Notes: generated by a model from the letters alone, not told the origin. Positions 1-38,605 are shown, counted from the first letter of the stretch. The stretch is 38,605 nt of DNA from a bacterium (GCA_047639155.1 JBLING010000001.1:1-38605); one strand, 5' to 3'. Translations and numbers: made by a program.

Positions 1-197
1 TAAACTAATTTTCCGAGACTGTCAGAGTATGCTGCCGTCCCTTCAATCTGACTATAGCTCGCAATACTTCGATGTTGTAGGATGGTATCATCATTAAATT
101 CAATATGCACATTCTTGCCAAAAATCCAGTGGTTCGCATGTTGGGCAAAGGACCATTGAGAAAGTACCAGAAGAAATAATAATAGCGTAAGACGCAT
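1..197 (-). CDS. N-terminal fragment of a secreted protein (continues past the window edge)
   Basis: Not in the ORF track because it runs off the edge. The reverse-strand ATG at 197-195 opens a frame with no stop down to position 1: MRLTLLLFLLVLSQWSFAQHANHWIFGKNVHIEFNDDTILQH... It has a hydrophobic signal peptide ending in AQ. The start resembles N-termini of large Bacteroidota secreted proteins (from memory). Confidence 0.5.
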   Translation of the reverse strand, partial: MRLTLLLFLLVLSQWSFAQHANHWIFGKNVHIEFNDDTILQHRSIASYSQIEGTAAYSDSLGKLV

Positions 198-311
198 TTT
201 GAGTCATTTGATTATTTATCAAAGGACGCTTTTTAACCGTTGCATATCAAAAATCCAGAAGTCGAACTTTTTTACACACCCTACACCTCTTATTTTTAAA
301 CAGTTATGATC

Positions 312-342
312 AAAAAAAGGACGCTTTTTTGCAAAAGCGCCC
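312..342 (-). terminator. Hairpin plus U-run (rho-independent terminator-like)
   Basis: The stem ggacgctttt (319-328) pairs with aaaagcgccc (333-342) with one G:U. On the minus strand it is followed by a run of 7 U (plus-strand a312-a318). Confidence 0.5.
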
Positions 343-425
343 GCAGGTGGCGCTGCCTGGAGTTCCCGATACAATTCGCTGCAGTATCGGGATAAACTTC
401 TCCTCCCGACGTTTGCACCTCAAAC
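343..425 (-). ncRNA. Candidate small structured RNA of unknown family
   Basis: Nested helices: 345-349/416-420, 359-362/400-403, and a perfect 8-bp cccgatac/gtatcggg (365-372/384-391) with an 11-nt loop. Terminator-like hairpins bracket it on both sides. I could not match it by eye to SRP, 6S, RNase P or a riboswitch. Confidence 0.2.
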
Positions 426-455
426 AAAAAAGACCTGCCAATGGCAAGTCTTTTT
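426..455. terminator. Bidirectional hairpin terminator just downstream of the displaced ssrA 3' fragment
   Basis: The stem agacctgcc (431-439) pairs with ggcaagtct (443-451) with one mismatch/GU. An A-run (426-430) and a T-run (451-455) flank it. Confidence 0.5.
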
Positions 456-465
456 GCTCCACTTC

Positions 466-487
466 GTGGAACTGCCGGGAGTCGAAC
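466..487 (-). repeat. Displaced copy of the ssrA 3' end (att-like direct repeat of 1689-1710)
   Basis: gtggaactgccgggagtcgaac (466-487) matches gtggagctgccgggagtcgaac (1689-1710) at 21/22 positions in the same orientation. Similarity ends inside the T-loop/T-stem. The 5' half of a T-stem is absent, so this is not a tRNA or tmRNA gene. Confidence 0.8.
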
Positions 488-786
488 TGTTGACTTAAGT
501 GCTTGAATACTAACTGAATAACTGTTACTCAAAGTCTTGAGTGAAACATTTTTAATCATTTTTGAAGGAGTAGAACTTGACTCCAAATATTTATTTAATG
601 ACCGCCGTTTAGGTTTTGTTAGACGATGTTATTCTTCTTTTGACTTTGAATAATTTAAAATTTTTTTTGAGAGTATTGCAAAAATTGTATTATTTCGTGG
701 AAGAGTGAAGTCCGAAACCCACTATAAAAAACGGGGCGTATTCTGAAAAGCCTTATGAGTAGGATTAAAATTTTTAAAAAAAAGAA

Positions 787-1455
787 ATGATCAAAAAAAA
801 AAATATTTCGGCTTTGTCATTAGCCGTAATGTGCTCTTTACTAGTGTCTAGTTGCGCTAAGTCCGTACTAATTACAAATGGCGCAAGGGATAATAAACCC
901 CTTATTTTTAATAATGAGTATAAGACTTCAAATCTTGAGGAAATCGTAGTTGAGGGTTCGGCATTTTGTGGTATACCTAGTTTCTCTAAAAATAATAAGA
1001 ACAATCATAAAAATGGTTTTCTGTTTACATTTAATGGGGTTGAATTAGGTAAAACAAATCGAATATTGCCTACATTAACATTAGTAGGGTATTCATTTGC
1101 TAGCCAACTTGCTATTCAAAGAGCTTTTGGTCAAAAAACAGAGACAATTGGCAACTATACTTATAAAACTGGGGAATATAAACTCGGTTTTGTTCCATCG
1201 TACATTATTGGTTTGCCTATTGCAGGGATGTTCAATAATTTAACTTGGAATAATTCAGCGCTAAGTGGAGCTTCCGCCACCCTTAATTATCGACTTGCCT
1301 CTGAACATCCCAATGTTGATTTATTTTATTATCCGAAATACGAGGTAAGTAAGAAAAATGTATTTGGGGAAGAGGGGATTAAGCTTAAATACTTATTTGT
1401 TCAAGATGCAACCTTAAAAGCTCGAGTTTCTGGAGCTACATTGATTCATAAATAA
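787..1455 (+). CDS. Hypothetical lipoprotein
   Basis: 222-aa ORF with an ATG start. The signal peptide carries a lipobox (LLVSSC|AKS). A strong terminator follows. I recognised no family. Confidence 0.8.
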   Translation: MIKKKNISALSLAVMCSLLVSSCAKSVLITNGARDNKPLIFNNEYKTSNLEEIVVEGSAFCGIPSFSKNNKNNHKNGFLFTFNGVELGKTNRILPTLTLVGYSFASQLAIQRAFGQKTETIGNYTYKTGEYKLGFVPSYIIGLPIAGMFNNLTWNNSALSGASATLNYRLASEHPNVDLFYYPKYEVSKKNVFGEEGIKLKYLFVQDATLKARVSGATLIHK

Positions 1456-1463
1456 GAAACCAG

Positions 1464-1505
1464 AGCGGAATAGTTGAATTTTAGTTCACTATTCCGCTTT
1501 TTTGT
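1464..1505 (+). terminator. Rho-independent terminator of the lipoprotein gene
   Basis: An 11-bp stem agcggaatagt (1464-1474) pairs with actattccgct (1488-1498) and is followed by a T-run. Confidence 0.7.
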
Positions 1506-1650
1506 TTGCTTGTAATCCTCCGTCATTCAATTGCTTTATGAGAAGTTATAGGTTATCATTCTCTAACAGTATTTACAGGGTTGATGAGAAAAAACAGGGT
1601 CTATTTTATTCTCACTACTCATCTCGTGCTATTTCATCTTGTTTTTGAAC

Positions 1651-1684
1651 AAAAAAGAAAGGTTCCGAAAAACTTCGAAACCTT
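1651..1684 (-). terminator. Rho-independent terminator of ssrA
   Basis: The stem 1659-1669/1674-1684 (aaggttccgaa/ttcgaaacctt, one mismatch) lies immediately 3' of the tmRNA on the minus strand and is followed by UUUCUUUUUU. Confidence 0.65.
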
Positions 1685-1689
1685 AAAAG

Positions 1690-2059
1690 TGGAGCTGCCG
1701 GGAGTCGAACCCGGGTCCGGAGAAGGAATTAAATCAAGATTTCTACATGTTTATAACCTATTATTTTCGAAGTAAACTAGGTTAGGTTCGGACCTCCTTT
1801 TACTCTTATTCTGCTAATAAGACAGTTGAACGCAGACCTGCCAACTGAATATTTGAGCATTTCGACCGCCCTTAACCCGTCGCAGCTCAAACATAGCAAC
1901 GGAGAGCGGATGGTTTTTGTTTAATCTCTAAGATTAAGCAGCCATAGCGTAGTTAGACTCGCCTTTTATGTGTTTGAAGGTTTGTATTTAAGAGCAATGC
2001 CCACAACGCTCTACATGCTTACCTGTTAATTGGCCCTCCCGTCAAGTCCAGTCAGCCCC
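1690..2059 (-). ncRNA. ssrA: tmRNA (transfer-messenger RNA)
   Basis: The reverse strand starts GGGGCTGACTGGACTTGACGGGAGGGCC at 2059. The 5' GGGGCTG pairs with the 3' CAGCTCC, including the G3:U70 pair, followed by discriminator A at 1690. The T-arm is CCGGG-TTCGACT-CCCGG. The tag ORF GGC GAG TCT AAC TAC GCT ATG GCT GCT TAA encodes GESNYAMAA* (1963 down to 1934). CCA is not encoded. Confidence 0.93.
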
Positions 2060-2138
2060 TATTATCAGTTATTATAAATACCGCAAATCCAATACCAATT
2101 TCCAGTTACTGCCATTCTAGCAGATATCGTTGTTTATT

Positions 2139-2591
2139 TTATTGTGCGCCTAAGTAGTCTGTATGACAATAGCCATCAACCTCTTGTCCCTTTATTCCTA
2201 AACCCCTTACTTGGTGCCACGTTGCATTATAGCGTCTTACCAACAAAACCTCTGAGTCCTTTGCAAAACGGCCAACTATATCATCATTTGTGCTGGCTCC
2301 CGCTCTTACATTAAGGTTGCTTCCTTTAGTAATAACTTTACATTTCTTCCCTTGCTGGCTTATATCTGCAACTTTAATATTATTTAAAACATTCGAAACC
2401 CCGGATTGCCCTGTAAGAAATTCGCTTACTTGCTCCATAACAGACCCATCATCAATGGACCCAGTAACTGTGACATTACCCCCTTCATTAACAACTTGCA
2501 TATCTTTAATGTTGAGGTTCGCCTGCGTTAATGCATTATTAAGCGGGTTTAAAACCGCCGTTTTCTTTTTAAATGCGTCAAATAATCCCAT
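2139..2591 (-). CDS. Kbp/YgaU-like BON domain protein with a C-terminal SH3b-like domain
   Basis: The N-terminus MGLFDAFKKK resembles E. coli Kbp (MGLFNFVK, from memory). BON-like segment: NIKDMQVVNEGGNVTVTGSIDD...VSNVLNNIKV. The C-terminal KVITKGSNLNVRAGASTNDDIVGRFAKDSEVLLV...WHQV...GYCHTDYL has a bacterial SH3 pattern. There is no signal peptide. Confidence 0.75.
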   Translation of the reverse strand: MGLFDAFKKKTAVLNPLNNALTQANLNIKDMQVVNEGGNVTVTGSIDDGSVMEQVSEFLTGQSGVSNVLNNIKVADISQQGKKCKVITKGSNLNVRAGASTNDDIVGRFAKDSEVLLVRRYNATWHQVRGLGIKGQEVDGYCHTDYLGAQ

Positions 2592-2593
2592 AT

Positions 2594-2968
2594 CTACTTT
2601 ACTTTTAATTCCATTTTATCGTCGCCCTGACCTAAAATCATGTGAGATTCTGTCAGGCCAGAAATAACAAACGTATCTACACTTCCCCCCATTATTGTAA
2701 TCATACTTGTGGCTGTTTCATTCGTTTTAAATGTCCCCGTCGTTACCTCAGATCCTTCTGTTAATTTAATAACTCCCTTTTTAGTGAATTCTATTGTGTT
2801 CGTTGCAATTACCGCATCTTGCCCAACCTTATCCCCCTCCATTTCAACTTGCTCTATTGCCCAAGTTTTATAGACCATCTCACGTGGGTCGGTTTTTTTG
2901 TTACACCCAAGAACAACCAGCACAAAAGATACCAGTACCGCGGCTCCAACCCAATTTGTCTTTCTCAT
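2594..2968 (-). CDS. Hypothetical lipoprotein (lipocalin-like size and pattern)
   Basis: 124 aa with a signal peptide and lipobox (VVLGC|NKK). The stop lies 2 nt from the start of the downstream BON gene. Confidence 0.75.
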   Translation of the reverse strand: MRKTNWVGAAVLVSFVLVVLGCNKKTDPREMVYKTWAIEQVEMEGDKVGQDAVIATNTIEFTKKGVIKLTEGSEVTTGTFKTNETATSMITIMGGSVDTFVISGLTESHMILGQGDDKMELKVK

Positions 2969-3078
2969 TTTAATTGCTTTTTAGCGAAACTACTTAATTA
3001 ATCATTATAACCTTGAGTTCCATCGATTAGCCTTGTAGTAAAACAACAAATATGTTTACCAAATCGTTCTATTAGGGA

Positions 3079-3086
3079 TAAATTTG
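3079..3086 (+). promoter_or_regulatory. Bacteroidota -7 box TAAATTTG
   Basis: Exact match to TAnnTTTG, 4 nt upstream of the ATG at 3091. Confidence 0.5.
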
Positions 3087-3090
3087 TCAC

Positions 3091-4938
3091 ATGCGATACT
3101 TCGCCTCCATATTACTCTGTCTTTCTTTGGCCTCTGCTTTTTCTCAAAATGCTGACGAAGAATTGGCTGCTCAATTCTTTTTTAACGAGGAATTCGACAA
3201 GGCTGAAATCCTATATAAAAAATTACACAAAAAGAGTCCCGAATCAGTTTACATCTACCAAAACTATTTAGAATGTTTGTTGAAACAAAATCTAACCGAA
3301 GATGCAGAAAAAATCGTATCAAAACAGGTACGGCGATTTAATGACAAGCCGCTGTATACCGTTGATCTTGGGTATATATATAGCCTTCAGGGCCGCGATA
3401 AGGACAAAAAAAGACTGTTTAACGATATTATCGAATCAACTATACAAGACATGCTTAAAGGTGGTTTTGAAATGTTTTCGCCATCAGAACAACTTTCCAG
3501 CGCCTTTTTAAATAAAAACGAATATGAGTTTGCGAAAACCGTGTTGCTCAAGGCCAGAAAGACACACGGGTCGCCAACTTTGTTCGCGCAAAATTTAATT
3601 GATATTTATAAAATAACGGCAGAACACGACATGCTAATTAATGAGTGTTTACTTGTTCTTAAATACGACGCTAGTACATTAGATGCCGTGAAGGCCAACT
3701 TGGTTTATTTGGTTGACACCGATACTAAAATAGACTACCTACAAGAAAAGGCGTCTATTTATGTACAAAAGTTTCCAGAAAAAACGGTCTATGATGAACT
3801 GTTGCTTTGGGTTTTTGTTCAACAAAAGGAATTCAACTCAGCATTTCGTCAAGCAAGCGCAATGGACAAGCGGAACAAAACAGAAGGGAAAAATTTAATT
3901 GATCTTGCCAGTGTTTGCTTGTCGAACAAAGATTACAGCACGGCAATAAAATGTTACGACAAAATCGCAGACTTTGGTGAAGATGGCTACTTTTTTATTA
4001 ATGCTAAAATGGGCAGCCTGGAAACCAATTACCTCTTGGTGGTTGAGGGTGGGTTATATACCAGAGAGGTGTTGTCTGACCTAATTACACGTTACTTAAT
4101 CGTGCTAGAAAAATTTGGCAAAAACCCTCAAACTGCTAGGAGTATGAAACAACTATCCGACCTTTATGTCTACCATGAACATGATATTGATAAAGGAATC
4201 ATCCTCCTTGAAGGTTTAATAAACATGCCTCGACTTCAACAAAAAATACGCGGGTTTTACAAATTGTCGTTGGGAGATGCGATGTTGATGAAGAATGAAG
4301 TTTGGGACGCCGCTTTGTTATATGGACAAGTAGACAAAGAGTTTAAAGAGGATCCGTTAGGGCAAGAAGCTAAGTTTAGGAATGCTAAACTTTCTTATTA
4401 TAACGGAGATTTTGATTGGGCCAAAGACCAGTTAGATGTTCTAAAAACTGCAACTTCTCAGTTAATTTCTAATAATGCCATTGAGTTGTCTCTATTGATT
4501 AAAGATAATACAGGTCTAGATAGCTCTACAGAGGCAATGGCCTCTTTTGCTAACGCCCAACTGCTCTTGTTTCAAAACAAACTAAACGAAAGCTTAGAGG
4601 CGCTAAATCAACTCCCGTTTAAATACCCCAAACACGCACTTGAAGATGAAATCTATTTTACCAAAGCACAAATTTTTAAAAAACAACGAAACTTTGATAA
4701 AGCAGAAGAATACTACAACACGGTTATAACGTTTTTTGGTGATGATATTCTAGCTGACAACGCTCTATACGCTTTGGCCCAACTTTATGAATATAGGTTG
4801 AATCGCCCTGCTGATGCACTTAAAATGTACGAACGCCTAATTTTTGATTACAACTCAAGCTTGTTTGTTGTTGACGCTCGAAAAAGATATAAAATTCTCA
4901 AGATCCAGATCCAAAATGATCAACCGGAAGCTCCGTAA
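3091..4938 (+). CDS. Secreted tetratricopeptide-repeat (TPR) protein
   Basis: 615 aa with signal peptide MRYFASILLCLSLASAFSQ. It is helical-repeat rich, with TPR-like A/Y/L periodicity (for example DKAEEYYNTVITFFGDDILADNALYALAQLYEY). Confidence 0.8.
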   Translation: MRYFASILLCLSLASAFSQNADEELAAQFFFNEEFDKAEILYKKLHKKSPESVYIYQNYLECLLKQNLTEDAEKIVSKQVRRFNDKPLYTVDLGYIYSLQGRDKDKKRLFNDIIESTIQDMLKGGFEMFSPSEQLSSAFLNKNEYEFAKTVLLKARKTHGSPTLFAQNLIDIYKITAEHDMLINECLLVLKYDASTLDAVKANLVYLVDTDTKIDYLQEKASIYVQKFPEKTVYDELLLWVFVQQKEFNSAFRQASAMDKRNKTEGKNLIDLASVCLSNKDYSTAIKCYDKIADFGEDGYFFINAKMGSLETNYLLVVEGGLYTREVLSDLITRYLIVLEKFGKNPQTARSMKQLSDLYVYHEHDIDKGIILLEGLINMPRLQQKIRGFYKLSLGDAMLMKNEVWDAALLYGQVDKEFKEDPLGQEAKFRNAKLSYYNGDFDWAKDQLDVLKTATSQLISNNAIELSLLIKDNTGLDSSTEAMASFANAQLLLFQNKLNESLEALNQLPFKYPKHALEDEIYFTKAQIFKKQRNFDKAEEYYNTVITFFGDDILADNALYALAQLYEYRLNRPADALKMYERLIFDYNSSLFVVDARKRYKILKIQIQNDQPEAP

Positions 4939-4943
4939 TTAAC

Positions 4944-5366
4944 CTACTCAACAACCGTATGACGTGCTTTCCTTATCTCATCAGCGGAATGGCCTTGCCC
5001 GGTAAAGCGTTTTTCTTCCTTATCGTTTTTGTATATAACGATGGTTGGAAACCCTTTTACTCCGCGTTCTTCAACAATTGATGTGAATGACTCATACTCG
5101 ACTTCGGCAAAAAAAACCTCCCCAAATGCCGTCTCTTCGGCAATAGTTTCGACGGCGGGTCTTTGTGCTTTACATCTCGTACACCAAAAAGTATGATAAA
5201 AGACCGTCGACACCCCCGTTTCAATGTCTGTATCAAATTGGTGTTTTGATGTTATGTCCACTAAACTATTGGTGTTTGTGTCTACTATTGATTCTTTGTC
5301 GTTGCAACTGGATGTAAGGAACAACAAGCCCATAGTAATCCATATTATTTTTCCTCCTTTTTTCAT
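4944..5366 (-). CDS. Thioredoxin-family lipoprotein
   Basis: CxxC motif FWCTRCK and a thioredoxin-fold tail (GFPTIVIYKND). The lipobox is LTSSC|NDK. I chose the ATG at 5366 (MKKGGKII...) because the track start at 5399 is a TTG. Confidence 0.8.
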   Translation of the reverse strand: MKKGGKIIWITMGLLFLTSSCNDKESIVDTNTNSLVDITSKHQFDTDIETGVSTVFYHTFWCTRCKAQRPAVETIAEETAFGEVFFAEVEYESFTSIVEERGVKGFPTIVIYKNDKEEKRFTGQGHSADEIRKARHTVVE

Positions 5367-5617
5367 TTCTATTGCACTCGTTTCTAATGAATAATTCAAT
5401 ATTACTCTACTTTGTTAAACCATTCGCTGCAATTAAATAAATTGACGATTATGGGATTGATAAACAGCAAATAGTGTTTATTTCTCCTTTTTGTTGAATG
5501 CATCCAAATTCTACTAATCACCAATGTCTTTGTTGTTTGTAGACACTTACCCTTGGCTTTTTGTCCCTAAACACGACCTACAATATCGTAAGAAATTTAT
5601 CAAACTATAAAGAATTT

Positions 5618-6220
5618 CTATTGATTGTGGTCCTTGTTTTGGTGTCTCTTAAAAACCCCTAGGGATGGGTTTTTACCCTCAAATTGGCTATACCAACGCT
5701 TTAAGTTTTCAATTACCTTCTCAATAGGCTCGTTTGCCCAAACTGGGTCGTGCATTACAATCGTTTTTGTTCTATAATCAAAAGCGATTGGAATAATCGG
5801 AATGTTTGCGTCTTGTGCTAAATAATAAAATCCCGTCTTCCATTGGTCGTTGTAGCTGCGCGTTCCTTCTGGGGTAATCGTTAGAATAAAAGATTCTTCT
5901 CTATTGAACACGTCCACCAGGTTTTGAACAAAGTTTGTGTTTGCTTTTCGCTCAACTGGGTATCCACCTAGTTTTCTAAACAACCAACCTATTGGCCACA
6001 CAAACAATTCCTTTTTTGCTGCGAACCTCGGGTTAAAGTTTAAAACAGCTCTTGCACCCACCCCAATCAAAAAGTCCCAATTGCTGGTGTGTGGTGCTAC
6101 GATTAATACGTATTTTTTATACGGGACTGGCCAGTCAGCTTTTATCTTCCAACCGGATAGTTTAAAAAGAAAAGAGTAAAGGCGCCTCAACGTGTTGTCC
6201 CTGATTGCTGCATTAGGCAT
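5618..6220 (-). CDS. Lysophospholipid (1-acyl-sn-glycerol-3-phosphate-type) acyltransferase family protein
   Basis: HxxxxD motif (APHTSNWD) and the ITPEGTRS motif typical of the PlsC-family acyltransferase fold. It overlaps the upstream gene's 3' end by 34 nt. Confidence 0.85.
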   Translation of the reverse strand: MPNAAIRDNTLRRLYSFLFKLSGWKIKADWPVPYKKYVLIVAPHTSNWDFLIGVGARAVLNFNPRFAAKKELFVWPIGWLFRKLGGYPVERKANTNFVQNLVDVFNREESFILTITPEGTRSYNDQWKTGFYYLAQDANIPIIPIAFDYRTKTIVMHDPVWANEPIEKVIENLKRWYSQFEGKNPSLGVFKRHQNKDHNQ

Positions 6221-6855
6221 TCTTGTTTTAACAATGGGCAGATCTTATATCGTTCGTCTTTCGTGTCTTGATAAATTGCCTGTAACATGTTGTAAACCCG
6301 TTGGGTTCCTATCTCTTCCGCCCACTCAAAAGGTCCTTTAGGATAGGCTGTGCCGAGTTTCATTCCTGTATCAATATCTTCCTTTGTGGCTGTTCCTTCT
6401 TGAACCGTATAATACGCTTCATTGATTATCATACAAACGACCCTTGGTGTTACCATTCCCACACGACTCTCAACCCACTTTATTTCCCAACTAAGGTCTT
6501 CAAATAAGGGTTCAATAGTTCTACGCTCCAAAACATTCAAACTCGTCATTTCCGCCAAACTTCTATTTATAAAGGTTGGAATTGTGTTTAAGCCAAACAA
6601 CGTACATTGTATTTCTTCTGGGTAATTATAAAATATATCATCAATGGTTTGATTTACCGCACCAACAACAACGACAGCTTCAGGCAGCTGTGCGTAATAA
6701 CTCAACCTACTTTTGTCTTCCTCAAAACTTAAATCAAAGATTAAGTCATAACCATCAAAAACGTTATTTTTGACTTCAATCAAAGTATGAGAAGATGAAA
6801 CTTTTTGCTTTAACTCCTCAACTCTTTTGGGTGACCCTATTATTGCTATCCTCAT
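6187..6855 (-). CDS. 3-hydroxyacyl-CoA dehydrogenase-like protein with a degenerate N-terminal domain
   Basis: The C-terminal part (PRVVCMIINEAYYTVQEGTATKEDIDTGMKLGTAYPKGPFEWAEEIG) matches the 3HCDH C-terminal domain pattern. The start is set at MRIAIIG (6855), supported by a -7 box at 6872-6879. The GxGxxG motif is absent (IIGSPKR). Confidence 0.75.
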   Translation of the reverse strand: MRIAIIGSPKRVEELKQKVSSSHTLIEVKNNVFDGYDLIFDLSFEEDKSRLSYYAQLPEAVVVVGAVNQTIDDIFYNYPEEIQCTLFGLNTIPTFINRSLAEMTSLNVLERRTIEPLFEDLSWEIKWVESRVGMVTPRVVCMIINEAYYTVQEGTATKEDIDTGMKLGTAYPKGPFEWAEEIGTQRVYNMLQAIYQDTKDERYKICPLLKQECLMQQSGTTR

Positions 6856-6871
6856 GCGATACCGATTGTGA

Positions 6872-6879
6872 CAAAAATA
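6872..6879 (-). promoter_or_regulatory. -7 box TATTTTTG (reverse strand)
   Basis: Plus-strand caaaaata is the reverse complement of TAnnTTTG. It lies 16 nt upstream of the ATG at 6855. Confidence 0.45.
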
Positions 6880-6899
6880 CAAATGCTGAGCAACAACAA

Positions 6900-7286
6900 A
6901 TGGAAACAATAAAAAAAATCATTTCAACTCCAAATGCCCCTGCCGCAATTGGTCCATACAGCCAAGCGGTTTTGGCCGGAAACACCCTTTATTGCTCTGG
7001 ACAAATAGCCCTTAACCCCAGTGATGGCACTCTAGTAACCGGTAATATTATTGATGAAACAACACAGGTTTTAAAAAATGTTGGTGCGGTACTTAATGAG
7101 GCTAATATGGATTACTCTGATGTTGTTAAAGCGACGATTTTTCTTGCTTCTATGGATGATTATGCAGAAGTTAATTCGGTTTACGCCAAATATTTCTCCA
7201 AAAACCCTCCAGCACGCGAAGCCGTTGCAGTTAAAACGCTTCCAAAAAATGTGCATGTCGAAATAAGCGTTATTGCAGTTAAATAA
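6900..7286 (+). CDS. ridA: RidA/YjgF-family reactive-intermediate deaminase
   Basis: METIKKIISTPNAPAAIGPYSQAV...PAREAVAVKTLPKNVHVEISVIAVK. The 128-aa length is typical of RidA. The track ORF starts at 6795 with a lipoprotein-like extension that overlaps the divergent gene, so the start is ambiguous. Confidence 0.85.
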   Translation: METIKKIISTPNAPAAIGPYSQAVLAGNTLYCSGQIALNPSDGTLVTGNIIDETTQVLKNVGAVLNEANMDYSDVVKATIFLASMDDYAEVNSVYAKYFSKNPPAREAVAVKTLPKNVHVEISVIAVK

Positions 7287-7867
7287 TGCCGCTAAATGAA
7301 CTCATTTTTGCGACACACAATACGTACAAAGCAAAAGAAATTCAAGAATTACTAGGAAGTCGTTTTTTTATAAAAACGCTTACTGATATTGGCTTGCATG
7401 AAGAAATACCAGAAACTAAAAATAGCCTTGAGGGTAATGCCCAGCAGAAGGCACAATACGTTTTCGACCAATACAAGACCAACGTTTTTAGTGATGACAC
7501 AGGTCTAGAGGTGGCGGCGTTAAATGGTGACCCTGGTGTGCTTTCTGCTCGTTATGCCGGGCTTCAAAAAGACAGTGGTGACAACATTGATCTTCTTCTA
7601 TTAAAGCTAAAGGGGGTTAAAGATAGATCTGCTCAATTTCGAACGGTTATATCTTTATTTTGGAATGGTAATACTTATTTGTTTGAAGGTGTTGTTAGAG
7701 GAAAAATTTGTCTACAAAGACAAGGTTTAGACGGTTTTGGTTATGACCCTATTTTTCTACCGAATGGATATTCACAAACTTTTGCAGAAATGAATTTATC
7801 CTTAAAGAATAAAATTAGCCACAGGGGTTTGGCCGTACAAAAGATGATTCGTTTCTTAACTCGTTAA
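7286..7867 (+). CDS. rdgB: Non-canonical purine NTP pyrophosphatase (RdgB/HAM1 family)
   Basis: IFATHNTYKAKE, SDDTGLEV, FGYDPIF and ISHR motifs. The start overlaps the ridA stop (TAATG). Confidence 0.9.
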   Translation: MPLNELIFATHNTYKAKEIQELLGSRFFIKTLTDIGLHEEIPETKNSLEGNAQQKAQYVFDQYKTNVFSDDTGLEVAALNGDPGVLSARYAGLQKDSGDNIDLLLLKLKGVKDRSAQFRTVISLFWNGNTYLFEGVVRGKICLQRQGLDGFGYDPIFLPNGYSQTFAEMNLSLKNKISHRGLAVQKMIRFLTR

Positions 7868-8172
7868 TTCTGTAATGCCGTTCTATTTAATATTACAAAA
7901 CCAAAAAAACCATAGCCAATAACCTTTTCTTCCTCAAGTACTTTAAACTTTGTTTTTGAGTACACATAACAGTTTTCTCTTTCAATAAAAAAATTAATTG
8001 CCTTTCCTTTTAATTTTGGTTCCCAACTAAAAAACTCTCCCTTTTTCCCAAGCTGGGCCTCCAACATAGCGTTAACCTCCCTTTTTGCCGCATCTTTATG
8101 CTTTATTTCACTTGGGTTTGTTATAACCGCTAAAGCAAAAAGTATTATTAAACCAATGATAGTCTTTTTCAT
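7864..8172 (-). CDS. Small membrane-anchored hypothetical protein
   Basis: 102 aa with an N-terminal hydrophobic anchor (MKKTIIGLIILFALAVI). The ATG lies 6 nt downstream of the tRNA-Pro 3' end. I could not firmly recognise the family (possibly DUF4359-like). Confidence 0.7.
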   Translation of the reverse strand: MKKTIIGLIILFALAVITNPSEIKHKDAAKREVNAMLEAQLGKKGEFFSWEPKLKGKAINFFIERENCYVYSKTKFKVLEEEKVIGYGFFGFVILNRTALQN

Positions 8173-8178
8173 TTTTTG

Positions 8179-8253
8179 TCGGGATGAGAGGATTTGAACC
8201 TCCGATCTCTCGCCCCCCAGACGAGCACTTTAACCGGACTAAGCTACATCCCG
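8179..8253 (-). tRNA. tRNA-Pro (anticodon GGG)
   Basis: Reverse strand: CGGGATG-TA-GCTT...AAGT-G-CTCGT-CTGGGGG-GCGAG-...-GGAGG-TTCAAAT-CCTCT-CATCCCG-A. It forms a full cloverleaf with a C1:G72 pair, G37 and discriminator A73, which are typical of bacterial tRNA-Pro. CCA is not encoded. Confidence 0.92.
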
Positions 8254-8258
8254 TATTA

Positions 8259-9275
8259 TTAATTTATTGCCTTAAACTGTTCTAAAAATCTTTTGTCGTT
8301 TTCAAAAAGTGTTCTTATATCTTTCACTCCATATTGAAACATTGTTATTCTTTCTACTCCCATTCCAAATGCAAAACCACTGTACTTTTTTGAATCAATT
8401 CCGCAATTCTCTAAAACATTTACATCCACCATACCACAACCCAATATTTCCAACCAACCTGAGCCTTTAGTTAATCGGTAGTCGTCCTCCGTTTCTGTGC
8501 CCAGAAAAATATCCATTTCTGCACTTGGTTCCGTAAAAGGAAAATAACTTGGTCTAAACCTAACTTCTGTTTTATTACCAAAAAACTGTTGTACAAATAA
8601 AAACAACGTTTGCTTTAAGTCGGCAAAAGAAACATCTTCATCTATATACAACCCTTCAACCTGATGAAAAAAGCTATTTGATCTTGCACTAATTGCTTCA
8701 TTTCTATACACCCTTCCAGGACTAATGGTTCTTATAGGCGGTTTACTCCCCTCCATAACACGAACTTGTACGGAAGATGTGTGAGTGCGTAGGGATATAT
8801 CTTTATCAATAAAAAAGGTATCCTGCATATCCCTTGCAGGATGGTTTTTTGGGAAGTTTAATGCTGAGAAGTTATGCCAGTCGTCCTCTATTTCCGGTCC
8901 TTCTGAAATACTAAACCCCATCTTCTCAAAGATTTCTGTCATTCTTTTTTGCACGAGTGATAAGGGATGTCTACTTCCTTGTAAAACCTTTTTTCCCGGT
9001 AATGATTTATCCTTTTCTTCCTTAATTTCTTCCCCTTCTAAAGAAAAATTTTTCTTTGCTTCTTCGTACTTTTTTAGAGCGGAATTTTTTAAATTATTTA
9101 ATTCCGCCCCAAATAATTTTTTTTTTTCTTTTGGGAGTTTTTTAAATTCTTCCAACAGCACATTTACTTCCCCTTTTTTGACCAAAAAATTCAACCTAAA
9201 TTTTTCTAATTTTTCCTCACTCCCAATTGAAATGGAAGAGATTGTTTTTTTTAAGTTTTCAATGCGTTGTTTCAT
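8259..9275 (-). CDS. pheS: Phenylalanine--tRNA ligase alpha subunit
   Basis: Class II aaRS motifs: FPFTEPSAEMDI, GCGMVDVNVL and AFGMGVERITM. The 338-aa length is typical. Confidence 0.95.
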   Translation of the reverse strand: MKQRIENLKKTISSISIGSEEKLEKFRLNFLVKKGEVNVLLEEFKKLPKEKKKLFGAELNNLKNSALKKYEEAKKNFSLEGEEIKEEKDKSLPGKKVLQGSRHPLSLVQKRMTEIFEKMGFSISEGPEIEDDWHNFSALNFPKNHPARDMQDTFFIDKDISLRTHTSSVQVRVMEGSKPPIRTISPGRVYRNEAISARSNSFFHQVEGLYIDEDVSFADLKQTLFLFVQQFFGNKTEVRFRPSYFPFTEPSAEMDIFLGTETEDDYRLTKGSGWLEILGCGMVDVNVLENCGIDSKKYSGFAFGMGVERITMFQYGVKDIRTLFENDKRFLEQFKAIN

Positions 9276-9280
9276 CGGGA

Positions 9281-9288
9281 CAAAAATA
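9281..9288 (-). promoter_or_regulatory. -7 box TATTTTTG (reverse strand) for pheS
   Basis: Plus-strand caaaaata, 5 nt upstream of the pheS ATG (9275). Confidence 0.5.
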
Positions 9289-9694
9289 ATTCAGTTTTCC
9301 CGTTCTACCTTTTTTATTGTTGTCCACGGTAGTAATAGATTATTATATTAAATATAAGTTCTTATTTCTTTATTAGTCCTGTGGATTTGTGGAAGGTTTT
9401 TATTTTTTTATTTTTTTATATAATTAATAACAGGCAAAGTTGATAACTCAATTGTCTCAAGCCTTTAGTTTAACGGCACAGTCAAAACTATTTGTTAATA
9501 CTTTTTACTTTTACTGGTATGCTTGTTTAAAAAATTTTATAAAACCTTCTGTTGATTACCGTGGTGTTAATTTTCTAAAACTTGTGGTTTATACACCATT
9601 GTCGTTGGTTAACAATTTTAACTGTGCCTTATTAACAAAAAAAAGTAAAATATTAACAAAAATAATTTTTTATAAAACACTAACAATCAGTGTG

Positions 9695-11293
9695 TTAATT
9701 AATTAAGAGGACAATACCTTTCGTTTTCCATTTGGTTCTTACTTCTATGGGTGAATTTAAGTGCCAAATAGGCTCTGATTGGGTTTTATTTAAATAATTC
9801 ACGTCGGTCCAAGTATTGTTAAAATCACGATCTTCAAATAAATATCCTTTATACTCACCCGGTTCTAAAAAGTGAAAAGACAATGTGGTATCATTACGAA
9901 CTGCTTTTACAGAGACAATAGAGTTGTTTTTTTCTAAAACGAAGAGAAATGGACAAACTTTAGGGTTTAAAGAATCAAAAACAACATTAACCTCTACGTC
10001 ACCTGTTTTTTCTGATGACAAACAAAGGGTTGTAAACGTATCTGCTTTGTTTGATTCTTGATTGTAAAAAGTGATAGCCTTTGTGTCTAGAATTATTTTA
10101 TACCTATGGCCTTGTTTCCAAGAACAGTGAAGAAAGAAGGTGTTTTTGAAAAGCATAGTTGAATCAATGGAAACAGAACTAGAATCATTTACGTCAAAAA
10201 CCCGCAATAGTTTATCATTTGTTTTGCGAATAAAGTAGTCTGCCCTGAGCAAAAACGGTTGGTTAAAATGAATAAACCCTTCCGGTTTAATAGAAGGCTT
10301 TACGGGTGTAGTGCTTTTCGTTTTTAGTGTTTCACTAAGCGAAAGTGAATCCACTTTGATATTAACATTTATTAAGTCACCAACAGACAATTGTTTTGAA
10401 TTGAGGTATACATACACTGTATCCTTGGTAACACCATAATGCCAAGGAAGGGTTTTGTCTTTCGATAAATCGTTTAATATCACATCCGTTTTTAATGACA
10501 CTGATTGACCAATACATGGTTTGTTAAAAACAACTTTAACTTTTTGTGCGCTTATTTCGGCTACGTTTAACACACGAAGCTTTTGTGACAACGGACCCTT
10601 ACTTATACGAACTGTGTTATTAACAGTGTTAGTTAAAATGGGGCCAACGCTAAATGCCACTCTTTCTGTTATATCCAGTTTGTTGTTATTGTTTTCGTCT
10701 TTAACCGCATAACAATAGTATTGGCCATCGGCAATGTTGTTAAAAGAAAATAGACCGTTTTTGCCAGTTTTTGTGATGTAATATGGCGTTTGTAACAACA
10801 GTTGACTATCAGCAAACTCTTTGTATAAAAAGACCTTTATATCCTCTTCGGGTGCAAGAGAGAAAGCATTTTTTACAACACCGGAGATAATTGCCGTATC
10901 TACAAAGGGGCCCGTAGAGAAAACCAAGCGGAGGTTTTTTGTTGGATTGCCCTCATGTAAATCTTTGATGCCGTCATCTAAATAAAACTGGTAGGTTGTA
11001 TTGGGTATTAGAGTCTCATTCAATTGTAGAATAAGGGTCTTTCCTTTTACGACGATTTTTGGCGCAGACGCCAAGGGTGGAGAGATTATTAAACTTTTAT
11101 TTAAGTTGTTTAGTGTGATGTATTCATCAAAATTAAGTTTGATTTGATCACCAACAAAATAGGTTTTAGCGCTATCTGGACTACTAGAAACAAGTTGTGG
11201 TGGTTGAATGTCTTTTTCTCCCCCTGGTGGTAAATCAATTGATGCACAAGAGCAAAATAAAAGAATTGTGGATAGGAATAGAACTTTATTCAT
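9695..11293 (-). CDS. Ig-like-domain lipoprotein (SbsA-Ig/Big_5-like N-terminus)
   Basis: Lipobox LLFCSC|AS followed by DLPPGGEKDIQPPQLVSSSPDS, typical of Ig-like-domain lipoproteins in Bacteroidota. The start overlaps the mnmG stop (ATGA). Confidence 0.8.
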   Translation of the reverse strand: MNKVLFLSTILLFCSCASIDLPPGGEKDIQPPQLVSSSPDSAKTYFVGDQIKLNFDEYITLNNLNKSLIISPPLASAPKIVVKGKTLILQLNETLIPNTTYQFYLDDGIKDLHEGNPTKNLRLVFSTGPFVDTAIISGVVKNAFSLAPEEDIKVFLYKEFADSQLLLQTPYYITKTGKNGLFSFNNIADGQYYCYAVKDENNNNKLDITERVAFSVGPILTNTVNNTVRISKGPLSQKLRVLNVAEISAQKVKVVFNKPCIGQSVSLKTDVILNDLSKDKTLPWHYGVTKDTVYVYLNSKQLSVGDLINVNIKVDSLSLSETLKTKSTTPVKPSIKPEGFIHFNQPFLLRADYFIRKTNDKLLRVFDVNDSSSVSIDSTMLFKNTFFLHCSWKQGHRYKIILDTKAITFYNQESNKADTFTTLCLSSEKTGDVEVNVVFDSLNPKVCPFLFVLEKNNSIVSVKAVRNDTTLSFHFLEPGEYKGYLFEDRDFNNTWTDVNYLNKTQSEPIWHLNSPIEVRTKWKTKGIVLLIN

Positions 11294-13152
11294 CGGCCGA
11301 AATATACAAGTAGAATTGAAATATCTGAGGGGCGAACACCGCTTATTCTTGAGGCTTGTCCAATTGTTTTTGGGCGAACAACACCTAACTTTTCTTTGGC
11401 TTCTGCAGACAAAGAGATAAGTGCGCTGTAGTCAAAATCTGGTTTAATGTTCATGTTTTCAAACCGATCAAGTTTCAAAGCCATTTCTTGTTCCTTCTCA
11501 ATATAGCCATGATATTTTATTAGTATTTCTGCTTGTTCTTTTAGCTCAACACTTAAAGGACTTAAATACGCTTTTGTTGTTTTAAGCTTGTCAAAGTCGG
11601 TAATGTGCAGCTGTGGACGAGAAAGGAGTTTTTTAAATTTATATTTTTGGGTAACCAAAGCACTCTTTTTGTCTTCCAAAACAGGGTTAATCTCGTCTGG
11701 CGGGATGCTTGTTTTGTTTATATAAGCTGTTAGGGCATGGAGAGCCTTTTCTTTCTGTAAATGCAAATTGTTGCGCTCTTCTGATGCCAAGCCAAGGTCG
11801 TACCCCTTTTTTGTAAGCCGCTGATCAGCATTGTCTTGTCGTAGCAAAATACGATACTCTGCTCGTGAGGTAAACATGCGATAAGGCTCTTGTGTGCCCT
11901 TATTAATGAGATCATCGATTAACACACCTATATATGCTTCTGAACGTGAAAGAACAAATGGGTCTTTCTCATTTGTTTTTTGGTACGCATTAATACCAGC
12001 CATCAATCCTTGACTAGCCGCTTCTTCATATCCTGTCGTTCCATTAATTTGACCAGCAAAAAATAAATTTTGAATTCCCTTTGTCTCTAAACTTTGATAT
12101 AACTGGGTAGGCTGAAAAAAGTCGTATTCAATGGCATAACCAGGACGAAAAAACTTTACGTTTTCAAAACCCTCAACCAAGCGCAGCGCTTCAATTTGAA
12201 TGTCGGCAGGAAGGGAGGTTGAAAAACCATTAACATATATCTCGACCGTATCCCAACCCTCTGGTTCAACGAATATTTGGTGACGATCGCGCTCAGCAAA
12301 GCGATTAATTTTATCTTCAACACTTGGACAGTAGCGTGGCCCCAAACTCTTAATGGCCCCATTGAACATTGGGCTATCGTCAAAACCTGTTCTAAGTACG
12401 TCGTGAACAGCTTGGTTTGTATAAGTGATGTGGCAGCTCCGTTGGTTGGTTAGTCGAGCTTCTGAGAGATAAGAAAAAGCACCCGGACTATCATCGCCTT
12501 TTTGCTCTTCCATCTTATTGTAATTCAATGTTCTTCCATCTACCCTTGGTGGGGTTCCTGTTTTCATTCTTCCTGACTCAAAACCAAAAGATACAAGTTG
12601 TTCCGTTATGCCAGTAGAAGCTCTTTCGGCCATTCTTCCGCCACCAAACTGGTTCCTTCCGATATGTATAACACCATTCATAAATGTTCCACTGGTTAAT
12701 ACCACAGCCTTGGATCTAAACTCAAAACCCATTGCAGTTTTGGCGCCCACAACAGTGTTGTTTTCTATGATTAACTCATTAACCATGTCCTGAAACAAGG
12801 AAATATTTTTGTTTTGTTCAATCGCGGTCCGCCATAAAGAGGAAAACAACATGCGGTCATTTTGGGTTCTAGGACTCCACATAGCGGCCCCCTTAGACCT
12901 ATTGAGCATCCGAAACTGTATTGCAGATTTATCAGAGACTATTCCGCTCATACCGCCGAGTGCGTCAATCTCGCGAACGATTTGACCTTTTGCCACACCA
13001 CCCATCGCGGGGTTACAGGACATTTTTGCGATGGCCTCCATGTTCATGGTTATAAGCAAAACAGAACTACCTAGAGTAGCTGCAGCGTGAGCCGCCTCAC
13101 AACCAGCATGGCCAGCGCCAATTACTATTACATCGTATGTACCGTGGGTCAT
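11290..13152 (-). CDS. mnmG: tRNA uridine 5-carboxymethylaminomethyl modification enzyme MnmG (GidA)
   Basis: FAD-binding YDVIVIGAGHAGCEAA plus full-length GidA-type sequence (GPRYCPSVEDK, FFAGQINGTTGYEEAA). Confidence 0.97.
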   Translation of the reverse strand: MTHGTYDVIVIGAGHAGCEAAHAAATLGSSVLLITMNMEAIAKMSCNPAMGGVAKGQIVREIDALGGMSGIVSDKSAIQFRMLNRSKGAAMWSPRTQNDRMLFSSLWRTAIEQNKNISLFQDMVNELIIENNTVVGAKTAMGFEFRSKAVVLTSGTFMNGVIHIGRNQFGGGRMAERASTGITEQLVSFGFESGRMKTGTPPRVDGRTLNYNKMEEQKGDDSPGAFSYLSEARLTNQRSCHITYTNQAVHDVLRTGFDDSPMFNGAIKSLGPRYCPSVEDKINRFAERDRHQIFVEPEGWDTVEIYVNGFSTSLPADIQIEALRLVEGFENVKFFRPGYAIEYDFFQPTQLYQSLETKGIQNLFFAGQINGTTGYEEAASQGLMAGINAYQKTNEKDPFVLSRSEAYIGVLIDDLINKGTQEPYRMFTSRAEYRILLRQDNADQRLTKKGYDLGLASEERNNLHLQKEKALHALTAYINKTSIPPDEINPVLEDKKSALVTQKYKFKKLLSRPQLHITDFDKLKTTKAYLSPLSVELKEQAEILIKYHGYIEKEQEMALKLDRFENMNIKPDFDYSALISLSAEAKEKLGVVRPKTIGQASRISGVRPSDISILLVYFGR

Positions 13153-13174
13153 AATGGTGTTCCACGTGGAACCT

Positions 13175-13588
13175 TTAAATGCTTTTGATTAAATTATTTT
13201 CCGCTTCGCGCATAGTTTTTTTTTCTTCCTCAGTTGAGTCATTCAACCCAGAGAGGTGGAGCAAACCATGCGCCATAACACGTTTTAATTCTTCCGCAAA
13301 AGTACAATTAAATGTTGCGGCGTTTTCAGTGACACGATCTATGCTAATGTACACCTCACAGTCCAGTGGTTCCCGAAATGCCTGTCGAAGATCAAAAGTG
13401 ATAATGTCTGTGTAATAGTCATGACCCAATTGAGCCCTGTTCATTTCTAATAAGAAATCATCAGAGCAAAAAACATAACGAATCGCTTCAATAGATGAAA
13501 ATAGCTTTTTTGAAACCCCCTCAAACCAAGGGGTTAGCGCCACAAAAAAGGGGGGCTCGCCAACATTGTGAAAGGTGTAGTGTATCAT
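13175..13588 (-). CDS. ybeY: rRNA maturation endoribonuclease YbeY
   Basis: Metal-binding motif HGLLHLSGLND. The 137-aa length is typical. The start overlaps the upstream gene's stop (ATGA). Confidence 0.92.
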   Translation of the reverse strand: MIHYTFHNVGEPPFFVALTPWFEGVSKKLFSSIEAIRYVFCSDDFLLEMNRAQLGHDYYTDIITFDLRQAFREPLDCEVYISIDRVTENAATFNCTFAEELKRVMAHGLLHLSGLNDSTEEEKKTMREAENNLIKSI

Positions 13589-15279
13589 CTTATTACCCGA
13601 ACACTTCCTGAAAGGCGATGTTTGTTGCCATTTAAATCCATTATTGCTATGTCGTAAAAATAAACACCCATAGGAACAAAAGTGGTTGTTGCGTCAACCG
13701 ACCATCCTGTTTGTACATCTTCGGTTATAAAGATTTGTTCCCCCCAACGATTAAACACAAGCATTTTAGAGTTGCCCTGGTCAATAGATGTTCCAATAAC
13801 TTTTAACGTGTGGTTTTTGGAAAGTGGGTTTAATGTGTTTGGAATATAATATACAGGTGTTCGTTTCGCACAAACCGTGTTGCTTTTTGAAACACGACTA
13901 AACCCATAAGTGTTTTGGTTTTCAACCGCTTCGACTCGAAAACACAGCATCGAGGTGTCTTTATTTTCATAGAACAAGTCTGTGGTGTTGGAAACAATGT
14001 TCCACGTGGAACCATCGAAACCCAATATGTTATATTCGGAAACTAAGCCATTCCAGTTGGTATATGGATTCCAAGTTAAATATTCCCCGTCTATTTTTAA
14101 AAGGATAGAGTTGCTGTACAATGAAGAACTTGTTCCACCTAAACAAGGTGCAAAGGTTCGAATAAAATATGTGTTACTTTTATTGTCAGTGAACGCGTTA
14201 TTGTCAATCCAAGTGTAAAACTGATCACCGGGTAATAGTTTTTTGCTACCAATTCTTTTGGGTGACCCCTCCACTCTGTATAACACAACACTGTCGGCAA
14301 CACCCTCATTATCAACGAAGGATTCTATTTTAATAATGTTTTTTCGTGCTACAGTAACTTGAGATAAGTATGTAAATTTTGGTAGTACCGGTTGCGTGAG
14401 TTTGGTGCAACTTACATTGGAAGAGGAGGATTTCTTTGAATCGACGGTATTTGTAGCACGAATAAAAAAGCAAACACTATCACCAAAATTAACGCCAGGG
14501 TGAGCATATGAAACATCGTTGGCACCAACAGGTGTTGGGGAGAAAGTTGAACGATTGATTGAAATATGGACAGCTTGGGTTTCCGATGCCCATCCAACAT
14601 AGCTGGTCCAAGTCAAAGATGCACTTTTGGTACAGGTGTCTAAGCTTGTATTCAGGATCATTGCAGTATGAAACGAGGAGATTGAAGAGAACAAATTACA
14701 AGAATCAAACGCGGCCAATGTATACCTAATTGGGAGCTTAACACTTTGATATTTAACCATATACACCAAACTAGATGTGTCGGCCAATGTGCTATTTATT
14801 CCATTTGATTGTGTGTAAACACGATATCCTTTTGTGTCTTTTGATGTGTTTGCCTGCCAACCAACGATTGGTCGTTGTGTTAAAAAATCAATACTTACGG
14901 AGTCAATCGCATTATCCGTAGGAGGTGTAATATCTAAAGCCAAAACGTTTGATTTTGCTGTGTCGCTTCCATTGCACTTAAACCGAGTTTCGAAAAAGAA
15001 AACCCAGGTTGGATTTGAGTTAGGTAACTTAATCTGAATAGAATTGGCGCCAAAGACCTTTTGTGTTTTGAGAAGGTTAAATATAATTTTGTCTTCGCTG
15101 CCATAAATTTGATGCTCAACAAAGGAACCACACGCATCATTGATGCTTGAATAGTCAATTGTTACAACACTATCAGCGACATTCATACAAGCACGAATCA
15201 AGGTCGGGGCCTTAGTGATGCCAGCTGCATGAAGTTGTGCAAAAAACACAACATAAAATATGATTAAGGGTCGTAACAT
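13585..15279 (-). CDS. Secreted protein with a gliding-motility-associated (T9SS type B) C-terminal domain
   Basis: Signal peptide MLRPLIIFYVVFFAQLHA. The C-terminus ...LVFNRWGEQIFITEDVQTGWSVD...GVYFYDIAIMDLNGNKHRLSGSVRVIR follows the CHU_C/type B pattern. Confidence 0.85.
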   Translation of the reverse strand: MLRPLIIFYVVFFAQLHAAGITKAPTLIRACMNVADSVVTIDYSSINDACGSFVEHQIYGSEDKIIFNLLKTQKVFGANSIQIKLPNSNPTWVFFFETRFKCNGSDTAKSNVLALDITPPTDNAIDSVSIDFLTQRPIVGWQANTSKDTKGYRVYTQSNGINSTLADTSSLVYMVKYQSVKLPIRYTLAAFDSCNLFSSISSFHTAMILNTSLDTCTKSASLTWTSYVGWASETQAVHISINRSTFSPTPVGANDVSYAHPGVNFGDSVCFFIRATNTVDSKKSSSSNVSCTKLTQPVLPKFTYLSQVTVARKNIIKIESFVDNEGVADSVVLYRVEGSPKRIGSKKLLPGDQFYTWIDNNAFTDNKSNTYFIRTFAPCLGGTSSSLYSNSILLKIDGEYLTWNPYTNWNGLVSEYNILGFDGSTWNIVSNTTDLFYENKDTSMLCFRVEAVENQNTYGFSRVSKSNTVCAKRTPVYYIPNTLNPLSKNHTLKVIGTSIDQGNSKMLVFNRWGEQIFITEDVQTGWSVDATTTFVPMGVYFYDIAIMDLNGNKHRLSGSVRVIR

Positions 15280-15450
15280 GATATAATTTAACGAAGTTAC
15301 GTCGTAAATGTTGTGAATATCAAGTTATTATGACCCATGGAGGCACAAATGATATAAGAATTACGTACACGGAACTGTCGAAGTGTAGTCAAGATTAAAC
15401 GGTAGGCATAAAATTGAGTATATTGCGAGGTAACAAATCGTGAATCTGCT

Positions 15451-15458
15451 TACCTTTG
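15451..15458 (+). promoter_or_regulatory. -7 box TACCTTTG
   Basis: Exact TAnnTTTG, 4 nt upstream of the rluB ATG at 15463. Confidence 0.5.
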
Positions 15459-15462
15459 CTCT

Positions 15463-16356
15463 ATGAACAATGATGATATGGGAACAGGGTATGGGAATAC
15501 CGGTCCCGGGCGAAACGAGCGAAATGGTGGAGGCAGAGATTTTAATAAGACCACACGTAAGCGACGAAGAATCTCTAAACCTACAGGAGAAATAAAAAAA
15601 ATCACACAAGAGCGCCCACCAGCAAAGGAAGTTTCCACAGAAATAAGACTAAATAAATATATTAGCAATGGTGGAGTTTGCAGTAGGAGAGAGGCAGATA
15701 CGATTATAACAGAAGGCCGGGTTGAAGTTAATGGTGAAGTGGTTACGACTTTGGGCCACAAGGTACAGCGCGAGGATGTTGTAAAGGTTGATGGGAAACA
15801 AATTTCACCAACCAAGAAGGTATATATTTTACTAAACAAGCCTAAAGACTATATCACAACCACCAACGACCCATTGCAACGGAAAACGGTAATGGACCTA
15901 ATTCAAGACGTAGACGCAGAAAGAGTATATCCAGTTGGAAGACTAGATCGCAATACAACGGGAATATTAATTTTTACAAATGATGGGGAAATGGCTCAAG
16001 GCTTAATGCACCCTAAGGGCAACGTGTCCAAAATATATTCAGTTGAGCTTAGTAAACCAATCGAACAAAAACACTTTTATAAACTACAAAACGGAATTAA
16101 ACTGTTTGACGGTTTTATGAAACCGGATAAAATTGCGCTTGTTGATCGTGACGATCAAACGAAAATAGGCGTTCAAATTCACAGCGGAAGAAATCGCGTT
16201 GTTAGGAGAATGTTTGAAGCGCTTGGATATGAGGTTGTTAAGTTAGACCGAGTGATCTATGCCGATATAGACAAACAAGGCTTGTCCAAAGGAAAATGGA
16301 GAAACTTGACAGAAAAAGAGGTTACCATGCTGAAAAGAATCACTAGATTAGGATAA
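15463..16356 (+). CDS. rluB: Pseudouridine synthase (RluB/RsuA family) with an S4 domain and a basic Gly/Arg-rich N-terminus
   Basis: S4 domain RLNKYISNGGVCSRREADTIITEGRVEVNG and catalytic motif GRLDRNTTGILIFTNDG. Confidence 0.9.
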   Translation: MNNDDMGTGYGNTGPGRNERNGGGRDFNKTTRKRRRISKPTGEIKKITQERPPAKEVSTEIRLNKYISNGGVCSRREADTIITEGRVEVNGEVVTTLGHKVQREDVVKVDGKQISPTKKVYILLNKPKDYITTTNDPLQRKTVMDLIQDVDAERVYPVGRLDRNTTGILIFTNDGEMAQGLMHPKGNVSKIYSVELSKPIEQKHFYKLQNGIKLFDGFMKPDKIALVDRDDQTKIGVQIHSGRNRVVRRMFEALGYEVVKLDRVIYADIDKQGLSKGKWRNLTEKEVTMLKRITRLG

Positions 16357-16368
16357 TTTTGAAATAAC

Positions 16369-17238
16369 ATGAAAAAGCTAGCCATATTTATTGTTATTAT
16401 CTCGTCAACACTAAGCTGTACTGAGGTCCCCCCATTTATTGACCTTTCAGAGCCAATCTTGCTGGCAAGGGACACAACATATATAAGTTCAGATGTTCCA
16501 CAACAAGTATTAAAAAACGTATTAATAGAAGACATAAGTGGGGTTGCATGTAATAATTGTCCAAAAGCCGCCGATATCGCCCACGAAATTCAAGCAGCAA
16601 ATCCAAATAGAGTCGTTGTTATGACCCTACATTCAAACAAGTATGGTGTTTTTACCAGGCCATTCGCTGATAGTAAGGACACATTTAATACCGTTGAGGC
16701 AACAGAAATAGTGAGTAATTTGATTGGCGAACCTTCGGGACTTCCAGCTGGGGCAATTGACAGAAAACTGTTTGATGGAGAAACGAGTAAAATCAACCAA
16801 AATTACGAGACCTGGGGAACACAAGTAGACCTACAATTGGCGCTAAATGCCAAAGTAAAACTTGAGTTGGAGGTAATTAAACAGCAGGACCGTAAAGTAA
16901 TCGCAAACGTTAAAGCGACCTTTACCGAACAAGACGAAACACCGGTTTATTTGTCGATTTTTATTATCGAAAGTAAAATCAATTCAAAACAAAAATTGCC
17001 AGACAACACTTACGATAAGGACTTTGAGCACAATTCAATTTTAAGAAAGGGAGTCACAAATTATGCGGGGCTTTTGTTGGCCGAAAGTGTTGAGGTTGGA
17101 CGTGTTTTTGAAAAAGGAGTTAAAATCGATATTCCAGCAAAATACAATATCGACAACTGTGCAATAGTGGTTCTTATCAATAAAAACTCAGGAAACAATA
17201 CTGAAGTGATTCAATGCGCGGAACAGCACATTGAATAA
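16369..17238 (+). CDS. Omp28-related outer-membrane lipoprotein (tentative family call)
   Basis: Lipobox SSTLSC|TE and a CxxC pair (VACNNCPKA). The family assignment is from memory. The stop overlaps the xerD start (TAATG). Confidence 0.65.
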   Translation: MKKLAIFIVIISSTLSCTEVPPFIDLSEPILLARDTTYISSDVPQQVLKNVLIEDISGVACNNCPKAADIAHEIQAANPNRVVVMTLHSNKYGVFTRPFADSKDTFNTVEATEIVSNLIGEPSGLPAGAIDRKLFDGETSKINQNYETWGTQVDLQLALNAKVKLELEVIKQQDRKVIANVKATFTEQDETPVYLSIFIIESKINSKQKLPDNTYDKDFEHNSILRKGVTNYAGLLLAESVEVGRVFEKGVKIDIPAKYNIDNCAIVVLINKNSGNNTEVIQCAEQHIE

Positions 17239-18125
17239 TGGGCACATTTACAAAAGGCTTTAATCAGTATTTACAACTCGAACTTTCTTTATCGAAAAAC
17301 TCAGTTCAAGCGTACATGTCTGATGTTGACAAACTTGAACGATTTGCACAGGAATCAGATACCAGAATAAAGGACCTAAGCTTTCAGCAACTGCTCTCGT
17401 TTCTACAATGGATCAACGAGTTAGGCTTGGCAGAGCGAACCCAAGCACGCATTATTTCTGGCATAAAAGCGTTCTACACATACTTAGAACTTGAGGACGT
17501 TATTAAACAAAACCCTTCTGAGCTTTTAGAAACACCAAAACTTAGTAGAAAGCTGCCAGAAGTATTGGATATCGTCGAAATCGACAGAATGTTTTCCAGT
17601 ATTGATTTATCTACCTCTAGCGGACAAAGAGATCGAGCGATTTTAGAACTTTTGTATAGTTGTGGATTGCGGGTTTCGGAACTTACGAATCTAAAAATCA
17701 ACGACATAATGTTTGAGGAAGACTTAATTGTTGTCACAGGAAAAGGCGACAAGCAGAGAATCGTTCCTATTGGCAAAACAGCATTGCATCACATTGGATT
17801 GTATTTAAATCACTTTAGAAAACCACAAAAGGAAGCAACTGAGCACGATTCAACACTGTTTTTAAACCTTAGAGGTAAGGGTATTTCTAGGGTGTATATT
17901 TTCAAAAAAATAAAAGAAATCGCCATGTCTGTGGGGATAACAAAAAACATAAGCCCACACACTTTTAGACACTCATTTGCAACAGCACTTGTAGAGGCGG
18001 GGGCAGACCTTAGGGCTGTTCAACAGATGCTTGGACACAAGTCGATAACTACCACAGAGATATATACACATTTAGATAGAACATACTTAAAGGATGTAAT
18101 ACAACAGTTTCACCCCCGCAGCTAA
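17238..18125 (+). CDS. xerD: Tyrosine site-specific recombinase XerD
   Basis: Catalytic residues in context: CGLRVSEL (R), HTFRHSFATALVEAG (HxxR) and LGHKSITTTEIYTHL (H, Y). The N-terminal SAM-like domain has the XerD pattern (SKNSVQAYMSDV). Confidence 0.9.
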   Translation: MGTFTKGFNQYLQLELSLSKNSVQAYMSDVDKLERFAQESDTRIKDLSFQQLLSFLQWINELGLAERTQARIISGIKAFYTYLELEDVIKQNPSELLETPKLSRKLPEVLDIVEIDRMFSSIDLSTSSGQRDRAILELLYSCGLRVSELTNLKINDIMFEEDLIVVTGKGDKQRIVPIGKTALHHIGLYLNHFRKPQKEATEHDSTLFLNLRGKGISRVYIFKKIKEIAMSVGITKNISPHTFRHSFATALVEAGADLRAVQQMLGHKSITTTEIYTHLDRTYLKDVIQQFHPRS

Positions 18126-18129
18126 CAGG

Positions 18130-19032
18130 CTAATTTTTAATGACCAAAACGTTGTCTTCTATGTAAACAGGCAACCCAAATGGCAGTGCATTGTTTGGTG
18201 ACATGTGCCCCGCTTCAAACCCGAAATATAGCGGGTAGTCATAATCTTTTACATGACTCCACACAATCTCTTCTGCGGTTTTGCCATATGGAACAGTGTT
18301 GTCATTCATATCTGTTAATCCACCAACAATGAGCGCACTTAGATTTTTAAGAATTCCATTTCGCTTCAAATTGACCATCATTCGATCAACATGGTATAGA
18401 TATTCATCCAAATCCTCAATGAAAAGAATGCTCCCAGCAGTTTTGGGACTAGAATCAGAACCAAGAATGCTATATAAGATTGACAGGTTTCCGCCAATAA
18501 TAGTACCGCTGGCGTCTCCAGACTTATTTAACCGATGATTCGATAGGTTATAATGATTTGATTTTCCAAATAAGGCATTTTGTAAACTTTTTACACTTTG
18601 CAAGTTCGCCTCGTCTAATTGACTATGGACACTGATCGGCATCGTTGCATGTAGTGTTGCAACACCCTGATTTCTAACAATGTGGCATAGCAAACTAGTA
18701 ACGTCACTATATCCTACCACCCATTTTGGGTCCGCACAGAAAGCGTCAAAATTAATGGAATCTATAAGCATTGTAGTACCATAACCACCGCGCGAACACC
18801 ATACCATATCTACATCGGGGTCGTTTAAGGCCTCCTGTAAATCTTGCAAGCGCTGAATTGTGGTACCAGCAAATTGATTTGAAGCTGTATAAACATTGCG
18901 ACCAAGTTGAACTTGTAGTCCCCACGACTTCAATAATATTATTGCAGGTTCAACCTCTGAAGGACTAATTTTTCTTGCAGTAGAAACTATACGGACAACA
19001 GAACCAGGTTCAAGAGATGGTGGCTTTTTCAT
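18130..19032 (-). CDS. ldcA: LD-carboxypeptidase (peptidase S66, muramoyltetrapeptide carboxypeptidase-like)
   Basis: Nucleophile motif VGYSDVTSL and the C-terminal EAGHMSPN histidine motif. The 300-aa length is typical. Confidence 0.85.
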   Translation of the reverse strand: MKKPPSLEPGSVVRIVSTARKISPSEVEPAIILLKSWGLQVQLGRNVYTASNQFAGTTIQRLQDLQEALNDPDVDMVWCSRGGYGTTMLIDSINFDAFCADPKWVVGYSDVTSLLCHIVRNQGVATLHATMPISVHSQLDEANLQSVKSLQNALFGKSNHYNLSNHRLNKSGDASGTIIGGNLSILYSILGSDSSPKTAGSILFIEDLDEYLYHVDRMMVNLKRNGILKNLSALIVGGLTDMNDNTVPYGKTAEEIVWSHVKDYDYPLYFGFEAGHMSPNNALPFGLPVYIEDNVLVIKN

Positions 19033-19082
19033 TAAGCAAATAAACCCATAATGAATGAGTTCACAAAAAGCGGATTATACCT

Positions 19083-19090
19083 TAAATTTG
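19083..19090 (+). promoter_or_regulatory. -7 box TAAATTTG
   Basis: Exact TAnnTTTG, 28 nt upstream of the ATG at 19119. Confidence 0.45.
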
Positions 19091-19118
19091 CGCATCATTT
19101 GAAACGTAAATTACGGAT

Positions 19119-20261
19119 ATGAATTTTGAACTTACTGAAGAGCACCGAATGATCCAACAGGCTGCAAGAGATTTTGCAGAAACAGAATTGTTACCGGGTG
19201 TGATAGAGCGAGATAATGAACAACGGTTTCCATTAAAACAAGTTAGGAAAATGGGAGAGTTGGGTTTCTTGGGTTTAATGGTAGACCCTAAATACGGCGG
19301 AGCTGGAATGGACACCATTTCTTACGTTTTAGCCATGGAAGAGATTTCTAAAATTGATGCATCCGCATCGGTGGTGATGTCGGTTAACAACAGCTTGGTT
19401 TGTTGGGGATTAGAGGAATACGGAAACGAAGAGCAAAAGCAGAAGTTTTTAATTCCGTTAGCACAAGGTAAAATACATGGTGGGTTTTGTTTATCAGAAC
19501 CAGAAGCTGGTAGCGATGCGACGTCTCAAAAAACCACAGCTATTGACATGGGGGACCACTATTTACTGAATGGTACCAAAAACTGGATTACAAACGGGGG
19601 AACAGCAGATACTTTTTTGGTAATTGCACAAACCCATGTAGAAAAAGGGCACCGAGGCATTAATGCTTTAATTGTAACCAACGACATGCCTGGTTTTGTT
19701 GTTGGCAAAAAGGAGGACAAACTTGGAATTCGTGGGTCTGATACACATTCATTAATGTTCCAAGACGTAAAGGTTCCCAAAGAGAACCGAATTGGGGAAG
19801 ATGGTTTTGGGTTCAAATTCGCGATGAAAGTTCTTTCTGGTGGACGAATTGGCATAGCCTCCCAAGCCTTGGGAATAGCTTCTGGAGCCTATGAGCGGTC
19901 CGTCGCATATTCAAAAGAACGCAAAGCGTTCGGAACAGAAATAATGAACCACCAAGCCATAGCATTTAAACTCGCAGATATGGCAACTGAAATAGAAATG
20001 GCGCGTTTACTATGCTTTAAAGCAGCGTGGCTAAAAGACAACGGTAAAGACTATGCACGTGCAAGTAGCATGGCGAAATTGGTAGCTTCAGAAACGGCGA
20101 TGAAAACAACTATTGAAGCGGTGCAGGTCCATGGAGGATACGGATTTGTAAAAGAATATCACGTTGAGCGACTTATGAGAGATGCTAAGATCACACAGAT
20201 TTATGAGGGAACCTCTGAAATTCAACGCGTTGTTATTTCAAGAGATATATTAAGGGACTAA
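19119..20261 (+). CDS. Acyl-CoA dehydrogenase (short-chain/butyryl-CoA dehydrogenase-like)
   Basis: CLSEPEAGSDA, GGYGFVKEYHVERLMRDAKITQIYEGTSEIQR and the 380-aa length are canonical for the ACAD family. Confidence 0.95.
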   Translation: MNFELTEEHRMIQQAARDFAETELLPGVIERDNEQRFPLKQVRKMGELGFLGLMVDPKYGGAGMDTISYVLAMEEISKIDASASVVMSVNNSLVCWGLEEYGNEEQKQKFLIPLAQGKIHGGFCLSEPEAGSDATSQKTTAIDMGDHYLLNGTKNWITNGGTADTFLVIAQTHVEKGHRGINALIVTNDMPGFVVGKKEDKLGIRGSDTHSLMFQDVKVPKENRIGEDGFGFKFAMKVLSGGRIGIASQALGIASGAYERSVAYSKERKAFGTEIMNHQAIAFKLADMATEIEMARLLCFKAAWLKDNGKDYARASSMAKLVASETAMKTTIEAVQVHGGYGFVKEYHVERLMRDAKITQIYEGTSEIQRVVISRDILRD

Positions 20262-20275
20262 GAAAAACACACCAT

Positions 20276-20310
20276 AAAAAAGGCGTCGAATACATTCGAC
20301 GCCTTTTTTG
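20276..20310. terminator. Bidirectional rho-independent terminator between convergent genes
   Basis: A perfect 10-bp stem aggcgtcgaa (20281-20290) pairs with ttcgacgcct (20295-20304) around a 4-nt loop. An A-run and a T-run flank it. Confidence 0.8.
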
Positions 20311-20323
20311 TATCCCAATACTC

Positions 20324-22033
20324 TTATCTAGCCAAAACAACCTTTTGTGTAGCCAAACCTAAATCTGTATTCACGTGAAGGAAATAGTAACCGTCTTTCA
20401 AGTTTGTTAAATCTATTGTCGTATTGGACGTATTGATGTCGTTACTTGTCAATACCGTTTTTCCACTGATGTCCGTCACCGAAATTGCACTAATTTTAAT
20501 CTTAGCGTCTAGATCAACATATAATATTCCTGTTGTAGGATTAGGATAAGTCTTACCATTAAACTCTGATAAAGAAGGTGCTGATAATTCTGCAGTGGTA
20601 TAATAACCGTTTGTTACAGCCAATCTAGGACAAAGATATCCTTGAATGGTGTCCAAGTAGGCACGCCCTTTTGCAGGTGACATGTCTGGATTTGATTGTA
20701 ATGAAGCAATGTGGGTTGTTACACCTGGCTGTACTTCATATTTTGCTAATGGAGAATTTGGATCCCACCACTGCCAAGGTCCAGCTTGGTTTTGAAATAT
20801 GCTTGCACCTGCTGCAACGTCAACAGCAAATAAACCCTCAAGGCTCTTATTAACAGTTATCTTATCTCGCGGAGATGGATAAATATAATCAAATGTTTTA
20901 CCATACTTGTTTCTAGCAACCGTAGTGAATGGGTCATTTCCCATGTCCTTAAAAACGTCATTTAAGCCAAGTGAATTTGCTTTGGACATATACACGTTTG
21001 CTCCAGTTACATCAACAACATCCTCTTGAGTCGTTGGCACAATTACAGTACCATCGTGAAATGGTGCAAAAGGATCTCTAATGCACTGAAATGCAATAAT
21101 CGGCTTATCACCAGCCTCTAACCATGAAGTGTCGGCTAATGCGCCACCAGCGGCAACAACAGCTGCTATATCTAAATTGGCACGTGGTGGACCATATAAT
21201 GTTAATGAATAAGGAATACCAGAACCGTCAATTCTTCCAACAACAGATGTGTCAATAAAAGACTTTTGAGTTAAAGGGTTGAGGAATTGAGGTAAGCTTA
21301 CTTCTTTGTATTTGTCTAGTGAGTTATAGGCTAATGCGATATAAGCACCGGTGCCCTCACCATAAAGAACAATTTTATTTGGGTCTATGGAGTACATATT
21401 CCCTCCAGCTGCTTCAACTTTTAATCCACCAACACATTGCTTAATGTCTTGAATCGACCGGTAAACAGCGTTTAACAACGTTCCACGTCTTTCAAATTCA
21501 CCGGTTGGTCCAGAAGCCAAAGGATTCCAACCCAAACGGTAGTCTGCAGAAATAGCTACATAACCACGTTTCGCCCACCCACGGCACAAAATGATGGCAG
21601 AACTATCGGTCATTGTTCCAACCGGACTTCCATTGATAGGTGAAGGTAAAAAGTTACCGGTGTGCATGTAAATAATAACAGGGCGAGCGGTATTTGTATC
21701 GACCGATGACTTTGGAGCATAAATATCCATTTTTATATCCTGAACTTTAATAACCGAAGTTGTGTCACCTAGGTTTTTGTGAGTAGCAGGTATTTGTTGA
21801 CCCATGGCCAAAGCTGTTTTTATAGTTGTTAACTCCATTCCAATCTGTTGTTTGGGAGCTGAAGAAAGCCTTGAAGACCGTAAAAAATCAATGTTTGTTG
21901 CATACGTAACATTCGATGTTACTTCAATGTCCGCATCAGTATAGACCTCGTCTATATATCTTTTTTGTGCGAAAAGTTGAAGGCTTGACAACATAAAGCC
22001 AGCAACCAGTAGATAAGTGTAAACTCTTTTCAT
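20324..22033 (-). CDS. Secreted alpha/beta-hydrolase-fold protein with a T9SS type A sorting domain
   Basis: Signal peptide, then an esterase-like core (MDIYAPK...PVIIYMHTGNF; IVLYGEGTGAYIALAY). The C-terminus YPNPTTGILYVDL...LKDGYYFLHVNTDLGLATQKVVLAR follows the Por_Secre_tail pattern. Confidence 0.8.
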   Translation of the reverse strand: MKRVYTYLLVAGFMLSSLQLFAQKRYIDEVYTDADIEVTSNVTYATNIDFLRSSRLSSAPKQQIGMELTTIKTALAMGQQIPATHKNLGDTTSVIKVQDIKMDIYAPKSSVDTNTARPVIIYMHTGNFLPSPINGSPVGTMTDSSAIILCRGWAKRGYVAISADYRLGWNPLASGPTGEFERRGTLLNAVYRSIQDIKQCVGGLKVEAAGGNMYSIDPNKIVLYGEGTGAYIALAYNSLDKYKEVSLPQFLNPLTQKSFIDTSVVGRIDGSGIPYSLTLYGPPRANLDIAAVVAAGGALADTSWLEAGDKPIIAFQCIRDPFAPFHDGTVIVPTTQEDVVDVTGANVYMSKANSLGLNDVFKDMGNDPFTTVARNKYGKTFDYIYPSPRDKITVNKSLEGLFAVDVAAGASIFQNQAGPWQWWDPNSPLAKYEVQPGVTTHIASLQSNPDMSPAKGRAYLDTIQGYLCPRLAVTNGYYTTAELSAPSLSEFNGKTYPNPTTGILYVDLDAKIKISAISVTDISGKTVLTSNDINTSNTTIDLTNLKDGYYFLHVNTDLGLATQKVVLAR

Positions 22034-22059
22034 TTGTTTTTTTAATTATTGTATTGTCT

Positions 22060-22067
22060 CAAATTTA
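22060..22067 (-). promoter_or_regulatory. -7 box TAAATTTG (reverse strand)
   Basis: Plus-strand caaattta, 26 nt upstream of the ATG at 22033. Confidence 0.4.
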
Positions 22068-22096
22068 AGCAAAACAACCAACATTGGAATGCAGGT

Positions 22097-24946
22097 TTAT
22101 TTTTTTGCCGTTTCTATATCTACAAGAATAGAGAAATATGCCAGCCTACCGACGTAAGGACCCCCGTATACTTGATAGTTTGTATTGTTAAAAACAGTTC
22201 TTCTTTTGCCTTCATCTGAAGCATCGAACAATGGTAAAAGGCCGAGGATATTGGATGCACCCAGTTTAAAAGTGGTGTGCTTGTCTTTCCATTCATAATT
22301 CACCTGTGCATCTACCATGTCGTATGTTGGCACAAAACCCGTGAATTGTGGGGAACCTTCAAATACAAATCCTTGTATCCATTTGTAATTAATGCCAAAA
22401 CCAAAATTGTGACCAATAAACTTAAGAAGTTTCAGTTTACGTCCCGTAAATGAAACATTAAACTTGTGTTTTGGCGTATTGAATGCCGGTATGATTGGAT
22501 CATCGGCTCCTTTTTTATTGAGAATGTTCCAAGAATAATTACCACCTAGGGCATAATTTTTAAAATAATAATTTAGACCAATAGATGCACCCTGTGTTGT
22601 AACATTTGATTTCGCATTTGCTGCAACCCGATACACCTCTATTCCACCAACAGGAAAACTCGTATTTGGGTCGAATGTAGCGTCTAACCCAATGTTATAA
22701 CCAATAAAATCTGTGTACAATGTGTAATAATATCCCAAATCAACAAACATTGAATTATCTAGTAATGACCCCTTATAACCAAGCTCAATGGTTTTGGCCT
22801 TTTCCGGCTGAATTGGGTTTACGTCGAAATACTCTATGCTTTCAGTTGTCAAACCGTTATTTCGGTATTCATTAAATGAACTAATCGTTATTAATGAGTC
22901 AAACCCATTTAGGTTTCCTATTAACGTGGCTCGCCCAACATCATAAAACAAATATTGATCAGCTAGAGTCGGATTGCGTATCGCTGAAGAAAAGGATGCT
23001 CTATAAGTATGCTTTTTGCTTGGCAAATAAATCACAGACGCGGCTGGGGATAAGAGGAAATTAAAATTTTGATTTTTATCCAACCTTGCAGTAAAGTTGA
23101 CAATCATCTTATCGTTGCGTATTTTCTTTTTAACGCCACCATAAACGCCGTATTCAAGATTTCGAATAACGACACTGCCCGTGTCATTTAATATTGTTCC
23201 CCGTGAATCGGGGGTGTAGAGCCGCCCATTTGCACCAATGGTGATTTCTCCGAACTTCTTACTTATTTTCTTTTCACCATGTAAATGGTATAATGAAGAT
23301 TTATCATAAAACCGAGTACCATTATCTGTGAATAACCTTGATGTCACATCATTAAACACACTGTCGAATTCTTGCGTCCCTTCATTGAAACGCGGCAAAC
23401 TCCCGCCGCCAGAAGCATCATCAACATAACCCCTATTCTGATTGTGCCATTTGAACAATGAATCTTGATATTGACCTAAGAATGGATTAAGGTAATTGTT
23501 TGACCAGTTGTCAATCGTTCCATGTGTATCTTGATTGAAATACGGATAATTTGGAAGGCCCTCAACTTGATTCTTAAATCGCAAAATTCTCCAGTTGGTT
23601 TTGTAGGTGGTGTTCCAACTTGTATTTGCCTTACTTAATGCATTTAGCTTAAAGGCTGTTGACACAATGTCGTAAGTATCTCCTGCGTCTTCAGATGTGG
23701 AGTATAACCGTACAAAGAACTTGTCCTTTTTACGATATTCAATTCTATTCTGCCAAAACTTAATGTTGTCTAATCGATACCGGTTGTCTCCTTGATAAAC
23801 GGTAGATCCACCACCGAAATTAAAAGCATAAATTAACTCTGCCGAATCTCTTAAGCGGTAATGTAAAGAAGCATTGACTTTAAGATTGTCTGTTTTATAG
23901 TCTACCAGAGATGTTTCTTTATACCCTGTGCGATAAAAGTAACCCAAACCAGGGTTGCTGAATTGGCTAAATGAACTGGTGTAATCGTTATTTGGCTCAA
24001 AGCTTTCGTCTCCATAAACGTTAACTGCGTCATAACCCCCTGGGTTTAATTCGTCATATCGACTATCTACGGTTGGTTCATAGTTGTCAGCCTCCCAATC
24101 ATTCGCCTGCATGTAGAAAACACCAATTTTATAGGCGAACCGATTTAGGTTATTTTTACCCGGGATAACATCAGCCCACCGAGCGGCAACCTGACTAAGA
24201 TTTCTTTCTCCACCTTTAAGCTCAACCGACAGCCCAGGATAATCGTATGGACTTTTAGTCTCCATACTGATAACGCCGTTGAAGGCATTTGGGCCATAAA
24301 ACGCACTACTTGCGCCGGCAATTATATCAACCCTTTTTAAGTCTAAGTCGTTGGCACCCAAAAAGTTGCCAAGTGCAAAGTTTAAACCAGGTGATTGGTT
24401 ATCAACACCATCGATTAATTGCAAACTCCGAACAGGACTTGTACTGTTAAAACCACGCGTATTCACAACCCTGAAACCCATGCTTGCTGCAGTTACATCT
24501 ACCCCTTTTAAGTTACCTAAACTCTCATAAAACGAGGCCGATGCAGCTTCTTTGATAGCCTTGAGCCCCAAAGACTCTATTGTTAAAGGGGTTTCTTTTT
24601 GCTTCTCACTTACACGGTCAACCTTTACTACGGTAGTTCTTAGTCGTGATTTACTTTCTGCTAAAACAATAGATAAGTTTTTTCCCTCTGATTCAGTATT
24701 TAATATTATTTCTGAATCTTCATATCCCTGATAACTAAAAACTAAAGTTACAGGATAGGAATTGACATTAAGTTTGAACAAACCGTTTTCATCGGTGCTT
24801 GTTCCATTTCGTTGCCCTTTCACAAGGACGTCAGCCGCTATTAATGGGTCTCCACTTTTGTCTGTCACGGTACCACTAATTTCCTGGGCAAATATCGAGC
24901 TTGTTAAAAACACGAAAACGATGGTGAGCAGGAGTTTAAAGCGCAT
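22097..24946 (-). CDS. TonB-dependent receptor with an N-terminal carboxypeptidase-regulatory-like domain
   Basis: ISGTVTDKSGDPLIAADVLVKG (CarboxypepD_reg-like), a plug region (IDGVDN, SAFYGPNAFNGVI) and a long beta-barrel. The start is set at MRFKLLLTIVFVFLTSSIFAQE (24946; alternatively 24961). The track's longer N-terminus has no signal-peptide logic. Confidence 0.9.
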   Translation of the reverse strand: MRFKLLLTIVFVFLTSSIFAQEISGTVTDKSGDPLIAADVLVKGQRNGTSTDENGLFKLNVNSYPVTLVFSYQGYEDSEIILNTESEGKNLSIVLAESKSRLRTTVVKVDRVSEKQKETPLTIESLGLKAIKEAASASFYESLGNLKGVDVTAASMGFRVVNTRGFNSTSPVRSLQLIDGVDNQSPGLNFALGNFLGANDLDLKRVDIIAGASSAFYGPNAFNGVISMETKSPYDYPGLSVELKGGERNLSQVAARWADVIPGKNNLNRFAYKIGVFYMQANDWEADNYEPTVDSRYDELNPGGYDAVNVYGDESFEPNNDYTSSFSQFSNPGLGYFYRTGYKETSLVDYKTDNLKVNASLHYRLRDSAELIYAFNFGGGSTVYQGDNRYRLDNIKFWQNRIEYRKKDKFFVRLYSTSEDAGDTYDIVSTAFKLNALSKANTSWNTTYKTNWRILRFKNQVEGLPNYPYFNQDTHGTIDNWSNNYLNPFLGQYQDSLFKWHNQNRGYVDDASGGGSLPRFNEGTQEFDSVFNDVTSRLFTDNGTRFYDKSSLYHLHGEKKISKKFGEITIGANGRLYTPDSRGTILNDTGSVVIRNLEYGVYGGVKKKIRNDKMIVNFTARLDKNQNFNFLLSPAASVIYLPSKKHTYRASFSSAIRNPTLADQYLFYDVGRATLIGNLNGFDSLITISSFNEYRNNGLTTESIEYFDVNPIQPEKAKTIELGYKGSLLDNSMFVDLGYYYTLYTDFIGYNIGLDATFDPNTSFPVGGIEVYRVAANAKSNVTTQGASIGLNYYFKNYALGGNYSWNILNKKGADDPIIPAFNTPKHKFNVSFTGRKLKLLKFIGHNFGFGINYKWIQGFVFEGSPQFTGFVPTYDMVDAQVNYEWKDKHTTFKLGASNILGLLPLFDASDEGKRRTVFNNTNYQVYGGPYVGRLAYFSILVDIETAKK

Positions 24947-25040
24947 AAAATTTAAAGTCATTACTTTCAAAGGACAACAAAAGAAAGTGAAATTGTTTAG
25001 ACTAATGTTATCATAATAATAAATGGTTTTAAATATACCA

Positions 25041-25048
25041 TATTTTTG
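25041..25048 (+). promoter_or_regulatory. -7 box TATTTTTG
   Basis: Exact TAnnTTTG, 4 nt upstream of the ATG at 25053. Confidence 0.5.
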
Positions 25049-25052
25049 ACCC

Positions 25053-26291
25053 ATGAATAATAAGATGTGGTTATGGCTAGTGATTGTAACTTGCTCAGCA
25101 TGTGGGGGAAATACGTCATTTCAAAATAGCAATATTTTGGGGTTGTGGAAAATGGAGTTGGCCGCAGATGATGACAGTACATCAATACCTTTCTTTATTG
25201 AGTTTATTGAAATTGATAGTGTTCTTAAAGCCGCGATATGGAACGGGGAGGAACAAATTATTCATGAATCAATTCAGTTTAAGCAAGATTCACTATGGAT
25301 TGAAAGTCCATTTTTTAATTCAACACTTGTTATTGGTTTCAATAAGAATGTAGCTGGCGGTTACTGGGTGGATTATTCCAGAGAGTCGTATAGAATGCCA
25401 CTTATAGGCAAGTACAACCTTTCACAGCGCTTTAGATTCCAAGGGCCGCTGGAAAACACAATTGATGGGAAATGGCAGGTAACCTTCAGTCCGAACACAG
25501 AAGACGCATATAGTGCCATAGGTCTTTTTGAAACGGATGACAATAGTATGAAGGGAACCTTTATAACAGAAACGGGGGACTATCGGTTTTTGGAAGGAGG
25601 ATTTGCTACGAGCCAATTGAAGTTGTCGACGTTTGACGGTTCACATGCATTTTTATTTGAAGCGGACCTATTGAATGACACACTTAGAGGTCAATTTTAT
25701 AGCGGAAAGCACTGGAATGAACCATTTATTGCTTGGAGGAATAAAAACCCAGTCTTAACAGACCCATACCAAATGACAACGCTTGTAGATCAATCTAAAC
25801 CGATTTCATTTGCTTTTAAAGACATGGAGGGCAATTTGGTAACATCTGAAGACTCAGTGTATCACGAAAAGCCAATGCTCGTTCAAATAATTGGAAGTTG
25901 GTGCCCAAATTGCATGGATGAGTTGGCGTTTCTTGTTCAAAACCAAACCGCAATAAAAGAGCTGGGAATTGAAATCGTAGGCCTAAGCTTTGAAAGACTG
26001 GAGTATAACGAGGCCACTGGACCATTAAAGAAACTCAAAAAGAATTTGGGAATTGAATATCCGATTTTATACGGTGGCAAAGCCAATAAAAAGGATGCAG
26101 CAAAAGAGATACCGTGGATTAAGGATATAAAGTCTTACCCAACGTTACTATTCGTCTTGCCCAATAAGAAGGTGTTCAAAATCCATACCGGATTTTATGG
26201 CCCCGGGACAAAGGAATACTACATTCAACAGTCGAGCGAATTGTTGGACGACATGAAACAACTATCGAAATTGTCTAACGCTATTCGGTAA
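25053..26291 (+). CDS. TlpA-like thiol-disulfide oxidoreductase lipoprotein with a large unknown N-terminal domain
   Basis: Lipobox VTCSAC|GG. The C-terminal thioredoxin fold carries GSWCPNCMDE and SYPTLLFV. About 260 aa at the N-terminus are unassigned. Confidence 0.85.
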   Translation: MNNKMWLWLVIVTCSACGGNTSFQNSNILGLWKMELAADDDSTSIPFFIEFIEIDSVLKAAIWNGEEQIIHESIQFKQDSLWIESPFFNSTLVIGFNKNVAGGYWVDYSRESYRMPLIGKYNLSQRFRFQGPLENTIDGKWQVTFSPNTEDAYSAIGLFETDDNSMKGTFITETGDYRFLEGGFATSQLKLSTFDGSHAFLFEADLLNDTLRGQFYSGKHWNEPFIAWRNKNPVLTDPYQMTTLVDQSKPISFAFKDMEGNLVTSEDSVYHEKPMLVQIIGSWCPNCMDELAFLVQNQTAIKELGIEIVGLSFERLEYNEATGPLKKLKKNLGIEYPILYGGKANKKDAAKEIPWIKDIKSYPTLLFVLPNKKVFKIHTGFYGPGTKEYYIQQSSELLDDMKQLSKLSNAIR

Positions 26292-27147
26292 CGACAATCG
26301 ACTTACTCGAGATATTTACAACCCTAAAGAACCCATAGGCACCGCCTTTTATGTTTGATGTTGGATTGAATGGGGGAGGGTCAAACGGTGTTCCCGAACG
26401 CTGCTGTTGGGTAGCAAATTGAGAAACAAAATTATAATACGCCTCACTTATTCGTAATTGCTCTATTGTAACACTGTCGCCTTTTTCAAAACTCCATGGA
26501 AAAGGACGGGGAAAAACGCCCCTATCGATGTCTTTAAGAGGGTCGTCAGGGTCAATCCCAATGTTAAAAAAGCCGGTCTCGCGGAATTCATCTGTATCAA
26601 TCAAATAACCTATTGAGTCAGTTAACAATTCCCCAGCACGATAAATATTCCAAAGATAAAAATCACCTTCTGGTTCATATTCGTTGGCTTTTTCAAAAAT
26701 GTAATACCCAACCGGTATGAAACCATTACGCTCAGGAAGATAATATGATTGTATAAAATCTATAGAATCCTGATAAGAACACTTTTCTGTTGAGCTGTAT
26801 GTATTTGAACCGTGTTTTACTCTAAGCGTGTATGTGTTGCCAACAACACACGTCTTTTCTGTTTTGCTCACATAGTTTCCATCAGTATCATATACCAGTG
26901 TGTCAACATTTCCGTTGTTGTCTTCAACATAGACAATCGCATCGTCAACAAACGAAATTCCAGATTGATCAAAATAGGGTTGAGTTAAGCTTAAATTAAC
27001 ATTCCACAATTCTGTTCTGTTCGAAAGTTGACTTTCAATTACAACTATTGGATCTGCGTTTGGCACGTTAAGCTGAACCACTTTCTCGCATGCACCTAAG
27101 GCAACAAGCAAGCCTAAGAATAAAAGGGTTGTTATAAATTTATTCAT
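26281..27147 (-). CDS. DUF4249-like lipoprotein (TonB-receptor partner)
   Basis: Lipobox ALGAC|EK. It lies 2 nt downstream of a CarboxypepD_reg-type TonB receptor, the usual context for DUF4249. The family call is from memory. Confidence 0.75.
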   Translation of the reverse strand: MNKFITTLLFLGLLVALGACEKVVQLNVPNADPIVVIESQLSNRTELWNVNLSLTQPYFDQSGISFVDDAIVYVEDNNGNVDTLVYDTDGNYVSKTEKTCVVGNTYTLRVKHGSNTYSSTEKCSYQDSIDFIQSYYLPERNGFIPVGYYIFEKANEYEPEGDFYLWNIYRAGELLTDSIGYLIDTDEFRETGFFNIGIDPDDPLKDIDRGVFPRPFPWSFEKGDSVTIEQLRISEAYYNFVSQFATQQQRSGTPFDPPPFNPTSNIKGGAYGFFRVVNISSKSIVVTE

Positions 27148-27149
27148 GA

Positions 27150-29522
27150 TTAAAACTCAAAATTCCAGGTTATAGATGGTAAAATTTTAAATAGCGTCAC
27201 TTGCACTGCAACTTGGTCGCCGCTGCTTACAAAAGTGTTTTCCGAAACCTCGTCAGGTGTTGCAGTCCTGAAATATATCGCATAAGCGTTGGCTCTATTA
27301 TAAGCGTTGTATACCGATAAGTTCCAACTGCTCTTGTATTTTTTGGTGGGTTTATTTTTCCAGGTTATACCAATATCGAGTCGGTGATAATCTGGTAATC
27401 GTGCATTGTTGCGGTCTCCGTACAATGGATACCAATCTCCCTCCCAAAAATACTTGCCATCAGGAGTTGTATAAGGTTTTCCAGTCGTGAATGTGAATGT
27501 CGCCGAAGCAGATAACTGCGTTAATATTTTTCGAGTGGCAACTACAGACAAGTTGTTTCGAATGTCGAAGTTGGCCAGATATGTTTCGTTATTGTTTATA
27601 CCCGTTGTATTCCTGGTCGTTTTTGCTAAAGTGTATGAGATAAAACCATTGGTTCTACCTTCATTCTTGCTTAAGTACACCTCGGCTCCATATGCATCAC
27701 CTGATCCAGTAAGTAATTCTCCATCCAATTTGTCATTAAAAATTAATACAGCGCCATCTCTGTAATCAATTTGGTTCTGCATCGCTTTATAATAAAGTTC
27801 AAAAGATGTTTCATATCCTTTTGCAAAGTTCTTAAACAGACCCACTGCAACTTGATCTGCAATTTGGGGTTTAATGTTCAAGTTGGACGAAAACCATTGA
27901 TCGGTAGGGAAGGCAGAAGCCGTATTTGAAGCCTGTTGAATGTACTGAAAAGTACGATTATACGAAGCTTTTACAGCCGTTTGTTTGGCAACATTGTAGC
28001 TTATGGCAAAGCGTGGTTCTAAGCCCCAATACGTGTTATATATTTCGTTTTGTGCATATACCCTCTCAAGCGTCAGAATGTCGATGGGAGCGTAGTTTTC
28101 ATCTTTTGTATAGCCGTATTCGGTGCCGCCGATATTCGAAAATGACGACAACCGTGCTCCGTATCGAATGTTAAATTTTTCGCTAAATTTTACTTCATCA
28201 TCAATATATATAGCTCCTTCTAAAGCGTTGCGCTCTTCCAAAACTAGGTCTTCACTAAATGTCTTTTTTGTTTCTTCATTTGCCGCAAAGAATGTACCTG
28301 GCTTAAAGTAGTGCCGCGTTAACTGCATACCAAAGCGCAAGGTGTTTTTAGGAGACATGTAATACGTAAAATCAGGTTTAATATAAAAATCCCGAATGTT
28401 TTGTTCGAGACCAAAAGCAGCGTTTTCTGCAAACTCAAAATTGAACCCGTAATTAAAGTCACTAAAAACAAATGACGTGTTCAAGAACAGTTTCTTGTTA
28501 AACAAGTGATTCCACCGCACCGTACCCGTTGCGTTTCCCCAGTTGATACCAAACAAACTGCCGAACCCAAAAACATCACGGCCAAAGTACCCACTGGCAA
28601 ACAACTTGTCTTTTTCAGAAAGCTTGTAGTTCAGCTTTAAGTTTAAATCAAAAAAGTATAATGTGCTTTCTTTCGCCAAATCACTTCCAGCTAGCGGTAG
28701 AAACACATCTGCATATGAACGCCTGCCAGCTACCATGAACGAAGAAGTGTCTTTTTTAATCGGGCCCTCTAAAGTTAATCGACTTGATATTGTTCCGATT
28801 CCTCCTGTTGCACCATATTTCTTCTTATTCCCATCCTTCATTTTAATATCCAACAAAGAGGCTAGACGGCCACCATATTGTGCTGGTATTCCGCCTTTAT
28901 ATACTTGGATATCCTTTATTGCGTCACCATTGAAAACCGAGAAGAAACCAAGTAAATGTGATGCGTTATAAACCGTTGCCTCATCAAGCAAAATCAAATT
29001 TTGATCTTGAGATCCACCCCGAACATTAATTCCCGAATTACCCTCCCCAGCAGATTGGATACCCGGCAAAAGGGTGATGGTCTTCAAAACGTCTACTTCA
29101 CCAAAAATTACAGGAATTTCTTTTATCCTTTTGATATCCATACTTACTACAGAAATCTGCTTGTTCTCGACCTGACGTTCACGTTTTTCTAAGTCAATGA
29201 CAACATCACTCAAGCGCTCACCATTGGGCGTCAATTCTACGTTCAAAGTGGTGTCTTTCTGAAGGGCAATGATTTTGGTAATGGACGCAAAACCGACATA
29301 TTCATATACCAAGGTATACCTCCCTGGATCTAAAGTCAACGAATAAAACCCATAATCATTTGCTTCTGTACCCAAAGCCTTGTCTTTTACAAGAATGGTA
29401 GAGTACAAAAGGTCTTCACCAGAACTGCCATCTGTGATGCGCCCACTAACTGTATATTTTTGTGCAGATACAGATGTGGCTAACAAGGTCACAAGTAACA
29501 GACTATAAAAAACTCGATACAT
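27150..29522 (-). CDS. TonB-dependent receptor with an N-terminal carboxypeptidase-regulatory-like domain
   Basis: YTVSGRITDGSSGEDLLYSTILVKDK, a plug (GGSQDQNLILLDEATVYN) and a beta-barrel ending in the terminal aromatic ...TWNFEF. The start is set at MYRVFYSLLLVTLLATSVSAQ (29522), supported by a -7 box at 29541-29548. Confidence 0.9.
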   Translation of the reverse strand: MYRVFYSLLLVTLLATSVSAQKYTVSGRITDGSSGEDLLYSTILVKDKALGTEANDYGFYSLTLDPGRYTLVYEYVGFASITKIIALQKDTTLNVELTPNGERLSDVVIDLEKRERQVENKQISVVSMDIKRIKEIPVIFGEVDVLKTITLLPGIQSAGEGNSGINVRGGSQDQNLILLDEATVYNASHLLGFFSVFNGDAIKDIQVYKGGIPAQYGGRLASLLDIKMKDGNKKKYGATGGIGTISSRLTLEGPIKKDTSSFMVAGRRSYADVFLPLAGSDLAKESTLYFFDLNLKLNYKLSEKDKLFASGYFGRDVFGFGSLFGINWGNATGTVRWNHLFNKKLFLNTSFVFSDFNYGFNFEFAENAAFGLEQNIRDFYIKPDFTYYMSPKNTLRFGMQLTRHYFKPGTFFAANEETKKTFSEDLVLEERNALEGAIYIDDEVKFSEKFNIRYGARLSSFSNIGGTEYGYTKDENYAPIDILTLERVYAQNEIYNTYWGLEPRFAISYNVAKQTAVKASYNRTFQYIQQASNTASAFPTDQWFSSNLNIKPQIADQVAVGLFKNFAKGYETSFELYYKAMQNQIDYRDGAVLIFNDKLDGELLTGSGDAYGAEVYLSKNEGRTNGFISYTLAKTTRNTTGINNNETYLANFDIRNNLSVVATRKILTQLSASATFTFTTGKPYTTPDGKYFWEGDWYPLYGDRNNARLPDYHRLDIGITWKNKPTKKYKSSWNLSVYNAYNRANAYAIYFRTATPDEVSENTFVSSGDQVAVQVTLFKILPSITWNFEF

Positions 29523-29540
29523 AGAAGGTTGTTTTTTTTG

Positions 29541-29548
29541 CAAAATTA
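29541..29548 (-). promoter_or_regulatory. -7 box TAATTTTG (reverse strand)
   Basis: Plus-strand caaaatta, 18 nt upstream of the ATG at 29522. Confidence 0.45.
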
Positions 29549-29608
29549 CTGGGCTTATTTTGCAGACCAGCACAATTAGACAATCAAACACGAAAAACAG
29601 ACAAAAGT

Positions 29609-30295
29609 TTGAAAATCCTTAGACATATACCCAACGCCTTCACCTTGGCAAATTTGAGCTTAGGTGTTTTGTCCATAATTTGTTCGATGAACCACGAAGT
29701 ATTGTGGGCTGCGACGTTCATTGCATTGGCAACAGTTCCTGATTTTCTAGATGGTTTAATAGCACGGTTGCTTAAGGTTTCATCTGATGTCGGAAAAGAT
29801 TTAGACAGCCTTGCTGACATGGTCAGTTTTGGTGTTGCGCCAGCGATAATGATTTTCAGTCTACAGATGCAATACAACACAGGCTGGATTCAGTATGTTG
29901 CACTCATTCTACCAATGTTCGCAGCGTTGCGACTTGCTATGTTTAATAACGATACCCGACAAGAAAGCGAATTTTTTGGGTTGACAACAACAGTAACGGC
30001 GCTGTGGTTGAGTTCATGGCCGTTTTTGATCGAATACGACAGACACATACCAGAATCAGTCTTTGTTTCTCCTATTTTATTCGTTGGTATTCCAGTAATG
30101 GCTTCTTTCTTAATGGTTGCCAACTTTAGAACATTTTCATTGAAGTTTAAGAATCTAAAGTGGCAAAACAATAAACTTCAATTTGGATTTCTTATTCTGT
30201 GTTTAGGGCACTTGGCATTGTTTGGATTTTTTGGTGTAACTCTTGTCATATTTACCTACATACTTTTATCGTTAATACGTAATTTTGCCGAATGA
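29609..30295 (+). CDS. pssA: CDP-diacylglycerol--serine O-phosphatidyltransferase (CDP-alcohol phosphatidyltransferase family)
   Basis: Signature DFLDGLIARLLKVSSDVGKDLDSLADMVSFG (DGxxARx8Gx3Dx3D) and multiple TM segments. It appears to use a TTG start. The next in-frame Met would delete the conserved N-terminus. Confidence 0.85.
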   Translation: MKILRHIPNAFTLANLSLGVLSIICSMNHEVLWAATFIALATVPDFLDGLIARLLKVSSDVGKDLDSLADMVSFGVAPAIMIFSLQMQYNTGWIQYVALILPMFAALRLAMFNNDTRQESEFFGLTTTVTALWLSSWPFLIEYDRHIPESVFVSPILFVGIPVMASFLMVANFRTFSLKFKNLKWQNNKLQFGFLILCLGHLALFGFFGVTLVIFTYILLSLIRNFAE

Positions 30296-30543
30296 ACTTC
30301 AGAGCAGAAATTAATGTAATGCCGCAAACGGCTTTGTTAGATCCACAAGGAAAGACGGTGCACCAAAGCATGCAACTTCTGGGGTTACAAAAAATTAGTA
30401 ATGTGCGCATTGGCAAACACATTTTAGTTGAACTTGAAGCAGCTGACGAAACGGAAGCAAAAGCAAAAGTTGAGAAGGCCTGTAAAGAACTTCTTGCGAA
30501 CCAAGTTATGGAGCATTATGAGTATGTTCTTGTTGCGGTTTAA
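30292..30543 (+). CDS. purS: Phosphoribosylformylglycinamidine synthase subunit PurS
   Basis: 83 aa. LLDPQGKTVHQSMQLLG...VRIGKHILVELE...ELLANQVMEHYEY closely parallels B. subtilis PurS (from memory). It overlaps pssA by 4 nt (ATGA). Confidence 0.9.
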   Translation: MNFRAEINVMPQTALLDPQGKTVHQSMQLLGLQKISNVRIGKHILVELEAADETEAKAKVEKACKELLANQVMEHYEYVLVAV

Positions 30544-30653
30544 TAGACCATTATTTCCTCTTGTTTTATTATAAGTCCCTATCAAAATTGTGACACAATG
30601 ATTTGGCTTGATGATTTGGCACAATGTGTATATTGCGGCCAAATAATCAAATT

Positions 30654-32402
30654 ATGAAACAATTCTTACGCGTGGTAGCGTCTATCACTTTATGTTTTAC
30701 TTACTTCCTTGCAAATGCTCAAAGTCCTGATGGTTTTAATTATCAAGCGGTAGCAAGAGACAACTCTGGCGAATTATTAAAAAATAAAAGCATAACAGTT
30801 AAAGCAATAGTCCTTTCTGGCCAAAGCGCTTCGAACAAGGTTTATGAAGAAACACACGTAGTAACAACGAGCCAATTGGGCCACTTTAGCCTCGTAGTTG
30901 GACAAGGCTCTACAAGTGATAACTTTTCAAATATCGCGTGGTCAGAGAATCCACACTACCTTAAAATTGAAATAGACCAAGGGGGTGGTTTTGCTGTCAT
31001 GGGAACAGTGGAACTACAATCTGTGCCTTACGCGATGCATAGTAGAACGGCAGAAACAGTTACCAACGTTGACATATCTGCGGACGACCTTAACGACGTT
31101 AACAGTTCTTCAGCGAATACCGGTGAGGTGTTAAAATGGAACGGAACAGAATGGGCGCCAGCAGCTGATGAAAACACTTCAACTACGTATACGGCTGGAA
31201 ACGGAATTGATATTACATCAAATGTAATTTCTGCAAAAAGCGACGACAACATTTGGAATGCCAATAAAATTAGTGGTACGAATGTTACCGCAACCAACGC
31301 AAAAACTGGACAAGCGCTTCGTTGGGATGGTTCTAAGTGGGCTCCAGGTGATGATGCTAGTTCAAGCTATACACCCGGAACAGGAATAACCATTACAAGT
31401 GGTGTGATTGCAACTACACCAAGTGTTCCAATGTGGAACGCCGACAAACTAAATGGTTTTGGTTTAGACAACTCTGCAACACCTAAAAAAGATCAATATT
31501 TACGCTTTACAGGATCGAAAAGGAGTTACACGGATGGAGATACGGCACTATGGAAGAGCAATGGCGACGACATATACCGTGTTGGTGGAATGGTTGGAAT
31601 AAACACAGATGACGCAACGAATAGATTAAAAGTGTGGGATAGTATTAATCATAGTACATCAGGCTTGTTCATTATGACAGATAACGTAATGTATGGTGGC
31701 CTTGGAACTGGAGGCACTTTTTCTGCACAACGATCATTGGTGATTGGCCAAGGTGGCGCGTATGGCTATGGAGCCATTAATGTAATTACTGGGGACGTAC
31801 ATACGCAAGGAGAAGGTATTGGATCTTATACGCTTGCAAGTAGCACTGGCCGCACCAGTATTGCATACTTTGGTAATGCGACAAACGGTAATACGTTTAA
31901 CCTCGGCGTTTATGCTGATGCATCTACATCAGCCAATAGCTCTACAGGAACCAACTATGGGATATTTGCAATTGCTGATAGTGCTGGAACAAACTATGCG
32001 GGATATTTTGCTGGTGATGTAAATTATACTGGAACACTTACAAACGCATCAGACGCGAAACTAAAGTACGACGTACAAGCATTACCTAACGCTATTGAAA
32101 CCATAAAAGCAATTACACCAAAACAGTATTATTATAAACAAGATGGAGAAGCAGAAGCCTTAAAACTTTCTGACGGACTTCAGTTTGGTTTTATAGCGCA
32201 GGAATTAGAAAAAGTTTTGCCGAATCTTGTAAAGGACCAAGTTCAATGGGCGGGTCATAAAAAAGAGGGTCAAATAGAGTACAAAGCGGTGAACTATGTG
32301 GGTTTGATTCCAGTATTAACTCAGGCGATTAAAGAACAGCAGGAGTATATTGACGCTTTAGAAGAACGTTTAAGTGTTTTAGAAAAAACAATTGAGAAGT
32401 AA
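30654..32402 (+). CDS. Secreted tail-fibre-like protein with a C-terminal S74-type intramolecular chaperone domain
   Basis: The start is set at MKQFLRVVASITLCFTYFLANAQ (signal peptide). WNGxxW modules occur at GEVLKWNGTEWAP and GQALRWDGSKWAP. A Gly/Asn/Tyr-rich repeat follows (NYGIFAIADSAGTNYAGYFAGDVNYTG). The sequence then runs SDAKLK...FGFIAQELEKVLPNLV...NYVGLIPVLTQAIKEQQ plus a coiled coil. Confidence 0.85.
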   Translation: MKQFLRVVASITLCFTYFLANAQSPDGFNYQAVARDNSGELLKNKSITVKAIVLSGQSASNKVYEETHVVTTSQLGHFSLVVGQGSTSDNFSNIAWSENPHYLKIEIDQGGGFAVMGTVELQSVPYAMHSRTAETVTNVDISADDLNDVNSSSANTGEVLKWNGTEWAPAADENTSTTYTAGNGIDITSNVISAKSDDNIWNANKISGTNVTATNAKTGQALRWDGSKWAPGDDASSSYTPGTGITITSGVIATTPSVPMWNADKLNGFGLDNSATPKKDQYLRFTGSKRSYTDGDTALWKSNGDDIYRVGGMVGINTDDATNRLKVWDSINHSTSGLFIMTDNVMYGGLGTGGTFSAQRSLVIGQGGAYGYGAINVITGDVHTQGEGIGSYTLASSTGRTSIAYFGNATNGNTFNLGVYADASTSANSSTGTNYGIFAIADSAGTNYAGYFAGDVNYTGTLTNASDAKLKYDVQALPNAIETIKAITPKQYYYKQDGEAEALKLSDGLQFGFIAQELEKVLPNLVKDQVQWAGHKKEGQIEYKAVNYVGLIPVLTQAIKEQQEYIDALEERLSVLEKTIEK

Positions 32403-32403
32403 T

Positions 32404-32880
32404 ATGAGCATCAGAAATATAACATTGCTGACCGCTCTGCTTTTTGCAACCTCGGTCAGTGCACAATCCATAGAAAGAAGTGTTGTGAGCACAGGTGGAA
32501 ATACCTCAACAACCGCTTCGCTTTCAATAGAATATACAATAGGGGAGATGGCTTTCGGCCAGTATTCAAACACATCTATAGATTTATCCGCTGGGTTTAA
32601 TCAGGCGTATGAGACTGATAACTCATCCATTCCTGTTGTAACCTCGGTAGGAAGGGTTTCGGTTTATCCCAATCCTACAAACGCTTCTTTAAATGTATTA
32701 AGTTCGTCAAATTGTACTGTTCGTATAACATCTGTTCAGGGATTAGTAATGAGTCACTCTGTCGAAATTACAGGTGCGTTGATACACACACTAAATGTTT
32801 CGCATTATGCTTCTGGTCTATACATCCTAGAAGTTTCGAATGGATTTGAAGTGAGTTATACGAAGTGGATAAAGAACTAG
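32404..32880 (+). CDS. Small secreted protein with a T9SS type A sorting domain
   Basis: The start MSIRNITLLTALLFATSVSAQ lies 1 nt after the preceding stop. The C-terminus VYPNPTNASLNVLS...ASGLYILEVSNGFEVSYTKWIKN follows the Por_Secre_tail pattern. Confidence 0.8.
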   Translation: MSIRNITLLTALLFATSVSAQSIERSVVSTGGNTSTTASLSIEYTIGEMAFGQYSNTSIDLSAGFNQAYETDNSSIPVVTSVGRVSVYPNPTNASLNVLSSSNCTVRITSVQGLVMSHSVEITGALIHTLNVSHYASGLYILEVSNGFEVSYTKWIKN

Positions 32881-35180
32881 CGTATTACCGATAAGGTTCC
32901 AGAGAATCTAAATACGTCGTTGTAAACGTCCTTAATCTTTATGAGGTAGAGGTACGTTCCTTCTTGTACCAATTCTCCCATATATGTGCCGTCCCACGGT
33001 TTGTCGATATGGTCAGAGTGATAAATTTGTTCACCCCATCGTGTATAAATGGTCATGTCAAGCGACTTAATACCATACAACATACCACCGGGCCCGAAGG
33101 TGGTGTTGACGTCATTATCTGGGCCAGGACTAAACGCGTTTGGAATAAAAATGTTCAGGTTGGGCTTTACGATGATGGTACGATAAAATGTATCAGCACA
33201 CTTAAAGTCATTGTTTGCGATTAAGCGCGCACGAAATATTCCCGTGTCTAAGTATTGGTGTAAGGCCTCAGGCCCAAATTCTTCAGGAGAAAAATCACCA
33301 AAAGACCATTGCCACCAATTGGCATCTGAACCACTTTCTATGAAATTAACAAAAGGGTCGGTGATGTATATTTCTTTAGGAAACTGGTCAAACTTTGCTT
33401 TGGCTTTTGGCCAGATTGTTATGTTTTGATTTACAGAGTCAACACACCCAAAACCATTTCTAACAGCAAGCTGGACGGGGTAACTCCCGGCTGAATTAAA
33501 TACCTGATTGTGATCTTGAAGATAGGAAACAATCTTTCCTTTTACCCGCCACCGCCATTCATCTATGTTGCCTGTAGTGGTTGTGCTATCGTAAAAAAAG
33601 GCTTCTTGGCGCTCACAAATATTTGCAAATCCGAAGTCAACTTCCGGGAGTGGTTGAATTTCTATAGTTTGGTTCAATGTGTCAACGCAACCAAAAGTGT
33701 TTTCAGTAACCAACTGAATCGGTTTAATTCCAGAAACACCAAATGCATGTATTGGAGCGAGCGTCGAAAAGAGGTTTCCGTCAATATTCCAATCGTGTTT
33801 TAAAGGCATTCCAATGGTAGAACTTGAATTCGATGCAAACTGGGTAGTTTCGCTTGAACAAGTATCTCGATATGTAAAGCTACTATTAGGTAAAGGATAA
33901 ATTTGAATTGTCTTTGTTATCGAATCCCAGCAGCCTCTTTGCCCTCGCACTTTTCTTTTCACATCAAAGTAACCATCGCCACCAAACTGGCGAAGCAAGG
34001 TGTTTTGACTATAAAGCGCATTACCCTCGTAAATCCAAACAGAAGTATCTATAGTACCTACTTGAATGTATGACGAGTCTGTAAACAATACAGGTAGTTT
34101 ATCACAGTCGTTGTTAAACGTAAAATTTGAAACGGGACAATGTGGATAGTTGGCTAATACCCAAGCACCGGATATTGTATTCACACTCCCGGTAACGGTT
34201 TTGTTCTTTGCAACGTCATTCGTGCCAGGAATACCGTAATCCCAAGAGCCAGATGCGCTGTTATACCGTGCGGGCTTTATGTCTTTTTCAATTAATGTGT
34301 TCAGACTTCCGGCTGTTGCATCCCACTCTCTATCGACGTAAGAGAGCCCAAGTTTAACAACAGGATAGCTGCTATATCCATCTGACGCGAGTACGTAGAA
34401 ACGGTCAACAGATTTAACATCGTTTTCAATTTTATATCGATTGTCTAGGTGTGGAACACCAATTGGTAATGGTCTGTTGTTTGGTGTTATTATAGGGTTG
34501 GTTGGATAGGTCGCTACGGAGACATAACCCGAATCACCCGACTGGGTGCCAACATAACCTACGGCAATGTCCATTGGGATGTGTTGAAAGTCTATTGTGC
34601 CAAAGGGTATTGTAAAAGTATTTCCAGCTGTAGCATCACGCAAATTCCATTGCACCTTACTATAACCCTTGGTTGGGTCAGTATCGCCTATCAACAAACC
34701 GGCACCTCGAGTAATTGCTCCGGTTGAATTATTGTTGACTATAAGTGCGTTAGAGTTCAGTAGTAAATGTCGGTTGTTTAATGCCAAAACACCTTTCCTT
34801 GGAGACGCATAACCACCACCAACGAGAGTTCGTATCATTAAACGCTTTATTCCACCACCAGAGAACACCAAGTTGTTAAACGATGTTGTAGTGGTTCCTG
34901 TAATTCGTTGGTTCCCTCCCGTAAGCTCCACAGTTCCATCGTTATTCCCAATAGCAGGTGTCGACCCTTGGTTGACCCAATCGCCATCTACATGTATCGT
35001 TGCAGTATTGTTCGTAGTTATAAGGCCAGTACCCTTGTTTGTATAGTCGCCGGTAATCCCGTTGACAACAATATGACTGCTGTCTTTCAGTACAATTTGT
35101 ACGTCTTTCGTCACCCATCCTTGGCAGAAAGCGGGAGACAGGGAGAACATCAAAGCGATATGTGTGAACAGTTTTTTCAT
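32877..35180 (-). CDS. Large secreted beta-helix/PKD-repeat protein with a T9SS type B (gliding-motility-associated) C-terminal domain
   Basis: Signal peptide MKKLFTHIALMFSLSPAFCQ. PKD-like repeats occur (FTYRDTCSSETTQF..., VDFGFANICERQEAFF...). The C-terminus IPNAFSPGPDNDVNTTF...YTRWGEQIYHSD...WDGTYMGELVQEGTYLYLIKI...GTLSVIR is type B. Confidence 0.85.
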   Translation of the reverse strand: MKKLFTHIALMFSLSPAFCQGWVTKDVQIVLKDSSHIVVNGITGDYTNKGTGLITTNNTATIHVDGDWVNQGSTPAIGNNDGTVELTGGNQRITGTTTTSFNNLVFSGGGIKRLMIRTLVGGGYASPRKGVLALNNRHLLLNSNALIVNNNSTGAITRGAGLLIGDTDPTKGYSKVQWNLRDATAGNTFTIPFGTIDFQHIPMDIAVGYVGTQSGDSGYVSVATYPTNPIITPNNRPLPIGVPHLDNRYKIENDVKSVDRFYVLASDGYSSYPVVKLGLSYVDREWDATAGSLNTLIEKDIKPARYNSASGSWDYGIPGTNDVAKNKTVTGSVNTISGAWVLANYPHCPVSNFTFNNDCDKLPVLFTDSSYIQVGTIDTSVWIYEGNALYSQNTLLRQFGGDGYFDVKRKVRGQRGCWDSITKTIQIYPLPNSSFTYRDTCSSETTQFASNSSSTIGMPLKHDWNIDGNLFSTLAPIHAFGVSGIKPIQLVTENTFGCVDTLNQTIEIQPLPEVDFGFANICERQEAFFYDSTTTTGNIDEWRWRVKGKIVSYLQDHNQVFNSAGSYPVQLAVRNGFGCVDSVNQNITIWPKAKAKFDQFPKEIYITDPFVNFIESGSDANWWQWSFGDFSPEEFGPEALHQYLDTGIFRARLIANNDFKCADTFYRTIIVKPNLNIFIPNAFSPGPDNDVNTTFGPGGMLYGIKSLDMTIYTRWGEQIYHSDHIDKPWDGTYMGELVQEGTYLYLIKIKDVYNDVFRFSGTLSVIR

Positions 35181-35194
35181 TAAGCGACCGGGTG

Positions 35195-38100
35195 CTATTT
35201 TCTGTCTTCTAATAACCGTTTGATTTCGTCTATTTCTTGTTTAAGTGCTTTTAATTCAGTGTCTTGTTTAGAGATTGTGTCCTCTAAAATTTGAATTTTA
35301 TTGGTTCTTATAACCAATGCTTGAATGGCAATCATGTTAACACCATCAAATGCTAAAGTGCTTATTCCTAAACTGTCGGATCCACCTAAACCAAAGGACG
35401 AATAAAAATCTTGGGCCATTGGGCCAATGTACTTCACGTCGTCTGTATTGCCTTTGTAGTTCCATTTTGTAATGGAAAGATTTTCAATTTTATGAAGAAT
35501 CGCTTCTCCGTTAACATCTTCAAAATTTTCCTTCATGTTTTTGTCTGAGACAGAACTCCACGATGTTCCGGCGTTGTTCATGTATACCCCAGTACTTAAA
35601 TCGGATTTTGTATAAAGGCGGTAACCGTTGTTAAAACGCATGGTCATGGTATGTTGCGCAGCACTTAACGTTGGAGTTGTTGTACTTCCATCGCCAAAAA
35701 TGAATGAACCGTTTTTGAAGTTTGTAGAAACATAACTTCCTATTGCCACAGACCTATCTGCAATTGCATCAACGTTATTACCTATTGCCACAGAATAAGG
35801 ATTATTGGTTCGAACGTTTGTTCCAATTGCAATTGCTCCTGTTCCTTCTGAATAAGCATTGTGTCCAATAGCTACGGCATAACTTCCTTTAACGGTATCT
35901 CGGTAACCGAAAGCATAGCCATGTTTGTGGCCACTTAACACCAAACATTCCTCTCCAAAAACTCCTGAGTTAGTACCCAATACGGTTGAATTTGTTCCAA
36001 CTATATAAGAATACTGACCGTATGCGTTATTTCCCGTTCCAATTGCGGTCGTGTTTGTACCACCTGTAATTGAACGATTTCCGATTGCTATCGAATAAGG
36101 TAATTGTGTTATGCTACTATCTCCAAGGGCGATACTATGTTCTCCTAATGCAGAGGCCCCGTTTCCAACGGCAAAAGTATGGTCGTCTGAAGCGACCGAC
36201 CCGTAGCCGAATGCGGTTGAATATAACCCAAGATTGGCGGCGTTCCATTCTCCACCAACTGCTGTACCTGCTCTAAATGCAGATACGCGTGGATTGAAAT
36301 GTAAGCGTGTTCCGGCTCCTAACGAACCAGCAGTTGCACCTGTTCCAACTTTGCCACTGACGATAAACCCGTCAGTACCTTGTACTTCCACTGCGCCATT
36401 ATCCGCGCCCATTATGCGCCCATTGCCCGCACCACCTTCGTCGTACGCCATGTCTAATGTGTTTCTGTTTAAGTAACCTGGAACCCAAGTTGTCCCGTCC
36501 CAAACGATTACATCGCCAACCGTATTACCTGATTTTAATCCTAGTTTTTTCGGACTCGCAGCTGTTCCTGCACCCGTTAAGCTTAAAAAGCCATTTGTAA
36601 TTGTATCTGTTACTTCGTTTCCAATTACACCGTCAACTTCCGCTGGGTGTGTAATTGGTGTTGGCACCCAAGAAGATCCGTTCCACATCCAAACATCACC
36701 AGAACTACTGCCTGTGTTTATTTCGATTTTATACGGATTTGCTGTCGTCCCGTTTCCAGTTCTATTTAATATTCCACGCGAATTTGACGTATCGGTTAAT
36801 TCGTTTCCTATGATACCATCGACTTCAGCAGGGTGCGTAATAGGCGTAGGCACCCAGGCCGACCCATTCCACATCCACACGTCTCCAGAGTTATTACCAC
36901 TGTTCACACCAACACTAAATGGGTCAGCTGCGGTTCCTGAACCGCCTTTTGATAATATGCCTTTTGAACCAAGTGTGTCTGCAATTTCATTTCCAACAAC
37001 ACTGTCTTGTTCCTTTGGAATTACGATAGTTGTTAATATCCATTTAGAACCATTCCAGACCAAAGATTGACCTCTTGTTGTACCAGGCTTTGCACCAATA
37101 GTATAAGGATCTACGTCTGTTCCGCCACCTTGTCTAACAATTAAGCCATATGTATTTAATGTATCCGCGATTTCGTTACCAATTACGCTGTCTTTTTCTT
37201 TGGGAACAAAAACGGGAGGGTGAATAATCGCAGTTGGCACCCAAGAAGATCCGTTCCACATCCATACGTCACCAGAAGTTACACCAGGCTCAATACCCAT
37301 TTTCAAAGGGCTAGCTGTTGTCCCGCCGCCGTAAATATTTAAAATTCCACGGGCGTTTGTAGTATCAACAACCTCATTGCCTACAATACCGTCGACTTCA
37401 GCAGGTATTGTTATCGGTGAAGACACCCACTTATTTCCATCCCACATCCACACGTCTCCGACATTATTTCCAGCCGTTACACCAATTTTGTATGGATTCG
37501 CACCTATACCAGTACCTCGGCGTGTTAAAACACCCCGTGCGTTTACTGTGTCTGCAATTTCGTTTCCTATTATAGCATCTACTTCCGTTGGAAACACAAT
37601 GGGTTTTGATACCCACTTACTTCCGTCCCACATAAACACATCGCCAGCGGTTGTTCCTGCTGTAACACCTATTGTATACGGGTTGGCTGAGTTGCCACTT
37701 CCATTTCTAATTAAAACACCTCTTGATTGTGCAGTATCGGCTATTTCATTTCCAATTACGCTGTCTTTTTCGAAAGGGAATTGTGTCAATTCCCAATTGC
37801 CGCCATTCCACATCCAAATGTCGTTTGTGGTTTGCCCAGCCTTTACACCTACTGTGTATGGGTCAGCACTAGTTCCAGAACCGCCCCTGTTGAGTAAGCC
37901 TAAGCTGTTGGCCGTATCTGTAATTTCATTGCCTATTATTCCATCAACTTCACGCAGCAAGATGTTACCTGCAAAAACGAGCTGACCAAAGGAGTTGACC
38001 CTAAATTGGGGAATTGAATCTGAAGTACCATATTGTCCAGGTGTAACACCTGTTGGCTCTAAGCTAATTGTTCCATAACCCTCAATGGTGTTGCCTAATA

Positions 38101-38449
38101 AACCCGTACCTGCTGTAATATTTTGAAAGACCGGTTTCCACCTATTTTTGTCATAATACCAAAAACCGACAGTATCATCTGTCTGATATACCATTAAACC
38201 GTTGGCTGGGGTAGGTATGCCGAGTTTAGCAATTTTTGAAAGGCGCGGAATCAGCATGCCCCTTGAGTTGGATTTTACATCCATAATCGCTGATGGATCT
38301 GGATCTGCCCCATCTTCATTTACGCCCACACCTTGACCATAAGTCACTGAATAAGAGAGCGCAGAAAGAAAGAGGACAAACAGCCCCTTTTTAACTTTTG
38401 GCAGCAAATTTCTGTTTTGTAGAGTATGTACTAATCGACAATTACGCAT
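35195..38449 (-). CDS. 1084-aa secreted chimeric fibre protein: N-terminal domain, 8 tandem repeats, YadA-head-like repeats and an S74-type chaperone domain
   Basis: It has a signal-like N-terminus (LFVLFLSALSYSVTYGQ), 8 repeats of about 62 aa (aa 167-659) and Hep_Hag/YadA-head-like repeats (SIALGDSS, SIAIGNRS, TAIGTGNNA, AVAIGHNA, AIAIGTNV, SVAIGNNV, SVAIGSYV). The C-terminus runs SDKNMK...IGPMAQDFYSSFGLG...DGVNMIAIQAL plus a coiled coil. Confidence 0.9.
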   Translation of the reverse strand: MRNCRLVHTLQNRNLLPKVKKGLFVLFLSALSYSVTYGQGVGVNEDGADPDPSAIMDVKSNSRGMLIPRLSKIAKLGIPTPANGLMVYQTDDTVGFWYYDKNRWKPVFQNITAGTGLLGNTIEGYGTISLEPTGVTPGQYGTSDSIPQFRVNSFGQLVFAGNILLREVDGIIGNEITDTANSLGLLNRGGSGTSADPYTVGVKAGQTTNDIWMWNGGNWELTQFPFEKDSVIGNEIADTAQSRGVLIRNGSGNSANPYTIGVTAGTTAGDVFMWDGSKWVSKPIVFPTEVDAIIGNEIADTVNARGVLTRRGTGIGANPYKIGVTAGNNVGDVWMWDGNKWVSSPITIPAEVDGIVGNEVVDTTNARGILNIYGGGTTASPLKMGIEPGVTSGDVWMWNGSSWVPTAIIHPPVFVPKEKDSVIGNEIADTLNTYGLIVRQGGGTDVDPYTIGAKPGTTRGQSLVWNGSKWILTTIVIPKEQDSVVGNEIADTLGSKGILSKGGSGTAADPFSVGVNSGNNSGDVWMWNGSAWVPTPITHPAEVDGIIGNELTDTSNSRGILNRTGNGTTANPYKIEINTGSSSGDVWMWNGSSWVPTPITHPAEVDGVIGNEVTDTITNGFLSLTGAGTAASPKKLGLKSGNTVGDVIVWDGTTWVPGYLNRNTLDMAYDEGGAGNGRIMGADNGAVEVQGTDGFIVSGKVGTGATAGSLGAGTRLHFNPRVSAFRAGTAVGGEWNAANLGLYSTAFGYGSVASDDHTFAVGNGASALGEHSIALGDSSITQLPYSIAIGNRSITGGTNTTAIGTGNNAYGQYSYIVGTNSTVLGTNSGVFGEECLVLSGHKHGYAFGYRDTVKGSYAVAIGHNAYSEGTGAIAIGTNVRTNNPYSVAIGNNVDAIADRSVAIGSYVSTNFKNGSFIFGDGSTTTPTLSAAQHTMTMRFNNGYRLYTKSDLSTGVYMNNAGTSWSSVSDKNMKENFEDVNGEAILHKIENLSITKWNYKGNTDDVKYIGPMAQDFYSSFGLGGSDSLGISTLAFDGVNMIAIQALVIRTNKIQILEDTISKQDTELKALKQEIDEIKRLLEDRK
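36473..37951 (-). repeat. Eight in-frame tandem coding repeats (about 168-201 bp each)
   Basis: Units start at E(V/K/Q)D(G/S/A)(I/V)(I/V)GNE. Each contains ...PY.IGV..G...GDVWMWNGS.WVP. The unit boundaries I counted are aa 167, 227, 289, 351, 418, 480, 542 and 604-659. Confidence 0.9.
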
Positions 38450-38542
38450 TATATCAATGATTTCAAATGTTACCTTCAGTAGTTAGTAACAGCCAAGGTA
38501 ATAAAAACTCCATATAGATACGCTGTAGCCCAGTCGTTTAGT

Positions 38543-38550
38543 TATCTTTG
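38543..38550 (+). promoter_or_regulatory. -7 box TATCTTTG
   Basis: Exact TAnnTTTG, 13 nt upstream of the ATG at 38564. Confidence 0.45.
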
Positions 38551-38563
38551 TGTGTACAATATA

Positions 38564-38605
38564 ATGGAAATGGATAAAGAAATTTTTGATCTAATCAACC
38601 AAGAA
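38564..38605 (+). CDS. glyA: First 14 codons of a probable serine hydroxymethyltransferase
   Basis: MEMDKEIFDLINQE matches the usual Bacteroidota GlyA N-terminus pattern (..D..IFDLI..E, from memory). Only 42 nt are visible, so this is tentative. Confidence 0.4.
   Translation, partial: MEMDKEIFDLINQE

Follow-up and report, generated by a model that had tools for sequence, protein, structure and literature searches.

Paired genes for MAT-type surface fibres and small T9SS-sorted proteins in Bacteroidota: a candidate case of sorting in trans

A fibre without a sorting domain of its own and a small T9SS type A cargo protein are encoded as a two-gene cassette on a Bacteroidia chromosome, and across genomes this small partner tracks the N-terminal domain (N-domain) of the fibre and not its C-terminal S74 chaperone. 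We propose, with a probability of roughly 0.5, that a conserved module of the partner docks the fibre base while the partner's sorting domain serves in trans for export by the T9SS and for anchoring. The two-gene cassette is very common and apparently novel, as no description of it was found in the literature searched.

Two gene pairs in a chromosomal setting

In the window (the whole stretch of DNA analyzed, 38,605 nucleotides or 38.6 kb), four genes, their junctions, and all of their domain calls were confirmed. The genes form two convergent two-gene arms that share a CTAG at 32877-32880. Fibre 1 and partner A, on the plus strand, meet at 32400-32406 in a TAA, a single T, and an ATG, while fibre 2 and partner B, on the minus strand, are separated by 14 nt (35181-35194). 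Reading of the ORFs and junctions thus reproduced the four coordinates, the 1-nt and 14-nt gaps, and the overlap given by a first-pass annotation of this DNA. Its Sec signal peptides were likewise recovered: in all four proteins the n/h/c pattern, with Gln at +1, was called by eye.

The upstream flank contains a CDP-OH_P_transf (pssA-like) gene and PurS, and on the other flank the SHMT (glyA) gene starts with MDKEIFDLINQE at 38567, as annotated earlier. Housekeeping genes make up the rest of the window, including those for MnmG, PheS, YbeY, an acyl-CoA dehydrogenase, TonB-dependent receptors, and tmRNA, and two further genes with a C-terminal sorting domain (CTD) lie elsewhere within it. Core T9SS genes were not found within the 38.6 kb, and none of the window ORFs matched PorP_SprF. 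PHROGs matched the fibres in their C-terminal tail-fibre/S74 parts alone and did not match the partners, and synteny with pssA-purS and glyA is retained in relatives down to 43% identity. The locus is cellular and chromosomal, not prophage, as first proposed. The accompanying statement that capsid, terminase, baseplate, and integrase genes are missing holds for the virion genes (capsid, terminase, sheath, tube, and baseplate genes were all absent from the 38.6 kb) but not for the integrase, because a Phage_integrase-family gene (149.8 bits) is located at 17238-18125, 12.5 kb away and amid housekeeping genes. Both its size and the presence of a SAM_1 domain are consistent with a XerC/D-type recombinase. 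This recombinase-like gene had been overlooked in the first-pass annotation, as had the Bdellovibrio MAT homology of fibre 1 and the YadA-like head of fibre 2 described below.

The two convergent pairs had been regarded as one system, which comparison with other loci contradicts. In four relatives (L007 to L010), the minus-arm operon lies beside glyA but the plus arm is missing, and the plus-arm pair is found again in two settings that are unrelated (L002/L003 and L006); the arms are therefore not one system and could well be independent two-gene operons for trimeric cell-surface fibres.

Fibre 1 and partner A

The features of the plus arm are as follows.

30654-32402, plus strand: fibre 1 gene, 582 aa, MAT-type secreted fibre with C-terminal S74 chaperone (ORF, Pfam S74, Bdello_MAT_N)
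30654..30719, plus strand: fibre 1 signal peptide, aa 1-22, ANA/QSP cut (sequence reading; AF2 helix at aa 2-20)
30720..31058, plus strand: fibre 1 N-domain, aa 23-135, homologue of the Bdellovibrio MAT N-terminal domain
31059..32048, plus strand: fibre 1 shaft with two W(N/D)GxxW motifs (aa 162 and 224) and a Gly/Asn-rich beta region
32049..32399, plus strand: fibre 1 S74 chaperone/auto-processing domain, aa 466-582, plus terminal helix (Pfam, Foldseek, PDB)
32404-32880, plus strand: partner A gene, encoding a minimal T9SS type A cargo protein of 158 aa, 1 nt past the fibre 1 stop
32464..32613, plus strand: partner A conserved module, aa 21-70, at the mature N-terminus (alignments A2 and A3)
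32662..32877, plus strand: partner A type A C-terminal sorting domain, aa 87-158 (PF18962, TIGR04183)

Fibre 1 is 100% identical to P0001 from a metagenome-assembled genome (MAG) of a Bacteroidia bacterium; starting from an in-frame ATG further upstream, at 30624, the protein would have 592 aa, but the database gene call for P0001 is 582 aa. The predicted mature N-terminal residue, Q23, is invariant among fibre 1 homologues. The N-domain scores 45.1 bits (E = 8.8e-12) against Bdello_MAT_N (NF053851), whose curated cutoff is 60, and the same model matches 17/17 members of the fibre 1 family (best E = 1.9e-12), all of them under that cutoff, a result that shows homology to MAT and not membership by NCBI's rule. 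In the AF2 monomer model, the N-domain is all-beta with a pLDDT of 81 to 91, and we propose it as the candidate docking site for the partner A module. In the shaft region, the fibre 1 family profile matches the Bd2133 structure 8ond (E = 3.8e-4). Tryptophan-containing repeats reported earlier as W-x-(N/D)-G-x-x-W are indeed enriched in both fibres, but the true formula is one x shorter, W-(N/D)-G-x-x-W, with 2 observed versus 0.006 expected from shuffles in fibre 1 and 8 versus 0.011 in fibre 2.

The S74 and type A/B sorting-domain calls of the first-pass annotation held on profile search, in which neither fibre showed a sorting domain. The Peptidase_S74 match (PF13884) of fibre 1 covers aa 466-527 at 54.1 bits (cutoff, 22) and begins with the catalytic motif SDAKLK at aa 466 (S466-D467-x3-K471), whose S466, D467, and K471 are invariant across 52 homologues. 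A terminal helix follows at aa 548-581 of the AF2 model, as had been predicted. Foldseek aligned this model with the MyRF ICA (7dc3; TM, 0.74; E = 9e-6) and also with 3gw6, and the sequence of the S74 region matched 6f45 and 7dc3 in the PDB. Fibre 1 probably cleaves itself upon trimerisation. The S74 fold, the Ser-Lys motif, and the position of S74, with a terminal helix, at the C-terminus of a fibre that is, or is predicted to be, trimeric are shared with phage tail spikes and fibres (K1F endosialidase 3GW6, T5 pb1, and T4-like long tail fibre 6f45) and with MyRF ICA 7dc3. In contrast to the phage proteins, the fibres studied here have Sec signal peptides, lack virion genes nearby, and begin with an N-terminus of the cell-surface type instead of a virion-attachment domain.

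The MAT architecture, and an N-domain whose anchor is unknown, were described for Bdellovibrio bacteriovorus (Caulton et al. 2024; PMC10769870), on whose cell surface the MAT fibres occur. Like these members of an S74 subgroup, fibre 1 consists of a signal peptide, a beta-rich N-domain, a long fibre, and an SDxxxK S74 C-terminus; its body resembles Bd2133, it is cellular and not part of a virion, and its family is mosaic, with the same N-domain joined to S74, collagen-like, or other tips. Fibre 1 differs in that it comes from the Bacteroidota, from a host that is no known predator, is shorter, scores 45 versus the 60 bits of the NF053851 cutoff, and is systematically paired with a small T9SS-sorted protein, a pairing unreported for Bdellovibrio. 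On the basis of these sequence features, fibre 1 appears to be the Bacteroidota counterpart and homologue of the Bdellovibrio MAT fibres.

Partner A consists of a signal peptide, a conserved module of about 45 aa, and a type A sorting domain that scores 42.8 bits against Por_Secre_tail (PF18962; cutoff, 27) and 41.1 bits against TIGR04183 (cutoff, 23). The sorting domain is predicted to be a beta-sandwich with a pLDDT above 90, and the module alone reaches only 56 to 69 despite its strong conservation, a combination that would be expected of a segment folding on binding. The module family comprises at least 7,455 clusters at E<=1e-3, and in 117/144 top representatives the module occupies the mature N-terminus of a stereotyped protein of about 160 aa. 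In locus L033, the partner bears a type B CTD in place of type A; therefore, the retained unit is the module plus any CTD. Both partners of the present locus resemble T9SS cargo such as RgpB and RemA (type A) or SprB with its PorP/SprF protein SprF (type B) in having a signal peptide and a C-terminal sorting domain. However, the passenger of partner A is a 45-aa module without an enzymatic or adhesin domain, and the apparent functional protein, the fibre, is the one that has no sorting domain.

Pairing across genomes and competing explanations

The fibre-centred sample comprised 80 species-level loci with 77 assessable Bacteroidota S74 genes. A small CTD gene was adjacent to 19/47 S74 genes without their own CTD versus 0/30 with a fused CTD (Fisher p = 1.9e-5), and small CTD genes made up 4/336 of the background in this sample. 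In the partner-centred sample of 77 assessable module genes, where a neighbour was defined as lying on the same strand within 400 nt, an N-domain gene adjoined 68 module genes (88%), at tight or overlapping spacing, and was absent for 9. Plus-arm-type pairs exist in both gene orders. The N-domain proteins beside partners end in S74, collagen-repeat, or DUF1566-like tips, or in none of these, and only 11/82 N-domain ORFs of the partner-centred loci contain S74. None of 131 N-domain ORFs had its own (cis) CTD or a fused module, and at about five N-domain loci (L045, L060, L073, L080, and L087) the partner is missing within 6 kb. The divergence of the module is correlated with N-domain divergence (partial r = 0.53, p = 5e-4) but, with the N-domain controlled, not with that of S74 (partial r = -0.19), although this mirror-tree signal may reflect shared vertical descent of adjacent segments. 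The partner thus tracks the fibre N-domain and not S74. Within the Bacteroidota, the N-domain occurs in Flavobacteriales, Chitinophagales, Bacteroidales, and others; a Bacteroidales version of the cassette adjoins a PorP/SprF-OmpA gene. The adjacency of fibre and CTD partner that had been predicted for other genomes is therefore widely conserved for the plus-arm type but limited to one lineage for the minus-arm type.

In the mechanism that we propose, fibre 1 would be exported by Sec, and its S74 domain would trimerise the fibre and then cut itself at Ser466, which would free the distal tip and leave the N-domain as the cell-proximal base. In the periplasm, the partner A module would bind the N-domain, and the sorting domain would carry the complex through the T9SS by the PorV route; once the sorting domain is removed and attachment to the surface is made, the fibre would remain tethered through its base. 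Since T9SS signals are strictly C-terminal and the fibre needs both a free C-terminal tip and N-terminal attachment, the signal would be given in trans. More tentatively, this would amount to an undescribed use of the T9SS, in which a large family of minimal cargo proteins serves as a trans sorting and anchoring adaptor that grips the bases of CTD-less MAT-type fibres, with hitch-hiking export, base-first tethering, and a self-processed free tip. Neither a precedent for T9SS hitch-hiking nor a description of a T9SS sorting signal given in trans was found in the literature searched. The co-export of Tat hitch-hikers (PaoABC, PMC4273604) is similar in that a signal-less folded protein would ride a signal-bearing partner, but membrane and machinery differ and the comparison is conceptual only.

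It is possible, if unlikely, that partner A is an anchor only, exported by the T9SS to the surface, where the N-domain of a fibre that exits by another route, as MAT fibres must in Bdellovibrio, would dock from outside. This explanation and sorting in trans draw equally on the adjacency and complementarity data; N-domain presence coincides completely with the lack of a cis CTD, so that genomic data do not discriminate between an escort and an anchor. For MAT N-domains, binding to some element of the cell surface has been proposed (PMC10769870), and type A sorting domains are cleaved from cargo that can be surface-attached (PMC10202324). Against this, established T9SS knowledge and PMC12618676 offer no known Bacteroidota outer-membrane route for a CTD-less, signal-peptidase-I-processed non-lipoprotein. 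A point against sorting in trans is that MAT fibres are displayed on the Bdellovibrio surface and, to our knowledge, Bdellovibrio has no T9SS; therefore, the N-domain class can reach the surface without a T9SS partner in at least one phylum.

Somewhat less probable still is that the genes are merely co-regulated neighbours and that the module-CTD protein is a separate factor, secreted or at the surface (a short adhesin, spacer, or signal), that forms no complex with the fibre. Surface-protein genes of Bacteroidota do cluster, CTD genes of all kinds are enriched throughout the loci (31/336 of the background), and two more of them lie in the window. Nevertheless, this reading is opposed by the 88% adjacency, in which the genes are closely spaced or overlap and stand in either order, by the strict complementarity with cis CTDs, and by the travel of the cassette as a unit in two phage-like contigs; moreover, a mature partner A of only about 65 aa would make an implausible effector by itself.

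The first-pass annotation had seen the reason for a partner in a fibre C-terminus occupied by the chaperone, so that a separate protein would give the sorting domain by binding the C-terminal part of the fibre. This is largely refuted and now highly improbable. All of the fibre-centred small partners do adjoin CTD-less S74 fibres and none a fused S74-CTD, but a type A sorting domain follows the S74 chaperone in 30/77 assessable Bacteroidota S74 genes (TIGR04183 above cutoff in 7/10 tested), and therefore an occupied C-terminus is not the reason for the partner; moreover, fibres with collagen-repeat and DUF1566-like tips are also partnered, and module divergence does not track S74. Finally, tail fibres of a degraded prophage, tailocin, or contractile injection system (eCIS) are scarcely credible in this window and were rejected, since the tail-fibre PHROGs, the integrase-family gene, and the two phage-like contigs with this cassette type are outweighed by signal peptides that would take all four proteins out of the cytoplasm, where virions assemble, by the housekeeping context of a XerC/D-type gene and the absence of virion genes, by the conserved synteny, and by the rarity of the N-domain in IMG/VR (3 of 2.9 million contigs).

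The minus arm and wider relevance

The features of the minus arm are as follows.

35195-38449, minus strand: fibre 2 gene, 1084 aa, with non-MAT N-domain, 8 repeats, YadA-like head, and S74
38012..38341, minus strand: fibre 2 N-terminal domain, aa 37-146 (PF26696 PTL_trimer in orthologues, from precomputed Pfam, and custom HMM)
36485..37951, minus strand: eight fibre 2 repeats of about 62 aa, each with (I/V)(I/V)GNE and W(N/D)GxxW
35660..36277, minus strand: fibre 2 YadA-like head repeats, aa ~725-930 (PF05658 YadA_head, 72.3 bits)
35198..35548, minus strand: fibre 2 S74 chaperone, aa 968-1084, with terminal helix (PF13884)
32877-35180, minus strand: partner B gene, 767 aa, with lineage-specific N-terminal region, PKD repeats, and type B sorting domain
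33201..34148, minus strand: partner B PKD-like repeats, aa ~345-660 (PKD_4 in three stretches, and PKD)
32880..33149, minus strand: partner B type B sorting domain, aa 678-767 (CHU_C PF13585, TIGR04131)

The N-domain of fibre 2 differs from that of MAT fibres, and NF053851 gave no match in this protein. The same N-domain type is found with a cis CTD, as in the S74 proteins of L074 and L086, with neighbouring CTD proteins, or with neither. The Peptidase_S74 match covers aa 968-1017 at 37.5 bits (cutoff, 22), with the motif SDKNMK at aa 968. The head repeats match BpaC 7o23, YadA 1p9h, EibD 2xqh, and CbpF in the PDB, and a trimer is expected, as in the trimeric autotransporter adhesins YadA, BpaC, and EibD. 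Unlike these, fibre 2 ends in S74 and has no YadA-type membrane anchor; a search for the C-terminal YadA-type beta-barrel found only YadA_head, and assignment to this class was rejected. Export is therefore not by type Vc autotransport.

Partner B scores 43.5 bits against CHU_C (cutoff, 27) and 34.6 bits against TIGR04131, just under the cutoff of 35; its PKD_4 match reaches 73 bits, and a BLAST self-comparison showed internal similarity. The cognate PorP/SprF shuttle gene of type B cargo usually lies alongside it, and the related cluster L014 has a PorP/SprF-OmpA gene, but no such gene is in the window. Orphan type B cargo is known (PMC12618676), so that the missing shuttle does not exclude partner B. 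The minus-arm operon is kept in nine related loci, L007 to L010 among them, at 43% to 72% identity, and partner B orthologues, down to 43% identity, always directly follow the fibre 2 orthologue; this pairing was seen solely at one orthologous position in one lineage. By analogy with the plus arm, fibre 2 might be displayed together with, or on, the PKD-containing partner B, which is much less certain.

MAT fibres have been known only since 2024, from a predator. For the conserved base of such fibres, the module protein is a concrete and testable candidate anchor or escort. The databases label the two proteins without linking them, one as "tail fiber domain-containing protein" and the other as "T9SS type A sorting domain-containing protein." The pairing suggests that the T9SS can handle cargo whose signal resides on another polypeptide, outside the rule of one cargo and one C-terminal domain. 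If this is true, the adaptor family would name the surface element long sought for MAT N-domains, and phage carriage of the two-gene cassette would be explained as decoration of the host surface. The fibres themselves probably help to determine adhesion, contact with prey or between cells, or interactions with phages in abundant environmental and gut bacteria.

The fibre locus and its chromosomal setting

ORF calling recovered the four genes of the locus exactly where the first-pass annotation had placed them, and their junctions were confirmed to the nucleotide. Fibre 1 and partner A, the plus arm, have a 1-nt spacing (TAA, a single T, and ATG at 32400-32406), fibre 2 and partner B, the minus arm, lie 14 nt apart (35181-35194), and a CTAG overlap at 32877-32880 is common to both arms.

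30654-32402, plus strand: fibre 1 gene (ORF, 582 aa)
32404-32880, plus strand: partner A gene (ORF, 158 aa)
32877-35180, minus strand: partner B gene (ORF, 767 aa)
35195-38449, minus strand: fibre 2 gene (ORF, 1084 aa)
30720, 32464, 35123 (minus), and 38335 (minus): glutamine following the predicted signal peptide in the four proteins

Profile searches upheld every proposed S74, PKD, and sorting-domain call. The Peptidase_S74 chaperone domain (S74) scored 54.1 bits in fibre 1 and 37.5 bits in fibre 2 (cutoff, 22), partner A matched Por_Secre_tail/TIGR04183, and partner B matched PKD and CHU_C, with TIGR04131 slightly below cutoff. No sorting domain was found in either fibre in Pfam and NCBIfam profile searches. 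The S74 domain of both fibres opens with the catalytic motif S-D-x-x-x-K, and S466, D467, and K471 of fibre 1 are invariant across 52 homologues. All AF2 models are of monomers; that of fibre 1, modest in confidence along the shaft, resembles the MyRF and K1F chaperone structures (Foldseek). The tryptophan repeats described earlier are present in both fibres, in two copies in fibre 1 and eight in fibre 2 versus ~0.01 expected by chance, but the formula W-x-(N/D)-G-x-x-W was incorrect, the actual motif being W-(N/D)-G-x-x-W. Predicted cleavage by signal peptidase I leaves glutamine as the first residue of all four proteins (ANA|QSP, VSA|QSI, AFC|QGW, and TYG|QGV). In Bacteroidetes, the "Q-rule" refers to N-terminal pyroglutamate, and the predicted +1 residues fit this rule.

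The locus is chromosomal. The remainder of the 38.6-kb window consists of chromosomal housekeeping or ordinary outer-membrane genes, which bears out the earlier view of a cellular rather than prophage system, and a MAG annotated as Bacteroidia bacterium is 100% identical to the window. PHROGs matches are confined to the C-terminal tail-fibre/S74 parts of both fibres, with none to partner A or B; a prophage or tailocin origin was rejected in view of the surroundings. The statement that the window lacks an integrase did not hold, as a Phage_integrase-family gene is present, with an Omp28 gene on one side and an LD-carboxypeptidase gene on the other, although it looks like a housekeeping gene and, from its size and SAM_1 domain, probably encodes XerC/D. 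Neither the tmRNA gene nor the tRNA gene borders the fibre locus, which thus shows no hint of an integration site. Elsewhere in the window, two more genes for T9SS cargo suggest that this secretion system is in use in the organism.

1689-2059, minus strand: tmRNA gene, tag GESNYAMAA
8178-8253, minus strand: tRNA-Pro(GGG)
13585-15279, minus strand: CHU_C (type B) T9SS cargo, 564 aa
17238-18125, plus strand: tyrosine recombinase, 295 aa (Phage_integrase, 149.8 bits, and SAM_1)
20324-22033, minus strand: BD-FAE/Por_Secre_tail (type A) T9SS cargo, 569 aa

A MAT-like fibre and its small sorting-domain partner

In its predicted architecture, fibre 1 corresponds to the mosaic adhesive trimer (MAT) fibres of Bdellovibrio. 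These are defined by a signal peptide, an invariant β-rich N-domain of ~130 aa, a trimeric fibre, and variable tips; the N-domain is presumed to bind some surface element, and a self-cleaving S74 domain ends 13 of 21 MAT fibres (Caulton et al., PMC10769870). The NCBIfam profile Bdello_MAT_N matched the N terminus of fibre 1 significantly but below cutoff, a similarity that the first-pass annotation had not noted, and was matched by 17/17 aligned homologues (best E = 1.9e-12); the fibre 1 family profile also matches Bd2133, a Bdellovibrio MAT protein of known crystal structure. A Foldseek search with this N-domain gave nothing beyond generic Ig-like matches. Weak N-domain matches (21 to 30 bits) occur in S74 fibres outside the Bacteroidota, in the Cloacimonadota MAGs L017, L028, L031, and L050; a Thermoanaerobaculia MAG locus (L061) is listed with the non-Bacteroidota S74 fibre loci, some of whose fibres adjoin larger Por_Secre_tail proteins.

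Fibre loci were sampled by scanning genomes with an S74-domain seed, which gave 80 species-level loci. Genes were called and labelled by HMMs from Pfam-validated seeds, with labels spot-checked against Pfam and NCBIfam on 20 proteins; the HMM for the type B C-terminal sorting domain (CTD) was built without iteration (the iterated version drifted to type A), and type was assigned by the better score. Three architectures were found: (a) a fibre that has the N-domain but no CTD, with a small gene for a conserved module and a CTD immediately downstream, as in the window, or upstream; (b) this cassette in Bacteroidales, within a cluster that also encodes one PKD/CHU_C and one PorP/SprF-OmpA protein; and (c) S74 fibres that have other N termini and, behind the chaperone and coiled coil, a type A CTD of their own, TIGR04183 scoring above cutoff in 7 of 10 tested S74-plus-CTD fibres. 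In the cluster at L014:3126-7614, whose four-gene layout recurs in L019, L025, and L047, the genes encode a PKD/CHU_C protein, a PorP/SprF-OmpA fusion (495 aa), a small Por_Secre_tail protein with a divergent N-terminal part, and an N-domain S74 fibre.

The small partner and a CTD on the fibre itself (cis CTD) are complementary. An adjacent small CTD gene accompanies 19 of 47 S74 genes without their own CTD versus none of 30 with a fused CTD (Fisher p = 1.9e-5), against a background of 4/336 genes in these loci. Every small partner in this sample adjoins an N-domain protein, S74-less ones included, and none of the 49 N-domain ORFs has a cis CTD. A second, partner-centred sample came from scanning metagenome contigs with LTQGF[HQ]QP, a motif that picks up some of the module family's members and misses the SAGFNQA subtype seen in the window, and gave 107 module ORFs in 120 loci. 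A same-strand N-domain gene lies within 400 nt of the module gene in 68 of 77 assessable cases (88%), the other 9 having no N-domain neighbour; S74 is present in 11 of 82 N-domain ORFs and a cis CTD in 0/82. Five N-domain loci have no partner within 6 kb. Across 21 pairs, the divergence of the module tracks that of the N-domain (r = 0.60; with S74 controlled for, partial r = 0.53; permutation p = 5e-4) and does not track that of S74 (partial r = -0.19).

The module comprises 45 aa at the mature N terminus of aligned partners (~QS(I/L)ER-V(I/V)S--G...T(I/V)GE...LTQGF-Q), followed by a short linker and the sorting domain. A word-indexed search with the module alignment returned only 56- to 89-aa fragments, owing to candidate-selection bias, with 2 usable contexts, and was superseded by an exhaustive profile search, which found 7,455 clusters at 50% identity (E<=1e-3; 1,941 at E<=1e-10). 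The layout of partner A, with a signal peptide, the module, and a type A CTD in 120 to 200 aa, is that of 117 of 144 top representatives, and the named members that were looked up are all Bacteroidota. Candidate culturable carriers of the cassette are bacterium SCSIO 12741 (CP073749, pair at ~3.50 Mb) and strains of Chryseobacterium or Flavobacterium that have it. No module/N-domain fusion was found among the 144 module representatives or 131 N-domain ORFs. The partner in L033 bears a type B CTD (Pfam/NCBIfam), which shows that the module-plus-CTD combination is the conserved unit. In the AF2 model of partner A, the CTD is confident and the module has a pLDDT of 56 to 69 despite a deep, conserved alignment. 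Two proteins carry tandem modules ahead of the CTD (P0272 and P0273); in three others (P0296, P0317, and P0344), a ~230-aa domain with dockerin-like Asp-rich repeats replaces it, and such variants often lie downstream of an N-domain gene in the metagenome sample.

Separate histories of the two arms, and the cassette elsewhere

In relatives at 74% and 49% identity, the whole four-gene set lies between purS and glyA. At 43 to 55% identity (L007-L010), fibre 2 and partner B stand alone beside glyA, the plus arm being absent, and in L002/L003 and L006, fibre 1 and partner A stand alone in unrelated neighbourhoods. Each fibre/CTD-partner pair recurs in other genomes; the idea of two convergent pairs acting as one fibre system was rejected, and the convergent layout is an accident of this lineage.

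Fibre 2 consists of an N-domain unlike that of fibre 1 (PF26696, precomputed annotation), eight 62-aa repeats, a YadA-like head whose repeats had gone unremarked in the first-pass annotation, and the S74 end; its identity as a trimeric autotransporter was rejected. Conservation of the operon that it forms with the 767-aa type B protein is limited to the orthologous position beside glyA. At other loci, proteins with this type of N-domain have a cis CTD (L027, L074, and L086), CTD proteins as neighbours (L039 and L059), or neither (L029 and L073). A PDB sequence search with partner B gave no match. By analogy with the plus arm, a role for partner B in the display of fibre 2 is plausible, if tentative.

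In IMG/VR, the N-domain is almost missing, with 3 contigs in all. Two of them are genuinely phage-like, with a large terminase or a DnaB-like helicase, and both hold the complete cassette (L094:7476-8666 and L096:7443-9383), module-CTD partner first and N-domain protein second, each with a signal peptide; movement of the cassette as a unit follows from this. A DUF1566-like domain forms the end of the fibre in L096, and these cassettes may represent phage-driven decoration of the host surface. At L091:7001-9307, a frameshifted module gene, an N-domain collagen-repeat protein, and a bAvd gene (PF22296), in that order, may reflect a diversity-generating retroelement targeting a MAT-type fibre. 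Some loci have as many as five or six fibre genes in tandem (L020, L063, L073, L080, and L082; five N-domain genes in L063 and six S74-CTD genes of ~400 aa each in L082), an arrangement that fits diversification by tip swapping.

Proposed export and anchoring of fibre 1

The analysis establishes what the domains are, that the locus is chromosomal, how often the cassette genes go together, and that small partners and cis CTDs are complementary; the mechanism set out here is inferred from these results. C-terminal self-cleavage would form the distal tip of fibre 1 and leave its base N-terminal, and under T9SS rules (PMC10202324 and PMC12618676), a C-terminal sorting or anchoring signal on such a fibre would be lost or would tether the wrong end. 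Because a fibre so built could not use a C-terminal signal, the sorting signal would reside on a separate mini-protein, partner A, whose module would dock onto the fibre 1 N-domain. The main alternative is that partner A anchors fibre 1 without co-exporting it, a view favoured by the display of MAT fibres in Bdellovibrio apparently without a T9SS, which to our knowledge that genus lacks. It would demand another way out of the cell, and we know of no other export route in Bacteroidota for a CTD-less fibre of this kind; for this reason, we favour co-export plus anchoring of fibre 1 by partner A.

Fibres with S74, a coiled coil, and a type A CTD in one polypeptide occur in L018, L023, L049, L051, L055, L070 (for example, L070:2331-5648), L089, and others, often preceded by a ~330-aa CHU_C protein. 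Since their export signal lies on the self-cleaving part, export would have to precede autoproteolysis or be coupled to it. We found no description of this domain order, and the literature searched has no paper that brings the T9SS together with S74, endosialidase chaperones, tail fibres, or MAT fibres and no account of T9SS piggybacking or hitch-hiking. The building blocks are of familiar types; the cassette itself and the supply of the signal in trans that it implies appear to be new.
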